Origin: an uncultured Verrucomicrobiae bacterium
GTDB lineage: Bacteria > Verrucomicrobiota > Verrucomicrobiia > Chthoniobacterales > JAFAMB01
NCBI GenBank assembly: GCA_963813025.1
Contig: CAWEXO010000013.1
Coordinates: forward strand, 288,001 to 352,000
Length of the DNA stretch: 64,000 bases
Direction: 5' to 3'
The position numbers and the translations under genes are program-made. Numbering within the stretch: the stretch's first letter is position 1; each line of letters starts with the position of its first letter. Shown piece after piece: positions 1 to 64,000 of this stretch. The notes below the pieces were generated by a model, which saw only the letters and a list, made by a program, of their open reading frames with translations, ran no database searches and had not been told where the DNA came from.

Positions 1-338
1 TGCATAAGTCCGGCTACCGCTTTGGCTAGATCGAGCACACTGCCGCCTCCAAAGCCGATAACAAGTTTAGCCTCAAAGCTACGGGCTCCAGCCACCTCTC
101 GGTCGACCTGTTCAATCGCGGGTTCGCCTGCCACTGCTATGTCGCGCCAGGCGATACCTTCTCGGTCCAACTGTTCGAGCAGTGGTTGAGCGCGCGACAA
201 GCTGCGGCCGCGCACTACAAGAGCGCGCTGCCCGAATTCTTTCGCGAGTTTCCCGATTTGACGAAAGACTCCACAGCCAAAGTGGATGCGCCGATCAGTA
301 ACAAACTCGAATGTGCCGGAACCCTTCTCCTGTTTCAC
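1..338 (-). CDS. Iron-containing alcohol dehydrogenase, N-terminal part (runs off the window start)
   Basis: Not in the ORF track. Manual translation from GTG at 338 gives ...FEFVTDRRIHFGCG...VAGEP...LVIGFGGGSVLDLAKAVA, which contains the GGGS-x-x-D-x-A-K motif of Fe-ADHs. Confidence 0.85.
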   Translation of the reverse strand, partial: MKQEKGSGTFEFVTDRRIHFGCGVFRQIGKLAKEFGQRALVVRGRSLSRAQPLLEQLDREGIAWRDIAVAGEPAIEQVDREVAGARSFEAKLVIGFGGGSVLDLAKAVAGLM

Positions 339-442
339 GTGAAGAATTTCGCCCGGCAATGTGACGCGAGCAAGCAGCCGTCATCCGCAATGGACGAGAC
401 CGATGCGCTGCGTTAAGCTGGCTGGCAGATTCCTGAACCATC

Positions 443-1684
443 GTGACCCAGCCGGAAGCAGAAAACGCCAACGTCGATCTGGAGCTTTTCCGATTCCTGC
501 TCGAGAACACCACTGATCAAGTTTATTTCAAGGATACTGAAGGAAGATTTCTCCGGGCAAGTCGTGCGGTCGCCAAGTACATGGATGTGCCTCGGGCGGA
601 AGATCTGATTGGCAAAACGGATTTTGATTTCTGGTCGACAGAGACAGCTCGGGAAGTGTCGGCTGATGAAAAACAGATCATGGCGACCGGCGAACCGCTC
701 GTCGGAAAAATCGAACGCTTGGTTCATCCCGATGGACGCATCACCTGGGATTACACCACGAAGATGCCGCTGCGTGATTCGACGGGCAAAATCATCGGAA
801 TATTTGGAATCAACAAGGATTTCACTGCCATCAAAACCATGGAAGACGCTCTGGCCGAGGAGCGCAATCGCTTGCGGGAATTGACCAACGAACTGGCGGC
901 AAAAAATGCGCAGCTCGAAGCCGATATGCGGATGGCCCGCGACGTGCAGCTTGCTCTTTTGCCGCGCGACTATCCAAAAATCATTGAGTCCGGTGTGTTC
1001 GGACACGCTCGTCTTTCGTTTGCCCATCACTATCATCCTGCCGCCATGGTAGGCGGAGATTTCTTTGATATCTTTCCACTCTCGTCCCAGAAAGTCGGCA
1101 TACTCATTTGCGACGTGATGGGACATGGTCTGCGAGCCGCCTTAATCACCGCCATCATCCGGACGCTTTTAGAGGAGCTTCGTCCGGTAATGCACAACGC
1201 GGGAAGGCTCCTGAGTATGCTCAACCTCCATCTTCGCGCGATTCTCGAGAGAGTGGAGGAGCCTTTTGTCGCGACCGCTTGTTATTTGATCGTCGACACC
1301 GGAGCGCACCACGTGCATTTCGCGAGTGCCGGGCATCCCGCGCCGGTTCGCCTGTTTCGTGATCCGCCCCGATCCGAATTGCTTCAGCATGATTCAGGCC
1401 GGCCAGGGCCGGCCCTGGGACTTTTTGACGATATCTCCTATCGGACCACTGAACGGCCGTTTTCGGGCCGAGACGCGATCGTGCTTTTTACCGACGGTCT
1501 TTTTGAAGCGGAATCGCCCAAGGGTGAGCAGTTTGGGACAGCACCGCTCCTGGACTGCTTTCTCCGGCATGCTGCTCTGCCCGTGCAGGATTTATCTCGG
1601 GCGGTTCTGGCTGACGTGCAAAAGTTCTCGGGCAGGTCCGACTTTGAGGACGATGTCTGTATCGTCGCGGTTGAACGGGTCTAG
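443..1684 (+). CDS. PAS domain plus SpoIIE/PP2C (RsbU-like) serine phosphatase
   Basis: N-terminal PAS (VYFKDTEGRF...GKTDFDF), a coiled coil, then VGGDFFD, DVMGHG, SAGHP, FTDGL and DDVC PP2C motifs. Confidence 0.93.
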   Translation: MTQPEAENANVDLELFRFLLENTTDQVYFKDTEGRFLRASRAVAKYMDVPRAEDLIGKTDFDFWSTETAREVSADEKQIMATGEPLVGKIERLVHPDGRITWDYTTKMPLRDSTGKIIGIFGINKDFTAIKTMEDALAEERNRLRELTNELAAKNAQLEADMRMARDVQLALLPRDYPKIIESGVFGHARLSFAHHYHPAAMVGGDFFDIFPLSSQKVGILICDVMGHGLRAALITAIIRTLLEELRPVMHNAGRLLSMLNLHLRAILERVEEPFVATACYLIVDTGAHHVHFASAGHPAPVRLFRDPPRSELLQHDSGRPGPALGLFDDISYRTTERPFSGRDAIVLFTDGLFEAESPKGEQFGTAPLLDCFLRHAALPVQDLSRAVLADVQKFSGRSDFEDDVCIVAVERV

Positions 1685-1693
1685 CGTCGCTAG

Positions 1694-1830
1694 TCCCGGG
1701 GTCCCGAGTCCCGAGTTGCGGGTTAGAAAGTCCAGGAGTCGCAGGAGTTCCCGAGTTGTAGGAGTCACAAAGAGTAACGCTGACAGCATCGAGGGACTAG
1801 GAGCTTCCTTCCCTGAACTCCTAATTTCTT
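1694..1830. repeat. Short degenerate repeats (cccgagt / caggagt units) with partial inverted copies
   Basis: Intergenic gtcccgagtcccgagttg...ccaggagtcgcaggagttcccgagttgtaggagtc...ctgaactccta. Confidence 0.45.
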
Positions 1831-1878
1831 CACCGCGTGAGATCCAACTGCCCAGCTTTCCGCGTACTCTGTGTAGGT

Positions 1879-3000
1879 ATGTTAGCGAGCTTCGTTGACG
1901 GGCGGGGAATAAGGACATTTTGTTACTCCGCGGGGAAAAAGGGCACGCCGATCATTTTTATTCATGGCGCGCTGCTGAATGCCGACTTGTGGATCCGGCA
2001 ACTGCTCGATCTCTCCCGCCATTGGCGTTGTTTTGCTTATGACTTGCGCGGACACGGACGGACCGGGCCATCCGCCTTGTCCCGTTACACAACGCAAACC
2101 TATGCTGACGATCTCTCGGCGCTGCTCGATGCGCTTGAGCTGGAGAAGCCTGTACTTTGCGGACTGTCGCTCGGCGGCATGATCGCGCAGACGTTCGCAG
2201 CCAGTCACCCCGAACGAGTGTCGCGCCTGATTCTCTGCGATACCGGATTATCGACTAGTTATTTTCTTTCCGACCGGCTCTATAATTCCGCTGTTGGCTG
2301 GACGGTGCCATTTCTCATCCCCTCGCTGGGCGTGCCGCGGTTCCGGGAGTTTACGCGTCAAGTGAATCATTTTATCGGCCATCGTCATTGGGTGAGCAGG
2401 ACCACCGAAGGCGAGCGGTTCGCTCACATGGCCATGGAAAAAGTTGATCCGCGGGAGATGGTAAAGATTTTTGGAGCAGTTCTCAGTTTCAACGGCACGA
2501 TGCTGCGGCATCCGGGGATTCCAACGCTTATTCTAAATGGGGAATTCGATTCTCCGCTGATTCTGCGCCAGGCCCCCGTTCTTCGCCGTGTTTGTCGCGG
2601 TGCGGAGTATCGGATCATTCCGGCGGCCAGTCATTTGTCTAACCTGGACAATCCTACTTTCTTTCGCATTGCCGTTGAAAAATTCCTTGATGCCGGGGTT
2701 GACCGACCAGGAGTTCTGCCACACTTGCCGCAGGCTCGGCAGCAGGTCTCCGGCTCCTCCGGAGACCTGCTGCTTTCATTGAGGCTCGCGCGAGAAAATA
2801 AACGTGACGTAGCGCGGACGGCCTCGAGCGTACCACGTAAGACGTACGGCCTCGTGCGTCGGGCTTTGTTCCTGCGCAACAACAAATTGGGCCCGGCCAC
2901 CGGCGTGCCGGTATCATGCGATAGAAAAGGCTCTGTGCCGGTAGGGCGAAAATTTATTCGAGCGCCAAGCGAGAACTTGGTTGAGTCGCGCGCTACTTAG
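1879..3000 (+). CDS. Alpha/beta fold hydrolase; the C-terminal ~100 aa are probably non-conserved read-through into a palindrome
   Basis: IHG, DLRGHG, GLSLGG nucleophile elbow, GEFD and HLSN motifs; likely ATG at 1879 within ORF 1837..3000. Confidence 0.85.
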   Translation: MLASFVDGRGIRTFCYSAGKKGTPIIFIHGALLNADLWIRQLLDLSRHWRCFAYDLRGHGRTGPSALSRYTTQTYADDLSALLDALELEKPVLCGLSLGGMIAQTFAASHPERVSRLILCDTGLSTSYFLSDRLYNSAVGWTVPFLIPSLGVPRFREFTRQVNHFIGHRHWVSRTTEGERFAHMAMEKVDPREMVKIFGAVLSFNGTMLRHPGIPTLILNGEFDSPLILRQAPVLRRVCRGAEYRIIPAASHLSNLDNPTFFRIAVEKFLDAGVDRPGVLPHLPQARQQVSGSSGDLLLSLRLARENKRDVARTASSVPRKTYGLVRRALFLRNNKLGPATGVPVSCDRKGSVPVGRKFIRAPSENLVESRAT

Positions 3001-3071
3001 GCACGCCACTCCCCAGACGGCTCAAACGAGTTCTCGCTTGGCGCTCGAATAAATTTTCGCCCTACCGGCAC
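2935..3071. repeat. REP/REPIN-like inverted repeat with 43-bp perfect arms
   Basis: 2935-2977 gtgccggtagggcgaaaatttattcgagcgccaagcgagaact is the exact reverse complement of 3029-3071; each arm contains GTAG followed by an imperfect palindrome. Confidence 0.85.
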
Positions 3072-3380
3072 CGGGTTAATAACACGTTGCGAGACAATGT
3101 CTGAATAGGAGTTCGGACTTTCCAGACCCGTTCCAAATGGCCGAATAGATGTGTCAATCGCGTCTCTGTTTTCTGGCTCGGACTCCGATTCTCCAGAAAA
3201 CAGCCGTAGTCGTAAGACCAGGTGGTTTCTCAATTCCCGGTATCCACCGATCATGGATCTGCACGGCGCTCACCGGAAATCATGTCCTGTAATGGAACGG
3301 GTACGGACGTGCGTTTGAGTTTTCCGACGGAAGTTTGCTGCTGAGCTGCCGGGCCCCGTTTGTTAGATTCGTTTGATATT

Positions 3381-3785
3381 ATGACACCTATCAATCACAT
3401 CGAAGGAATTGGAAATGTAAATACGGCAAAATTTGAGGCGGTCGGCATTAACACGGTAGAAGAGTTGTTGGAGGCCGGAAAGACGTTGAAGGGCCGCAAC
3501 GAGCTCGCGGCCAAGACAAACCTTTCCGAACACCACATTTTGAGGTTGGTGAACTACGCCGACCTGTTTCGAGTTCCCGGGGTAGCCCGGCAATACGCGG
3601 AATTATTGGAATCGGCCGGCGTTGATTCCGTTTTGGAACTGGCTCAGCGTCGCGCCGACCACCTGCACGAAAAATTAAAAGCAGCCAATGAAGTCCGCAA
3701 ACAGGTGCATGTGGTTCCCGGCGTGACGACGATTCAGCACTGGATTGATGAAGCCAAGAAGCTGCCTCGCGTTGTCAGTTACTGA
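3381..3785 (+). CDS. DUF4332-like helix-hairpin-helix protein
   Basis: IEGIG...ADLFRVPGVARQYAELLESAGVDSVLELAQR...WIDEAKKLPRVVSY pattern; likely ATG at 3381. Confidence 0.85.
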   Translation: MTPINHIEGIGNVNTAKFEAVGINTVEELLEAGKTLKGRNELAAKTNLSEHHILRLVNYADLFRVPGVARQYAELLESAGVDSVLELAQRRADHLHEKLKAANEVRKQVHVVPGVTTIQHWIDEAKKLPRVVSY

Positions 3786-3878
3786 GCTAAACAGCGAGGC
3801 CGCTGGACCACGGAGAACCAGCGCTCAACGTTTTCCTCAACCCACTAAATCATCTTCTCGCTCTGAGGCGCGGCCTCG

Positions 3879-4041
3879 CTAGTGCACCGTCTCGCATATA
3901 AGGGTGCCGTCGCCGCAGGTCAGTTGGCTGTTTTTCAAGGCGCGAGCGAAGCGCCCATATCTGAATTCATACGGGTCGAGCGAGCAACGCCGAAAAACAG
4001 CCAACTGGCCGCGGCCCATTATATGCGAGACGGTACACTAG
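3879..4041. mobile_element. CTAG-flanked MITE (163 bp including both CTAG)
   Basis: Terminal IR ctagtgcaccgtctcgcatataa / ttatatgcgagacggtacactag with one mismatch; inner IR cagttggctgtttttc / gaaaaacagccaactg. Confidence 0.8.
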
Positions 4042-5032
4042 CAGCTAGACGATCCCTTACCTGTGCCGCGATTTCGAACGAGCGGATACGCGCCGCATGA
4101 TCATAAAAATGGCCCGATAGCATCAATTCGTCAGGTTGAGTTTCTTCAATTATTCTCCGAAGCCCACGTTCCACGGTTCCCGGTGAACCGATAACGGAAT
4201 AGGCCAGCACATGGTCGACTTGCGCTCTTTCGGCATCGGACCCATAACTCGCGATGTTGTCGATGGGCTCCGGAACCTGACCCGGCATTCCGCGTCGCAG
4301 ATTGATGAAAGACTGTTGCACCGACGTAAACTGACGTTGTGCCTCCGCATCGGTATCGGCGGCGAACACGTTCACGGCAACCATCGCATAAGGCCTGTCT
4401 AATTGACGAGAGGGCTTGAACCGGGTGCGGTAGACGGCCAGCGCTTCCATCAAGTCAGCGGGGGCGAAGTGAGAGGCGAAGGCAAAGGGCAAGCCGAGAT
4501 GAGCCGCGAGTTGGGCGCCGAAAAGACTTGAGCCAAGCAACCAGAGGGGCACTCGGGTACCCGCACCCGGCACTGCCCTTATCTTCTGTCCGTCTACGGC
4601 AGGCTCGAGATAAGCCTGAAGCTCCTGCACATCATAAGGAAAAGAATCGGCGGCGGCGACCGGATCACGACGAAGCGCTCGGGCGGTCGCCATATCGGTG
4701 CCAGGAGCGCGGCCTAACCCGAGATCAATGCGACCCGGATAAAGCGAGGCAAGGGTGCCGAACTGCTCGGCGACAACGAAGGGCGAATGGTTGGGCAACA
4801 TCACACCGCCAGAACCGACGTGAATCGTTTTGGTTCCGCTTGCCACATAACCGATCACCACCGCAGTCGCCGCGCTGGCAATGCCTGGCATATTATGATG
4901 CTCCGCCAGCCAGTAACGGCGATAACCCCAATCTTCTGCGTGCTGCGCCAGATCCAAAGAATTATGCAAAGCGTCTGCGGCCGTTTTACCCGCCGCTATG
5001 GGAGAAAGATCAAGCACGGAGAAGGGGATCAT
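4019..5032 (-). CDS. LLM-class flavin-dependent oxidoreductase (luciferase-like)
   Basis: [36 protein letters not shown] and FAFASHF motifs; likely ATG at 5032. Confidence 0.93.
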
Positions 5033-5220
5033 GACCGGGAAAATTAACATGATTCTTGTTCAACCAAAGCCCGGTAGATTGGCAGCGCGCGAATTCAGAG
5101 CCTGGAAAATCCTTTGAGACGGCCATTGATGATCTTGGCGAAAGCGTTCTGGTCAGGACAGCGGTGGCAGGTCTTCCAGCTTGCCAGTAACCGGCAGGAT
5201 TTCTCGGACTTTGGTCTCTT

Positions 5221-5302
5221 GTCCCAAAGGGACGTCAGGACTACCAGTGGTTTTAACCCCTGGAAAACCGTTCTCCAGTCGTTTCGCCCTGAAGGGGCGA
5301 AA
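5221..5302. repeat. REP-like hairpin cluster
   Basis: Small hairpins gtcccaaagggac, ggttttaacc and tttcgccctgaaggggcgaaa in an intergenic gap; a related decayed stretch lies near 7890-7940. Confidence 0.55.
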
Positions 5303-5342
5303 GATTCCAGTGCCTTCGTCCGGCCCAGAGCGTTGACCAAGA

Positions 5343-5984
5343 CTAATACCCCTGTTGTTCACTTTTGTTGGTCGCCCGCGCGATCATTAGTCCCCAAATC
5401 AGACCAAATCGCGCTCTTGTTGCGGATCGGATGTCCAGCTTTGCCGAGGCCAACAAAAGGTGCAATTCGCGCTGGGTATAACACCGTTGATACCCGGGTT
5501 CGATCAGTTTGAGGACAATGTCGAAGAGCCGGCACCAAAAGAAATCTTTGCACCAATCCAGAATCACCACGGCTCCGTTTTGCTTAACGACGCGTCGCAT
5601 TTCTGCCAGACTCGCCTCTGGCTGGTCGAAGTAGTGCAACGCGCTGGCCGAGACAACCACATCAAAACTGTGATCGGGAAAGGGTAAGTCCGCGGCGCTG
5701 GCAGCGTGGAAGCTGACGTTCGGGTAAGCCTGGCACTTCTGCGCGGCGACTTCCAACATTTTAGCGGAAACATCAATGCCGGCCATTCGTTGTTCAGGAT
5801 GTTCACCCAACACCAACCGCTCGAACTCGCCGGTTCCACAGCCAATATCCAGAATTGCCGCCTGCGGCGATGGGCAAGCCCAAAACTTCAAAAAGGTCAG
5901 TGTTTTGGTCGTGTAGCGACTCCAGCGCCGATCATATTCTCTAGCCAGCCGATCGTAAGTTCGACGAAGCGCTGCATCAGTCAT
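5343..5984 (-). CDS. Class I SAM-dependent methyltransferase
   Basis: ILDIGCGTG motif I, GIDVS, LPFPDHSFDVV. Confidence 0.9.
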   Translation of the reverse strand: MTDAALRRTYDRLAREYDRRWSRYTTKTLTFLKFWACPSPQAAILDIGCGTGEFERLVLGEHPEQRMAGIDVSAKMLEVAAQKCQAYPNVSFHAASAADLPFPDHSFDVVVSASALHYFDQPEASLAEMRRVVKQNGAVVILDWCKDFFWCRLFDIVLKLIEPGYQRCYTQRELHLLLASAKLDIRSATRARFGLIWGLMIARATNKSEQQGY

Positions 5985-6000
5985 CAGCGAATGTAAGTGT

Positions 6001-6732
6001 TCAAGGACGTCGGGCCGCTATTAATAGAAACATTGGTCGTTCGCGTTCCTCGGCGAGTTCCGGCTTGGCTGCGATCTGGTCATCAGTTGGGCCCCATTCC
6101 TCGATATGGGAGATCGTAAACCCGGTGCGAATCAGCAAATTGACGGTAGTTCCAATGGTCCGGTGTTGTTTAACGACACCCTTGGTAAGCCAGTCTGTCG
6201 TGCGCGGTCCTTCGGTAAGGTAATGATCGACCGGCCAGATCTTGCGACCTTCTCTGTCGACCAGCCACGCCGGCCTTGTCGACGCCATATAGATCGGATG
6301 CTCAATGGAAAAAATGAATTGGCTGCCGGGCACGAGAGCACGATGCAGCGAGATCAGGAGTCCAGCCAGGTTTGCGATGTAGTGCAGCACGAGCGAACTG
6401 TAAGCAAGATTGAACATCGCCTCCGGCAGTTCGAGCCGCTCAATGTCGACTCTGGCAAAGGTAATTGCGGGATCCGAGGTCGCCACCTTTGCCCGTTCCA
6501 ACATCTTTTCGGATACGTCCAGCCCAACGACTTGCGCCGCTCCTCGCTCGCTGGCCCAGCGGCAGAACCATCCGAAGCCACATCCGAGATCCAGGACTTT
6601 AAGGCCCTTTAGATCGGGAAGCAGTGCTTGTAGCGACGGCCATTCTGGTCCGCCGTCCAACCCTTCGATTGAGCGGGGTAGCTGGATATAGCCTTCGAAA
6701 AACTCCGGGTTATCGTAGATATTCTGTGTCAT
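6001..6732 (-). CDS. Class I SAM-dependent methyltransferase
   Basis: MTQNIYD..., VLDLGCGFG, GLDVSEKML, SIEHP. Confidence 0.9.
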   Translation of the reverse strand: MTQNIYDNPEFFEGYIQLPRSIEGLDGGPEWPSLQALLPDLKGLKVLDLGCGFGWFCRWASERGAAQVVGLDVSEKMLERAKVATSDPAITFARVDIERLELPEAMFNLAYSSLVLHYIANLAGLLISLHRALVPGSQFIFSIEHPIYMASTRPAWLVDREGRKIWPVDHYLTEGPRTTDWLTKGVVKQHRTIGTTVNLLIRTGFTISHIEEWGPTDDQIAAKPELAEERERPMFLLIAARRP

Positions 6733-7472
6733 TCTGCGTCGTGGAAGATGATGCCGACAGTGTGCCGATGACCTGATCGCAAGCGGCTCACGCCATGACG
6801 AAGTTTAACCCGGTAGGTGCCGCGGGTGCCCCGCACTGGACGGTGGTGCACCGCGAAGATCACGCCATCACCCTGGCTGAGCGCGACGACTTCGCCGCGT
6901 GACTGCATACGAGGCCGCTGTTCCATGAGCATGAATTCGCCGCCAGTGAAGTCTTCGCCAGGCGCGGAAAGCAAAAAGGCGACCTGCAACGGAAAGACCA
7001 GTTCGCCGTACATGTCTTGATGGAGACAGTTGTAATCACCCTCGCCATATTGCAGAAGCAGCGGTGTCGGCCGGGTTTGCCCGGCTGCGTGACAGCGTTC
7101 GAGATACTCATCGTGGCCGGTCGGATAGCTGACGTTGATCTTCATCTCTCGATTCCAGCGGTTCGCAACGGCGGCGAGGTGCGGGTAAAGTGACCGTCGC
7201 AAGATGGAGACAACCTCGGAAAGCGGATACGCGAAATACTTGTATTCACCCCGGCCGAACCCGTGGCGGGCCATCACGACTCGACTCCGAAAAAGCTCAT
7301 CCCGTGGGTAAAGCGCGGCGAGGGCGCGACACTGCTCGGGCAACAGCAATCCTTTGGCGATGGCGCATCCGTAGGTTTCGAGCTCGTTCTCGATCTGCGG
7401 CCAATTGAGTGATTCCACCCGCGCAGCCAAGTCCGCGGCGCTGAGTTCTTCGGTCGGTGTCCTCGGGGTCAT
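6729..7472 (-). CDS. 2OG-Fe(II) oxygenase (DUF2086 / prolyl-4-hydroxylase-like)
   Basis: HGFGRGEYKYF, LHQD (HxD), RHGVS...RHTVGIIFHDA; 4-nt overlap with the downstream gene. Confidence 0.9.
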   Translation of the reverse strand: MTPRTPTEELSAADLAARVESLNWPQIENELETYGCAIAKGLLLPEQCRALAALYPRDELFRSRVVMARHGFGRGEYKYFAYPLSEVVSILRRSLYPHLAAVANRWNREMKINVSYPTGHDEYLERCHAAGQTRPTPLLLQYGEGDYNCLHQDMYGELVFPLQVAFLLSAPGEDFTGGEFMLMEQRPRMQSRGEVVALSQGDGVIFAVHHRPVRGTRGTYRVKLRHGVSRLRSGHRHTVGIIFHDAE

Positions 7473-7972
7473 TTTGCTTCTTCTCTCGCTTGATCAGGTA
7501 AGCCGCGCGTCGGCACGTTCGGGTTGGAGCAGTAACTTCATAGAGATCCTGTTTCCGAGAGAACTTTATCGCGTCTGTTTTTGTGTCGAACTCCGGTTCT
7601 TGCTTTTTCATGCGGGACCATTCTGGCATTCTCGGCAAGCGCACTTCGCTAAGCTTTCCCATCGTCTCCGGAGCCTAGCGCGTATCGCGGCATCCCTCGT
7701 CGCCGGCAACAGAGCAGAAGAGGGCCTCGCACGGAGACCACGATGTGCGCGGAGTAAATGATAAATGCTACGGTTTGTTGCGACGGCGAAGGACCCTCTG
7801 TGCGAGACTCGATCGATATCAATTTGGTGAGTAATTTCGGGATTGGGCTGAGAAGGTAGCTCTGGCCGGACGCAGCGGCGAGTGATTAATAGCCTGGCCC
7901 TGGCAGCCCAGGGCTTTAATCTCAGGCGCTTTCAGCGCTCGAGCCCAAACGCCCAAATGCCGAACGAATCCC

Positions 7973-9031
7973 TCAGAAATCGTACTTGTCTATGTCGTCT
8001 TTGGTGAAGACATGAGGCGGGCCGAGCAACACCTGGCTACCATTGATGATTTTCAACTTACCTAATTTTCCACACTCCACTTCCGTAACGCCGGGCTTGA
8101 GTTTGCCGTCGATAACCGCCCGCATCACATAGGCAGCGGCGTATCCAAGATCAACCGGATTCCACAAAACATCGCTTTTGACCGCCCCGTTCTTAAAAAA
8201 CGGTTTCATCTGGTTCGGAGTCGACTGGCCGACCACCGCGATTTTGCCAATCAACCCGGCCTGAGTAATGGCATCTGCTGCTCCCGGGAAAGCGACGCTG
8301 GAAAGGCCAATAATACCTTTCACATTCGGGTAAGCCTTGATGATCTGGCCTGTAACTTTGAACGCCAGCTGCTGATCTTCCTCAGCGGGAAGAATCGTTA
8401 CCAGGTGAAGCTTCGGGTAGGCGGAGGCGATGTACTTTTTGATTTCGGCAATCCAGGCGTTCTGACCGGCGGCAGTCATTGAGCTGGTCACGATCGCGAA
8501 ATCGGCTTCCGGTCCAATCTCCGCAACGAGGCGGTCAATATCTGCCTTGGCCACTGCATCCGGGGTGCACATCTGTACGAACCACTCGCGAGCATCAGGC
8601 TCCGACTCAGCATCATAACCGATGACGTGAATCCCGGCCTTCAGCGCTTTCCGGAGCACGGGCGAAATAGCAACCGGATCATTTGCGGCAAAGAAGATGC
8701 CATCCACCCCGCGGGAAATGGCGTTATCGATGAACTCGATCTGTTTCTGGATATCGCCTTCAGTCGGAGCATCGGTAGTCACCTGGGTCGGGACGCCGTT
8801 TTTCGTTATTTCCGCGCAGGCGTCAGCGATTCCCTTGGCGGTAGCGTTGAAGTAGCCGATGCCCACCAGCTTGGGGATATCAGCCAAGATGACCTTCTTG
8901 CCCTTGAGATCTTTTGGATTGGTTGGCTGGCCTCCATTGTAAGCAGTATCGGCACCGAAGGCAGTTGTCGCCAGGACTGTAACCACAAAAAATGCCGTTT
9001 TTGTGAGTGGATGAACTTTGAGTGGACTCAT
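7973..9031 (-). CDS. Orphan sugar ABC substrate-binding protein (RhaS/LsrB-like)
   Basis: Signal peptide, IPKLVGIGYFN, NDPVAISPVL, QNAWI, LWNPVDLGY and LGPPHVFTKDDIDKYDF; likely ATG at 9031. Confidence 0.85.
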   Translation of the reverse strand: MSPLKVHPLTKTAFFVVTVLATTAFGADTAYNGGQPTNPKDLKGKKVILADIPKLVGIGYFNATAKGIADACAEITKNGVPTQVTTDAPTEGDIQKQIEFIDNAISRGVDGIFFAANDPVAISPVLRKALKAGIHVIGYDAESEPDAREWFVQMCTPDAVAKADIDRLVAEIGPEADFAIVTSSMTAAGQNAWIAEIKKYIASAYPKLHLVTILPAEEDQQLAFKVTGQIIKAYPNVKGIIGLSSVAFPGAADAITQAGLIGKIAVVGQSTPNQMKPFFKNGAVKSDVLWNPVDLGYAAAYVMRAVIDGKLKPGVTEVECGKLGKLKIINGSQVLLGPPHVFTKDDIDKYDF

Positions 9032-9390
9032 TTTGTAATGGGGGGGTGGATTTGGTTTGATGAAGCGGCCTCCTGCGAGAACACGCTGTTCTAAAAATTG
9101 ATTTAGCAGAATTGACAGGATCAGTACAGTGCAGATCAAGATGACGGTCGCTTTGCCTCGGATGATCGAGTCGCTGTGAGGCGATTGGATTGGAGTCCAG
9201 GCACGGTTGGGAAAAAGGGGTAGCAGAGGCCTCGATGCCGCTTAGCGTACGATTTAGAGCGGATTCTGGATGACCCGGCTACTTTTCTGTTCCATTGCTC
9301 CCCAACACCCAAGCGTCGCTCGCCAATTCTCCGGCGCATTCCTGCTCGGGTCGTTGGAGCGGGCTTGCGTCCTGAGCACGTGAAGGACCG

Positions 9391-9738
9391 CTAGATCGGA
9401 CGAGCAAATGAAAGCTCATGGCCATCAGGATCCGGCAAATGGAAATAACGTTCGCCCCACGAGGCATCCTGCGGACTGTCCGGATGAAATCCCTTTTCCA
9501 TGAGGTACGCCCAGCAACGGTCAACATCAGAAACGTGAAAAATCAGCCGCCCCCACCGGATACTCGCGTTGCCGTGTTCGAGATTCAGAATCGTATCTCC
9601 GTCTTTTGTGCGTAGCGATGTGAAATCTGAGCCTTCGCTGCCGTAGATGATCTCCAGTCCCAAGACATCTTTGTAGAAGCGAACGGATGCCCGCATGTTC
9701 GCGACCCGAAGAGTAACCGCAGAAATCTTCTCAACCAT
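9391..9738 (-). CDS. VOC/glyoxalase family protein
   Basis: AVTLRVANM..SVRFY..VLG and WGERYFHLPDPDGHELSF. Confidence 0.9.
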   Translation of the reverse strand: MVEKISAVTLRVANMRASVRFYKDVLGLEIIYGSEGSDFTSLRTKDGDTILNLEHGNASIRWGRLIFHVSDVDRCWAYLMEKGFHPDSPQDASWGERYFHLPDPDGHELSFARPI

Positions 9739-9780
9739 AGATGTGCCTCCAAGGAAATGCCAGTAGGTCCAGCCGCTGGC

Positions 9781-9894
9781 CTGGAATTGCTTAAAGCAGG
9801 CCTAGCCTGGTCGTACGAACATTATCTGCCGCAAGCGAGGCAAAAAGTGCAGGCCGGCTCATTTGCGGGTGTTTTGATAACCACCAGGACTTAA
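9781..9894 (+). pseudogene. Possible thermonuclease (SNase-like) remnant
   Basis: Short frame LELLKAGLAWSYEHY resembles the SNase ELxxxGLAWxY motif; no start codon and no N-terminal domain. Confidence 0.35.
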
Positions 9895-10557
9895 TGGTTG
9901 GGCACCTGACCCCTTACGCTACTTTTCTATGCTTACCGAATACGTTCATAAACAGCAAACCATGAAAGGAACTAAATATGATTAAAAACGACACAGATCG
10001 AAGAGCCCCGTCAATTGGACAACCGTTGAGAACACCGAGAGCCTACAGGAGATCGCCGTATGCCTTGCTTGCCCGCGCGGGCTGCGCCTGTCCTTCTTTG
10101 ATCCTCGACCCTGGATCGCTGTTTTGTATTGTATGGTTTGGACCATGCCCTCCATTTCGTTAAGTGCGGTCTTGAATCCTGAGGACTCCGTCTTCCTCTT
10201 CGCTGAGTAACTCAGTCAACGGAAGTAGATTCACGCCTGAGACATTTGCCGACTGGAAGCAGCCGAACCAAGAAGTGTGTTCTCTTACCTAAAAAATGCC
10301 GGTGTGCGCGGTGTTCTGTTGCGGATGTGTGGGAGCAGGTGCAGGCGGTCGCGACCTGATCGCGCAGCCAGAGCGTTCACACCAGGAAGCTTTCGCGGGA
10401 ATCAGGGTCAGCCCGGGATGATTTACCGACCAAAGATAGCCCCGAGGATTTTGCGATCCAATCCAGCCTCTCCCCCTAGAGCACCACATCTTTTTTTCGG
10501 TTCGAGCAACCGCGGACTTGTGTATTCTTCAACGAATTTGGAGAGTAGGGAAAATAT

Positions 10558-11011
10558 ATGAGCGAAGATTTTAAAGTTAGCCGAGAGCGAATGGTCGAAC
10601 TGCTCAATGAAGATCTATCTCGCGAATACCAGGCCATTATCGCCTACACGATCTACAGCCAGACGATAAAAGGCGCCGCTTTTAACAATATCGCAGCTCA
10701 ACTCGAAGATCATGCATCGGAAGAACTTAGCCATGCACTCCTAATTGCCGACAGATCGACTATCTCAACGGGACGCCGACCAGCACACCAAAAGAAGTCA
10801 AAATCTCCAACAAGGCCGAAGATATGCTCCGGTTTGACCTGGAAAATGAAAGCAGACCATCCTGAATTATCGGCAACGGATTCGCCAAGCCGATGCAATG
10901 AGTGAATTCGCGCTCGGAGAGGTTCTTCGAAAGATTATAGAGCAGGAGCAAGATCATTTGCTTGACCTCGCCGATGCGTTGGGCATAGACGCTCCAAAGA
11001 TTGGTGACTGA
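10558..11011 (+). pseudogene. Ferritin-like/bacterioferritin-like protein, frameshifted
   Basis: LNEDLSREYQAIIAY...EELSHA, then shifted frames give QIDYLNG...FDLENE...EQEQDHLLDLADALG; stop at 11009-11011. Confidence 0.85.
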
Positions 11012-11118
11012 TGTCTGCGCTTTCGCGCAGGGTGTTATCGGGCAAGGACTATCCTCAGCAGGCCGATGTCCCGAAAGTAGCCAATGCTTCGTCTATTTTT
11101 ACCTCTTACTGGATCGCC

Positions 11119-11805
11119 TTACTGAGGCCGGACATCTACCTCCGGGACTGTCGCCGAGACAGTTGTCTTGACGAGCTGTGATCGAGAGCGTTTAGCCGGC
11201 GGTTTCTTCCGAGTGCGCTGCAAGTATTCACTCGGATAGGTGATCGTGGTGTGTTGGACTTTGGCAAAAGACGTGAGCGTATGAACCTGGCGGCGAGTTG
11301 GACTCATGATGTCTTCGGTGCGAATTCCGCGGACGAACAAAGCATCAGCAATGAGCGAGCGATGACAGCGCCAGGGCACCGCTTCAGCACACATCAAGGC
11401 GATGCGGTCCTGGTTCGCCAATTGGATCAATTCTTCAAGACTCTTCTCAAATTCTGGTGTTTGCATGTAATCTGCAAAGCCGCGGAACGAACCGTTGCAC
11501 CATCCCAGGTTGAGCGAATCACGCGATGGATGGCGCAGACCGCCAAGTCCTGGCATGTGAACGTATCCAAGCCCGACTTTCTTCAATGATCCTGGCAATG
11601 AAGTTTTGTTGAACTGTGGGTTATGCCACGAGCGTGGCATGGTGCGCACGTCCACCACGCGCGCTACCCCGTGTGCCTGAAGCAGGCCGATGAATTCCTC
11701 GAGTGTGCGTGTGGAGTGGCCGATGGTCAGCACGATCGGCGAAGGTCCCGGTCGTGACATTCGCTTACGTACAAGTCCAGCAATTTTCGGGTTGACTCTC
11801 CGCAT
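11119..11805 (-). CDS. DUF488 domain protein
   Basis: TIGHSTR, VDVR..P.S, GLGG.R, FRGFADYM, MCAEAVPWRCHRSLIADAL. Confidence 0.9.
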   Translation of the reverse strand: MRRVNPKIAGLVRKRMSRPGPSPIVLTIGHSTRTLEEFIGLLQAHGVARVVDVRTMPRSWHNPQFNKTSLPGSLKKVGLGYVHMPGLGGLRHPSRDSLNLGWCNGSFRGFADYMQTPEFEKSLEELIQLANQDRIALMCAEAVPWRCHRSLIADALFVRGIRTEDIMSPTRRQVHTLTSFAKVQHTTITYPSEYLQRTRKKPPAKRSRSQLVKTTVSATVPEVDVRPQ

Positions 11806-11807
11806 GC

Positions 11808-12336
11808 TCATTTTCCGCGTTCAGCTTGAGAATGGGCCTTAACAAACCAGAGCCAGTAATCCATTGCATGCGAAATCTCAGTGAACAGGTCGGCCGTGTC
11901 AGCGTCATCTAACTTTGCCGCCTCATTGATCGAAGTGCGAGCTTCGTGCCCGAAGGTGGACAACGCCTTTTCGACAGCTTCGAGATGTGCCATGCCCGTC
12001 CGCGAGCACGAGCGGATACTCTGCATGTCGCGAGCGTGCTGAGGCAACGCGCACAGTGACTTCGACGATGCCGCCCAGTTGCACAATGCGCTCGGCAATC
12101 ATATCCACATATAACTCCACGGCTGCGTCGACCTTGTCGAAGAGTTCGTTCAGCCCGATAAAGCTCGGGCCTTTCATGTTCCAATGCGCTTGTTTCATCT
12201 GCATTTGAAGGTCAACGACGTCAGCCAAACGTTGATTCAGCAGCTCGTTCAGTTCCGCCCGCAGCTTTTGGGTGTGATCGTTTTCAATTTCGTACATTTT
12301 GGGTGCTACGATGAGTTTGTTAGCGAAGGTTGTCAT
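11808..12336 (-). pseudogene. dps: Dps (DNA protection during starvation), frameshifted
   Basis: KQAHWNMKGPSFIGLNELFD...DMIAERIVQLGG, then a shifted frame gives DADTADLFTEIS...WLWFVKAH; ATG at 12336. Confidence 0.88.
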
Positions 12337-12534
12337 TGGTTGCTTGAGAGTTGTTTTTGTTTGAAGACCTCGAGATGACAGAAGACGTTTTTTCTTCCCA
12401 AATGTTCGCTCGCACAATTTAGTCGCCGGATCTCGCTTAGCGTGATCTGCCGTGCGTGTGTGACTTTCTTTTTTCGAGCCAGAGTCTCCTGTTTCTCGGC
12501 GCACAATAATATGCGCGCAAAATCCGCCTGACGC

Positions 12535-12554
12535 GATGGGGTGTTCACCCCATC
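12535..12554. promoter_or_regulatory. Palindromic operator candidate, copy 1 (gatggggtgttcaccccatc)
   Basis: Perfect 9-bp arms around a 2-nt centre, in the divergent dps/DoxX-like intergenic region; similar copies at 12586 and 15313. Confidence 0.6.
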
Positions 12555-12585
12555 TTCATCGGTCGGAACACGTGCGGATTTCCGG

Positions 12586-12605
12586 GATGAGGTGAACACC
12601 CCATG
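12586..12605. promoter_or_regulatory. Palindromic operator candidate, copy 2 (gatgaggtgaacaccccatg)
   Basis: Starts 51 bp after copy 1 and shares the ATGGGGT-N3-CACCCCAT consensus. Confidence 0.55.
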
Positions 12606-12755
12606 GCATCGCCAAGAATCAGAGTGGACATTACTCGTATGGGTGATCCGGATTGTCATCCAAGCTTCGATTGTGTCCCTGCAGGTAACTTTGTCCAAGG
12701 TTGCTGCAAATCCTGCGGCGCTACGGTCTACAAAAGTTAACCAGAAGATATTCCA

Positions 12756-13176
12756 ATGAACAAAACAACTGCATCAGGAAGACGAACAACCGATACAACA
12801 GCGGCACAAAAGGTGACGTAACCTATCAGGCTTATCGCATCCTTCAGGTCGCCTTCGTTGCAGCGCCGATCCTCGCGGGACTCGACAAGTTCTTCAACAT
12901 TCTGGTTGACTGGAAGCAATACTTGGCGCCATTTGTCGGAAACTTGGTCGCCCCAGCTCTCTTCATGTCTGTTGTGGGGGTGGTCGAGATCGTCGCAGGC
13001 ATCGGGGTGGCTATCAAGCCACGGATTTTCGCTTACGTTCTCGCAGTCTGGCTGGTGGGCATCATTCTCAACTTACTCATGATTCCGGGCTATTTCGACG
13101 TCGCGTTGCGCGATCTGGCCTCGCCCTCGGCGCGCTGGCACTTGGCCGGCTCAGTCGAAAGTTCGATCATCGCTGA
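12756..13176 (+). pseudogene. DoxX-like membrane protein, frameshifted
   Basis: YQAYRILQVAFVAAPILAGLDKFF...VVGVVEIVAG...YFDVALRD, then a shifted frame gives LALGALALGRLS; start approximate. Confidence 0.7.
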
Positions 13177-13338
13177 AGAAGGAACTGATAGTCACTCGCA
13201 AGCCGTCAGCGGCAACCGCCTGGTTCTCACTCACTAGGAGGAAACAACAATGGCGAAACGAATTCCGCCTGGTTTACACGGCAATGCAGAAGGAGAATTA
13301 CAGCTCGCTCCGGCGCTCCGACTAAGATAGCTGGACGT

Positions 13339-13689
13339 CTACGACCTTCTTTCCAGAAACTGCTTTAGAACAACCGCCTCATTGTGCGCTTGATCGCGGG
13401 CCCCGTAGACCAGAGTGACGGTTCCTGCTTTGGTCTTGCTTTTTATCAACTTGAGCTGGTCGCCGCGATGTTTGAGCTCTGTTTGATAACGTCCGCGGAA
13501 GCTTCGCCACTTCTTCGGATCGTGCCCGAACCACTTCCGAAGTTCGGTGCTCGGAGCAATGTCTTTCAGCCACAGGTCAACCTTTGCCTTTTCTTTTGTC
13601 AAACCTCGCGGCCAGAGCCTGTCCACCAGAATGCGCCTGCCATCATTCTTGTCCGGCTGCTCGTAGACCCTCTTAATTTTTAGTATCAA
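13339..13689 (-). CDS. DUF488/YeaO-family protein
   Basis: IKRVYE...DGRRILVDRLWPRG..K...WLKDIAPSTELRKWFGHDP...HNEAVVL. Confidence 0.9.
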   Translation of the reverse strand: MILKIKRVYEQPDKNDGRRILVDRLWPRGLTKEKAKVDLWLKDIAPSTELRKWFGHDPKKWRSFRGRYQTELKHRGDQLKLIKSKTKAGTVTLVYGARDQAHNEAVVLKQFLERRS

Positions 13690-13719
13690 TTACGATCTCC
13701 TTCGTTACGCCGCACCATC

Positions 13720-14699
13720 GCATCGCATGGACGAATGACGATCAGCTCCGGCATCGCCCGTAGCGAGGCAAGGTGTTCGATCGGCTGATGCGTTGGACCG
13801 TCCTGCCCGAGAGCAATGCTGTCGTGCGTGAAGACATAGATCACCCCCAGCTCCATCAGCGCCGCGAGCCGAATCGGTGGCCGCATGTAGTCCGAGAAAA
13901 TGAGAAACGTCGCGGTAAACGGAATGATGCCGCCATGCGCCGCCAACCCATTAGCGATGGATCCCATGCCATGCTCGCGAACACCGAAGTGCAGGTTGCG
14001 TCCAGCATAACTCCAGCCGCCGCCCGTCGATCCTTGCAAGTTGCCGACCTCGTCGCGCGGATTCTCGAAATCGCCCATCGCCGGTAACGCGGTGTGGGTG
14101 GAAGGATCTAAGTCAGCCGAGCCGCCGATCAATAAAGGAAGTTTTTTATCGATCGTGTTTAGCACCTTTCCTGATGCGACGCGGGTCGCCATGCCCTTCG
14201 GATCGGCCGGAAAGCTCGGAATGCCGGCGTCCCAGTCCTTAGGTAACTCGCCATCCATTCCTTGTTGGAATTCTTTGGCGAGGTCGGGGAATGCTTTGGC
14301 GTACCCGGAAAATTTCGCGTTCCATTCCGCTTCAGCCTGTTTGCCATTCTTGAGCGCACCGCGGAAATGCGCGAGAGCCTCGTCTGGAATATAGAAAGTT
14401 GGGTCGAGTGGCCAGCCCAACGCTTGTTTCGTCAGCGTCACCTCCTTGTCACCCAGCGGCGAGCCGTGCGCCTCAAAAGTGTCTTGCTTGTTCGGTGAGC
14501 CGTACCCGATATGTGTGCGCACGAGAATCAGAGAGGGACGTCCCTTCTCGCCTTGCGCCACACGCAGCGCGCCTTCAATGGCGGCAAGATCATTTCCATT
14601 CTCAACCGTCTGGGTGTGCCAGCCGTACGCTTCGAAACGCATGGCACGATCTTCGGTGAACGTGATGTTAGTCCCAGCGGAAAGCGTAATGTGGTTATC
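13720..14699 (-). pseudogene. tkt: Transketolase internal fragment, truncated at both ends
   Basis: DNHITL...AHGSPLG...GGSADL...HFGVREHGM...THDSIALGQDGPTHQPIE; the N-terminal and C-terminal domains are missing. Confidence 0.9.
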
Positions 14700-15185
14700 A
14701 TTCATTTTCTCCTGCTGGTTGGTTATCTCGTCTTTCTCGTAATCCATGTCGGACTTGTGATCTTGACGGGGTTCTTGCGTAATATGAACCATATCGTTCT
14801 TGGTACGGACAACGAGACGGCCCTTGGAATGATTCTCGGATTGGTCGGCATCGGCGCCGTTGTTGCTTCGTGGGTGCTCGCACACTTGGTCGCCTATCAT
14901 GTTTTATTCCTTTGTGAAGGGCTTTACGGCGGAACGTATTACGATACCCAAAGCCTTGCGACGATGCTCTACTCGGAATGCATCCTCGCCTATGAAATGA
15001 ATTCGCAACCGCTCCGTGATGTTTACGGAGCGCCTTTGCGCCTCCGAGTAGAAAATCAGCTGGGCTACAAGATGGTAAAGTGGATTAGAGAAATCCGCTT
15101 CATCCGCAGCGAAAAGGAGGTGGGCGAAGGAGAAGGCGGCAAGAACGAAAATGACGAGTATTTTGACCTGCTACCAAACATTTAA
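14700..15185 (+). pseudogene. Cytochrome b / molybdopterin oxidoreductase (MsrP/YedY-like) fusion remnant with an internal deletion
   Basis: TM segment HFLLLVGYLVFLVIHV joined directly to LAYEMN..PL...YGAPLRLRVENQLGYKMVKWI. Confidence 0.75.
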
Positions 15186-15312
15186 CTCGCGCTATTTCGA
15201 AGATGGAATGTGAATTTTTGCGCAATGGAAGACTCAATCCCGCCGAGCGGCTATGGTAAGACGCCATCGACGCATGAAATTTTCATCTTAGGAGAATCCA
15301 AGTCAAAGCCCT

Positions 15313-15332
15313 GATGGGGTAAACACCCCATA
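15313..15332. promoter_or_regulatory. Palindromic operator candidate, copy 3 (gatggggtaaacaccccata)
   Basis: About 85 bp upstream of the FAD oxidoreductase start; same consensus as the 12535 and 12586 copies. Confidence 0.55.
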
Positions 15333-15416
15333 GCGGCGTCAACGTTTTCCGGCCTACAATGTTGTCAAGCAGATACAGGCAGCTTGCATCAGCACGATTC
15401 GCGGAGGAGGAAACAA

Positions 15417-15815
15417 ATGAGCAGTGAGCCAACAACCTATTTGGTAAAACTGACGAATCGTTTTCCGGTTGCCGAGCGCACGATCGCTTTCCAGTTCGAA
15501 AAACCCGCGAAGTTTATCTTCAAACCCGGGCAATGGATCGACATTACGCTGCTCAATCCTGCCGAAACGGACGCCGAAGGCAATGTGCGCGGATTCTCAA
15601 TTGCCAGTGCGCCGTACGAAGACGCGCTCATGGTGGCGACGCGAATGCGCGATACGGCCTTCAAACGTGTATTGGCAAAAGTACCCTTGAATACCGAAGT
15701 CAAAATCGCCGGGTCTGGTGGCAATCTGACTTTGCACAACAATCCTGCCGGACGGCAGTGTTCCTCGCCGGTGGAATCGGCTTCACTCCGATCCGGAGCA
15801 TCCTGATACGGCGTG
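15417..15815 (+). pseudogene. Ferredoxin-NADP reductase-like FAD oxidoreductase, frameshifted and truncated
   Basis: FKPGQW...RGFSIASAP, then a shifted frame gives AVFLAGGIGFTPIRSI; the C-terminal half is absent. Confidence 0.8.
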
Positions 15816-15939
15816 CTGAAATTCGGGTAATAGCCGGGCTGCGCGCGGGGCTTGAGCAGCTCGCCAGTTCGCGGATTAACGGGGAGCCGCTGGTTGTCAG
15901 CGTGTCAGCGTTTGATCTCTTTCCGTTGGGCTGCATCCG

Positions 15940-16600
15940 CTAACGCTCCCTTCGCATCAGACTCGCGAGCAAACCGATCGTGCCGCACGCGGCGAAAAGC
16001 AGTGGCGCGAAAATCGGTGGGCCGTATACAATATTGTACAGCGGTTTCTTCATTCCTCCGGGCCGCCGGAGCACGCCGCGCGCGTGATAAAGAAAACCGA
16101 CCCCACCATCGATGATCGCCAACGCCGACATAGATGGCAGCCAGGTGCGCGCCGCCTTCGGGCTGCGCATCGCGCCCGCGGCCGCACCGATCAGCAGCGG
16201 CGCGAAAATTGGCGGTCCCATGATGATGTTTACGATCGGGAGACGCCAGCCGCCGGTTTGCGCTGAATGCCGCGAAGGTGAAAACAAAATCCGATCAGAC
16301 CGTCGAGTAGCGTGACTGCAGAGGTCCAGCGAAGGACCGACTGCGCCGCGCGCCGGCTGAATGCTCCCCAAATTCCAGCAATCGTCATCGCGCCGCCAAG
16401 CACGACCGGCGTGTACATGATCCGCTGACCGTAGCTGCCGCGATAATGTTCGTAAGCGACCTCCGCGCCAGCCAGGACGCTTGACGCGCCCGCCAGCGCC
16501 GACAGACTTCGCTGGAAACGTCCTCACCGAATGTGGGTCTCCGCAGTCTCGATCTCCTCTGCGAGCCGCGATGGTAGCAACCTATCGAGGAACCGGTCAG
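15940..16600 (-). pseudogene. Uncharacterised repeat membrane protein, disrupted
   Basis: Two copies of a GxxFH.RG..R.PGG....N...GPPIFAPLL unit, with an in-frame stop and a frameshift. Confidence 0.6.
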
Positions 16601-16672
16601 GCCAACTGCCGTTTTGGTCTGCCGCAGTCGAGCGGCGCCGAGTGTTCTTAGAGGTAATTTTCACCGCACAAT

Positions 16673-17764
16673 TCACACTGCATATTTTTCTGCATCGACT
16701 CTCTTGAATTCCAACCCGTGACCCGGGCGCGACAGATCGGGATGCAGCGCGCCATTAACCGGCTGAACCACGCCATCGAAAAGCATGTTCTCGAGGCGCA
16801 CGTGATCGTGAAAATATTCTGCGTGTCGCATAGTTTTCGCCGCGCAGCCGGCATGTACGTGCATCGACGGCCCGCAATGCGATGAGAGCTGCAAATGCGC
16901 CGCCTGACAGAGCGCATCGGTCGCGAGAAACCCGGTGATCCCAGCGCAGCGTGTCGCATCCGCTTGCAAAACATCGACCGCTCCGGCGTCGAGCATCCTG
17001 CGGAAGTAAGTGAGATCGTACCCGTATTCGCCAGCGGCAATGTCCATGCCCGGTGGTCCGTCGTCGCGAATCAGTCGTAACCCCTCGAGATCGTCGGACG
17101 AAACCGGTTCCTCGAACCAGCTCACATTTAGTTCGGAGAATGCGTAAGCGAACTCCAGCGCTTGTTTTCGCGAGTACGCCCCATTTGCGTCGACGAACAG
17201 TTCAGCGTAATCGCCAATTGCGGCGCGCGCGACGGCAACGCGTTCCAGATCGCGATCGGGCTCACGCCCAATCTTCATTTTCACGCGCGGAATTCCCTGC
17301 TCGACCCAGCCGCCTAGTTGGTGCCGGAGTTGCTCGTCCGAGTACGACGTGAAACCACCGCTGCCGTAAATCGGGAGGGCATCTCGGGCCGGCCCGAGGA
17401 GCTTCACGAGTGGTTGCTCGAGCAGACGCGCTTTCAAGTCCCAAAGTGCATTGTCGACTCCCGAGATTGCCATCGAAGCGATACCTGGCCGACCGAGGTT
17501 GCGAATCGATTGGACCATTGCAATCCACGCCCGAGGGACGTCCATTGCATCGAGCCCTCTCACTACTTTGCCTAACGATTCATCGATCAGGCGGAAAGTC
17601 GCGGTATCCGCGTACGTAAAGCCGATGCCCGTCGTGTTCGCTGCCGTTGCTTCGACCAGGACAAGCGTCGTCGCGTCCCACTCGAATGTGCCGTCCGATT
17701 CAGGTGCGTCCGTCGGAATTCGATAAGCGGAGACGCGGATTTCGCCGATTGCCGTTCCGTGCAC
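16673..17764 (-). CDS. Mandelate racemase/muconate lactonizing enzyme family (enolase superfamily)
   Basis: DNALWDLKA, KMKIG, FVDANG, WFEEP, AGEY and PGHGLE motifs. Confidence 0.92.
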   Translation of the reverse strand: MHGTAIGEIRVSAYRIPTDAPESDGTFEWDATTLVLVEATAANTTGIGFTYADTATFRLIDESLGKVVRGLDAMDVPRAWIAMVQSIRNLGRPGIASMAISGVDNALWDLKARLLEQPLVKLLGPARDALPIYGSGGFTSYSDEQLRHQLGGWVEQGIPRVKMKIGREPDRDLERVAVARAAIGDYAELFVDANGAYSRKQALEFAYAFSELNVSWFEEPVSSDDLEGLRLIRDDGPPGMDIAAGEYGYDLTYFRRMLDAGAVDVLQADATRCAGITGFLATDALCQAAHLQLSSHCGPSMHVHAGCAAKTMRHAEYFHDHVRLENMLFDGVVQPVNGALHPDLSRPGHGLEFKRVDAEKYAV

Positions 17765-17935
17765 GTCTCAACTCCGGTGCGGCAGATGCGATGCAATCGC
17801 ACACTTGGACGCTTGCTGGATGATCCCGATCTTTTCCTCCGGATCCCCTTTCATCAGCAGCGCACCGACAAACAAGTCCCACTGGCTGTTGCACTGTGCA
17901 TTCCGAATTTGACCGGCGCGCTCCGGGCCCTCATG

Positions 17936-19693
17936 TTAGATGACTTCTCGAACCTTGTCTTCGAGGACGGTCTTAATGATTTTCCACCGGTCTTTTTCGC
18001 CTTTTGCCAGCGCTTCGGCGAAATGAAGAGCCTGTTCGGCGGAGATGTTTCCTGGTAGCGGCGGCTCATTCGGATCCACGACTGCCTGAATCACAGCGGG
18101 GCCTGGGTCGGCGAGCGCCTGCCGCAGGGTACTCTCTGCGTTCTTTGGATCTTCAATGGTGAAGCCGGCCGCTCCGCAACATCTCGCATATCCTGCAAAA
18201 TCGATCGGCTGCAAGTCCACTCCAAATTGAGGGTTACCTTCCTGCGCCATTTGCTCCCACTTGATTTCCCCCAAAACGTTGTTCTTGATAACAACTACTT
18301 TGACCGGCAGCTTATATTTCACAAGGGTTGCGATCTCGCCCATTAGCATCGTCAACCCGCCGTCACCCACGATACAAACGACTTGACGCCCAGGGTATGC
18401 CACCGACGCTCCGACGCCGTAGGGGAGGCCATTGGCCATCGTTGCCAGCGAACCCGAAAGCGAGAACTGCATTTGATCGCGGATCTCGATATAGCGGGCC
18501 GTCCACGTTGCAATCGTGCCACTATCCGAACAAACAATTGCATTCGCATCGAGCAGCTTATTCAAGTGATACGTGACCACCTGGGGCTTCATCGGCATAT
18601 CGCTCCGCGTGCCCCGCTTTTCCATAAGCTCGTTCCAGGCGGTCATGCGCTTCTGCGCTTTTTCCAGAAAGCTCCTCTGGTTCTTGCGTTGAATGAGCGG
18701 CAGAAGAGCTCGGAGCACGGTCCGGCAATCGCCCACAAAACCCACGTCCACTGCATGCCGTAAGCCAATCCGCGTAGGATCGAGATCGATCTGAATCGTC
18801 TTCGCCTGTCCCGGTTTCGGTAGGAACTCCATATAAGGAAAGCTGCTGCCGAGGATGAGGAAAGTGTCGCACTCCTTCAGCGCATCCTGCGAGGGCGCGG
18901 TGCCGAGCAGCCCAATACCGCCAGTGGTATAGGGATTACGATCCGGAATCGCGGCTTTCCCTAGCAGGGCCTTTATTATCGGTGCAGCCGCCGCCTCCGC
19001 AAGCGCCAGGACCTCTTCCCGTGCATCTAGGCAACCGCGGCCAATCAGCATGGCCACCTTCGATCCCTTGTTGATCAGGTCCGCTGCTTGCTGCAGGAGC
19101 TTTTCGGGCGGATTCGGATGCGCCGTGGCAAAAAGATCGCTGCTGTGTTCTGGGATGTTCGCCGAAGACCTTTCACTTTCAGACTTCGTCCACTCTTGAA
19201 TGTCCTTGGGTATCGTGATATGACAAACTGTTCTGCGGGCCAAAGCAGTCTTGATTGCCTCGTCGACTACATTGACCAGGTGGGCTGGGCCCATCACCCG
19301 CTGATTGTAGGCGGCCACATCCATAAACAGCTTGTCGAGATCGACATCTTGCTGATAATGAGTGCCAATCAAATCGTGAAAGGTATGGCCCGTGATGGCC
19401 AAGACCGGCTGTAAGTCACATTTCGCGTCATAAAGACCGTTCAACAGGTGAATGCCCCCAGGGCCAGAAGTTGCAAGGCAAACTCCCAAACGGCCAGTGA
19501 ACTTGGCGTAGCCACAGGCGGCGAAGGCGGCCGACTCTTCGTGCCGCACCTGGATGAACCGCAATTTGTCTTGATGCGTGCGTAACGCTTCAAAGATGCC
19601 ATTGATGCCATCGCCGGGGAAACCAAAAATGGTATCTACTCCCCACTCGATGAGCCGCTCTACTAAGTGATCTGCTACTGTCGGTTTGGACAT
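17936..19693 (-). CDS. TPP-dependent pyruvate oxidase/dehydrogenase (PoxB-like)
   Basis: FGFPGDGING, VRHEESAAF, SGPGGIHLLNGLYDAK, SGSLATMA and the GDGG...NN TPP motif. Confidence 0.93.
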   Translation of the reverse strand: MSKPTVADHLVERLIEWGVDTIFGFPGDGINGIFEALRTHQDKLRFIQVRHEESAAFAACGYAKFTGRLGVCLATSGPGGIHLLNGLYDAKCDLQPVLAITGHTFHDLIGTHYQQDVDLDKLFMDVAAYNQRVMGPAHLVNVVDEAIKTALARRTVCHITIPKDIQEWTKSESERSSANIPEHSSDLFATAHPNPPEKLLQQAADLINKGSKVAMLIGRGCLDAREEVLALAEAAAAPIIKALLGKAAIPDRNPYTTGGIGLLGTAPSQDALKECDTFLILGSSFPYMEFLPKPGQAKTIQIDLDPTRIGLRHAVDVGFVGDCRTVLRALLPLIQRKNQRSFLEKAQKRMTAWNELMEKRGTRSDMPMKPQVVTYHLNKLLDANAIVCSDSGTIATWTARYIEIRDQMQFSLSGSLATMANGLPYGVGASVAYPGRQVVCIVGDGGLTMLMGEIATLVKYKLPVKVVVIKNNVLGEIKWEQMAQEGNPQFGVDLQPIDFAGYARCCGAAGFTIEDPKNAESTLRQALADPGPAVIQAVVDPNEPPLPGNISAEQALHFAEALAKGEKDRWKIIKTVLEDKVREVI

Positions 19694-20104
19694 CGGTTTT
19701 CTCCTTGGAGCGATTTGCTTGTCTGTTAGTTCTGAAATGCTTCCTATCGTTGGACAGGTTTAATGGATTTCTTAGATATATAATTCCTTCAACAAAGCCG
19801 GAAAAAATGGCGGTCTTTCCGAGCTACCTTTTGTCGAATTTTGTAGTGCCCTTTTATATACCGCCGCAAGCGGCTGATTTTCAAGCCTCCACTGTGGACG
19901 CTGATCGTTGTAGAAGGAGAAGTAGCCACAAAAAACCAGACAAATAGACCTTCTCGTATTTAAGGCTGCGCGAGTCATTCGACGAATGATATTTCAAAGT
20001 CCGTCTCACAGGAAAGATTCTCCTTGAAAGACGCGGTTTCTCTTAATTTTCGAATCTCGTAGCAAAAAGAATCAGGACTTTTAGTTCTGGCGAATTCCAC
20101 GGCC

Positions 20105-21065
20105 TCACAGCGAAATGTCAAAATTCCTTCCCTCCCAACGTTTTGAATCAGTCCAACGGAAGGTGAATACCAACGAGCCGCCGGGCGGCAATTGTTCGGC
20201 CGGAAGATCGACAACGTATACACCAAGCTTCGTATCCCGCGTTTCTGTGTCATGGGTGGTCTGCCAGTTGTCGGTGCTCCAATGAAGCGTCGCTGACGCG
20301 AATACTTCGATGCGCAGATTCTTGCCTTTGGTCAGCGATCGGATCTTGTCGCTAAAGCGCCAGCTCTCGAAGCCAGCGCGCTTTTTTTCGACCAGATACC
20401 GCGTTGCCGTGGCCGCCGGCATATCAAAACTTTTCGGTCACGCAGCGATCGTGAGAGTTTGATGTATTCCGCATGCGCCCAAACCAATGGCATGCCGGAA
20501 CCGGAGAGCAATTCAAAAACGGCGCCGAGCAAGCGAGCGCGAGCGCGTTTCTATTGCATTCGGCAAACAAAAATCGCTGGCCCCACGCATCGCTGATCCA
20601 CGCCGTATTATTCGCTCCTCCGTCATTGAGATGCGGCGCGAGTAAGACATACAAGAAAAACTCACCCTCCCTTTGCGCGACGAAGCGGGTGCGGACCAGC
20701 AGCACATCGAGTCGCGGATCGGTAATGATCTCTTTTTCGATGCGGTAACATCCCTCTGTGCACTCATTCGTTATGCGAAATGCGGGTACGCCGTCGGCCA
20801 CGTATTCGACTTTGTGCTTGGTGTGGCGTTTTTCCTCGGAAAAGAAATCTTTCCCGTCGGTGACGATGAAACCCATGTCGCGCGTGCAGGCGCGATCGAC
20901 CTCGGGCTAATAAATTTCGTCGACTATTCCGTGGCCGACCGTGAACCAGACTTGACTCGCCGGTTGAGCTGCGGTACCCACTCCGGACTTTGCACTCGAG
21001 GTCCAGCGGGGCTCGATCCCGGGCGCCCCGGGTGCGTCTTCCTCAGATTGTTTCTTGGCAGGCAT
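20105..21065 (-). pseudogene. Glucoamylase/glucodextranase (GH15) with a nonsense codon and deletion of most of the catalytic domain
   Basis: ATG 21065 MPAKK...APGAPGIEPRWTSSAKSGVGT; TAG near 20908; the N-domain is joined near 20510 directly to GSGMPLVWAHAEY and a C-terminal LHWSTDNWQT...WEGRNF segment. Confidence 0.88.
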
Positions 21066-21330
21066 TATCCGTATATTCGATCTTTCGCAAGAAACCCGCC
21101 AGCGATCGCGCCAATGAAGCCAAGGGCCGCTGCAGTAATCCAGCCGCGGTGCAAGTCAGTCCAAAGCTGCGGCGCTCGACTCCTCGCCGAGTCCCTTCCA
21201 AACCAGCTAGCCCACGCCCGATGAGGCCCAGCACCAGCCGCGCCGATAACCATGATCCCGTATCCACGGCAACATACCGAACCGCCCATTTCTGATCATC
21301 AAAATAAAAGCCCTTCACGGCACCGCCACC
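21065..21330 (-). pseudogene. Fused remnants: PRC-barrel protein fragment plus an SDR C-terminal tail
   Basis: VKGFYFDDQKWAVRYVAVDTGSWL (PRC-barrel-like) abuts FGRDSARSRAPQLWTDLHR (SDR tail-like). Confidence 0.55.
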
Positions 21331-21372
21331 GTAATGGAGCGATGAGTTTCCGGAACTCAATCTTAAAATTGG

Positions 21373-21852
21373 TCATCGCCACTTTATCATCACGATCGAA
21401 GCCTTTCCGAAAAACAGCGGCACTGAAACGGAAGTGCCGGTGGTGGTTGCATAGCCGGTGCCAGTGAAGGTATTTCCAATATAGAAGCCGGAGACGTTCG
21501 CAGAGGTGGCAGAATTAGCCGTACCGACAGTGCCCGCATATTCGGTCCCTTGCTGCAACACGATGATCGCATCCGCGCCCAATTCTTTGGCCCTCCGAGC
21601 GGCGAATTCGATGACCCCTCTCCGACGGATAGGTGCAGTAGTCGCATCGAGATAACCGACTACATTGTATGGCCGGTTTGGATAGCCCAGATAGGTAGGC
21701 ACAGCGTAGTTTGTCTTAACAAACGCTCCTGGAGCAGTGGGCCAGTTTTGTTGTTGGCCTTGATAGGGCGTAAAGTCTGCGATCGCGCACCCCGCCAAAA
21801 GTAGTGCCGTAAGCAAAAGTAATGCCGAAGGTCTCCGGAAACCCTGAAACAC
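21373..21852 (-). CDS. Hypothetical lipoprotein
   Basis: Hydrophobic leader with LAGC lipobox; RPYNVVG...ARRAKELGADAII segment. Confidence 0.7.
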   Translation of the reverse strand: MFQGFRRPSALLLLTALLLAGCAIADFTPYQGQQQNWPTAPGAFVKTNYAVPTYLGYPNRPYNVVGYLDATTAPIRRRGVIEFAARRAKELGADAIIVLQQGTEYAGTVGTANSATSANVSGFYIGNTFTGTGYATTTGTSVSVPLFFGKASIVMIKWR

Positions 21853-22050
21853 TGCTTCGCCTGCGCGAAGCCGCCGGTTCGGAGATCGGGGCGAACTTTG
21901 ATCCGTCTCACTTGATTTGGCAGGGTGTGGACCCGGCAGCTGCGGTCCGAGCGCTGCAAGGCGCGATCTGGCACGTGCACGCCAAGGATACCAGCGTCCA
22001 GCCTTGGAACGCTCGAAAAAATGGGGTGCTCGACACTAAACATTACCGGG
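21838..22050 (+). pseudogene. Sugar phosphate isomerase/epimerase (xylose-isomerase-like TIM barrel) fragment
   Basis: NPETLLRLREAAG..IGANFDPSHLIWQG.DP...HVHAKD; both ends missing. Confidence 0.75.
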
Positions 22051-22357
22051 ACTCCTGCACTGGGTATAGGCAGAGGACGATGATGAAAACCATGGCCACT
22101 AAGATTTGTTGGACTGCAGCCAAAATTCGCTTATAAGAATCTCTAGTATCGTTTTATCGATCACTCCCCCCCAGGTAAGTCGTTCCAAAGGCTTCCAGAT
22201 AAAAAATCTACCCCAAAATAATCATCCATGAAAAGGTTCTGCGGTCTGCAAGATGTTTTAACTAACTTGATCTTTATTCGAGGCGCATGCTCGCCTTCGC
22301 CTACCAACTTGGTTGCGTCCACTAGAGGATAGTCCCTTAGAAAAAAATAGGTTACAA

Positions 22358-23440
22358 ATGCACAAAGACATGCAAGACCAGGAAGAAGCAGCGCAGGAGA
22401 TAAGCATCGCAATCAGTCGGCGCAAGGCATTCGCGATGGCAACAAAGCTTGGCTTGGGGGGTGCGGCGTTTGCTGGCTGGCTCGGCACAGGCTTCGCGGC
22501 TAGTCCACCGGCAGCGGCCGGAGGCCTGCCCAAAAAGAACTATAAATTTGTTTTTGTTAATCATGTAACCACCAACGAGTTCTTTGCGCCGACGATATAT
22601 GGTATTCAGGATGCTTGCGCCTTCTATGGGTGCAGTTATCAATGGACCGGCTCGCAGAACAGCGTCGTCTCTGAGATGGTCAATGCTATGCAAACTGCTA
22701 TCGCCGGAAAGGCAGACGGAATCGCCGTGTGCCTTATCGACGCCACGGCGTTTGACGCTCCGACGGCCAAGGCTCTGGACGCGGGTATTCCGGTGATTGG
22801 CTACAACGCAGACGTGCCGGCCGGCAGTCCCAACAAGCGTCTGTGCTATGTGGGGCAACCTCTTTATCAGTCCGGGTATAATATCGCCACCAAATGGCTG
22901 AAACTGGTGCCTAAGGGCAGCCACGTCATGCTTTCCATACCCAGTCCGGGCACGCTTAACCTGCAGCCGCGCCTTGACGGCTACATTCAGGCCATCAAGG
23001 ACCACGGCAACCCCGTAACTTACGATGTCGTCAATAGCGGCGTAGACCAGGCCACGGAGTTATCGCGGATTGAGAGTTATTACCTCAGCCATAAGGATGT
23101 GGCTGGTCTGTTTGGCACCGGTGGTGGAGACACCTACGCCTGCGGCTTCGTGTCCGCCAAGTACGGCTTGGCGAAAAAAAACGTGATCGTTGCGGGCTAT
23201 GATCTGTACCCCCAAACCTTGGGCTATATCAACACCGGCGATATGACGTTTACCACCGATCAGCAGCCCTACCTGCAAGGCTTCGTGCCTCTGCAGCAAA
23301 TGTATCTGTACAAGCTTTCGGGCGAGGCCGTCGCCCCGGCAGATACAAATACAAGCCTTGCCTACGTCACCAAGGACAACGTCCATCTTTATCTTGGTAA
23401 GAGCCGCTTTGAGGGCAGCACCAGCGCCGAGCCGACGTAA
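22358..23440 (+). CDS. Sugar ABC substrate-binding protein with a Tat-like leader
   Basis: SRRKAF leader; VNHVTTNEFF, DAGIPVIGYN, DQQPYLQGF. Confidence 0.9.
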   Translation: MHKDMQDQEEAAQEISIAISRRKAFAMATKLGLGGAAFAGWLGTGFAASPPAAAGGLPKKNYKFVFVNHVTTNEFFAPTIYGIQDACAFYGCSYQWTGSQNSVVSEMVNAMQTAIAGKADGIAVCLIDATAFDAPTAKALDAGIPVIGYNADVPAGSPNKRLCYVGQPLYQSGYNIATKWLKLVPKGSHVMLSIPSPGTLNLQPRLDGYIQAIKDHGNPVTYDVVNSGVDQATELSRIESYYLSHKDVAGLFGTGGGDTYACGFVSAKYGLAKKNVIVAGYDLYPQTLGYINTGDMTFTTDQQPYLQGFVPLQQMYLYKLSGEAVAPADTNTSLAYVTKDNVHLYLGKSRFEGSTSAEPT

Positions 23441-23578
23441 GAAATTGTCGAGTCAGGCGGCCATTTGCGTCACCATTCATACCAATGCAAGCACGTCGGG
23501 CTGAAGGCAGGCCGATCCGCGCGCGGTATTCTGAAGTCGATGACGGGTCACCGACGAGCATTATAGCATGATGAACAT

Positions 23579-24655
23579 ATGCCGCGGACGACCCAGACCG
23601 CCCAGAAAACGACGGACAAGGTTGGATTAAAAGTACCCGACACAGCATTGGAGAGAGCACTGGCTATTTTATCCCGCTACCGGGAGGCCAGCATTGCCGT
23701 CGTTGCGATTATACTGGCGATCTACTTCCAGTTGGCCAGCAACGGGGCGTTCCTATCTTCCCAGGAGCTGAGCGTTGTTCTCCGCGACACCGGTCGTTTT
23801 GGATTGATTGCCGTGGCTGAAGTCATGCTCATGATCACTGGCGAGATCGACCTTTCCGTCGGAAGCACCTTCTCTCTCGCTGCTTATGTGATGGTTCTGA
23901 TGTCCATAGGTTGGGGCGTTCCAATAGCCGTCAGTGCCGTGGCCGGTGTCCTGCTCGGGCTCCTGATAGGAGTGGTCAACGGCGTCATCACCGTCAGATT
24001 CCGCGTGCCCTCCCTGATCACCACGGTCGGCACGTTTTTCCTGCTGCAAGGTGTCGTTGTGTCGATCTACAACAGCCAACCTATCGTGGCGCCCGTGCAA
24101 GAACCCTTCAACGAAATCTTCGGCGAGAATCTGTACGGTCCGAACGATTCCATCTGGTCCTGGCATGGCTTGACGGCATTCACGCCTTTCCTTTGGACGG
24201 TCTTGGTTGTCGCGGCGATGGCAGTGGTATTGAACAGAACCACCTTCGGTCTGCACACCATTGCCACCGGCAGTAACATTGTCGGAGCACGAGAGATCGG
24301 TGTGCGCACTGGCAGGATCAAAGTGTATAATTTCATGATCGCCGGGGCATTCGCTGCCGCTGCTGGAATTATCAACACCACTCAGTTTTCCTCCGCCGAC
24401 CCACTCGCCGGCGGTCCCTTTCTTACTCTTCAGGCCATTGCGGCAGCAGTGATCGGAGGCACCTCGCTGCTTGGCGGGTCTGGGACCGCCATCGGCGCAT
24501 TGCTCGGTGCGTTCGTGGTGGCCACTCTCAACAACGGTCTTGTCATGATCGGCGCCCAGGCAACCGTGTCCGATATTTACTTGGGAGCCGCGATCATTCT
24601 GGCTATGATCCTCAACGTGCAGGTTGACCGCGTACGCGCGCGCAGACGCATATGA
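23579..24655 (+). CDS. Sugar ABC permease (RbsC-like)
   Basis: GEIDLSVGS and IAAAVIGGTSLLGGSG; multiple TM segments. Confidence 0.92.
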   Translation: MPRTTQTAQKTTDKVGLKVPDTALERALAILSRYREASIAVVAIILAIYFQLASNGAFLSSQELSVVLRDTGRFGLIAVAEVMLMITGEIDLSVGSTFSLAAYVMVLMSIGWGVPIAVSAVAGVLLGLLIGVVNGVITVRFRVPSLITTVGTFFLLQGVVVSIYNSQPIVAPVQEPFNEIFGENLYGPNDSIWSWHGLTAFTPFLWTVLVVAAMAVVLNRTTFGLHTIATGSNIVGAREIGVRTGRIKVYNFMIAGAFAAAAGIINTTQFSSADPLAGGPFLTLQAIAAAVIGGTSLLGGSGTAIGALLGAFVVATLNNGLVMIGAQATVSDIYLGAAIILAMILNVQVDRVRARRRI

Positions 24656-25497
24656 AGCAGAACGAGATTGCCGCGATCAACCCGAACGCTCCCGTCATTC
24701 TTGAAATGAGCCACATCAGCAAGACCTTCGGGGCCGTGACGGCACTTGTCGATGTGAGCATCAAGCTCCGTCAAGGAGAAGTACTAGCTCTGGTTGGCGA
24801 CAACGGCGCGGGCAAGTCCACCCTGATCAAAATCCTGTCCGGGTTTCACCGTCCTGACAGCGGCACCATTGTCTACCAAGGCAAAGAGGTACACTTTGGC
24901 TCCCCTCGCGAAGCGCGCGCCCTGGGCATCGAGACGGTCTATCAGGACCTCGCCCTAATTAATGACCTCAGCGTCTACCACAACATGTTCGTGGGCCGCG
25001 AGTACCACAAGCACATCCTGGGGTTGAAACTCTTGGACAATAAGAAAATGCGCGGTCTTGCCCGGACCTATCTCGATACGCTGGGGATCGAAGTTCCCAG
25101 CGTGAGCAGCACAGTCGACCTTCTGTCTGGAGGGCAGCGTCAGTCGGTCGCCGTTGCTCGATCAATTTACTCGTCGCCAACCATCTTGGTCCTGGATGAG
25201 CCACTGGCCGCTCTCGGCGTGCGGGAGGGTGCCCACGTTCTGGGCCTGATCCAGAATCTCCGTCGACAGCGCAGCGTTTCGATCATTCTGATCGTGCACA
25301 ACTATAACCAGGTCTTTGAAGTATGCGATCGTATTAACTTCCTGCACTCCGGCGGAATCGTGCTCGACGCCTCCACGTCCGAGACAAGCGAGGAAGAACT
25401 GATCCGCATTGTTAAGTCGGGCCTTGGCCGCCAAGCCATCGCCGCCGCGGCCGCCGAAGTTGGGATTAACCTCACCGCGCAATCGGGCGGGGAATGA
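24652..25497 (+). CDS. Sugar ABC ATP-binding protein (single NBD)
   Basis: GDNGAGKST, LSGGQRQ, LDEP. Confidence 0.93.
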   Translation: MKQNEIAAINPNAPVILEMSHISKTFGAVTALVDVSIKLRQGEVLALVGDNGAGKSTLIKILSGFHRPDSGTIVYQGKEVHFGSPREARALGIETVYQDLALINDLSVYHNMFVGREYHKHILGLKLLDNKKMRGLARTYLDTLGIEVPSVSSTVDLLSGGQRQSVAVARSIYSSPTILVLDEPLAALGVREGAHVLGLIQNLRRQRSVSIILIVHNYNQVFEVCDRINFLHSGGIVLDASTSETSEEELIRIVKSGLGRQAIAAAAAEVGINLTAQSGGE

Positions 25498-25530
25498 AAT
25501 CAGTTTTCCCGGCCTTCCTGAACATAGATC

Positions 25531-25700
25531 ATGAGAGGCTTGTTAATTTTCGCAGAGAACCGCACCTCGGTGGAATTGCGCGAGTATCCATTTCCAGAGA
25601 TTGATGAAGGAGATGTGCTGGCCTCGATCAAATTGGTTGGCGTCTGCGGCAGTGATCTTCGTCAGTATGGCGGCAATGGCTGGTCGGTGAATTATTCGGT
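25531..25700 (+). pseudogene. Zn-binding dehydrogenase N-terminal fragment
   Basis: VELREYPFPEI...VGVCGSDL, after which similarity is lost. Confidence 0.65.
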
Positions 25701-25782
25701 CGGCGCGAATGGCATCGAGGAGCTGAGGGAATCTGTTCAAGGCGAGGATCGAAAGGCGTTTCGTCAGCTGAGATAATTTGTC

Positions 25783-26563
25783 ATGGATCCCGACTATCCT
25801 GAATCTAAGGGTAAGCGAACCCTTATCACCGGCGGCACGCAAGGCATCGGCAAAGCGATCGCCAAGCGGTTGGCGCGGCAGGGTGCCGTGGTTTATCTGA
25901 ATTACGCTCGAAACGAAAAGGCTGCCCGCGAGACCCTCGACGAATTCCGCGAGGCTGGTTACACCCTCCGAATTGTGCCAAGCCGATTTGGGCGCGCCCG
26001 ACGCGGTGGAGGCCATGCTTGGGGAAATTCACCGGAACGGCCCACTCGACCTCGTCGTGTTCAACGCGGGCTATCAGGAAAAGAAGGGATTTTTTGAGAC
26101 GGATATCGCATTGATCCAGAGGACGCTTGACGTCAATATCCTGGCCAATTTTCAGATCGTCCAGAAAGTCGCCTGCAAGATGACTGCAGCCGGGCGCCAA
26201 GGGCGGATGGTGATGTGCTCCTTGGGTCATGGAACAATGGCTTTCAAGGGCACTTTCGCCTACGATGTCTCCAAAGCCGCGCTAAACCATTTTATGCGGT
26301 GCGCAGCTCTGGAATTGATAGAACATGGAATCCGTCTTAATGCCGTCGACATTGGCTGGACTCACACTCCAGGCGAGCGGCGCTGGTTTTCGAAGGAGGA
26401 GCAAGACCGGCTCGCCCGCTCGATCCCGATCGGTCGCGCCGCCCAAGCCGACGAAATCGCGGCCATCATCGAGTTTCTTCTCTCCAATCAGGCCAGCTAT
26501 GTGGTCGGCTCCCTTTACACCGTCGACGGCGGGTTTGTCCTGCGCCCCAATCCATCAACCTAG
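25783..26563 (+). pseudogene. SDR family oxidoreductase with one frameshift near 25965
   Basis: ITGGTQGIG in the first frame; NAG, YDVSK and PIGR...VDGG in the second. Confidence 0.85.
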
Positions 26564-26795
26564 TGCGAGGAGTCTGTGAGTCATATGGGAGTTTTACGCT
26601 AGTATCCAAGACATGAGTTTTCGCTCGAATTGGTATTGGTTTCTGGAGAGCGCAAGGAACTGGAACTTCGAGCTTGGAGCCGGTCATTGGCGGCGGAGTT
26701 AGTTAGAAAAGCGAGGTGATTGTTGTGGCAGCGCGCGGCCATTCCTATCGCGGAGATAAGAGAGGAGTTGGCTTGCATGGTTCGTTACCATTCCG

Positions 26796-27845
26796 ATGAA
26801 AATCCTCCAATTCAATGGTCCTTGGCAATTCTCAATCGAGGAGGTCCTGGAGCCTTTGTTCGGTCCCGAAGAGGTGCTCATTCACTCCGATGCAGTTGGA
26901 ATCTGCGGCAGCGATGTCCATGGCTTCACGGGGGAAAGCGGCCGGCGGAAGCCGGGCATGGTCATGGGGCATGAGGCGGCCGGCACTGTGGTCAAAGCGG
27001 GTGCCAGGGTTGTGTCGCTTCGCCGCGGAGACCGCGTCGCCGTCTTTCCTACTCTGGGATGCGGAGTTTGCCGTCACTGCTTGGCTGGGATGGAGCATAT
27101 CTGTCCCGACAAACGAATTCTCGGAGTCAATGCCGGGCGCTGGGGCGCAATGGCCGAGTTTTTCACCTGTCACCAGCGACAAGCCTTTCGACTCGATCCG
27201 CAAGTGGATCCTGCGATCGGCCTCTTTGCCGAGCCGCTCGCAGTCGCTCTTCACGCTATTAACCTGATGAAGCCGGCCGAGGGCGCAATCCTGGCGATTG
27301 TTGGAGCAGGGACGATCGGCCTGGCCTTGGCGGTCGTACTACTGGATCTCGGCTTCGAATCGATCTTCGTTATCGAGGAAGTCGAAGAAAAGTTGCAACT
27401 GGCCCGGAGTTTTGGCGCGAAGGCTGTCGATGCCCATCATGGTCATCCGTCTGGGGTGATTGCCGAACAGACCGGCGGTCGGAAGGCTATCGGTGTTTTC
27501 GAAGCGGTAGGAGCGGCAGCCACAGTGCGGACGGCGTACGATCTTTGCGACTTCGGCGGCACGATGGTGCTCATCGGGAATCTGGCCAAAGAGTTCTCGC
27601 TTCCCCTACAAGGGATGACCTCGAACGAAATAACCCTTCGCGGGTCGTATGGATTCAACCGGGCTGAGTTTGAACAGGGGGTTCATCTCGCCTCAAAGAA
27701 GGAGACGTTGCTGCGTCGTTTCATCAGCGGGTCGTGCTCGCTCGAGGAAACGCCGGGCGTCATGGAGCGCCTTGCTCGAGGGGAACTCAACGCCGTAAAA
27801 ATGGTAATTCGTTGGGCCGACCATGGAAAACCATTCCCAAGATAG
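26796..27845 (+). CDS. Zn-dependent (sugar/polyol) dehydrogenase
   Basis: GICGSD, GHE, CxxCxxC...C structural Zn site, GAGTIG. Confidence 0.92.
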   Translation: MKILQFNGPWQFSIEEVLEPLFGPEEVLIHSDAVGICGSDVHGFTGESGRRKPGMVMGHEAAGTVVKAGARVVSLRRGDRVAVFPTLGCGVCRHCLAGMEHICPDKRILGVNAGRWGAMAEFFTCHQRQAFRLDPQVDPAIGLFAEPLAVALHAINLMKPAEGAILAIVGAGTIGLALAVVLLDLGFESIFVIEEVEEKLQLARSFGAKAVDAHHGHPSGVIAEQTGGRKAIGVFEAVGAAATVRTAYDLCDFGGTMVLIGNLAKEFSLPLQGMTSNEITLRGSYGFNRAEFEQGVHLASKKETLLRRFISGSCSLEETPGVMERLARGELNAVKMVIRWADHGKPFPR

Positions 27846-28063
27846 CTATTGGCCGTATCCGAAGTTTGCTAAGAAGCAGGATGTGTGAGGTGCGATCGTT
27901 TCGCAATTCGATTCGCCCTGTTATCGACTATGATCGGTCAAATGCAATTCTCGCCGGGGAAGATCGCCCGCAATTGCGGACCGACTCAAGTCACAAGATA
28001 GATGCATCCCAGCGACAGCTATCTCAGCTCTAATGGAGAGATTTGATCGCGAATTGAGGATGC

Positions 28064-29044
28064 TCATGCATTCCTCCTGCGCCGGGTATAGGCAAGGACG
28101 ATGATGAAAACCAGGCTGCCGTACACAATCTGGCGGACGGACTCTGTGGTCCTCAGCGCGACAAGGATGCTGGACAGTGTAGTCAGTAGGATGCACCCGA
28201 TTGCGGTGGCCACGTAGCTGCCTGAACCGCCTGCCAGAGAGATTCCCCCGATTGCCACAGCCGCAATGGAAGTCATGACGTAGGGGGCTCCGAGGTTGAG
28301 GTATGGGGTGCCGGTGTACCCAAGCACAAAGAATCCGGCGAGTCCTGAAATCCCTCCGGAGATCCCGTAAACGAACATGCGGAAGCGCCTCACGTCGATA
28401 CCAGAAAGCTCTGCGGTAATGCTGTTGGCCCCGACCCCGAAGAGAACTGCGCCCCAGCGCTTTCGCAACAGGATAATCGAGGCGGTAATGATGATCGCAA
28501 CCCAGAGGAGAAGGATGTTCGGCATGTTCAGGCTCCGACCACTGCCTAGCGCTTCCAGGAGTGCAGGCGCAGAGCCTTTGGGATAGCCGCCGGTGTAGAT
28601 CAGGGAGAGACCCTCCACCACGCTTGCCATGGCGAGGGTCATGATCAGCGGGGGGATGCCGACGTACGAGATCCCGACGCCGTTGACCATCCCGATGGTG
28701 AATCCTGCCGCGATGGCTCCCAGAAGCGCGATGGGGATGTTAGCGTCTCTGCCAAGAAGGAGCGAGGAGGAGACGCAGACACTCAAGGAGACAATGGAGC
28801 CGACTGATAGATCGATCCCTTCGCCGCCGGCTATGACTACGATGGCTTGGCCGAGGGCGACGATCCCGAGGAAAACGGAGAGGCGCAGAACGCTCATGAG
28901 GTGGCCGAAGCTGAGGAATCCGGGCGAGATGATCTCCCCAAAGATGAAGAGCGTGATGATTGCGGCAACGGCGAGGGCACTCTGATTGGCGCCGAGGGAC
29001 TTGAGCGTGGCGGACAACGAGCGCGGCTGGACGTGGTTGCTCAT
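28064..29044 (-). CDS. Sugar ABC permease
   Basis: GIDLSVGS and IAAVAIGGISLAGGSG. Confidence 0.92.
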   Translation of the reverse strand: MSNHVQPRSLSATLKSLGANQSALAVAAIITLFIFGEIISPGFLSFGHLMSVLRLSVFLGIVALGQAIVVIAGGEGIDLSVGSIVSLSVCVSSSLLLGRDANIPIALLGAIAAGFTIGMVNGVGISYVGIPPLIMTLAMASVVEGLSLIYTGGYPKGSAPALLEALGSGRSLNMPNILLLWVAIIITASIILLRKRWGAVLFGVGANSITAELSGIDVRRFRMFVYGISGGISGLAGFFVLGYTGTPYLNLGAPYVMTSIAAVAIGGISLAGGSGSYVATAIGCILLTTLSSILVALRTTESVRQIVYGSLVFIIVLAYTRRRRNA

Positions 29045-29054
29045 GATACGACGT

Positions 29055-30026
29055 CTAATGGTGCGAGAGCTCGCGCCTCAGGCGCGGCACGGCGCCGAAC
29101 AAGAGCGCGACGATGATGATTACCCCTTTCATAAACTCCTGATAGAAGGAAGTGATGTTGGCGAAGTAGATGATGTTGATGAGAAGCCCCAGGATGATCC
29201 CGCCGACGATCGCCCCTACGTAGTTCCCCCGGCCTCCCGAGAAGGCGATACCGCCAATGACCGCGGCGGCTACGGAGTTCAGGGTGAATCCCTGGCCGCT
29301 GCGCGCGTCGCCGGTCGCGGTCTGGCCCACTACGCAGAGAGCGGCCAGGGCGACGAAGACCCCACTCACAAGAAAGGCAAACATTTTCGTGCCTGTGACG
29401 TTAATGCCCGAGGCGCGGGCCGCTCGCTCGTTGCCTCCCACTGCGTAGAGATGCCGGAAAGCTTTTGTGCGTCCCAGGAAAAGGCAAAACGCGACGGCCA
29501 CGAGCAGGACAATAACGGGCACAGGAAGGAACCCCGCTACAGTCTTGGAGTAGATCGTATAGTACGCCACGGGGATGTAGCCGCTGGGTGTTGGCATGAT
29601 GAGTAGCGCAATTCCAAACCACATAGTGGAGGTGGCGAATGTCGTGATAAGAGGGGGAGGCCCGAAGTACCCGATGAAGAATCCGTTGAACAGGGAGAGC
29701 AAGAGCGCGAGACCAACCCCGACCAGGATGACAACAATGATTGAGAGGATGGAGTCTTTCATCAGGGAGGCCATCACCACCGTCACGAGGGAAATACCCG
29801 CACCCAGGGAAAGGTCTACGGCGCCCACCAGGATCACCGTTGCCTGCGCAAGGCTCACCAGGATGAGCGGCGTGAAGGTCATGAAGTTCATCCGGAAGAC
29901 CTGGAATGAAAAGAACCCCGGTTGGATGATCGCGTTCACGACGACCAGGAGGAGCAGCATCAAGAAACTGGGAAACGAGGAATCTTGAACGATCTCGCGA
30001 AAGGCTCGTTGGATTTTCATGATCAC
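29055..30026 (-). CDS. Sugar ABC permease
   Basis: AVDLSLGA, YAVGGNERAA, VAAAVIGGIAFSGGRG. Confidence 0.92.
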   Translation of the reverse strand: MIMKIQRAFREIVQDSSFPSFLMLLLLVVVNAIIQPGFFSFQVFRMNFMTFTPLILVSLAQATVILVGAVDLSLGAGISLVTVVMASLMKDSILSIIVVILVGVGLALLLSLFNGFFIGYFGPPPLITTFATSTMWFGIALLIMPTPSGYIPVAYYTIYSKTVAGFLPVPVIVLLVAVAFCLFLGRTKAFRHLYAVGGNERAARASGINVTGTKMFAFLVSGVFVALAALCVVGQTATGDARSGQGFTLNSVAAAVIGGIAFSGGRGNYVGAIVGGIILGLLINIIYFANITSFYQEFMKGVIIIVALLFGAVPRLRRELSHH

Positions 30027-31582
30027 CCATCCTCCGAGTCGGCGGCCGCTGACTTTTCAGCCGAATGCTCGATGTTCAGGGACGACACAACGAGCTTTTC
30101 CTCGCTGATGTCGGCCGCGCCGATCTCCTTCACGATCCGTCCCTCGAACACGATGAGGACACGGTCGCAGTTGTTAATGAGCTCCTCGTTGTCGCTCGCG
30201 TAGAGGACGAATGACGTACCTTTCTCCGCGAGCTGTGAGACGATCGCATACAGATTCTGCCGGGTACCCACATCGACGCCCTTTGTCGGATCGTTCAAGA
30301 GGAGGACACGCGGGCTCATCGCCAGCCATTTTCCGACGACGATTTTCTGCTGGTTGCCGCCGGAGAGCTGCGACACAATGAGACGCGGATTGGGCGGCAC
30401 GAGGGAGACCGTGTTGATGGTGTCCTGCGCGAGCTTCCGATAACGGGCCATCGGGAGGAGGAAGGACCCTCGATGCATGGAGATCTTGGGATATATGATG
30501 TTCGAGAGCACGGTGTGCTCGACGAAAAGACCCTCCTTGTGCCGATCCCCTGGGATCAGGGCGATGCCATGACTGATGGCATGCCGCGTGTTGCGCAGCG
30601 AAAGTGGCTTGCCGTCCGTCCGAACCTCCCCTTTAAATCCCTTGAGATAGCCAGCGAGGATCATCAGGATCTCCTCCTGTCCCTGTCCCTGGAGGCCTCC
30701 TAGCCCGAGAACCTCGCCTCGGCGCAGAGTGAAGCTTATGTCGTGAAGCCTTCCGGCCAACGAAACGCCGCGCATTTCGAGGGCCGCCCCGCGAGCTGCT
30801 TGACTTGCTATCTCTTCCTCACGCGCGCTCGAGCGCTTTCTGACTCTTTCCGTGACCTCCTGCCCTGTAATCAGGGGGATAATAAGCTTCTCGTTCCGGG
30901 GCTGGGTTGCAAAATCGAGCTCACCCACCGTTACTCCGTTGCGGAATCCCACCAGCCGGTCGCAGATCTTCGCCACTTCCCAGATACGATGTGAGATGAA
31001 GATGATCGACACGGTGCGGCGCTTCAATTCCTCGACCGCTCGGAAGAGAGCTTCCACTTGGTGAAAATCGAGTGACGACGTCGGCTCGTCGAGAATGAGG
31101 ATCAGGGGATCCTTGGCCAGGGCTTTTCCAATCTCCACAAGCTGCTTCTCGTCCGCGGAAATGTTCTTCACACGCTCGTGCACGGAGATTTTCACCGAGA
31201 TGGTGTCCAACGACTTCTCGGCCCGCGCAATCGCGCTGCGGTTGTCCAGAAGACCGAGTGGCCCAGCCTTTTCGCGACCGAGAACGATGTTCTCCCAGAT
31301 CGTCATTTCAGGCACGAGGCTCAGGTTCTGGTGCACCATCGCCATCTGGTAACGTTCCGCATCGAGGCGGCTGCGGAGGTTCACTGGGTGTTCGTAGAGC
31401 CGCAAGTCCCCCCCGTCGGGCATCAGCAGGCCACTGACAATCCGCGCAAAGGTTGTTTTTCCCGAGCCGTTGGCTCCGACAAGACCACAGACTTCCCCAG
31501 CACGCAGGCTAAAATTGGCGTCGCTCAAAGCCTTAACGCCAGCAAACGCTTTCCGAATGTGTTTGGCTTCAAGCGCCGTCAC
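30023..31582 (-). CDS. Sugar ABC ATP-binding protein (two NBDs, RbsA-like)
   Basis: GANGSGKTT, LDEPT, LSGGNQQK, PTKGVDVG. Confidence 0.93.
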   Translation of the reverse strand: MTALEAKHIRKAFAGVKALSDANFSLRAGEVCGLVGANGSGKTTFARIVSGLLMPDGGDLRLYEHPVNLRSRLDAERYQMAMVHQNLSLVPEMTIWENIVLGREKAGPLGLLDNRSAIARAEKSLDTISVKISVHERVKNISADEKQLVEIGKALAKDPLILILDEPTSSLDFHQVEALFRAVEELKRRTVSIIFISHRIWEVAKICDRLVGFRNGVTVGELDFATQPRNEKLIIPLITGQEVTERVRKRSSAREEEIASQAARGAALEMRGVSLAGRLHDISFTLRRGEVLGLGGLQGQGQEEILMILAGYLKGFKGEVRTDGKPLSLRNTRHAISHGIALIPGDRHKEGLFVEHTVLSNIIYPKISMHRGSFLLPMARYRKLAQDTINTVSLVPPNPRLIVSQLSGGNQQKIVVGKWLAMSPRVLLLNDPTKGVDVGTRQNLYAIVSQLAEKGTSFVLYASDNEELINNCDRVLIVFEGRIVKEIGAADISEEKLVVSSLNIEHSAEKSAAADSEDG

Positions 31583-31649
31583 GTATGCGAGCGCCTTCCT
31601 TTGCTAAGGTGAAGGGGAACCTTTGTGATATGACCCGGTTCCGCTGCTC

Positions 31650-32774
31650 TCACTGAAAGAGCGCGTCGATCTGATCTTCCGAGTACCAGGTATTCACGTA
31701 GTAGGAATCAGCCCAGTCCTTGTACTCGTCGTAGACTTTGTCAATGTTGCTGTTATCGACCTGCAGGGACGGATGAATCCAGATAGTGTTGGCGGTAGAA
31801 GCTGGCTTTCCCGTGTTTGGGTCGATGAGAACATCCGGCTTCAGGTGCTTGCCCTGAAGCAGCCGCATTCCAATCCCGAGCGCCGTGCAAACAGCACCGG
31901 GGGAGTTTTCGATACCGATGGTGCTGAAGCCGGTGGCATCCTTCATCTTCTTCCATTCCTTTATGAAGGCGACCTGGGTCTCGCCGGTGACTGGGGGCAG
32001 CTTCTTGCCGGCCGCCTGGAAGGCTCGGATGATCCCAAGAGTCATGCCGTCCTGGGTCAGGACGCCGTCGATGTTGGGGAACGAGCCGAGGAGATCGGTC
32101 ATGACCTGTTGCGCGGCCGCCTGATCCCAGTTTCCATTGGCCTTGGTTAGGAGCTTGATGTCAGGATATTTGGCAAGGATCTCCATGGCAGCTTTGTCGC
32201 GCGCGATGTTCCCAGGCTGGTCGGCGATGCCGCTGATATACACGATCGTGCCTTTGCCGTTGAGCTGCTTGCAGAGCCATTCGGTGATTGGAGCCTGCCA
32301 CCACGCCTGATTCATAAAGACGTTCAAAGCACCGGGAGGGACAGTTGTCGGCTGGTCATAGACGATGACTGTGACGCCTGCATCGACCGCCTCTGTGAGC
32401 ACCGGGCCGAGTGCCCTTGCAGAGTTGGGATTGACCAGAAGCAGGTTCACTTTGCTCGCGATCAAGTTCCTGATCTGCGCGATCTGGGTGTTCACGTCAG
32501 GGCCTGCGTTCTGAACGATGAGCTTGCTTGCCCAGCCTCTCTCTCTATAAACGTCGAACTGCTTCTGCAAGCTTTCCAGCATCTCAACCCGCCAGCTGTG
32601 GGTGAACGGCCCGTTGCTCAGGCCGACCACGAACGCCTTGTCCGCCGCGGGTTTGTCGGCGCCTCTGCTTGCGAGGACAGTCAAGGTGAACAGCAAACAA
32701 ATCAGAGTCAATCTGATCCACGATTTCCTTCTAGGCACACCCCTTGTGGAAAATCTGAGATGGTTCACGGCCAT
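31650..32774 (-). CDS. Sugar ABC substrate-binding protein
   Basis: Signal peptide; GLSNG....WR, QIAQIRNLI, GNWDQA, DGVLTQDG. Confidence 0.9.
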   Translation of the reverse strand: MAVNHLRFSTRGVPRRKSWIRLTLICLLFTLTVLASRGADKPAADKAFVVGLSNGPFTHSWRVEMLESLQKQFDVYRERGWASKLIVQNAGPDVNTQIAQIRNLIASKVNLLLVNPNSARALGPVLTEAVDAGVTVIVYDQPTTVPPGALNVFMNQAWWQAPITEWLCKQLNGKGTIVYISGIADQPGNIARDKAAMEILAKYPDIKLLTKANGNWDQAAAQQVMTDLLGSFPNIDGVLTQDGMTLGIIRAFQAAGKKLPPVTGETQVAFIKEWKKMKDATGFSTIGIENSPGAVCTALGIGMRLLQGKHLKPDVLIDPNTGKPASTANTIWIHPSLQVDNSNIDKVYDEYKDWADSYYVNTWYSEDQIDALFQ

Positions 32775-32929
32775 GCGGGGGAAAACGCGTAATGTTTCTC
32801 AGCTGCTTCACTAATTGTCAATTTTTTTCAAAACCTCCCTTTATACCACAGTCCTTCGGAGTTTGCGGTTCAATCAGAAGTTGTGGTAAAGCACGCCACC
32901 TTTGCGGAATCTGCTTGCACAGCAGAAAT

Positions 32930-33112
32930 GCCCCAAAACTGGCCTAGGTTTGCCGCTTGACGTGCGGGGAACCGCCTTGCAGCGAGGGTTCGGCAGGCGT
33001 GGCGGGGCATTCCAGCTGGTTCCTCGGTAGCCTGCCGCGGCATCGCTGGCGGTGGCGATTCCCTGCCACCGGGTCGTGCGCAACGACGGCGGCTTTGCAG
33101 GCTACCGCCGGC
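32930..33112 (+). pseudogene. Methylated-DNA-protein-cysteine methyltransferase (Ogt/Ada C-terminal) remnant
   Basis: Manual translation gives PLDVRGTA...GIPAG and LAVAIPCHRVVRNDGG, containing the PCHRV active-site motif; frameshifted and internally deleted. Confidence 0.8.
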
Positions 33113-33114
33113 GT

Positions 33115-33510
33115 TCATCAGCCGGACAGCGGGTACGATCCATATCGGCGGTGAATCAGTGCATTTCTCGGGCACTGTCGAAGCACAAGCAAAAGGGATC
33201 GCAATCGTCTACCAGGAACCCAACTTAGCCACTAATCTTTCAATCACAGAGAACATTTTTCCGGGTATAAAGCCACCGCTGAGGTTCGGTTTTTTTCTCG
33301 ACCGCTTCACGCTTCGCACCAATGCGTCTGCAAGCCATGGCGCGACTCGGGCTGCACTTTGATCCGATCGAATCATTCGAACCCTGACCGTCGCGCAACA
33401 GCCACTGATCGAAATTTGCAAGAGCCTGATTCGTGAGCCGCGGCGTCTTATTGTGGACGAGCCGACCTCAAGGCTTTTCGAAATCGAATCTGCGATTCTT
33501 CCGCGTGGTT
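33115..33510 (+). pseudogene. Sugar ABC ATPase fragment
   Basis: QPDSGTI...GIAIVYQEPNL..NLSITENIF...LTVAQQPLIEICKSL...VDEPTS. Confidence 0.75.
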
Positions 33511-33579
33511 AGCGATCTCCAGATCCACGGAGTAAAGGTTCCTTAAATTTCGCATCGAAGTCTTTTCTTTGTGCTATAC

Positions 33580-34120
33580 GGGGTAACTTGCCTATTCGTG
33601 CGATATTGTACGTTAAGGAGCGAACCGTTGAGGTTTGAGACGCAAAGGCCGGAGGCGGCTGTTCCGGACGCCACCGTCTGGCCGCCAGACATAGTCCCCG
33701 GTCAGGTTGATGTGCTCCCAACCTAGTGGTGAGAGATGGGTCAGCAACTCTTCGGAAGGGTTTGCACGGACTCGCTTAAGCTTCTGGATAGCTTTTTCCA
33801 GGTAGACGTGTTCCAGAGCACAATCGCGGCAACAACCAAGCTGAGGCCATTTGTCCAGTGCTGTTGGTTCTCGTAGGTTCGGTCTCGCAGTTCGCCGAGA
33901 CGATTGAAAAACACAGCCCGCGCCAAAAAATCGAGAGTGAAGATCGTTCGCTCCAACCTTCCCAGCTCGCGCAGCGCAGTTGCGAGTCGGTTTTGACGTG
34001 GGTAGGCAGCGAGCTTGCGAAGGATAGTTGAAGCGGTCACGGTTCCTTGCTTGATCGAAGTAGCAAGCCGGAGGAGATCTTCCCAATCGATTCTCCGGGT
34101 ACGATTCAAACGCCGCATCG
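33580..34120 (-). mobile_element. Tn3-family remnant: 38-bp terminal IR plus degraded transposase 3' end
   Basis: IR ggggtaacttgcctattcgtgcgatattgtacgttaag at 33580-33617; [25 protein letters not shown] and HLSPLGWEHINLTGDYVW. Confidence 0.9.
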
Positions 34121-34320
34121 GCTGATCCGTCCCGAATTTCTGCCGATTCGTCATACTTCGCCACTCCCGAATCGACAATCCGTGCGACCGGACGTAGGCA
34201 TACGCTAGCTCCATCTGACAAGTTTGATCTGTCTCAAAGAGCGTTGTTTGCGCGACCGATGATTCTTATCAAAAAACTAGCGACCCCAAGGTATCACCCG
34301 AAGGACATCAGAAAGCCCCA

Positions 34321-35121
34321 ATGAAGACGAACACTTTTGTTGAAATGACGGGGTATTCAAGCGGTTCGGTCGTACGGCGACCGCTCGCCGCTGCAGCTTT
34401 GCTCGCCGTTGTGGTTGCGCTTGCGGCGAAAGCAGACACGGAGCTACCTGGCGTCGTGGTCACCGCGGAATTGCCCGGTATCACGGTTACGGCAAAGACA
34501 ACGCAGCGTCCACCGGATATCGTAAGCCGAGACCGCGCCGAGCGGTCCCCGGACGTTCATTGGCCCTCGGCCTTGTCCCTCCAATGGTCCGAAATGTTTG
34601 CGCATAACGAGATCGAGATCAATGCGGCTTCTACCACGGTGTGGGACCATCTCGTGCAAGCCCGGCGTTGGCCGCAATGGTACCCCATTCCGGGCAAAGT
34701 CAAAATTCGGGGCAGTTCTCCCATCCTGCAAAAAGACACCAGGTTCACGTGGAGCGGTTTCGACCTGCCGCTGGACGTCAACGTGTTTGGTGAATTCAAC
34801 CATGGGGATATGGATAGCACCGTGTTTGAGTATGTTCCCGACAGTCGCATCGGCTGGCTCAGTTGTGGCCCGGAAACCATTCATGGACCCCTTTGTGTTA
34901 CCTACCATACTTGGCTCCTCACGCCGACCGGCACGAACAGGTGCCACGTAGTTTTCGAAGAAGTAGCGACCGGTCCGGCGGCAGAATATACGCGCGGCTC
35001 CTGTGCCGAAATCCTTCACGCCAGCCACCAACAATGGCTGGAACAGCTTAAAAAAGTTTCAGAAGGTCGAACTTCCCAGGGGTCGAATTCGGCTGGCGTT
35101 TTCCGCGTTCCGACCTCTTAA
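34321..35121 (+). CDS. Secreted SRPBCC/START-like domain protein
   Basis: Signal peptide ending AKA; HNEIEINA...VWDHLV...WPQWY; EYVPDSRIGW; HQQWLEQLK. Confidence 0.75.
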   Translation: MKTNTFVEMTGYSSGSVVRRPLAAAALLAVVVALAAKADTELPGVVVTAELPGITVTAKTTQRPPDIVSRDRAERSPDVHWPSALSLQWSEMFAHNEIEINAASTTVWDHLVQARRWPQWYPIPGKVKIRGSSPILQKDTRFTWSGFDLPLDVNVFGEFNHGDMDSTVFEYVPDSRIGWLSCGPETIHGPLCVTYHTWLLTPTGTNRCHVVFEEVATGPAAEYTRGSCAEILHASHQQWLEQLKKVSEGRTSQGSNSAGVFRVPTS

Positions 35122-35139
35122 AGCCAACTCTGTCTTTTC

Positions 35140-35908
35140 GTGCGCGTTCCTTCTAACCGGAGACTTCCGTGTTAATCTGCGGTGGCTGATTTGGTTGAGC
35201 CGTCAAGCGGAAGCCTATGAACTGATCGTCTTTGCTGGTGACCTTCTGGACACGCAAAACCGAATATCTTTACCTCGGTAAATCCGGCGGGCGGGTAAAA
35301 CCTTACGGATGCTTGTGAGCAAGCGATCGACTGCCCTCTGTTCTGGCAACCACGACGCCGTAGATGTGCCTGCACAGACGGTCAACGGCATCCGGCCAAG
35401 TTGGTTAAACGCATTCGCGCTTTTCCCTCACGTTCTGCTCGACGGACAGAGCCGCGACTTCCAGCGCCAGCTAACCGTTACGGTCCTAGGATACTTGAGC
35501 AATTTCGGGGAGAAGCGCGCGCAGTTGCAGGCCGGTCAAAGACTGGTCGCCGCTTCGGGCCATCGCTGGTTGGTCGTCCATCATCATCCGCCTGCCTTTG
35601 CGGGAGCGGCCGGACCGGAAGAATGCGCGGCCGGAGAACTCCTCCAGGAGTTTGCTCCAACCGTTTGGTGTTACGCCCGGTATTTTCGCCAACCCTATCG
35701 AAACGATTTTCGTCGGCAGGAAATAGTTGGAAGCACCACAGTCATCAATCTCTCCCAGATGATGCCGGATGGGACCCGGATCACAAATTCTTTGCCTAAT
35801 CACGTAATTTGGAACGTGGAACCAAATGTTTTTTCGTGGACTTGTTCCGAGGTTACAGACGGCAGGGGTTCGAAGTCAACGTCAACACCTGTAACCAATC
35901 AGCCGTAG
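35140..35908 (+). pseudogene. Metallophosphoesterase-like gene, degraded
   Basis: LLTGDF, FAGDLLD, an in-frame TAA at 35279, SGNHD and VHHHPP motifs. Confidence 0.65.
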
Positions 35909-36011
35909 CGCATCTCTCAGTCCACCCAATCGAGGGTCGTATGGCTCGGTTCCTAGCTTGGCGCAGCCAAGCGTGATTTCAATCTCGACCAATGTTTTGT
36001 TCGTGGGCTCA

Positions 36012-36260
36012 TCAGAGTTCCTTCGACCGCATTGGGACGCCCCATTGCTCGCAACGGTTCTTGAGCCAGTTTTGAAATTGCTGGGCGATATCGCGCAGAC
36101 GGTTGCGAGTAACACGCTCTGCGTTGCGATACGCATTAAAGAAACCGATCACTCGCTCGGGTTGTTGGAAAGGCTAAATCAATCCGTTTAAGAGAATTCG
36201 ATCAAAACAACGGTAGGCAAATTTGATGCTACTTTTATGGTGTTCGTAGAAGGTGTTCAT
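36012..36260 (-). pseudogene. N-terminal remnant of an unclassified, probably mobile-element-encoded protein
   Basis: MNTFYEHHKSSIKFAYRCFDRILLNGLI*PFQQPERVIGFF..., with in-frame TAG at 36174-36176 and GGAG upstream; family recognised from memory only. Confidence 0.55.
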
Positions 36261-36365
36261 CGCTTGCTCCTGCGTGGTCAGATACCAGGAACATACCGCT
36301 CTGAGCTCCTTCTACGACACCACTTACGCACCCGGAACGGATATCAAGGGCGAAGCCCTTGGCTC

Positions 36366-37757
36366 CTAAGAAACTAAATCCGTGGCTGGGTCTAGAGGCG
36401 TGAGTTGGAGTCCGAATTCTTTGGCTCGTCGGCTGAGATCGTGAAGTAGGCGGTCTTTGTATTTTTTCTCGTAGTAGAGTTGCCCTTGCTCGACATAGGC
36501 AGCTCCGAACTTGAGCATGCGATAGAACAAGCGTGCCAGTTTATGAGCTCCGGCGTTGATGGCGGTGGGTGCCCCCAATCGGGCTTTGATGCGGCGGATA
36601 AAAGCGCCGATGGCCGTCTTACTTTGCATGGCTCCTTGGGCCGCCAGCCGGAACATGGCCGCCGCGCGATTCTTGGTTTTTCTGGGGCTGGAACTGAGCA
36701 GTTTGCCGCCGCTGATGCGATTGTCCGGACAGAGTTTAAGCCAGGAGCAAAAGTGTTTTTCGCTTTTCCAACAGGTCATGTCTAAACCCGTTTCCGAAAT
36801 GATGACTTCCACCGCCAAGGTGCTCAAGCCAGGCAACTGACTCAGATCGACACCACAAACGCTGGCCAGATGCGCTCGGCGCTGCAGGGCTAGGCGAACT
36901 TGGGCCGACCGTGCTTGGGCCGCCCCGCTTTGCTCGAGGGCTTGCTCCAAATCTAGTTTAGTGTCGAATTGCTCAAGTTGTTGCTCAATCTTGCTTTCGC
37001 AGGCGGTGATCTTGAGCTGGTAGGTGTCATAGAGTTCCAGGGCCGTTTGCAAGGCGAAGAGATGCTCGGCTCGGTAATCTCCCTGTAAGGCTTTGACGAT
37101 CTGATCAGTGGATGCTTTCACTTGGGGGTGTTTCATCTGGGCAAGCTTGAGCGGATTGCGTTCTCCGGCCAAAATCGCCCGAATCATCGCCATGCCACTA
37201 TAACCGGTGATGTCGCTCAACACGCGGTGCACTTGGATATTCATTTCGGTTAAGGCCTTCTGCATGCGTAACACATGGCTGCTGCAGTCCTTAACCAAGG
37301 TGTCGCGCAGGCGCAGGAAGCTGCGCAAGACGCAGACCTCGTCCTTGGGTCGGAACGAGCCGTTTAAAAGACCAAAGGTGTGGAGTTGTTGAAGCCATTG
37401 GCAGTCCGAGACGTCGCTTTTGCGTCCAGGCAGATTCTTGACATGAGCTGCGTTGACCAATTTTACCTCCAACCCTCTCTGCTCCAGAATCTGGAACACC
37501 GGTATCCAATAAACCCCCGTTGATTCCATCACTACGGTCTCAATGTGGTGTTCGCTCAGCCAGTCAGCCATCCGCTGCAGATCGCTCGTAAAAGGGCCAA
37601 ACTTGCGCACCGTTTCTGAGCCGCGGTCTTCGGGAATGGCCACCAGGTGAAAATTCGCCCCGATATCGATTCCTGCGGCCTTGAGATTGATCCGTTCCAG
37701 AACACTCCGGTGAGTTTTTGATTTGTTCTTTCGCTTGGTCGTGGTTTTCTTTGCCAT
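36366..37757 (-). CDS. IS110 family transposase (DEDD recombinase)
   Basis: AGIDIG, VMESTGVYW, RKSDVSD and L.P....SGGK catalytic Ser motif. Confidence 0.95.
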   Translation of the reverse strand: MAKKTTTKRKNKSKTHRSVLERINLKAAGIDIGANFHLVAIPEDRGSETVRKFGPFTSDLQRMADWLSEHHIETVVMESTGVYWIPVFQILEQRGLEVKLVNAAHVKNLPGRKSDVSDCQWLQQLHTFGLLNGSFRPKDEVCVLRSFLRLRDTLVKDCSSHVLRMQKALTEMNIQVHRVLSDITGYSGMAMIRAILAGERNPLKLAQMKHPQVKASTDQIVKALQGDYRAEHLFALQTALELYDTYQLKITACESKIEQQLEQFDTKLDLEQALEQSGAAQARSAQVRLALQRRAHLASVCGVDLSQLPGLSTLAVEVIISETGLDMTCWKSEKHFCSWLKLCPDNRISGGKLLSSSPRKTKNRAAAMFRLAAQGAMQSKTAIGAFIRRIKARLGAPTAINAGAHKLARLFYRMLKFGAAYVEQGQLYYEKKYKDRLLHDLSRRAKEFGLQLTPLDPATDLVS

Positions 37758-38015
37758 ACCTCTCTTGGGTTAGATGTTGTTCTTGCTTTCACACTGCAGC
37801 GCATCGGCCCGAGTTGGTAGATAGAGAGAAATCTCCTAAACAGGATAGCTCCAGATCGGCAAACAACCCGATCTGGAGCTTCGCTAATGCAACAACCAAA
37901 ACGCTCGGAACCAAACTAGCTATCGGGCATAAAGCTCCAATGCCACACCGGTCTTAACTGCCGACCCACTGCTGCCTACTTTCTACGTCGAGATGCCCAA
38001 GGCAATCAATCCAGT
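37758..38015 (-). ncRNA. Candidate IS110 bridge RNA region
   Basis: About 260 nt non-coding upstream of the transposase; 13-bp perfect stem at 37847-37880; a 7-nt match (ctcctaa, 37833-37839) to the element's own opposite end. Confidence 0.55.
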
Positions 38016-38264
38016 GTTTCTTGCCGCAAAAAGAACGCGCAGAGTTCTGGGGAACTAGTTAGTTAGCGTACAATTTTTTCCGTTTGGTGTGGTCACCCCA
38101 ACATGGGCGGCACTAGGGATTACCACACTAGCCGGAGCGCAGCTGATACTCAGCTCTTAAAGCTGGAGCCTTCTGGGCGATTTCCAGCGTTTTATCGGCG
38201 GTTTTACGCTGTTTTTCAGGGCGACCGGTACCTGGTGGATTCCGCTGTTAGTCATCGTAGACCG

Positions 38265-38942
38265 ATGAGCCAATCCGACTGGAAGCGCTCGGGCGAACCA
38301 TGTAAAGTGTCTTCCCCTCTTGTGGCGATCCGTGCCAAACCTCATTATTTTGCCTGTCCGGATTGCGATGCGCTCTTTAGCGCTCCGGAAGTCCACGAGG
38401 GCGAGCGGGTGATTTGTCCGCGGTGCGGTGCGAGGCTCTTGTCGCGCTGGCCCAACGCGGTCCATCGCGCGGCGGCGCTGGCCTTTGCGGCGGCGTTCTT
38501 TTTCATCCTGGCCAATGCCTTTCCGTTTTTGACCCTTCGGGCGGACTATCGCCAGAGTGACATGCTTCTCGCCGGAAGCGTTTTCGGCTTGGAGGAGCAG
38601 GGATTTCCTGTACTGGCCGGGATGGTTGGAGTCTTCACGCTGGCGGCTCCGAGCTTACTCATTGGTGCGCTGCTTTATGTGCTCGTGCCGCTTCTGCGCG
38701 GGCGGCGGTTGCCCTGGGCGCTGCCTTTGTGCCGCGCCATTCACGAGGCGCGGCGATGGAACATGGTGGAGGTTTTTTTGCTCGGAGCGCTCGTGAGTTT
38801 GCTCAAGCTTGGAAACCTGGCCACACTCACGTTGGGCACTTCGTTCTGGGCGTTTGTCGGACTGATCGTCTGCCTAACTGCGGCTCTGGTGGCGATTGAT
38901 CACGCAGATTTGTGGGACGAACTCGAGGCGGCGCGGCCATGA
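38265..38942 (+). CDS. pqiA: Paraquat-inducible protein A family
   Basis: ACPDCD...CPRCGA, ANAFPFL, WNMVEVFLLGALVSLLKL; start uncertain (ORF from 38103). Confidence 0.9.
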   Translation: MSQSDWKRSGEPCKVSSPLVAIRAKPHYFACPDCDALFSAPEVHEGERVICPRCGARLLSRWPNAVHRAAALAFAAAFFFILANAFPFLTLRADYRQSDMLLAGSVFGLEEQGFPVLAGMVGVFTLAAPSLLIGALLYVLVPLLRGRRLPWALPLCRAIHEARRWNMVEVFLLGALVSLLKLGNLATLTLGTSFWAFVGLIVCLTAALVAIDHADLWDELEAARP

Positions 38943-39625
38943 CATGCCACTGGGCTTCGGCGGCGGCTCGCGGTCTGGCGCGCTGCCATTCCTGCGGGCG
39001 AGTGGAGCCCGTCGAGTCGGGGCATTGCCCGCGCTGCCACGCGCCGCTGCACTTGCGCAAACAGAACTCGCTGCAGCGCACCGTCGCGCTGACGATCGGA
39101 GCAGTGTTTCTTTATTTCCCGGCAAATCTTCTGCCGGTCCTGCGCGTGGAAAGCACACTGAAAGGCACTCAGCAGAACACCATCCTGAGCGGCGTCTTGC
39201 AGTTCTGGCAGGATGGAGATTATCCTATCGCTCTCATAATTTTCGTTGCCAGCGTAATGATCCCGATCCTCAAAGTGCTCGCGATTGCGACGCTCTGCTT
39301 GGGCGCGCACCTTGGCCGCTGGCCGCAAGCAATGACGCGACTCTACCGCGTAACGGACTATATTGGACGCTGGTCAATGGTGGACGTGTTTGTTGTGGCG
39401 ATTCTTGTTGGCGTTGTCCAGCTCGGCTCCGTTATGTCGATCAACGCGGGCGAGGGTGCTTTTGCTTTTGCGGGGGTTGTGGTGCTGACGATGCTCGCGG
39501 CGCATTCGTTCGATCCGCGGTTGATCTGGGATGCGGCGGCCAAGAGCGAAGACACCCCTCTTTCTCACGTTAACACAAGCACGGATGGCGACGGGAGCGG
39601 AGACGCTTCATTTTCTCATGCCTGA
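38939..39625 (+). CDS. pqiA: Paraquat-inducible protein A family (second copy)
   Basis: CHSC...CPRC, PANLLP, IGRWSMVDVFVV, FDPRLIWD. Confidence 0.92.
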   Translation: MTCHWASAAARGLARCHSCGRVEPVESGHCPRCHAPLHLRKQNSLQRTVALTIGAVFLYFPANLLPVLRVESTLKGTQQNTILSGVLQFWQDGDYPIALIIFVASVMIPILKVLAIATLCLGAHLGRWPQAMTRLYRVTDYIGRWSMVDVFVVAILVGVVQLGSVMSINAGEGAFAFAGVVVLTMLAAHSFDPRLIWDAAAKSEDTPLSHVNTSTDGDGSGDASFSHA

Positions 39626-41342
39626 TACTGGAAGCCCGCCGCATCTCTCCGCCGCGCCGCCGGAAGCCCCGGTGAGCCGTTCGTCACGCCGCCACGGCCT
39701 TTCGCCAGTGTGGGTCATCCCTCTGGTTTCCGCGTTGCTTGGACTATGGCTGGTCTGGCGCTACTATTCGGCCAAAGGGCCGGAGATCACCGTACGTTTT
39801 GACACCGCCGAGGGTGTCATCGCGGGTAAGACGCCAGTGCTCTGCCGCAGCGTCAACATCGGCACTGTTTCGGATATCAAGCTGACCGACGACATCAAAG
39901 GCGTGATCATGACGTTCGAGATGAACCGCGAGGCGAGCCGGTTGCTGGTCGAGGACACGCAAATCTGGGCCGTGCGGGCACGCTATTCGGCGGCGGGTAT
40001 CTCCGGATTGAACACGCTCGTTTCTGGAAACTACATCGAGCTTCAGCCAGGCGTTTCCAAAAAACCGCGTCGAGATTTCGTCGGTCTGGAAAACCCGCCG
40101 CCGACTCCGCCAGGCGTCCCGGGCATTCGTTTCAAACTCGTCGCCCAGCAGGCCGGCGGAGTCGGCTCTGGCACTTCGATTATTTATAAAGGCATCAGTG
40201 TCGGCAAGCTCGAGACGCGCGTCTTCCATCCTGAGGTTGGCGAGGTGGAGTTTAATGCGTTCATCGAAGGCCAATACGCACGGCTCGTAAACGAGCAGAC
40301 GCGCTTTTACAATTCCGGAGGGCTCGATCTCAAAGTCGGAGCGGAAGGCATCCAACTGCGTACCGGGACTTTTGAATCGCTCTTGAGTTCGAGCGTGACC
40401 TTTACCGAGCCGGACTCCAAGCAGCTGCGCGCGCAGCCCATCGCCGAAGGCCACACTTTTGTCCTCTACAGTAGCTTGAACGAGGCGCGCGAAGCCGACT
40501 TTAATCCGACCTTGCCCTACCTGCTGCTCTTTACCGCCAGCGTACGCGGTCTAAACCCGCAAGCGCCCGTCGAATTCCGCGGTATCCGCATCGGCACCGT
40601 CGTGGGTGCGTCCTTCAATTACCTGCCCGGTGATCCAGAGCACCGCGTGCCGGTGCTGATCAAAATCGACCCCGCCGTGCTCGCGGAGCAACCCGGCGGT
40701 GATCCCGAGGTCGCGCAAGCGTTCATCGCACAGAGCGTGAAAAACGGACTCCGGGCCAGCTTGAAAACTGGCAGCCTGCTGACCGGCCAGCTTTTCGTAG
40801 AACTCGATTTTCAAAAAAACGCGCCGCCGGCGACCCTCGCGAGCATCGGCGGTTACGATGTGCTGCCAACTGTTCCCGCCTCCGGCTTGGATGAGCTACA
40901 GGAAAGAGTCGCCGCGCTGTTGGACAAATTCAACGCGCTCCCCGTGGAGAAAACGGTGAACAACGCCAACGACGCATTGGCAGCGGTGAAAGGCGCGGCG
41001 GCAAATCTCGACAAGGTCACCGGCGCGGACAGCGCGTTAGACAAAACTTTGAAAAATGCCCAAAAACTTACTAGCGAACTTTCGGGCAACCAAGACATCG
41101 GCGTGACGTTGCGGAACCTGCGTGTCACGTCGGATGAGCTCAAAGTGACGGTAAAAGACTTGAGCACGCAGTTTTCGAAAGTCGGCCAAAACCTCACCGA
41201 GGCGACAGACACGGTGAAGCGCCAGCCTTGGCGGCTGATCTGGCCCTCGACCAAAAAATATGCAGGCGAGAGCCCGGTCGTGCCGTTGCAACCGCAACCG
41301 ACACGGTCACCGCGCAGAACCCTCCCGTCGCGGAATCGTTAG
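39618..41342 (+). CDS. pqiB: PqiB family MCE/MlaD-repeat protein
   Basis: SPVWVIP, GPEITVRF..AEG, GLNTLVSGNYI, SVRGL...APVEFRGI, GLRASLKTGSLLTG. Confidence 0.92.
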   Translation: MPDTGSPPHLSAAPPEAPVSRSSRRHGLSPVWVIPLVSALLGLWLVWRYYSAKGPEITVRFDTAEGVIAGKTPVLCRSVNIGTVSDIKLTDDIKGVIMTFEMNREASRLLVEDTQIWAVRARYSAAGISGLNTLVSGNYIELQPGVSKKPRRDFVGLENPPPTPPGVPGIRFKLVAQQAGGVGSGTSIIYKGISVGKLETRVFHPEVGEVEFNAFIEGQYARLVNEQTRFYNSGGLDLKVGAEGIQLRTGTFESLLSSSVTFTEPDSKQLRAQPIAEGHTFVLYSSLNEAREADFNPTLPYLLLFTASVRGLNPQAPVEFRGIRIGTVVGASFNYLPGDPEHRVPVLIKIDPAVLAEQPGGDPEVAQAFIAQSVKNGLRASLKTGSLLTGQLFVELDFQKNAPPATLASIGGYDVLPTVPASGLDELQERVAALLDKFNALPVEKTVNNANDALAAVKGAAANLDKVTGADSALDKTLKNAQKLTSELSGNQDIGVTLRNLRVTSDELKVTVKDLSTQFSKVGQNLTEATDTVKRQPWRLIWPSTKKYAGESPVVPLQPQPTRSPRRTLPSRNR

Positions 41343-41444
41343 TAATTGATAGCGCATGATCACATTGCCGCACAACCTAGAGCTGCTATTTTCATTGCCC
41401 AATCCTTCGTCAACAGAGTTTGATGTTGCGCGGTTAAGTTTGGC

Positions 41445-42329
41445 ATGATGAAGAAGGTCCGCACTGCGACTCTGGAAATTGCCTATCAGGAAAGCGGTCC
41501 ACTGGACGGTCCGCCGGTTCTTCTGCTGCACGGCTGGCCCTCCGATCCGCATGACTATGATGACGCGGGGCCGTTACTGGCCGACGGCGGATGTCGCGTG
41601 CTGGTTCCGTGGCTGCGTGGCTTCGGGTCGACCCATTTTCTTGATCGAGCGACGCCACGCTCCGGCCAGCAGGCGGCGCTCGGTGCGGATGTGCGCGACT
41701 TCATGGATGCGCTCGGCATCGAGCACGCACTGCTCGTCGGTTACGATTGGGGCGGGCGGGGCGCGTGCGTGACCGCGGCCCTGTGGCCCGAGCGCGTGCG
41801 CGCCCTGGTGTCGATCACCGGCTATAACATCCAGGACATTCCCGCGGCGGGCCGGCCGGCCTCGGCCCCGCAGGAACATCGCTATTGGTACCAGTGGTAT
41901 TTCAACACCGAGCGCGGGCGTGCCGGGTTGCAGCAGAATCGCCGGGACATCTGCCGATTGCTGTGGCAACTCTGGTCACCCAACTGGCGCTTCGACGACG
42001 CAATGTTCGAAGCGACGGCGGCGAGTTTCGACAATCCGGATTTCGTCGCGGTGACGATACAGTCCTATCGGCATCGCTATGGCAACGCCCCGGGTGATCC
42101 GGCGCTGGAACCGCTGGAGGAGCTTCTGACCGAGCGGCCGCCGATCAGGGTACCGACCATAGTGTTGCACGGTGCGTGCGACGGTGTCGGGCCAGCCGAG
42201 GTGTCCGAGAATCACGCGCGGCATTTCACCGCGAAGTACGAGCGGCGCGTGATCCCTGTCGCTGGCCATTTCCTGTCGCGCGAGATGCCGGGCGCCCTGG
42301 TGCAGGCGGTGCATGACTTGCTCCTGTAA
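41445..42329 (+). CDS. Alpha/beta hydrolase (epoxide-hydrolase-like)
   Basis: LLHGWP, LRGFG, GYDWGG, LHGACDG, GHF. Confidence 0.9.
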   Translation: MMKKVRTATLEIAYQESGPLDGPPVLLLHGWPSDPHDYDDAGPLLADGGCRVLVPWLRGFGSTHFLDRATPRSGQQAALGADVRDFMDALGIEHALLVGYDWGGRGACVTAALWPERVRALVSITGYNIQDIPAAGRPASAPQEHRYWYQWYFNTERGRAGLQQNRRDICRLLWQLWSPNWRFDDAMFEATAASFDNPDFVAVTIQSYRHRYGNAPGDPALEPLEELLTERPPIRVPTIVLHGACDGVGPAEVSENHARHFTAKYERRVIPVAGHFLSREMPGALVQAVHDLLL

Positions 42330-42599
42330 CCAGTTCCTTGGGTCAGATGAGTAACGGTGCCAGATCTCTGGAAATGAAATAAGCAGATCACCGCAGAAAT
42401 CCGGGTGGACGGCCTGCCGGTCTTTGAAGTCTTTGAAGTCAAGAGCGTTTCCGGCGCGCCCAAGCTACGGGCCTATTCTGCCCCGACAGACGAGCTATTT
42501 TGACACCGGGGAACATTCGCATTAGCATGTGTATGTGCGTACTGCGAAGAAGCTCATAAAACTAAATGTATAAATTACTGAAAATGAGCATCTTATAAA

Positions 42600-42657
42600 G
42601 GTAGATCTGCGCCCTTTGGAGGCGTTATTCATGGTTCGAATCCATGCGCGACAGCCA
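42600..42657 (+). tRNA. tRNA-Gln(TTG) 3' fragment / pseudo-tRNA, probable att site
   Basis: Anticodon arm gcgcc-ctTTGga-ggcgt, T arm catgg-ttcgaat-ccatg and 3' cgcgacagCCA; the 5' acceptor strand does not pair. Confidence 0.75.
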
Positions 42658-42684
42658 ACCCTTATTCTCCCAGCGAAACGGCAG

Positions 42685-43180
42685 TGATTCCCATTGGGCC
42701 AATGCGTAGCTGACAGCTTTGCCCATCGTGCTCTTTAGCAGGAATTGCCGGGTGAGGTACCACCGTTGCAGGACATAATGGATTCGTTTGCAAATGGGCA
42801 TACTCTGGCTGATGCGATGAGCATCTCGCAGCGCCGGGCCGGCCCGTTGACGCCGTAAGCTTCTTTCAATGTCGTAGAGGTGACCGATCTGGCGCAGGAT
42901 CCAGATGGCTTCTTTGGGTGCATGATCGAGGGCTTCGTAAAAGCCCCGCCGGGCATGTGCCCAACATCCGGCTAGCAGTACCGGCCGGCCCGCGATGGCG
43001 CGATGCCTCGCGAAGTGATCGTAAGGCGCTATAGCCGTCACACTGGATCGTACCGCTAAAGTCCATTGGGATCAGTTTATCCAGACACTCCGCCTCTCGA
43101 GTCGTGTACCACTCAAAGAGCACATCTTCACCCGGCCGATGCGCCACCCACAGATAGCCCTGGCCTGTCTTTCCATTGAC
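42685..43180 (-). mobile_element. IS66 family transposase (TnpC) fragment
   Basis: GKTGQGYLW, IQCDGY, GCWAHARRGF, MGKAVSYAL.QW. Confidence 0.88.
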
Positions 43181-43181
43181 A

Positions 43182-43720
43182 GTTGACCAGGGGAATGAAA
43201 CCTACTTAAAGGCAAGTGGTCCTACCCGTATCGTGCGGTGGATTCTTCCGACGCCAGGATCGACTTCTTGCTCTCGGCCAAACGCGATGCAGCGGTCGCC
43301 GAGCGTTTCCTAAATAAAGCCTCGCCCTGGGAGGTGCCAACCGTTCCGAGCAGCGCGTTATTAACACCGACGAACACGCCCCTTAGCTACCCGCCATCGT
43401 GCACTGAAGCCGAAGCTGCTCTGGAGGAAAACCGTCACCACCGACCTGTGCAGTACCTCAACAATGTCCTTGAACAGGATCACCGGACGATCAAACGCCG
43501 GTGCGCGCAAGCGAACATTTTCGCTCCTTCTGAGGGCTTGGCGCACGAAGCCCCAGTTACGAGGCCATCCACATGATCCGCAAAGGTCAAGCGTGCGGAA
43601 GGGCGCCGGCGGCGAGGGTCAATCTGCTTCATCGCTTCATTATTAGTATGCTCGGAATGAAAGTTTGATTCATTCAGTTATCTGACTCACCTGTATTCGA
43701 ATTTCAAAGTTGCAACAGTA
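43182..43720 (+). mobile_element. IS6 family transposase fragment
   Basis: ETYL..KW.Y.YRAVDS, IDFLLSAKRD, YLNNVLEQDHR.IKRR, YEAIHMIRKGQ; IR-like aaagttgcaacag near 43706. Confidence 0.88.
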
Positions 43721-44046
43721 GATGTCGCACCGCTGCGAGATTTCTGGGCTGGGGGTCCTTCCTGATTCGGGATAGCCGACCTTCCTTCTCGCCTAGCTGA
43801 TGTTGTCACCGCCCTACAGTGCCGGTCTTTGGCACGATTGCCGAGATTGCGCCCATTCCCTGATAAAGTACATAGTCCTAGGTGAGCCGCCGACCAGTCC
43901 TGCTCCAGCTATTCTCATCTCAGAATCGATCGGCGGAAAGTCCGCGAGAGAAGGCGAAGTGCAGCCGTACCCTGGGCAAGATGAGCAATTGACAATCAAA
44001 ATGGCGAGACCTACCATTTGAGCGGCATACGCTCAAGTGGTAAATT

Positions 44047-45091
44047 GTGGCTCGACCCCCCGATCCCTAATGCTGAAGGTATGCCAGTATTACTATTCCA
44101 AGGACCCATTAACAATGTCCCAGATCGGCGAACGTCTGGGAATTTCCCGGCACCGGGTGGGACGCTTATTGCGGGAGGCTATCGAAACAGGCGTCGTAAA
44201 GATTGAAATTCAATCTCCCTTCCGGCAAGAGCATGGAAATCGAGCAAGCGCTGGAGGACGCGTTCGGCCTGAACGCTTCGCTTGTCGTCGAGGTCAATCC
44301 AGACTTGCCGCTCCGAAGATATCAAACTGACGACATGCAAAGCAGGCGCTGAGTTTCTGCGGGAACTTATAAAGGCCCATCACACAATTGGTGTGGGTTG
44401 GGGCACTACTACCTTCGAGCTTATCAATCAGCTCGAGCCTCTGGAGATCAAGGGCGCTACGGTGGTTCAGATTACGGGCGGCAACAAACGACTCTCCGTC
44501 CAGTTCGATTGTCACGAAGTTACGCGCCGTCTAGCACAGAAGTTATCTGTCGACCCGATGCTTCTGCACGCCCCGGGTGTCGTTGACAAAAAGGAGACAC
44601 GCGAACTACTCATGCGCGAGAGCGCGATCGCCGAGACCTTCAGACATTTCGATAAACTCGACATCGTCATCGTAGGCATCGGTGCAATCGTGCCGAAAGG
44701 TCAGATCCATGCTCATTGACAGCGGCTACGTGGCCGGCGCGGAACTGAAGTCCCTGAAACAAGCTGGGGCCGTAGGGCGATGTTTTCTCGTACTTCATTA
44801 ACGATAAAGGTGAAATCCTCCAGACAGAGATTTACGATCGCTCCATAACCATCGGCGTAGAGCAGATTCGTAATGTTCCCACCCGCGTGGGTGTAGCGAC
44901 GGGAGCAGAAAAATCGCGAGCCGTTGCAGCCGCAATACAGCGGCGGCTTTGTCAACACACTGATCGTTGACAGCCTTCTCGCCCAGGCATTGCTGGCACA
45001 TTACGCTGCTCACCGAAGGCCGGGTCAACTTAAGGAGCAGGCAAGCAGCGCAACGCCGGGTCGATGGACCGGTCCGGTCGATACAAGTTAG
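44047..45091 (+). pseudogene. SorC/LsrR/DeoR-type sugar-binding transcriptional regulator, frameshifted
   Basis: YYY...TMSQIGERLGISRHRVGRLL..A...GVV.I HTH; IGVGWGTT; VGIG; GAVG; NTLIVD. Confidence 0.85.
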
Positions 45092-45155
45092 TGAAGCTGC
45101 CGCCTGCGCAGGGTGACTGGAAACTATTTTGTTCACTAAACAGAGCCAAACATGA

Positions 45156-46695
45156 ATGCGAAACAATGTGATAAAGTGGCCGGAGGTCACTGGCCAGTTC
45201 AACAGCTACCCTGCACCGGAAGGCGAGCAACTTGAAATAGATGGCGAGTCGCGACGCAGCTTCCTCAGCAAAATGATCGTCGCGGGCGCCGCTACCGCCC
45301 TGGCAGGCTTCCCGTACATCCGCGCGCGAGGCGCCGAGACTCCGCCCAGCATTAAGTTCGGGCTGCTGGAGGATAGATCAGGAAACTTTTCGATCTTCGG
45401 CATCAACAAGTGGCATGGCACTCAGCTAGCGATCAAAGAGATCAACGAGGGCTGGACGCTTGAGGGCGGCGTGCAAGGACCGGGCGGTCCGGGTGTGTTT
45501 GCTAAAGTCGCACCGAAGCCGCCAACGGTGAACATCAAGGAAATAGTCAGTCGAGGTGGTGACGAAACAGAAGCTGATACGGTCTGGAATGAAGCGGACG
45601 AATACTTGGTCAAGTCAGGCGAAAACGGCGTTTTGGGTCGCCAGATCGAGCTCATTGCGCCCGATCCGCAATCGGATAACACCCAATTTCAGTCGCTCTC
45701 GCGAAGGCTCATTTTAGAGGACAAGGTCGACGTAATCATGGCCGGGTTCGCCAGCGCCGAGCGCGAGGCGATTCGCCCGATCATGGACCAGAATAAGATG
45801 CTCTACTTCTACAACAATCAGTATGAGGGCGGGGTCGCGGACAAATACACATTCTGCACCGGGCGCGCTCCCGGAGCAGCAGATCGTGCCGGTCATGCAG
45901 TATATGATCAAGAACTTCGGACCGAAGAATTTACACTCTCGCCGCCGACTACAACTTCGGGCAATTGAGCGCGGCATGGACCCGCGCCATGGCGCCCATT
46001 CTAAACGCGGAGGTTATCCATGAGGAGTTTATCCCCTTGAGCGTCTCCCAGTTTAGCTCGACCATCGCGCGTATCCAGGAAGCCAAGCCAGATTGGCTCA
46101 TGATGTACATCACTGGCCAAAACCACTCGAATTACTATCCTCAGGCCAGATGCCGCAGGGGTCAAGATTCCAATGGGATCGAGCATCAACATCGCGCAAG
46201 GTTACGAGCATCGGCGGTTCAAGCCTCCAGCGCTGGCGCGGTTCCATGTCACGGCGAGCTACATGGAAGAAATCCCAACTCCGCGCAACCGAAAGTTCGT
46301 CGAGCGATGGCGGAAGATGTTTCCCGATGAGCCGTATATGGCCATGGAAGGACACAGCGCCTATGTGGCGACCCACTTGTACGCGAAGGCAGTGCGGCTA
46401 GCCGGGACCACGGACAAGGAGACGGTGATTAAGGCGCTTGAATCGGGCATGGGCGTGGAAGCTCCGTCGGGATGGGTCTTTATGGATCCCGCCACACATC
46501 ACCTGAGTCAGTATATTCGCCTTGCGAGCTGCGACGAAAAACACGACATAACTTTTGTGACGGAGTGGCCTCTATATTGAACCGTGGTGGACGCGCCGGC
46601 TGGGGGTCAACCTAGTGCGTCATCCGGAGTCTAAGCAATACATCCCGGACGAGGATCCATTCTTCAAGATGTTCAAGAAAAAAGAGAACGCGTGA
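45156..46695 (+). pseudogene. Urea/short-chain amide ABC substrate-binding protein (UrtA-like), several frameshifts
   Basis: Tat leader SRRSFL; GLLEDRSG, GVLGRQIE, SAEREAIRP, YFYNNQYEGG, ADYNFG. Confidence 0.85.
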
Positions 46696-46870
46696 CCACC
46701 CTTGGCTTCGGAGAAGGCTCTCGCGCGGCTCGTAGTTGACCTCGCAGGTTCGGGACGACGAAAAATATTCGGAGGACATTCATCCACCGTGGAACGCCCC
46801 CGGCAACGCCGGGCGCCATCATGCCACCGCAAAAAACGAAAACATTCAATGTTTCGCAGAGAGTCCGTTT

Positions 46871-47768
46871 ATGGGCCTAAGCTATACGTAAACTTGCTTT
46901 ACCAGTACGTTGACACCATGGCGTTCCTGCTGCTCGCAGCCTTGGCCTGATGATAATCCTCGGCGTGGTGAACGTCATTAATCTCGCCCACGGTGAGCTG
47001 ATCATGATGGGGGCATATATCACCACTCTTTCGTATAACCGCACCCATCTTCCGCTCCCCGTTTGCATGGTGCTCAGCACTATCGGAGTCGGGTTATTTG
47101 GGATGCTGTTGGAACGGTTTGTCATCCGGCGATTCTACGGCGACAAGCTCGCAGCACTTGTCGCCACATGGGGAGTAAGTTTGATCCTGAGTCAAGGTAC
47201 ACTCCTTGTCTTCGGCCCTTCAATGCAGTCGGTGCCGCTGCCAGCGTGGACTTTCTCCTATGGTAACTACTCGTTTGGCGGCTACCGCATACTTCTTTTT
47301 GTTATAGCAATAATGGTGGTGCTCATCGCATGGTGGATCTTCTATTACACTCGCCTCGGTGTGCGCACACGGGCCACTATGCAAAACGCCGATATGGCGC
47401 GGGCCCTCGGAGTGGACACACGCCACATTTACCTTCTTACGTTCGGAGCTGGTTCCGCTCTGGCGGGGCTTACTGGCGCGCTTTATGCTCCCACTACAAC
47501 GATCGTCCCGCTGATGGGCAGCCAGTTCGTTGACGTGGCATTTATAACCGTGGTTATAGGAGGCGGCACTAATCCACTCATTGGCGCGTTGACGAGTGCA
47601 GCGTTGCTGTCGTTGATTGCTACCCCATTGTCCAGCATGTTCGGCACATTCATCGGACGCATCGGGCTGCTCATCGCAGCGCTGGTCGTTATCAGGTTTC
47701 TACCGCGAGGAATCTCGGGGTATTTCCAGGATGTCCGTTACCGGCAAATGGCGAGGGTCGCCTCCTAG
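46871..47768 (+). CDS. Branched-chain/urea ABC permease (UrtB/LivH-like); 5' end frameshifted
   Basis: VINLAHGELIMMGAY, LVATWGVSL, RATMQN..MA..LGV, AFITVVIGG. Confidence 0.88.
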
Positions 47769-48850
47769 ATGGCACGCGTAGTACACAGGCTTGTGGCGAG
47801 TCTTGAACGGGCCTCAGGAGCTTGGTCGCGGGCCGATCTTTTGGTGTTCTATTTGCCTTTGTGGCGCTCGGGCTGCTCGCCTATCCCTTCGTCGGTTCGG
47901 TGTTTGCCTTGTCGAATCTGGCTAACTTCTGTCTTTATGTTCCAATGGGTCTTGGACTCGCGCTCTTGTGGGGATACAACGGCGTTTTGAGCTTTGGGCA
48001 AAGCGCGTTCTTTGCCATTGCGGGTTATGTGTACGGAATCATCGCCGGGAATTTGCTGGACGTGCCCGGCGGGACTTTGTTGGCTGCCGCCGTCGCAATC
48101 GCTGCCTCCGCGGCAATCGCCGCGGCATTCGGGTACTTTGTATTTTACGGTCAAGTCAGCAATTGGATCATTCCATTGCTGTTGCTCGTCCTGTCGCTGA
48201 TTCTTGAAACATTCATGGCGCAAACGGCGGGTTATCAATGGCGCGTGGGGAGCGTCTTGCTTGGCGGGTACAACGGAATGACGAATGTCCCCTCTCTTCA
48301 AATTGGATCAGTGAGTTTCGGCGGCGCTTCTACCGCATTCTATTATCTGGTGATCGCTGTGACACTGATAACCTATCTTGGTCTCAGGCTATTGGTGAAT
48401 TCTCATTTCGGTCACGTTGTGGCGGGAATAAGAGAGGATGTCGAACGGACGCGGATGCTGGGATACAATGTCGCCCTGATTCAGATTCAGGTGTTTGTTG
48501 TGGCGGCAGCGTTGGCTGGCTTAAGCGGGATTCTGTACGTCTCGTGGGGCAATTACATTAACCCGTCTAGCATGGGCCTCCTTGCCGCGACACTACCGGT
48601 AATCTGGACTGCGGTCGGAGGGCGAAGCAGCCTGCTTGCCGTTCTTTTATCGACCGTAGTCTTGCGCTGGCTTGCGGATACTCTAGCTGTAAGAGGCGGC
48701 GAATATGCCTTTCTAATCATGGGGATTCTACTCCTCGTCACGATGCTATTCTTCCCAGCAGGGATCATCGTCACGCTCGCGCGGCTCTGCATGCGCCTGG
48801 AAATCGGCACACCGCGACCTAAAACAAAACGGAGCCCGATGATAGCGCTC
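47769..48850 (+). CDS. ABC permease (UrtC/LivM-like); 5' frameshift, reads through into the ATPase
   Basis: LLWGYNGVLSFGQSAFF, GGYNG, IWTAVGGR. Confidence 0.85.
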
Positions 48851-48870
48851 ACTTCCTCCGTGACCGATGA

Positions 48871-49582
48871 CATGGTGATATTACGGGCCGAGGATCTGAC
48901 AAAGTCTTTTGGAGGGGTTCGTGCGGTCGATCACTTGAATCTTACACTCACGCGTAGCGAACTCCGTTGCCTTATCGGACCGAATGGCGCAGGTAAATCG
49001 ACTTTCTTCGGCTTACTGTCGGGCCTGCATCGACCTGATGCAGGTCACATAATGTTCAAAGGCGAGGAAATTACACAACCTGCAGCCATTTCAACGTGTA
49101 CGAAAAGGTCTATGCCAGAAATTCCAGACTACCCGAATCTACCGGTCGTTAACTGTTGCGCAGAACCTCCTGATCGCTGGTGGAACACCCCGATCGAGCA
49201 GGAGGAAGAATGGCAGGCTGAGCTGGGCGCTTACAACTCTGGGGCTCGACTCGGAGGGCGACGTGCCAGCGGGAGAGCTGTCTCACAGTCATCAACAGTG
49301 GCTTGAGATTTGTCTCGCGCTTGCCACGGAGCCTGACCTTCTTCTATTGGACGAACCGACTCGGGAATGACGCCGGAAGAGACGGAATTGACGGCCCAGT
49401 TCGTCGTCAATCTGAGTCGCCAGGGATTGAGCGTGCTCGTGGTGGAGCACGACATGGCGTTCGTGCGTTATATTGCTCAAGGGGTTACCGTTTTCCACTA
49501 TGGACGCATCTTTACCGAGGGGAGCCTCGACGAGATCGAGTCGAATCAGGAGGTGCGCCGCATCTATCTGGGAGAGCGTTGA
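48871..49582 (+). pseudogene. ABC ATPase (UrtD/LivG-like), frameshifted
   Basis: IGPNGAGKST, LLDEP, VVEHDM, EVRRIYLG distributed over different frames. Confidence 0.85.
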
Positions 49583-49585
49583 ACC

Positions 49586-50296
49586 GTGAGCAGCGCATTG
49601 CTTAGCGTGCAAAACTTGGTGGCGGGATACGGTAGCGGCGATATTCTGCAAGGGGTAACCCTTGAAATCTGGCCCGGCGAAAGGGTCGCGACGATCGGGC
49701 GAAATGGTGTCGGTAAGTCGACTTTGATGAAAACTATTATCGGATTGCTCGCAACCCGTTCCGGCTCCATCTACCTAAGAGGCGAATCCATCTCGCACCT
49801 GCGCGCCGACCAGCGCGCTGCACTTGGCATTGGCTATGTTCCTCAAGGTCGGGAGATCTTTCCCGAACTTACCGTCGAAGAAAACCTAATGATGGGTGAG
49901 ACTATCAACTGTGCGAAAAGAGCACTTCGTTACGACTTGGTCTACGAGTATTTTCCGGTTTTGCGGGAGCGGCGGCGACAAGTCGCCGGAACGTTCAGTG
50001 GTGGTCAACAGCAAATGCTGGCGATTGGTCGTGCGCTCGTTGGGCGTCCAAATCTGCTGCTTCTCGACGAACCCTCGTTGGGAATTCAACCCAGTATCAT
50101 TCAGGGGATCGGCCAGACTTTGGTAAGGCTGAATCTGGAGGAAGAGCTCACGATCATGCTCGTTGAGCAGAATATGCGTCTGATCGAACATGTGGCGGTC
50201 CGGGCATATGCGATGGACAAAGGCCGCATAGTCGCGAGTCTGACCCGTGAGATGCTGAAGGAGCGGGAGGCGTTAGTGGAGTATTTGGCCGTGTAA
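49586..50296 (+). CDS. ABC ATPase (UrtE/LivF-like)
   Basis: GRNGVGKST, YVPQGREIF, SGGQQQML, LDEPSLGIQP. Confidence 0.92.
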   Translation: MSSALLSVQNLVAGYGSGDILQGVTLEIWPGERVATIGRNGVGKSTLMKTIIGLLATRSGSIYLRGESISHLRADQRAALGIGYVPQGREIFPELTVEENLMMGETINCAKRALRYDLVYEYFPVLRERRRQVAGTFSGGQQQMLAIGRALVGRPNLLLLDEPSLGIQPSIIQGIGQTLVRLNLEEELTIMLVEQNMRLIEHVAVRAYAMDKGRIVASLTREMLKEREALVEYLAV

Positions 50297-50369
50297 GGCC
50301 GTCCGGAAAGTAATCTGTGACCGCGACCTGATGCAGCGCTTCCTGTCTGTGTCAACCATAGGAAATCAA

Positions 50370-50954
50370 ATGCCAAAATCAACTTATAGAACATTCTTCA
50401 AGGATCGTTTGAGAGCTGGCTCGACGAACGTGGCCGATATTTACCATACCGTGCGGAAGATACCCTATGGATCAACCGGGGAACGTGATCCCGTAAGAGT
50501 CATCGCAAACAATCTTGGTTCTTGCTCGGGCAAACACATCCTTCTTCGCGATTTGTTGCGAGAGGTCGGTCGGCAGGCCGAGATCATTACCATGTTCACG
50601 CATTTCAATCGAGGCGTTCCTTCGCATCCTCCATGCCTGCAGATCTACGTGCAATGATCAACGGTGAGGAAGTGTGGGATTTTCATCATTACGTCCGCGT
50701 CCGGGATGCGAGAGGGTTGGCACAAGCTCGATGCGACTTGGCACGATGCCTTGATCCCCTATGGCTTTCCTGTCAACAGAGACTGGGAGGGACATAGCGA
50801 CACGGTTCTCGCGGCAACACCTATACGGGAGTATCCCGCAGTGGAGGATCTCATCGCCTGGAAGAAGCAGTTGCTGACACAGCTCACGCCTGAACAGCGT
50901 GAATACCGGGCGAAGTTTTTCGCGCGATTGACCGAGTGGATGATGACACTTTAA
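50370..50954 (+). pseudogene. Transglutaminase-like (Cys-His-Asp) hypothetical protein with one frameshift
   Basis: VRKIPY...GSCSGKH, then FHHYV and LDATW. Confidence 0.65.
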
Positions 50955-50967
50955 CGGAAGGGTTGAA

Positions 50968-52531
50968 ATGGCGCGACTGCGAAGGATATCTTCGTAGGAA
51001 TCGACGCAGGAACAACGGGCAGCAAGGTCGCTCTGTTCGACGCTCAGGCAACGAACTTGGCCCGGCTATCGCGAGTATCGCTGCATCTATCCGCATCCTG
51101 GTTGGATTGAGCAGGACGTTGATGAAGTTTGGAAGGGTATCTGCTGGGCAAGCCGTGCCGCTCGCACGGCCGCCAATGTTGCGGATGACGCTATCCGTTC
51201 GATCGGATTTTCGAGCCAGCGCGGAACTTTCATTCTTCTTGATGAGCGAGAGCATCCGCTCGGCCCCAGCCGTGCTCTGGAACGATAGCCGGGCAAAAGA
51301 TATGGAGTGCGTGCTAACGCAGTGCATCGCGCCCGAGCGATACCGATACATTACGGGAATGCCCGTTTCTGGAAGCTGGGCGATCGCGAAACTGGCATGG
51401 CTGCTCCACAATCGTCACGAACTGATGGAGCGTGCTCGGTACATCTGTAATGGTCAGGAATATTTTCTCCGTCGCTTGGGTGCGGACGTTCTGGAGTCCG
51501 ATCCGTCCGCACTCACACTCAACGGAATGCTCGACATTCGCAAATTGGACTGGAGCCAGGAGGTCTGTGACGCGGCGGGTATCGATCTGACGCTTCTTCC
51601 GCGGGTGGGTAGACCTGGCACAATGGTCGGGTATTTGTCCTTAGCCGCGGCTGAGGAGACCGAGTTGCCGGTGGGTATCGCCTTGTGTCGTGGAGGCGGC
51701 GACCAACAATGCGCCGCCGTTGGCGCGGGTGTAATCAGACAAGGGCTGGCCGAAGTTACAATCGGGACCTCGGCAATGATGGTCGCCCATTTGGAGGATC
51801 CTGAACTCGTGATTGGCCCCGCACCGTACATCGGCGGACACGCGGTTTCGGGCAAATGGGACGCCGAAGGGGGAGCGTTCTCCATCGGGAGTTGCCTAAA
51901 ATGGTGGCGCGACAATTTCGGCGACGTCGAGCGCGCTCGAGCCGAGCAGGAGGGTACCAGCGTCTACGACATGATCATCGCCTCTGTTCGGGAGGTGCCC
52001 GCTGGCAGTCGGGGGATCATTTTTCAGCCATTTTTCGCCGGACAGGTAACCCCGTATTACGACGCCACTGCGCGAGGCGCGTTCCTCGGTCTGGGGCTAA
52101 ATCATGATCGGGCTTGCCTTTTGCGGGCACTCCTCGAGGGCTGCGCCTGCGAGGTGCGTTTCATGGTAGACGGAGTGGCACGCGACCTCGAGGACGGCAT
52201 CTCGGAGTTGCGCGTGACAGGTGGCGCCAGTCGTTCGGATCAATTTATGCAGCTGCACGCCGATATCTTGCGTCGTCCCCTGATCTTGCTACACAATCGC
52301 GAGTGCACGGTGCTTGGCGCTTCGATTTTGGGGGCAGTCGGCTTTGGGTACTTTGCAAGTATCCATGAGGCGGTCCAGGCGATGGTGAGAGTCGGCCGAA
52401 CGATTGAGCCTGACCCTAGGACGGCCGAAATTTATACTCAGTTGTTTGAGGTCTTTCGCTTTTGTTACGAAAAGGCAGCGCAGGCGGGCCTTTATGAAGC
52501 CATCTACGAGTTCCAGCGTAAATATTTTTAG
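50968..52531 (+). CDS. FGGY-family carbohydrate kinase (xylulokinase-like); 5' region frameshifted
   Basis: VGIDAGTTGSK, WND.R, GGGDQQCAAVG, GTS, ARGAFLGL, TGGASRS. Confidence 0.88.
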
Positions 52532-53526
52532 CCGCCCCCGCCCACGAGATATTCCTTGCTAATCGCAGCGCCGACGGAATATTTTGGATCAACGAAGTTT
52601 CCCAACCGCACGATTCCACACTCAGTCAACAGCATGTAGGCCTCCCAGCGATCAAAGCTGTATTCTTTTTCCATCCACAATACTAACTCGCTATAAGCAA
52701 TGCGCACTGCATCCTCGAGCGGACGAGCGCTACCAATGGCCATGATGACGCGCTCGTTTTCGAGGCGCGGCCAGCTCATCTTCCATCCTTTGATTAAGTC
52801 TACCCGTATCGTTGTGCGCGTAGCGAACTCAACACCTGTACCACACAACTCGCCATCGCCCTGACAGGCATGTGCATCACCGATGAATATTCGGGCCCCG
52901 GAAGAACGCACAGGAAGGTACGTGATACTGCCAGGCGCAATATCCGGAATATCCATATTTCCACCATGGTTGTCGGGAGTTAGCGAGTTAATAGCATCAA
53001 TCTCTGGCGAACAACTTAGCGTGCCGATATGCGGACGATAAGGTAAAGTTATACTTTTGCTCCAGTAGATTCCGTTCTCGTCTAGCTCGACTTTCTTCAC
53101 TATTTCCGGCAAGGGTTCATTCAACGTCGCCGTATAATCGGTGCCGGTGAGACCCCCAAATCGCGGGATCAGGCATACTGTACCGCGTGGGTTTGTGCCT
53201 CGAGGGATGATCGATTCAATAAACACGCCCACCACATCTCCTTTCTGCGCATCCTCGACCATAATTGGTCCACATTGTGGATTTAGGAACGGAATAGTTA
53301 ACTTTTGCGAGGGCAGGTCCTTCTCAGTTTTAATGACACCCTCGAAGGCGTCCACCGTTTCCACGACAACCCGATCACCCGGGGCAATATTCAAAACGGG
53401 ATCGGAGTACGGTCCCATAGTATATTGGAACTTGCCTTGAAGCTTCTCAGTTAACTCGTGCGTCTTCCCAACTTTTCCATGGGAAACGCCGCGAGTATGC
53501 ATAAGCGATTTGTCTAACCAGTTCAT
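52528..53526 (-). CDS. Acetamidase/formamidase (FmdA/AmdA) family protein
   Basis: NPQCGPI, PHIGTL, HGGNMD, GDAHACQGDGE.CG. Confidence 0.92.
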   Translation of the reverse strand: MNWLDKSLMHTRGVSHGKVGKTHELTEKLQGKFQYTMGPYSDPVLNIAPGDRVVVETVDAFEGVIKTEKDLPSQKLTIPFLNPQCGPIMVEDAQKGDVVGVFIESIIPRGTNPRGTVCLIPRFGGLTGTDYTATLNEPLPEIVKKVELDENGIYWSKSITLPYRPHIGTLSCSPEIDAINSLTPDNHGGNMDIPDIAPGSITYLPVRSSGARIFIGDAHACQGDGELCGTGVEFATRTTIRVDLIKGWKMSWPRLENERVIMAIGSARPLEDAVRIAYSELVLWMEKEYSFDRWEAYMLLTECGIVRLGNFVDPKYSVGAAISKEYLVGGGG

Positions 53527-54079
53527 ATGCTCCGTGAATTAGAAAAGCTACTTCCTCCTTATCGCTTCGTATACTTGGGCGATCCGTTTCGCCTGCAATA
53601 GCTGCCTTTGATCACTGTGCTTCTGGCCGCAAGTGTCTTCTACACCCAAGTACAAAAAGTTTTTTTCTACAGCTCCTCTTGTCAACGCTTCTACTCGCTT
53701 GGCGAGGCGGAACCGTCAAGTCGATCAGGGCGTTTTGAGCCTGGAAAAAGACTTAGCCGAGCCGGCTACAGCGCCACCATTCCCGAGTTTTATATTGTGG
53801 CGCTGGAGCCAAGTCGGCCTGCTGCGGAATGGCGCTATAGCGGGACCCGGGACCGTTGTTCCAGTACCGCTGGCGATCTTCCCCCGAATCGATTGGTTGG
53901 CCCGGAATCTCTGGAGGAAAGCCGCGCGCTTCGTCCGGTGTCATCGGTCTGGTCTGTGGCGGCTCTTCTTGAGCTACAGTTGAGCTCGGGCCTGGCCCGC
54001 TGCCCGGCGGCGCTTGTGCGCCAGAGGTATTCCTCGGAGTTGTTCCTTGCGGCGTGTTCCAACTACTCTGCGGCGCGAC

Positions 54080-54330
54080 GTTGTCGAGAAGAAATTCATG
54101 GCTGGCTTCATCAATATTATAGCCTCCTTCTGTAATCGTGAGTGAAACGATCCGAGTATCGGACTTGCAAGTCGCTCTAACACAACCCGCGGGTTTGCCG
54201 GGGCATGCAGGTACTCAATCATGGCCCCGACTACCCTGGTGGACATGGACAGGTCGGGCTTTAATTCCGTGACTGTGTAAAGATTATCCTGAATTCGGTA
54301 AGCGGCGGCCTTTTCCCGAGCTGCACTACC
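54080..54330 (-). pseudogene. Mannitol dehydrogenase family fragment
   Basis: QDNLYTV...VVGAMIEYLHAP..P..VLERLASP, then a shifted frame gives TRIVSLTITEGGYN. Confidence 0.75.
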
Positions 54331-54770
54331 GGAACGGATAACGTGCAAGTGGCCAAGCGCTTGGGTACGAGCGAACAGACAGTCACGTTGTGGCGGGGTC
54401 GTTTCCGACAAGAAGGCATAGGAGGTTTGGCGGACTTGGCCCGCAGTGGGCGCCCAGAGCGCATTAAGCCGGCAAGGGCCGAATCTTGAGTGAAGCCGTC
54501 AGGCCGCCGGCGACCTTGGGACGGTGGAGTACCCGGTCGATGGCCAGGCATCTGGGAGTATCCAAGGCAACGGTTCAGCGCCTGTGGTCCACCAACGACA
54601 TTAGGCCACACCGGCCGTAAACGTATAATCCAGTTAGCAAAGCGAATGGCTCGGGGATTCAAAAACTTCGTCTACTTCAGAACCGCCGCCTACCACGGGC
54701 CGGTAAACTTACCTTGGCCGTTCCAACCATCACCTAACCTCAAAACCACCCACACAAAACAGCGAAGGGA
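54330..54770 (+). mobile_element. IS630 transposase N-terminal remnant joined to an ISL3 3' remnant
   Basis: TVTLWRGRF...GLADLARSGRP and WSTRSMARHLGVSKATVQRLW; then IQLAKRMARGFKNF and IR-like cccacacaaaacagcgaagg. Confidence 0.78.
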
Positions 54771-55105
54771 TTTTTCTCACCGCCCCGCGGCGATATAGGG
54801 GGCGCCAGGGCGGGGTTAACTTCGCCTCCTACCTAATACCTTTTTTACGAACCCATAAAAGCTATAAGATGGGAACCCATACCACCTAACATAAATAATC
54901 GCGTACTTGGCGTGAAAGAGGTAGAGATCGTGCTCAGGTACAGAAAACGGGCAAAGGAAAGTGGAATTGGCGTGGTGTTCATTACCCACGATGTCCATCA
55001 CGCTTTCCTGATTGGCGACACGTGGGCGCGCTGACCCTTTATGCACCGCGCGGCAGTGATTCCCAGTTCCTTGCACAAGTCACGAATCTGCAAGGGGTTG
55101 TGAAC

Positions 55106-55232
55106 GCTCCTAAGAAACTGGATAAGGCCGGTCTAATAAAGTTAGCTCTTCCTAAGAGCCAAACAGCCCCCAATCGAGAACTCGGATGGTTTCTTGCCGC
55201 AACAAGAACCCGCAGCGGTTCTGGGGAACTAG
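55106..55232 (-). mobile_element. Non-autonomous mini-element carrying both ends of the IS110 at 36362-38058
   Basis: gctcctaagaaact is identical to 36362-36375; 55189-55232 is near-identical to 38016-38058. Confidence 0.7.
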
Positions 55233-56392
55233 CTAGTCATGTGTCCTCGAAAGAATATTGCTTATCTTATTATAAATTGCTTAACTCGACAGTATGTCGA
55301 GAGTCGCTGCTGGGATCGAATTAACTGAACCCGAGAGGAACGAGCTGGAACGGCGCGTGCGTGCCCACAGCGCCCCGTATCGTGATCGGCAACGAGCCAA
55401 AATGATTCTGTTGGCGAAGACTTGGAGAATCAGCAGATTGCCATCAAATTGAAGTTGAGTCGAATGGCCGTAGGTAAATGGCGTGAGCGCTTTAGTCTGG
55501 AGGGAATAGCAGGATTGGCCGATGCACCTGGACGAGGACGGCTAAGCAACTTGGAACCAGAACAGCTCGAGGCAGTCTTGGGCCGGGTAGTGCAACCCCC
55601 TGCTCATCTTCGGCGCTGGAGTTGCCGCACTATGGCTCGCGAATCGGGGTTGAGTAAGTCGACGGTGCAGAAGCTGTGGGCTAGCAATGATCTTAAGCCT
55701 CATCTAAGCCGGACTTTCAAGCTTTCCACCGACCCGGAATTCAAGGCCAAATTCTGGGATATCGTCGGATTATATCTCCCTCCACCCGATCAAGCCCTGG
55801 TGTTGTGTTGTGATGAGAAGAGCCAGATCCAGGCCCTGAGCCGTTCTCAGCCTGGTCTGCCGCTTAAAGCCGGTCACATTCAAACTCGCACCCATGAATA
55901 TTACCGCAACGGGACGATCACGCTTTTTGCCGCGCTCGATTACCTCCAAGGCAAGATCATTGCTCGTACCGATCGGCGTCATACTCACCGAGAGTGGCTG
56001 CGCTTTCTCAGGCAGATCGATGAGCAGACGCCGGCAAAGGTGGATTTACATCTCATTGTCGACAACTACTCCACCCACAAACATCCCAAGGTTAAAGCCT
56101 GGCTAGCCCGCCATCGACGCTTTCACATGCATTTTACTCCGACCAGCGCTTCCTGGCTTAACCTGGTGGAGCGATTCTTCCGGGATCTTACTCAGCAAGC
56201 CATCGTGACCGGAAGCTTTGAGAGCGTTAAGGTCTTGGTCGAGGCGATCGAAGCCTACCTTGCTCACCATAATCTGCGAGCCAAGCGCTACACGTGGCGG
56301 GCGGACGGCGAAGAAGTCCTGCGCAAGATCAACAGAGCGCGGGCAACTGCAACTGATGGATAAGATATGTTATTTCGAGGACAGCACACTAG
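55233..56392 (+). mobile_element. IS630 family element; transposase 55294-56363 with a frameshift near 55418
   Basis: CTAG at both ends; imperfect IR around tgtcctcgaaa...cttatc; CCDEKSQIQAL, VDNYSTH, SASWLNLVERFF. Confidence 0.92.
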
Positions 56393-56404
56393 TATGTCGG
56401 CGAC

Positions 56405-57385
56405 TTATTTGACAATGAGTACCTTGGCGTGGTCGATCGTGACAGCGACCGCCATGATCAGCACGGCGCCGAACACGATCTGCTGTGCGAAAATGTTGAT
56501 GCCGACAAACGTCATTCCGACTCGCACAACGGCAATGATTAGCGCACCGAGTACAGTCCGACCGATGCCGCCGGAGCCTCCGGTGATCGCGGTTCCTCCG
56601 ACGACAACGGCGGCGATTGCCGGGAGCAGAAGTTCGTTGGCCAGCGTTGGCGAGCCGCTACTCATGCGTCCGGCGAGCAGAATACCAGCCAACGCAGACA
56701 GACCCGCCGATGCCGCGTAGGCAATCACCTTTTGACGGTTAACCTTTACCCCTGAAGCCCAGGTCGCCTCCTCACCAGCGCCAATTGCGGTGCTGTAGCG
56801 TCCAAAAGCGGTGTAGTGCTGAACCCAGATCCCAGCGCCTGCGACGCCTGCGCCAACGATGATCACACTCGGCACCCCGAACAGGCGGCCGGTAATCCAG
56901 GTCAGAAACGCACGCCCGCTTTCACCGATCGTGATCGAGCGCGCTTGCGACAAAAGAAGAGCGGCAGCGGACGCGAGGCCGCTGGTCGCCAACGTGACGA
57001 TGAAAGAGGGAATCCGCAACCAGACGTGCACGATGCCGCTGAAAGCGCCGGTGACCAGCCCGGCCAGCAGCGCGGCTGGAAATGCCCAGTAGCCGGCTCC
57101 GGGCAGCAGCGCTGCCACAATAACGCTGCTGAGTGATGCGACGGCTTGAATCGACAAGTCGATGCCGCCGAGCATAATAACGAAGGTGACGCCGGCGGCT
57201 ATGATGAACAGAGTCGCGGTGTCAGCCATCACGACCACCAGCGTGTCCAGGGTCAGGAAGCCGGGCTTCAACACACCGATCAGCGCCACGAGTCCAATCA
57301 ACACCAAAATAGGTGCCGTCGTGCGCAGCCGGCTAGCGACAGCGATCCAGTTCCTTGCTCTATCGGTTGACGACATCTTAGTCAA
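56405..57385 (-). CDS. Sugar ABC permease
   Basis: GGIDLS, IPSFIVTL, IAAVVVGGTAITGG. Confidence 0.92.
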   Translation of the reverse strand: MTKMSSTDRARNWIAVASRLRTTAPILVLIGLVALIGVLKPGFLTLDTLVVVMADTATLFIIAAGVTFVIMLGGIDLSIQAVASLSSVIVAALLPGAGYWAFPAALLAGLVTGAFSGIVHVWLRIPSFIVTLATSGLASAAALLLSQARSITIGESGRAFLTWITGRLFGVPSVIIVGAGVAGAGIWVQHYTAFGRYSTAIGAGEEATWASGVKVNRQKVIAYAASAGLSALAGILLAGRMSSGSPTLANELLLPAIAAVVVGGTAITGGSGGIGRTVLGALIIAVVRVGMTFVGINIFAQQIVFGAVLIMAVAVTIDHAKVLIVK

Positions 57386-58884
57386 ACCATGTAGCGAATC
57401 AGGTCAACCTGGGATGGCTTGGATCCGGGTAGTGCGTCAAATCGAGCGGTCACCCTTCCGTCGCGCATCACCAGGATCGAGTGGCACAATCCGATCGTTT
57501 CCTCGAGCGTGTCGGCGGTCAAGACAAGCGCGATGCCGGCATCCGACAGGTCACGGATCAGCTCGTACACTTCTTCCTTGGCGCCGACGTCGAGCCCACG
57601 GGTTGGATGGTCCAAAATCAAAATGCGGACGCGCGCGTTCATCCACTTGCTGAGCACCACCTTTTGCTGATTACCGCCACTAAGGTTGAGACACAACGCG
57701 TCGACACTTGGCGTCCGAATGTGCAGTTTTTCTACCCAGCGCGTTGCTAACCGCCGTTCGCGCTGCGGACTAATCCTACCCCCGATCCGGACGGTTTGCA
57801 GGCTGGCGAGTGTCATGTTCACGGCAACGGAGAGAGGCAAAACCAACCCTTCCACCCGCCGCTCGCGCGGAATGTAGCCGACGCCAACATCGACCGCCTG
57901 TGACGGCGAGTTCAAGCGGACCTCGCGACCGTCGACTCGGAGCTTACCGCGCGTCTGGGGCAGAAAACCGAACAGGGTACGCGTCAACTCTTCCCGGCCA
58001 GAGCCGATCACGCCGGCAATCCCTAATACCTCGCCTTTGCGGAGTGAGAAATCGACATCTCGGTACGCACCATCGACCGCGAGGCCGCTCGCCTGCATCA
58101 CGACTTCGGGCCGCGGAGCTTGTTGGCGCGACTCTCGGTAGTATTCGGCGTGCCGGTCGCGGCCGACCATGAGCTGATGGAGCTGTGGCACCGTCGCGTT
58201 ACCGACCGGCATTTGCGCAACGACCCGACCATCCTTCATTACGTAGACGCGATCGCTGATTTTGAGGACTTCCTCGAGCCGGTGTGAGACGAAGAAAAAG
58301 CTCGCGCGGCTCTTAAGCGAGCGCACGCGGGCAAATAGAATATCGATGTCGCGCTGCTCGAGCACCGACGTCGGCTCGTCCAGGAGGATAACCAGATGCC
58401 GGTCGGTGCGCTCTTCTAGCGCCAGTGCTTTGGCAAGCTCGACCATCTGGCGCGCGGCGAAGTCAAGCTCTGAAGTTCGAGCGCGCGGATCGATATCGGC
58501 CTGTACCTTGTCGAGCTGGCGGCGTGCCGCGGCGTTCAGGTGGCGCCTGTTGATCAATCCGAACCGGACGGACTTCGCCTCCTGACCGAGATAGATGTTT
58601 TCGGCAACGGTGAGGTTGGGTAACAGGGACTGCTCCTGGAACACGATCCCGATGCCGTTAAGGTTGGCTCCCGTCGGGCTCCCAAGCGGGATCGTCCTGC
58701 CATCCAGCTGCAATGAGCCGCGATCCGGTGCGTAGACGCCGGCGAGAATGCGCATCAGCGTCGACTTGCCCGCGCCATTCTCACCGACAAGCCCGACCAC
58801 TTCGTTTTCGCCGATCTCAAGGCTGACATCGTCCAGCGCTTGGACCACGCCAAACGCTTTGCTGAGGTGAATGACGGAAAGCAT
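57382..58884 (-). CDS. Sugar ABC ATP-binding protein (two NBDs)
   Basis: GENGAGKST, LDEPT, LSGGNQQK, PTRGLDVGAK. Confidence 0.93.
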   Translation of the reverse strand: MLSVIHLSKAFGVVQALDDVSLEIGENEVVGLVGENGAGKSTLMRILAGVYAPDRGSLQLDGRTIPLGSPTGANLNGIGIVFQEQSLLPNLTVAENIYLGQEAKSVRFGLINRRHLNAAARRQLDKVQADIDPRARTSELDFAARQMVELAKALALEERTDRHLVILLDEPTSVLEQRDIDILFARVRSLKSRASFFFVSHRLEEVLKISDRVYVMKDGRVVAQMPVGNATVPQLHQLMVGRDRHAEYYRESRQQAPRPEVVMQASGLAVDGAYRDVDFSLRKGEVLGIAGVIGSGREELTRTLFGFLPQTRGKLRVDGREVRLNSPSQAVDVGVGYIPRERRVEGLVLPLSVAVNMTLASLQTVRIGGRISPQRERRLATRWVEKLHIRTPSVDALCLNLSGGNQQKVVLSKWMNARVRILILDHPTRGLDVGAKEEVYELIRDLSDAGIALVLTADTLEETIGLCHSILVMRDGRVTARFDALPGSKPSQVDLIRYMV

Positions 58885-58887
58885 ATT

Positions 58888-59931
58888 CTATTTCACGATC
58901 TTGAGCCGGGCGCGATCGATGGATAGGGCAACCGCGACGATAATCAGGAGGCCTTGGACGGCCTGCTGCACGTAGGGAGAAATGCCCAGGAGTACCATTC
59001 CGTTGGCTAGCACGGCGATGATCAAAACGCCGACAAACGTATTAAGCACCCCACCTTCGCCTCCGGTGAGCGCCGAGCCTCCCACGACGACTGCGGTGAT
59101 CGTAAAGAAAAGCCTTCCGCTTCCGATCAATGCATTACCCAGCCCCAGCTGTGCCGCAGCCAACAGGCCCGCCAACCCATACAACGCACCCGCCAGTGTG
59201 AAAACGATCAACTTCACCCGCTTGACCGGGATTCCGGACAACGCGGCCAAGTCCTCGCCTCCGCCGATGGCGTAAACGTAGCGCCCGATCCTGGTAAAGC
59301 GCTCGAACACCCAAGTAGCGCCAAGCATGCCGAGCGCCACCCAGACTGCTAGCGGGAATACGAACAATCTCGTGAGCGCCAGACTCCGGATACTGCTGTC
59401 GAGGACGCGAACAGTCGAACCACCTAGGATAAGAGTTGCAAGTCCAACTCCGACGAACCACATGCCGAGCGTCGCCATAAACGATGGTATCCGCAAATTG
59501 ACGTGAATCAGCCCGTTCACGCAGCCGATTGCCGCGCAAATCGCGATCGCCAGCGCCGCGCCAATCCAACCGAGCGAGTTCGCATTGGCGTCATTGCGCA
59601 CCAGCAGGCTGATCACAACCGAGCCTACAGCCAAGACGCCCTCCACCGAAAGGTCAATGCTCCCGAGAACGATGACAAAGGTCTCTCCCAGCGCCAGCAC
59701 CAGCGGAATAGCCGCCGAGTTCGCGATGCGGACAACGTTGTTAAACTCAAAGAAGCGTGGGTTAAGCGCTCCGGTCAGGAGCGAGAGCGCTACTAACGCG
59801 AAGAACGGCGCAAAAGGCCTGAGGCGCCGCAAGAACGCCGGACGGAGTCCTGAACGTTCAGGCTCGTGCGCCATCGGTCTGATCTTCGATGCGCTCGAAT
59901 CTGATGGTTGACTGCCCATCTGGGGGTCCAT
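58888..59931 (-). CDS. Sugar ABC permease
   Basis: GSIDLSV, IPSFMATLG, ITAVVVGG; start uncertain. Confidence 0.92.
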   Translation of the reverse strand: MDPQMGSQPSDSSASKIRPMAHEPERSGLRPAFLRRLRPFAPFFALVALSLLTGALNPRFFEFNNVVRIANSAAIPLVLALGETFVIVLGSIDLSVEGVLAVGSVVISLLVRNDANANSLGWIGAALAIAICAAIGCVNGLIHVNLRIPSFMATLGMWFVGVGLATLILGGSTVRVLDSSIRSLALTRLFVFPLAVWVALGMLGATWVFERFTRIGRYVYAIGGGEDLAALSGIPVKRVKLIVFTLAGALYGLAGLLAAAQLGLGNALIGSGRLFFTITAVVVGGSALTGGEGGVLNTFVGVLIIAVLANGMVLLGISPYVQQAVQGLLIIVAVALSIDRARLKIVK

Positions 59932-60777
59932 TCCGCCCTAGCTCCCGCCAGCTCGCACCCGTGGCAGGCACCGGGCGTGGGACCGTGTGATAGGATCCGA
60001 GAACGAATTGATCAAAATCAATAATTGCGCCAGTCATCATCCCGGATTCTTCTGAGGCGAGAAAAGCAATCGCTCGCGCTACCTCATCGGTTTTCAGCAT
60101 CCGGCCAAACGGCAGATCTTTCTCGGCTTTCTCTCTCCAGCCATCCTGTGCTCCATGATAAAGGCGGATAACGCGACCCTCGCCGGGAGTGTCCATCCAC
60201 CCGAGAGCAAGGCCGTTGACTCGGATGCGGTGCGGCATCAAGCCAAACGCCACGTTCCTGGTCAAGGTGAGAAGCGCTCCCCTCGGCGCTGTATGCCGTA
60301 ATAAATGGCTGACCACCGTGCGCCACGATACTCAAGATGTTGATGATCGAACCCTCGATTTTTTTGCGAAGCATGATTTTGGAGGCAGCTTGAATCAGGA
60401 AAATGGAGCGCGGAGGTTCGTGTTAAGAATCTGATCATAAAGCTCAGGCGAAGTGTCGAAGATCGTATCGCGGTCGGTAATCCCGGCAGAATCTACCGGG
60501 ACGCGACGCGCCCAAATTTGCCGTCCGGCGCTTGGATCAACTTGAAGCAGTCCGCGAGGTTCCCCAGGTCTGTCCGGACAAACTCGGTCGGGCAACCCCG
60601 GTCAGACAACTCGGCCGCAATTTTATCGCCTCGGTCTTCGTTTCGGCCGCAGATCACAACTCCTTTGGCTCCGCGCTCAGCAAAAATCCGCGCTGTCGCT
60701 TCGCCGAGACCCTGCGTGCTGCCGGTAACTACGGCAACCTTCCCGCGCAATTGCTCAGATAAATCGTTGGTCGGCAC
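59858..60777 (-). pseudogene. SDR family oxidoreductase, several frameshifts
   Basis: VTGSTQGLG; SAGITDR; HGGQPFITAYS; RIRVNGL..GW...P. Confidence 0.85.
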
Positions 60778-60886
60778 GAGAAAAAACTAAGGTTGATTCC
60801 GGATGGGCGCTGCCGAGCCTACCGCCTTAACACGAGGTAGGCAGTGTTTGTTTGGAGCTTTTGGTGATGCGGATTACCGGCAATAC

Positions 60887-62014
60887 TTAGCTCTCGCGGA
60901 TTTGCCCGGTCGCGCGTCCCCACAATTCATTGAAGTCAATTTTCGGCTCCGATTCGATGTGGGTTTTGTAAAACTCGTCGGCGTTCTCTTTTGTCACTAA
61001 GGTGCCCGTTCCGTAGAACTCGCGGTGCGATTTCGGCTCTTTGGCAGGGTCGAATTTGCCGGTTTTTGCGGCGTAGGCGATTGCGAGGCCCATGCTGCCT
61101 TGCCAGTAGGGATCCCATGAGACCGTCGCAGCAAACTCTCCGGCACGGACCGCCTCGATCGCCAACTTAATGCCGTCGATGCCGGTGACCGGCACTTTAC
61201 CGGCCAGGTTCTCTGCTCGCAGCGCCTCGAGGGCGCCGGTACCCATATCGTCGTTCGCCGCCCAGATCCCCTTAATCTGGTCGCCGAAGCGGGTCAACCA
61301 AGAGCCCACCACATTGAAGCCGTCAGAAGACTTCCAGTTCGCAACCTGGAGATCGAGCAGTTTAACGTTTGAGTTTGCGTCCAGCGCCTTTTGGAGACCG
61401 GCCTTGCGTTCGATCGCTGGCGTGTTCGAGAGAATCCCGCCGAGCGCTACGATGCCGCCCGATCCGCCTATAGCCTTAATTAAGGCGTTGGCGGTAGCCT
61501 CGCCATACTTCACCCCATCAAAGGAGATATGGGAGACATAATAGGGATTAAAATCCCACGGATGCAGGTCGGCTGGTTTGTTCCACTGGGTCACCACGTA
61601 CGCTCCCGCCTTGACGCAGGCCTCGACGATCGGTCGCGCGTCCGGGCTGTCGTTTGGGTCGACGTTGAGGCACATGTTGCCACCGGTTTTGGCGAGGGTC
61701 GCTCGGATGTCAGCGATCCCTTTCTCGCTGTCGCCCTCGGTTACGAGCGTGACATAGTCGGCTCCAATGGATTTCGCGAAGGCTTGGCCACCCTGGTTCC
61801 AGGTGGCGTGATAGGGGTTGGATAAGGATCTGATCGAATTAACTAATGTCGGGGTGCCGGCGGCAAAGGTCCGGCGAGGCAGCATCGCCATCACAGCACT
61901 CGCTCCAGCGAGCGCGGCGGTGCGGCGAAGAAAAACCCTACGAGGGATCGGCAGGGCACGAGGATCTTTGTTGGTGGAACTCATGTTCATTTGGTCCGCG
62001 GAGGTTTTTGCCAC
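60887..62014 (-). CDS. Sugar ABC substrate-binding protein with a Tat leader
   Basis: RRVFLRR leader; RSLSNPYH, ERKAG, WAANDDM, VTGIDG. Confidence 0.92.
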   Translation of the reverse strand: MAKTSADQMNMSSTNKDPRALPIPRRVFLRRTAALAGASAVMAMLPRRTFAAGTPTLVNSIRSLSNPYHATWNQGGQAFAKSIGADYVTLVTEGDSEKGIADIRATLAKTGGNMCLNVDPNDSPDARPIVEACVKAGAYVVTQWNKPADLHPWDFNPYYVSHISFDGVKYGEATANALIKAIGGSGGIVALGGILSNTPAIERKAGLQKALDANSNVKLLDLQVANWKSSDGFNVVGSWLTRFGDQIKGIWAANDDMGTGALEALRAENLAGKVPVTGIDGIKLAIEAVRAGEFAATVSWDPYWQGSMGLAIAYAAKTGKFDPAKEPKSHREFYGTGTLVTKENADEFYKTHIESEPKIDFNELWGRATGQIRES

Positions 62015-62210
62015 TTCTGTGGCTTTATCTGATTCGGGGTGATCGGGCGTTGGAGGAAACAGCGTTCATTCTATTAATGGTCCGCCCAATAATCAATCCT
62101 GGGGATTCCTCCAACAAAGGAACGTAAAACGTCACGACATTTGGCCCAAGCTTTTATCTGCTCAACGCTACTTCGCTTTTCCGGAAGCAGGGCACCCGTT
62201 ACAGTTCCGA

Positions 62211-62870
62211 TTGGTTCCCCACAACGAGAACCGAGCGGCCTATGGATGGCAACGCCATGGCGGTCACGCTCCATATCTGTTGGCCGAAGAGACCACGTGT
62301 GTTCGGTTGCCGGACAACCTGTCTTACGTAGACGGAGCATTGATCGCGTGTGGGTTCGGAACCGCTAACCCGCATGCGCGTCAGTGGCCGGGACCGACTG
62401 TTAGTGACGGGACTGGGTCCAGTCGGATTGGCAGCGGCGTTGTTGGGAAAGGCGCTTGGAGTCAACGAGGTAATCGGGTCGATACAAGCGTTGAACGGAT
62501 GCAGCTTTCCCGTGAAACTGGGACTCGTAAACACCCTTCTTAGTCATTCAAATACGGTGGAAAAAATTCGAGGCCTTACCGATGAAAAGGGTTGCGAGGT
62601 CAGCATCGATTGTTCGGGAGCGCCTCCTCGCGCTGCAAGGCACCCGCCAGTAGGGGCGTTGTGGCTACGTCAAAGAAGGAAACGACGTGCAATTTAATGT
62701 TTTGCCACTGCTCATTCATCCGCAGATTACGTTATACGGATCATGGGTAACCAGCTTGGCTCACCTGTCTGAGCTGACGGAGCGTTTGTCACGTTGGGAT
62801 CTGCACCCCGAAAAGAATCGTAACGCATCGATTCGGCCTGGAAGAAGCGGCTGAGGCTTATCGCATTGGA
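62211..62870 (+). pseudogene. Zn-binding dehydrogenase fragment, frameshifted
   Basis: YGWQRHGGHA.Y...LPDNLSY.DGALIACGFGT; GLGPVG; IDCSG; LYGSW. Confidence 0.8.
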
Positions 62871-63026
62871 GCCATAACCGAATTTTGTGGATGAGGAGAT
62901 AAAGAAAGGCGCATCCTTTCAGTGAAGAAAAAAGAGCGGCATACTCACTCGAGGCGCCAAAAGAAAGATGTTCTCTGGTTTACAAGTTGATTGGTGCGTG
63001 AAGTTATTGACATGGGAAATAGAAGG

Positions 63027-63495
63027 TTAGGCGTTGTGCAGTTTGAGCACCCAGGAGCCGTGTTGGATCTGATGTTTCTGATGCAGCTCCGCGTCATAGC
63101 GGGTCCGGGTTTGCCACATCTTCCAGAGGATTTTGAGCCAGCGCTGGCCTAGGCACCGTAAGGCGCAGGGGTGAGTTTTGCCCTTTTTCGAAGGCTCTGG
63201 TAATAGGTGTCGGCCCAAGGGCAGGCGTGTCGGCTTCGGTCAGCCCAGAGGTGAATGGTAGATCGCAGGACTAAGTTGCACTGGGTGCGAAGTCTGACGT
63301 GATGGACGGGACCGGATTGATAGCTGACCGGAGCAGTCCCCCCGTAGCATTGCAGAGCCTGAGGGGACTCGAACCGATGACGGTCCTCCCCTAGCTCGCC
63401 TAATAGGGGGGGTGCGATTTTGGGGCCGGCTCCCGGCAAGGAGCCGAACAGTTCGTGATCGGGATGGTGCGCAAAGAGCTTTTCGATTTGCTGAC
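63027..63495 (-). mobile_element. Second IS110-family transposase, C-terminal fragment cut by IS3
   Basis: SLPGAG...LLGELG.D..RF...GTAPVSYQSG; ALRCLGQRWLKILWKMWQ...YD. Confidence 0.85.
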
Positions 63496-64000
63496 TGAAC
63501 CTCCCCCGATTTGACGGACACGGATACCCAAGAGAAAGAGAAAGGATCTGATGTCAGAGAAAAAGACCAATAAAGTCTACGATGAAGAGTTTAAACGCCA
63601 AGCGGTGGAGCTGCTGATTCACAGCGGTAAAGCCCAGGCGCAGGTAGCCCGAGAACTGGGCTGCAGCGACATGAGCCTGGGCACCTGGAAAAAGAAGTAT
63701 TTGCGAGCCATGGCGCCAGTCAAGGTCGATGGCCGTGAGCAGCGGCCCGAGGAAATGGCGGCTACGATCCGGCAACTGCAGAAAGAGAACGAGTATCTGC
63801 GCCGGCAGCGGGAGATCTTAAAAAAAGCTATGAGCATATTGGGCGAGGAACCGAATCCCGGTATGCGATGATTGGAGAGCTTTCGGTGAATTACAAGGTG
63901 ATCGAGTGTTGCCAGGCGCTGGAGGTATCGCGCAGCGGTTACTATCAATGGAAAGAGGAGCGTAAGGGGCTGCGAGTGCTGGAGGAAGCCGAACTTCTGA
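63496..64000 (+). mobile_element. IS3 family element (orfA 63551-63871; orfB from 63868 runs off the window)
   Basis: Left IR begins tgaacctccccc; orfA YDEEFKRQAV...LRRQREILKKA; orfB C.ALEVSRSGYYQW; ATGA overlap. Confidence 0.92.

What the first reader, a model, noticed from the sequence alone, without database searches (positions are those of the whole stretch)
37758..38058. Structured non-coding end of an intact IS110: candidate bridge RNA with a donor-matching guide
Seen: about 260 nt of non-coding DNA precedes the transposase ATG. It carries a perfect 13-bp stem (37847-37880). On the coding strand it also contains TTAGGAG (37833-37839), which is identical to the element's opposite end (GTTTC-TTAGGAG-C, 36362-36374). 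Known: IS110-group elements such as IS621 express a bridge RNA from the non-coding end, with loops that pair with donor and target DNA. Inferred: TTAGGAG is a donor guide, the core dinucleotide may be GC, and the circle junction would read GTTTCTTAGGA-GC-GGCAAGAAAC. TTGTTGC near 37889-37895 is a weaker target-guide candidate. This could be an uncharacterised programmable recombinase with its own specificity.
Basis: partly seen in the sequence, partly recalled or inferred. Interest (0 to 1): 0.8.

Follow-up and report, generated by a model that had tools for sequence, protein, structure and literature searches.

The report
Bridge RNA reading folded-back donor
This multi-copy jumping gene carries a predicted guide ("bridge") RNA whose four short guides match its landing site and its own ends, but one guide matches a spot about 25 letters inside the left end, so it likely recognises its own DNA as one strand folded back on itself rather than as the double helix used by the known gene-editing versions.

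Summary
Observation confirmed; interpretation half right. The IS110 has 13 copies and five 122-bp mini-copies in its genome. These fix the core as AG (not GC), the left end at 38056 (not about 38023) and the junction as GTTTCTTAGG-AG-TTCCCC.

Across 97 homologue clusters a conserved two-loop RNA carries four guides:
- TTAGGAG is the left donor guide (6.8/7 vs 5.0 permuted).
- TAGCTAG (37916-37922) is the left target guide (80 of 91 match at 6/7 or better, vs 7 permuted).
- The right target guide is loose.
- TTGTTGC is not a target guide. It matches the left end's interior, 3 nt before a 7-bp subterminal repeat (4.2/7 vs 2.05; 28 of 31 informative sister pairs), and not the canonical right-donor site.

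Both donor guides therefore pair with the bottom strand, and the two end repeats fold that strand so the sites face each other. Likely mechanism: a fold-back donor, untested. Closest named system: ISPpu9/MITEPpu9. I did not find this reading in 7 paper searches. This scan reported it before, on other genomes and on another piece of this genome (e1-8459390), and those notes gave me the lead.

The parts
36363..38056 (-). Complete IS110-family element with both AG cores (1692 bp counting one core)
   Evidence: Flanks of 13 copies diverge at these points; empty site CTAACT-AG-CCAAGGG at G000:C9 about 193,600 and similar empty tips in L209, L211, L218
38057..38061 (-). Left target half-site TAACT (host side; 6/7 to the guide, G:T-compatible)
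38055..38056 (-). Left core dinucleotide AG
38032..38048 (-). Left-end DNA hairpin AGAAC-N7-GTTCT, between the core and the inner site
   Evidence: Sequence. Family spacers fold better than host flank: mean -5.5 vs -2.3 kcal/mol; z below -1.5 in 27 of 77 vs 6 of 74
38026..38032 (-). Inner left-end site TTTTTGC (TTGTTGC in the mini-copies and the 88% copy), matched by the displaced donor guide
38016..38022 (-). Left subterminal inverted repeat AAGAAAC, 32 nt inside the core
   Evidence: Complement of the right-end GTTTCTT; 19 of 23 double changes in sister pairs keep the pairing (the repeats were picked for complementarity)
37796..37972 (-). Predicted bridge RNA: outer helix closing a three-way junction with a target loop and a donor loop
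   Evidence: 55 homologues: 81.9% of cells paired, 29 of 37 pairs with double changes, 0 of 500 shuffles as high; slid controls 30-48%
37942..37948 (-). Right target guide slot GTGTGGC (loose)
   Evidence: Family 2.46/5 vs 1.35 permuted, n=83; this genome's 15 right flanks average only 1.4/5
37916..37922 (-). Left target guide TAGCTAG (5 nt plus core)
   Evidence: 10 of 14 host-side left flanks match 7/7 and 13 of 14 match 6/7 or better; family 80 of 91 vs 7 permuted
37889..37895 (-). Displaced right-donor guide TTGTTGC; matches the inner left-end site, not the bases beside the core
37847..37880 (-). 13-bp hairpin capping the donor loop (length varies in the family)
   Evidence: helix 6, 97% paired
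37833..37839 (-). Left donor guide TTAGGAG (5 nt plus core)
36366..37757 (-). 463-aa DEDD recombinase: D31, E78, D115, D118, and S349 in the RISGGK motif
   Evidence: Pfam PF01548 and PF02371; NCBIfam NF033542 at 247 bits, cut-off 140; alignment; only PDB hit is IS621, E 4e-5
36368..36374 (-). Right subterminal inverted repeat GTTTCTT (overlaps the stop codon and the first 2 nt of the left-donor site)
36363..36369 (-). Left-donor half-site TTAGG plus right core AG

Best explanation
This is an intact, recently amplified IS110 element of the ISPpu9 lineage whose left end likely makes a bridge RNA of about 175 nt, predicted to aim the recombinase at TAGCT-AG sites and likely to grip the element's own ends on a single bottom strand folded back through its two 7-bp end repeats.

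Shown by sequence comparison: the ends; the AG core; the two-loop RNA structure; left target and left donor guides of 5 nt plus core; a loose right target guide; and a fourth guide that tracks a site 23-29 nt inside the left end and not the bases next to the core.

Inferred: the RNA is transcribed from an internal promoter after the left repeat. Both donor guides are identical to the top strand, so both pair with the bottom strand. Pairing of the GTTTCTT and AAGAAAC repeats, with the left-end hairpin, makes a stem-bubble-stem in which the two guided sites lie opposite each other like a pre-melted donor. This could form in a single-stranded circle, as a cruciform, or across the two ends of an exposed strand of the integrated copy. 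Only the bottom strand of that fold carries the core, so exchange would be on one strand at AG and be finished by replication, much like integron attC recombination (recalled). The 122-bp mini-copies keep these cis parts and would move in trans.
For: - Ends, core and junction come from 13 copies, 5 mini-copies, 3 tandem junctions and empty sites.
- Left donor guide vs right end: 6.8/7 vs 5.01 +/- 0.08 permuted, n=97. 43 of 43 double changes in sister pairs are concordant (on the 93 rows kept for a 6/7 or better match, so partly circular).
- Left target guide: 80 of 91 vs 7 permuted.
- Fourth guide vs inner site: 4.16/7 vs 2.05 +/- 0.12, with offsets -6 to +6 giving 1.2-2.3. Identity is confined to the slot. 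In 46 disjoint sister pairs the element's own site wins 28 to 3 (15 ties, p 5e-6), and 34 of 82 double changes are concordant vs 2 opposite.
- No match to the canonical right donor: 0.95-1.52/5 vs 1.06-1.32 permuted over five shifts. No scanned RNA column exceeds expected complementarity to those bases by more than 0.16.
- The end repeats covary and the spacer is a hairpin despite variable sequence.
- The mini-copies, and a 57-bp mini-element in L005, retain the left end just through the repeat.
- Single-stranded or copy-out intermediates are reported for IS621 and CazIS110 (10.64898/2026.08.31.748434 and 10.1101/2025.10.25.684509; abstracts and Discussions read).
Against: - No experiment; the RNA itself was not observed.
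- The fourth-guide match is imperfect: 38 of 93 rows reach 5/7 or more, and the AA-core subgroup averages 2.8/7 (n=14). The best register is -1 in 20 of 93. This copy matches 6/7.
- Wobble-compatible mismatches are only mildly enriched (40 vs 26).
- Top and bottom strands fold equally well (mean z -1.8 vs -1.9), so energy does not pick the strand, and that test is inflated because the repeats were chosen for complementarity. This copy's own minimum-energy fold is not the clean bubble.
- In ISPpu9, mutating the left-end palindrome still gave normal minicircles, while mutating bases right after the left AG disturbed end recognition (PMC12288879 section 17).
- CazIS110 is reported to excise and insert mainly the top strand, whereas this model needs the bottom strand.
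Confidence: 0.6

Rival explanations
1. Double-stranded donor with a long bubble or loop. Both donor guides pair with the bottom strand at sites about 30 nt apart in a duplex circle. The end repeats are protein-binding sites and the hairpin only helps open the DNA.
For: Fits all the guide covariation. The ISPpu9 palindrome mutant still circularises. Strand energies do not discriminate.
Against: The repeats vary in sequence (11 different 5-mers in 97 rows) yet keep mutual complementarity, which favours base pairing over protein read-out. The inner site sits at a fixed distance from the repeat, while its distance from the core varies (spacer 29-41 nt in 76 of 77).
Confidence: 0.2
2. The displaced guide acts only in excision or end synapsis, holding the left end of the integrated element next to the right end. 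Insertion then uses only the left donor and left target guides (half-match).
For: The same fold can form across both ends of an integrated strand (inference). Donor-only and half-match reactions are reported for IS621. Left guides are strict and right guides loose.
Against: Nothing in the sequence separates the two steps. The ISPpu9 hairpin was dispensable for circles, which points to a role at insertion instead.
Confidence: 0.13
3. The fourth slot is not a guide. Its likeness to the left end is shared descent or composition, and the RNA works with three guides or is mainly a regulatory 5' leader like the ISPpu9 5'-UTR.
For: Imperfect match; the first nucleotide of the slot also pairs within the RNA stem. 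The ISPpu9 leader regulates translation (PMC8450116 passages).
Against: Identity stops at the slot borders, survives the sister-pair control, and lies in the position equivalent to the right target guide, between the same flanking motifs.
Confidence: 0.05
4. One reading: GC core, left end near 38023, TTGTTGC as target guide.
For: The repeats AAGAAAC and GTTTCTT do exist.
Against: All copies share 32 further bases of left end; empty sites and tandem junctions give AG; flanks match TAGCTAG.
Confidence: 0.01

Closest known systems
ISPpu9 / MITEPpu9 of Pseudomonas putida (PMC12288879: passages, sections 17 and 18 part 1, supplement part 1; PMC8450116: passages)
   Same: Same transposase motifs, judged by eye from the ISPpu9 sequence in a supplement of PMC11187229 (no alignment run). 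AG core. Left box with an internal palindrome; right box of the form GTTNN-5 nt-AG; the two boxes carry complementary 5-mers. Internal promoter with its start about 84 nt inside the end (the predicted RNA here starts about 82 nt in). Non-autonomous mini-elements in tandem.
   Different: The main text maps no guides (0 hits for LTG, LDG, donor-binding, target-binding) and describes the group as lacking inverted repeats. ISPpu9 targets REP sequences; this one targets TAGCT-AG. An antisense RNA was not tested here.
IS621 / ISCro4 bridge RNAs (PMC11208160: section 7, passages, supplement search; PMC11208158, PMC13626964, 10.1101/2025.05.14.653916: passages)
   Same: DEDD plus serine recombinase; RNA in the left end; target loop and donor loop; left guides pair with the bottom strand and include the core.
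   Different: 463 vs about 328 aa. Core AG vs CT. Left guides 7 vs 8-9 nt. The right guide comes before the left guide in each loop. The right target guide usually pairs only one core base (CA opposite AG in 55 of 83 rows). The right donor guide reads an internal left-end site on the bottom strand rather than the top strand beside the core. 7-bp rather than 2-3-bp subterminal repeats.
IS1111-group elements and seekRNAs (PMC11187229: section 6 and passages)
   Same: Subterminal inverted repeats of 7 bp; the guide complementary to the top strand precedes the bottom-strand guide.
   Different: The non-coding region is upstream, the protein is far longer than 330-350 aa, and the left repeat lies 32 nt inside, behind a hairpin.
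ISPpu10 target stem-loop (10.64898/2026.03.19.712850; abstract and outline only)
   Same: DNA secondary structure contributes to recognition by an IS110 recombinase.
   Different: There the hairpin is in the target; here it is in the donor, and an RNA guide is relocated to read it.
Integron attC sites and IS200/IS605 ends (recalled, not from a call)
   Same: A mobile DNA recognised as a folded single strand.
   Different: Protein-read or DNA-guided, unrelated enzymes, no RNA guide.

Membership tests
IS110 family | DEDD RuvC-like domain plus Tnp domain with catalytic serine | tested here: met
IS110 family | Short core at both ends, one copy in the empty site, no further target duplication | tested here: met
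   AG
IS110 family | Circular intermediate | not testable with these tools
   Only contigs were available and they showed no joint; tandem junctions are indirect
IS621-type bridge RNA | Conserved structured RNA with two guide loops in the left end | tested here: met
IS621-type bridge RNA | Left and right target guides covary with the target | tested here: met
   Left strong; right weak in the family and near chance in this genome
IS621-type bridge RNA | Left donor guide covaries with the right end plus core | tested here: met
IS621-type bridge RNA | Right donor guide pairs with the top strand next to the core | tested here: not met
   No signal at the canonical site; signal at the inner left-end site
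IS621-type bridge RNA | Left guide precedes right guide in each loop | tested here: not met
   Order is right then left
IS621-type bridge RNA | RNA is expressed, binds the recombinase and is needed for recombination | not testable with these tools
   Needs experiment
IS1111 group | Subterminal inverted repeats of 7-17 bp | tested here: met
   7 bp and covarying, but the left copy is 32 nt inside
IS1111 group | Long non-coding region downstream and a 330-350-aa transposase | tested here: not met
   Upstream; 463 aa
ISPpu9 lineage | Transposase relatedness | tested here: inconclusive
   Shared motifs by eye only; no alignment or tree with ISPpu9 itself
ISPpu9 lineage | AG core, left box with palindrome, short right box, tandem mini-elements | tested here: met
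ISPpu9 lineage | Antisense RNA over the leader | not tested
   No RNA data

The most novel reading that the evidence does not exclude
A large IS110 lineage (at least 7,996 protein clusters at E 1e-60 or better, not all checked for the RNA) has rewired the bridge RNA so that the donor is a folded single strand. End repeats and a hairpin build a pre-melted bubble, both donor guides read one strand, and the enzyme exchanges one strand only. It would be an RNA-programmed inserter of single-stranded DNA whose cis needs fit in about 55 bp, and it would explain what IS110/IS1111 subterminal repeats are for.
Probability: 0.5. Interest if true: 0.85.

Novelty: new variant of a known kind. Interest (0 to 1): 0.64.

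Why it matters
Bridge recombinases are being developed as genome editors on the model of IS621, which reads a double-stranded donor. A natural lineage that reads a folded single strand would change how donors and guides must be designed. [quoted passage not shown] All four guides and the minimal ends are mapped here, so the tests are simple compensatory mutations. The short effective target (about 7 bp; 112 TAGCTAG and 48 TAACTAG sites in this genome) makes the natural enzyme a poor precision tool as it stands.

Tried and rejected
- Rfam at E up to 5: no match.
- Sigma-70 scan: 0 promoter-like sites. A TTGATT-18-TAGAAA pair at 38009-37980 is by eye only, and no conserved -10 column emerged in 92 homologues.
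- Sequencing runs: no RNA holder listed. The one DNA holder, X1, is contigs and may be the source sample. Its contigs stop at 38056 and give loose ends at 36363/36364, one reading like the empty site. No circle joint was seen, which shows nothing.
- My first reading, that the family lacks right guides, was dropped.
- The canonical right-donor match was rejected. The idea that right flanks start with GAG was rejected by the empty site.
- Helix 5 of my structure (outer donor-loop stem) reached only 42% paired on the sequence alignment. It is seen by eye in many rows but is not established.
- Rows dropped: 204 loci; 202 with a tblastn hit; 172 near-full matches; 163 with enough upstream DNA; 155 anchored; 115 clusters at 90% RNA identity; 97 kept (9 weak repeat, 6 no repeat pair, 3 no anchors). 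Subsets of 91, 83, 77 and 93 are as stated. The RNA alignment used 55 of 92 segments.
- Paper searches. None of the listings, passages or sections seen describes a donor guide reading inside the left end.
- Unseen material that could bear on novelty: figure images (Durrant Extended Data Fig. 10c), picture-only PDFs, the cut Supplementary Table file, bioRxiv supplements (for example Fig. S12 of 10.64898/2026.10.21.760802, of which I read section 8 and passages), and subscription papers.
- No structure prediction was run.

Full report
OBSERVATION. A perfect 13-bp stem lies at 37847-37880. TTAGGAG lies at 37839-37833 and at the right end 36369-36363, and TTGTTGC at 37895-37889. The 463-aa ORF at 37757-36366 is unbroken and carries both IS110 Pfam domains and NF033542 above its cut-off. 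D31, E78, D115 and D118 are invariant in 11 aligned relatives, and S349 sits in RISGGK. The only solved relative is IS621, at E 4e-5. Rfam has no match.

ENDS AND TARGET. The genome holds 13 copies: 12 at 98.5-100% identity (two interrupted) and one at 87.6%. It also holds five mini-copies of about 122 bp with the same ends and no RNA or ORF. All 17 left ends found start AG-TTC(C/G)CCAGAAC and all 18 right ends finish GTTTCTTAGG-AG. Three mini-copies sit head-to-tail behind another mini-copy or a full copy and show the joined ends directly; a relative (L005) has two full copies in tandem. The empty site of this insertion reads CTAACT-AG-CCAAGGG, with similar empty tips in three loci from other genomes. 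So the core is AG, at 38056-38055 and 36364-36363. Of 14 host-side left flanks, 10 read TAGCT, 2 TAACT, 1 TAGCA and 1 GGCTT; right flanks vary.

RNA. I gathered 204 loci and reduced them to 115 clusters and 97 usable rows; the drops are listed under Tried and rejected. The leader aligns to a conserved pattern of two similar units. RNAalifold finds the two stems of the target loop and the inner stem of the donor loop. With my added outer helices, 81.9% of cells pair and 29 of 37 pairs show double changes, against 69.6% in shuffles and 30-48% in slid controls. One helix is weak, at 42%. The shuffle control ignores kinship. The 13-bp stem is the variable cap of the donor loop.

GUIDES. The slot holding TTAGGAG matches the 7 bases that follow GTTNN at each element's right end: 6.8 of 7 against 5.0 permuted, with the right end located through the repeat pair and a bonus for an AG or AA core. 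The slot holding TAGCTAG finds a 6/7 or better match in its own left-end window in 80 of 91 rows, against 7 permuted (maximum 17). The slot before the first hairpin is complementary to the right flank, 2.46 of 5 against 1.35 (n=83), a loose right target guide. In this genome it is near chance, 1.4 of 5 over 15 flanks.

The equivalent slot of the donor loop (TTGTTGC here) shows no complementarity to the bases after the left core, and no scanned RNA column does. Instead it is identical to the top strand 3 nt before the left repeat: 4.16 of 7 against 2.05, with offsets giving 1.2-2.3. Identity rises only inside the slot. On a protein tree, in 46 disjoint sister pairs, each RNA fits its own element better in 28 pairs and worse in 3; 34 of 82 double changes are concordant against 2 opposite, and 5-12 at shifted registers. 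I looked for this site after reading earlier notes of this scan. The tests are my own.

MECHANISM. Both donor guides have top-strand sense, so by the IS621 rule (PMC11208160 section 7) both pair with the bottom strand. The ends carry a 7-bp inverted repeat that varies between elements but stays complementary. The spacer between left core and left repeat (29-41 nt in 76 of 77) folds into a hairpin more often than host flank does. Folding the joined bottom strand gives repeat stem, open bubble and hairpin, with the two guided sites on opposite sides of the bubble, in most of the 12 printed examples. This copy's own minimum-energy fold is less clean, and the top strand folds as well as the bottom. 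The mini-copies keep the left end just through the repeat, and a 57-bp mini-element in L005 is little more than these parts. I infer a folded single-strand donor with exchange on the core-bearing bottom strand (confidence 0.6). That the RNA is a bridge RNA with a displaced fourth guide I put at about 0.9.

Against the model: the match is imperfect and weak in the AA-core subgroup. An ISPpu9 mutant of the left palindrome still made circles, while bases next to the left AG mattered. CazIS110 favours the top strand. Nothing has been measured for this element.

COMPARISON. The closest named system is ISPpu9 with MITEPpu9: shared protein motifs by eye, AG core, the same end layout, an internal promoter at a similar distance and tandem mini-elements. 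Its guides are not mapped in that paper's main text. The element works like an IS621 bridge system but fails two defining features, the position of the right donor guide and the guide order. It shares the repeats and guide order of IS1111 elements but not their gene layout or protein length. Single-stranded circles and half-match reactions for IS621, tandem growth of IS110 loci (10.64898/2026.08.14.744561, passages) and a target stem-loop in ISPpu10 are in print. A donor guide reading inside the left end was not found in seven searches, with the gaps noted under Tried and rejected. TIGR-like paired CCG/UGG boxes flank the guides (PMC12045711 passages); this is a resemblance only.

PRIOR NOTES AND VERDICT. 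This scan has reported the same fold-back reading on several other genomes and on another piece of this genome. Those are AI notes and not independent support. Verdict: a real, well-supported bridge-RNA candidate with all guides mapped, a new variant of a known kind. Interest 0.64, or 0.85 if the folded single-strand mechanism holds.

Noticed in passing
window 36034-36364 (- strand); G000:C9 about 191,830-193,600; G000:C14 332,936-334,702; L209, L211, L212, L218: This copy sits in the very tip of a different element of about 1.77 kb, truncated here. It starts CTAGCC, appears to insert at TAA, and encodes a protein of 464 aa or more with no Pfam match at E 0.1. At least 2 of the 13 IS110 copies hit this tip, whose junction CTAA-CTAG creates the target.
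   Followed up: partly
G000:C13 343,107-343,230; C14 104,508-104,753 and 36,986-37,222: Five non-autonomous mini-copies of about 122 bp: one single, one tandem pair, and one pair behind a full copy. They carry the perfect TTGTTGC inner site and resemble the 88% copy more than the main copies.
   Followed up: yes
L005, L022, L025, L030, L033, L038, L117, L123 and others: In 12 of 97 clusters the target guide equals a common donor end of the family, such as TTAGGAG. In at least 8 the left flank looks like another IS110 right end: elements that target sibling elements.
   Followed up: partly
L075, L145, L157, L161, L163-L165, L169, L175, L179, L181, L185, L186, L198: A subgroup with core AA has an A-rich target guide and inserts in runs of A inside coding sequence, which resemble the IS3-family frameshift signal (recalled, not tested). 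Core and guides change together.
   Followed up: no
L005:2134-2190: A 57-bp mini-element consisting of the left end, a few bases and a right end lies directly before two tandem full copies.
   Followed up: partly
G000:C9 about 193,600-193,920 and 191,660-191,830, and many other places: A repeat of about 80-170 bp with dozens of partial copies genome-wide flanks the neighbouring element; not identified.
   Followed up: no
window 38103-41342 (+) and 33613-34221 (-): A pqiA-pqiA-pqiB (MlaD) operon follows the left end, and a Tn3-family transposase fragment lies 2 kb beyond the right end.
   Followed up: no

Follow-up and report, generated by a model that had tools for sequence, protein, structure and literature searches.

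The DNA stretch analyzed in the present work (the window) comprises 64,000 nucleotides of the genome of an uncultured Verrucomicrobiae bacterium, here named G000, and harbors a full-length IS110 element together with a short element devoid of genes (the mini-element, or mini); their features are collected in Table 1. All the sequences are quoted on the transposase strand (core AG) unless the + strand is stated, and the terms used for ends and core follow the accessible part of PMC11208160.

The initial annotation had recognized an element of about 130 bp at 55106..55232. The unit is real, but its bounds are now placed at 55107-55230, including both CT cores (55107-55108 and 55229-55230 on the + strand, i.e., AG on the transposase strand), with a unit length of 122 bp. 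Of the 14 bp claimed to be identical to the transposase-stop end, 13 (CTCCTAAGAAACT, 55107-55119) are identical, the fourteenth being a chance G of the flank. The chance expectation for this 13-mer alone is about 0.09 genome-wide, and all 18 genome matches to its first 12 bases correspond to IS110 or mini ends. Furthermore, this right end includes a 7-bp subterminal repeat, AAGAAAC (55113-55119 region), that pairs with 55189-55195. The near-identity of about 44 bp to the far end of the IS110 was confirmed, since 42 bp at 55189-55230 match that of the IS110 at 36363-38056 in 38 out of 42 positions with one gap, and the hairpin reported there is the AGAAC-N8-GTTCT palindrome lying within the same stretch; the match of this left end to a second IS110 variant of the same genome (variant B, contig C9) is 40/42. 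The mini possesses no terminal inverted repeats, its ends being asymmetric and sharing the 7-bp subterminal repeat only.

Table 1. Location of the mini-element, of its neighbors and of the full-length IS110 within the window.
Feature	Position	Strand	Remarks
Mini-element, core to core	55107..55230	-	122-bp unit with one core duplicated; lacks ORF and bridge RNA
Right (B) end of mini	55107..55119	-	Left-donor arm TTAGG and core AG; matches left donor guide TTTAGGAG of the bridge RNA
Interior box 2, TTAG-N6-CTnA	55123..55136	-	CTGA in most relatives, CTTA in window mini
Interior box 1, TTAG-N6-CTnA	55142..55155	-	Overlaps hairpin 55145-55159
Variable interior of mini	55156..55188		About 47% mean identity among relatives, indels; missing in 90-bp type
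Left (A) end of mini	55189..55230	-	Core AG, right-donor arm TT, AGAAC-N8-GTTCT palindrome, AAGAAAC repeat
Target left arm	55231..55236	-	AGCTAG on +; CTAGCT before AG core on transposase strand; matches left target guide ATAGCTAG
Left-end remnant, second distant IS110 subfamily (~47% aa)	55041..55106	-	Same target; mini lies between remnant and target arm
IS630-family element	55236..56389 (right end approximate)	+	Inserted at TA of target CTAG; separate neighbor
Full-length IS110, likely helper	36363..38056	-	1694 bp core to core; 13 genome copies
IS110 recombinase, 463 aa	36366..37757	-	DEDD_Tnp_IS110 and Transposase_20; D31, E78, D115, D118, S349 present
Candidate bridge RNA	37770..37960 (bounds approximate)	-	Guides match target and donor
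Left target guide ATAGCTAG	37916-37923	-	Matches CTAGCT-AG (target arm and core)
Left donor guide TTTAGGAG	37833-37840	-	Matches TTAGG-AG (donor arm and core)
Right donor guide AACT	near 37812-37815	-	Matches AG-TT (right donor arm)

The recombinase of the full-length IS110 matches PF01548 (E 6e-20) and PF02371 (E 7e-7) and shares a weak similarity with the IS621 structure (E 4e-5), in which D31, E78, and S349 align with IS621 residues, D115 and D118 being assigned by motif alone. We take the IS621 residues aligned to D31, E78, and S349 to be catalytic. The region upstream of the recombinase gene is a candidate bridge RNA with guides fitting both target and donor, an assignment suggested by these matches and by the joint change of guides and sites in two other lineages (see below). 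Two loci (L098 and L110) harbor the left end and the whole bridge RNA region with no transposase match behind, and might represent an RNA-only derivative.

The G000 genome harbors 13 full-length IS110 copies, 12 of which are near-identical (some of them interrupted) and one at 87.6%, with at least eight intact helper ORFs at 99-100% identity. The 42-bp stretch shared with the mini lies inside the cores of all 13 copies, and it is absent from an empty allele of the window IS110 (36363) site, found on contig C9 near 193,600 and containing one core. Hence, 38028-38056 is an end of the insertion sequence and not a target, and the alternative put forward in the initial annotation, that 38028-38058 might be a repeated target, has to be discarded. 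The window IS110 site (36300-36362) lies within a repeated sequence that also occurs at other places (C14 near 332,940 and C9 near 193,600 in G000, and loci L040, L082, and L132) and, place by place, is empty or contains a full IS, a mini, or a stack, thus representing a recurrent landing site.

The proposed search with both ends was carried out by BLAST and motif scans over the whole assembly and retrieved, compared to the 13 full-length copies, five mini units at three loci, three of the units being identical. The single-copy state that the initial annotation associated with a deletion scar was not what we found, as copies lie at several separate sites. The same unit as the window mini forms an identical head-to-tail dimer at C14:104508 and C14:104630, and two degenerate units (C14:36986 and C14:37101, of 115 and 120 bp, respectively) precede a full IS in a mini-mini-IS110 stack spanning C14:36986-38915. 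The latter has an off-consensus target flank and many indels, and may therefore be decayed or carry assembly errors. The head-to-tail junctions in the mini arrays coincide with the predicted circle junction sequence, which is compatible with a circle and no proof of one. Variant B, to which the mini left end is closer, is present as a single copy with a broken ORF, so that the original helper of the mini may have been another element.

Concerning the surroundings of the window mini, the remnant at 55041-55106 matches L159, a relative sharing 47% of its amino acids, at 87.5% over 56 bp. In 12 of the 14 distinct junctions listed, the left end of this second subfamily directly follows a target-type arm, the exceptions being the window and one non-target flank; hence, the mini appears to have entered between the target arm and the older second-subfamily element. 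This sister subfamily has its own minis of 129-130 bp with other interiors (L176 and L182), a similar size in an independent family. The IS630-family element at 55236-56389 shares about 82% with two other copies in the genome. Moreover, 54316-54617 is a fragment similar to IS630-type copies on contigs C13, C5, and C12, and the end of a short reading frame at 54930-55015, which by its motif looks like the C-terminal part of an ABC ATP-binding protein, is probably a remnant. An orthologous empty allele of the mini site was not found among 42 family genomes or in the soil-run contigs, where the comparison covered 4 of 22 listed runs; a joint between 54720 and 55879 in a contig of run X1 was rejected as such an allele, since 54316-54617 itself resembles IS630-type copies.

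The distribution of the mini was then evaluated in other genomes and in metagenomes. Using the mini as a query, matches were retrieved in 11 of 43 family genomes, G000 included, with E up to 0.01 and two of the matches weak. The left-end pattern identified 16 stretches in genome contigs, 15 of them titled Verrucomicrobiota or Verrucomicrobiae, and 82 matches (80 listed) in metagenomes; no match was found in viral contigs. The remaining genome stretch (L044, Martelella) resembles a chance match, and so does L062, one of the metagenome matches. The 81 metagenome end matches comprise 39 long minis, 4 short minis, 9 accompanied by a transposase, and 29 that are unclassifiable (14 near a contig end and 15 with no right end found); the ratios of minis to full elements are not abundances, full IS copies being lost from short-read assemblies. 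Related minis are common in soil metagenomes, and the host is presumably a verrucomicrobium of soil. Including the window copy, 32 distinct long sequences and six of 57-59 bp were collected, related minis and lineages not being independent samples. Natural lengths are 57-59, 90, and 120-126 bp, which give no constant phase, and the idea that circle lengths correspond to whole helical turns was dropped. A contig from soil run X4 (record 26) harbors the whole mini with seven differences and one gap between other flanks, and one 125-bp relative is identical at seven distinct flank pairs. The six sequences of 57-59 bp occur at six sites with no identical copies between sites; they consist of the two ends only (L038, L040, L042, L045, L050, and L081), and in some of them the subterminal repeat pair shows paired changes.

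Regarding the target, at least five of the six bases of CTAGCT precede the element at 33 of 34 non-array mini sites and at 20 of 20 non-array full-element sites; these counts derive from 40 distinct mini sites, six of which (all from L040-L051) were set aside because their flank is or resembles an element end, and from 22 full-element sites, two of which were set aside, two of the 13 G000 copies (the C14 stack and a damaged-end copy) being left out. The bases of the right target arm are almost random, apart from a slight preference for C at the first one. Head-to-head insertions on both strands of the palindromic target CTAGCTAG were also observed (L059, L063, L024, and L069).

Ends and flanks change together with the guides. 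In the helper of loci L040-L051 the guides are ATTAGGAG for the target and TTTAAGAG for the donor, and all six mini sites of these loci end in TTAAGAG and follow TTAGG (four) or TTAAG (two), none of them following CTAGCT; outside L040-L051 the end is TTAGGAG at 34 of 34 mini sites. Against this trend, a truncated helper of the ATTAGGAG/TTTAAGAG variant (L079) lies at an ordinary target. Moreover, 90-bp minis with another left end are preceded by TTAGTT in three cases out of three, and a helper sharing 62% of its amino acids, whose left end is similar to that of the 90-bp minis, has the guide ATAGTTAG, which fits TTAGTT. This co-variation amounts to two or three events in few and related lineages, with no statistic attached. 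The variant sharing 79% of its amino acids (L040-L051, L132, and L079) has a target guide reading the ancestral donor end, its own donor end and donor guide being changed by one base, and it builds mini-IS-IS-mini stacks. A distant IS110 relative (46-58% aa) starts exactly at the right-end core of two different minis (L128:1442-1960 and L143); it has TTTAGGAG at the target-guide position and appears to target the ends of the mini family.

On the whole, the mini is very probably a gene-less passenger riding on the bridge-recombinase IS110 resident in the genome. The non-autonomous IS110 derivative, lacking both transposase and bridge RNA, that had been proposed initially is thus supported by the multiple copies, the exact core-to-core ends, the target arm, and the co-variation of ends and guides. 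Since the helper guide spells the mini target arm and the mini ends and flanks change where the guides change, the mini was most likely mobilized in trans by a full-length IS110 of the same genome, and it has probably been mobile recently.

In principle, we can depict the following scenario. The recombinase and the bridge RNA from a full copy would recognize the mini ends in trans, and these ends would be joined into a 122-nt donor circle with one core, probably by copy-out, by analogy with IS621 and CazIS110; the circle would then insert at CTAGCT-AG. The occupied site would keep the left arm and the core, and would be open to a second insertion because the right target arm is barely specified. 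Dimers and stacks might arise through repeated insertion, half-match insertion at element ends, or composite circles. Within the accessible parts of the sources, single-strand copy-out and one-arm matches are reported for IS621 (10.64898/2026.08.31.748434), copy-out for CazIS110 (10.1101/2025.10.25.684509), and a structural description of excision is given in PMC13626964; forms as short as 58 nt would be feasible if a single strand were released, and the stacks would be accounted for by one-arm matches.

The closest system is MITEPpu9 (the ssr9 module), mobilized with ISPpu9 in Pseudomonas putida KT2440, for which a circle has been shown and whose interior is a small RNA gene (PMC12288879, accessible part). 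According to the same source, the two share an IS110-group helper, a non-coding end upstream of the gene, an AG core at both ends, a long left end with a palindrome (43 bp in MITEPpu9 and 42 here), a short right end (16 vs. 13-14 bp), and the occurrence of free copies, tandems, and composites of IS and mini in which the mini lies downstream of the transposase gene. They differ in that MITEPpu9, as far as that text goes, is known from three strains and targets REP sequences, whereas window-type minis occur in many lineages of at least two genera and target the rare word CTAGCTAG; furthermore, the interior contains, instead of a small RNA gene, a pair of conserved DNA palindromes in which no RNA structure was seen. 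The likeness is one of architecture, and the mini described here is known from contigs.

With IS621, in the accessible parts of PMC11208160, PMC13626964, and 10.64898/2026.08.31.748434, the system shares the DEDD and Tnp domains, a two-base core, a left non-coding end whose guides match target and donor, and a short right donor guide; the helper, however, has 463 residues compared to 328 of the IS621 chain, the core is AG instead of CT, the right target arm is nearly unspecified, and the mini, unlike IS621, encodes neither recombinase nor bridge RNA. Tandem non-coding units beside IS110 transposases, with one-sided, left-donor-only boundaries and local growth, are described in the available portion of 10.64898/2026.08.14.744561; both sets form repeated non-coding stacks next to IS110 with donor-matching boundaries, but the minis analyzed here have the two donor arms, and solitary copies lie at distant sites as well.

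Classical MITEs have terminal inverted repeats and target duplications. The mini is, like them, short, gene-less, multi-copy, and helper-dependent (PMC10969869, accessible part), and unlike them it has no terminal inverted repeats but a 7-bp asymmetric subterminal repeat and a shared 2-bp core. The accessible parts of PMC10969869 and 10.64898/2026.10.21.760802 contain nothing further on IS110 minis. In the largely open literature searched, with ISfinder and the end-box tables of PMC12288879 outside its coverage, MITEPpu9 was the sole IS110 mini described, and the same search retrieved nothing on interior boxes of this kind or on IS110 guides reading sister ends.

The roughly 70 bp between the ends had been described as unrelated sequence; they are indeed dissimilar to the full IS, but conservation is evident throughout the mini family. 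An origin of the interior from the resident IS was rejected, its best local match there being 11 bp. The alignment of 29 of the 32 long minis, chosen by their ends only and excluding three deletion forms, revealed a mean identity of 93% in the left end, 47% in the first half of the interior, 65% in the second half, and 94% in the last 20 bp. Four islands, TTAG (-49), CTnA (-39), TTAG (-30), and CTGA (-20), spaced by 10, 9, and 10 bp, are 98% conserved compared to 56% in the N6 spacers, and perfect boxes at a fixed distance from the core were found in 24 of 29 minis. On a tree of 27 distinct tails, island sites underwent 0-1 changes and spacers 4-8, and gamma rates fitted better than uniform ones (lnL -484.5 vs. 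-509.7).

The double box is absent from the full IS110; an origin of the interior from the right end of some related full-length IS110 was also rejected, no double box being seen in 18 relative transposase loci (right ends inspected by eye, several of them partial) or in 13 full-element right-end rows. A profile search of the genome with the interior matched only the five minis, and TTAG-Nk-CTnA shows no genome-wide excess at k=6 (130 occurrences vs. 96-153 for k=3-11), which led us to reject a host regulon site. The interior pattern matched 6 of 43 family genomes and exposed minis with two other left ends, so that the boxes are kept in minis with three different left ends, one of which is missing the variable half. 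In 401 genomes drawn from the phylum, there was no exact match, G000 itself needing one mismatch; a single match in a viral contig, inside an AT-rich repeat, was judged to be chance. Where the donor end became TTAAG, the boxes stayed TTAG (6/6); as they did not change along with the donor guide, the bridge RNA probably does not read them. A stop-codon cassette was rejected too, TTAG being almost never swapped for another stop and indels being absent. The boxes are not universally needed, since the 57-59-bp minis lack them and the interiors of the ~130-bp minis in the sister subfamily are different.

According to these data, the interior double box might be a protein-binding DNA module, held in phase with the donor core, which would help tiny elements to circularize or re-insert; among the readings of the boxes we rank this one first, at slightly less than even chances. 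A wider proposal, held more tentatively, is that the minis own a cis-acting mobilization module consisting of the two TTAG-N6-CTnA palindromes and that other IS110 guides have been re-programmed to the right ends of the minis and their sisters. If so, a host or element protein would be recruited, circles of 90-125 bp would form or mature efficiently, the boxes would be kept across minis riding different recombinase subtypes, and minis and sister elements would act as landing pads.

It is unlikely, though worth weighing, that the boxes are instead a priming signal for second-strand synthesis on a single-stranded circle of a mobile mini, a 122-nt circle with no promoter of its own otherwise lacking a second-strand start. 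Single-stranded circles are reported for IS621 in the accessible part of 10.64898/2026.08.31.748434; the islands on the transposase strand hold TTA, CTA or CTT, TTA, and CTG, and, in the part of PMC2978363 available, CTA, TTA, and CTG are triplets at which DnaG of Firmicutes and Proteobacteria starts. The lack of identical copies between sites among the box-less 57-59-bp minis would fit as well. However, triplets are too short to tell, those of DnaG come from other phyla and may not be those of the host, and the strict spacing and palindromic symmetry better fit a duplex-binding dimer.

We consider it rather improbable that the interior of the mini is a small RNA or a promoter regulating the helper, like ssr9 in MITEPpu9. 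That precedent (accessible part of PMC12288879) and the sequence-specific conservation agree with it, but consensus folding of the 29 minis gave no structure conserved on either strand, none of the eight possible box pairs showed a compensatory change (one pair is T-T in 18 of 29), no sigma-70-type promoter was found within 55000-55350, and no Rfam family matched the mini at gathering score (one weak match, 21 vs. 100 bits). Interior RNA hairpins were consequently rejected for lack of covariation; the previously noted hairpin at 55145-55159 is present, but it is subfamily-specific and not a conserved feature. Equally improbable is a mobile mini whose interior is filler inherited from a founder, with islands slow by chance or by mutation bias: all long minis may have one origin and the islands were picked after seeing the alignment, yet the numbers of changes in spacers and islands, the two symmetric boxes with equal N6 spacers, the persistence of the module with three left ends, and the TTAG kept beside TTAAG ends stand against it. 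Finally, an immobile deletion scar, a host repeat serving as target, or an assembly artefact can hardly be entertained, in spite of an incomplete assembly (80%) and of one C14 stack with indels, given that the same unit recurs at loci unrelated to one another, that its interior has no relation to the resident IS, that 39 of 81 metagenome end matches are whole long minis, and that flanks follow the guides.

The basic element, a gene-less passenger of IS110, belongs to a type of selfish DNA already known; the searchable literature contains neither the conserved interior module nor the sister elements targeting ends. Minimal donors for a bridge recombinase are naturally available in this family (57-59, 90, and 120-126 bp), which also allows a mutational test of whether an accessory DNA signal is required by a tiny cargo; this is relevant to circle formation and to donor design in bridge editing. 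Moreover, it records a natural re-programming of guides, with matching changes in passenger ends and landing sites. As the ends and landing sites of gene-less passengers change with the guides, there is good genomic evidence for an action of bridge RNAs in trans and for the ability of IS110 variants to target the ends of one another.
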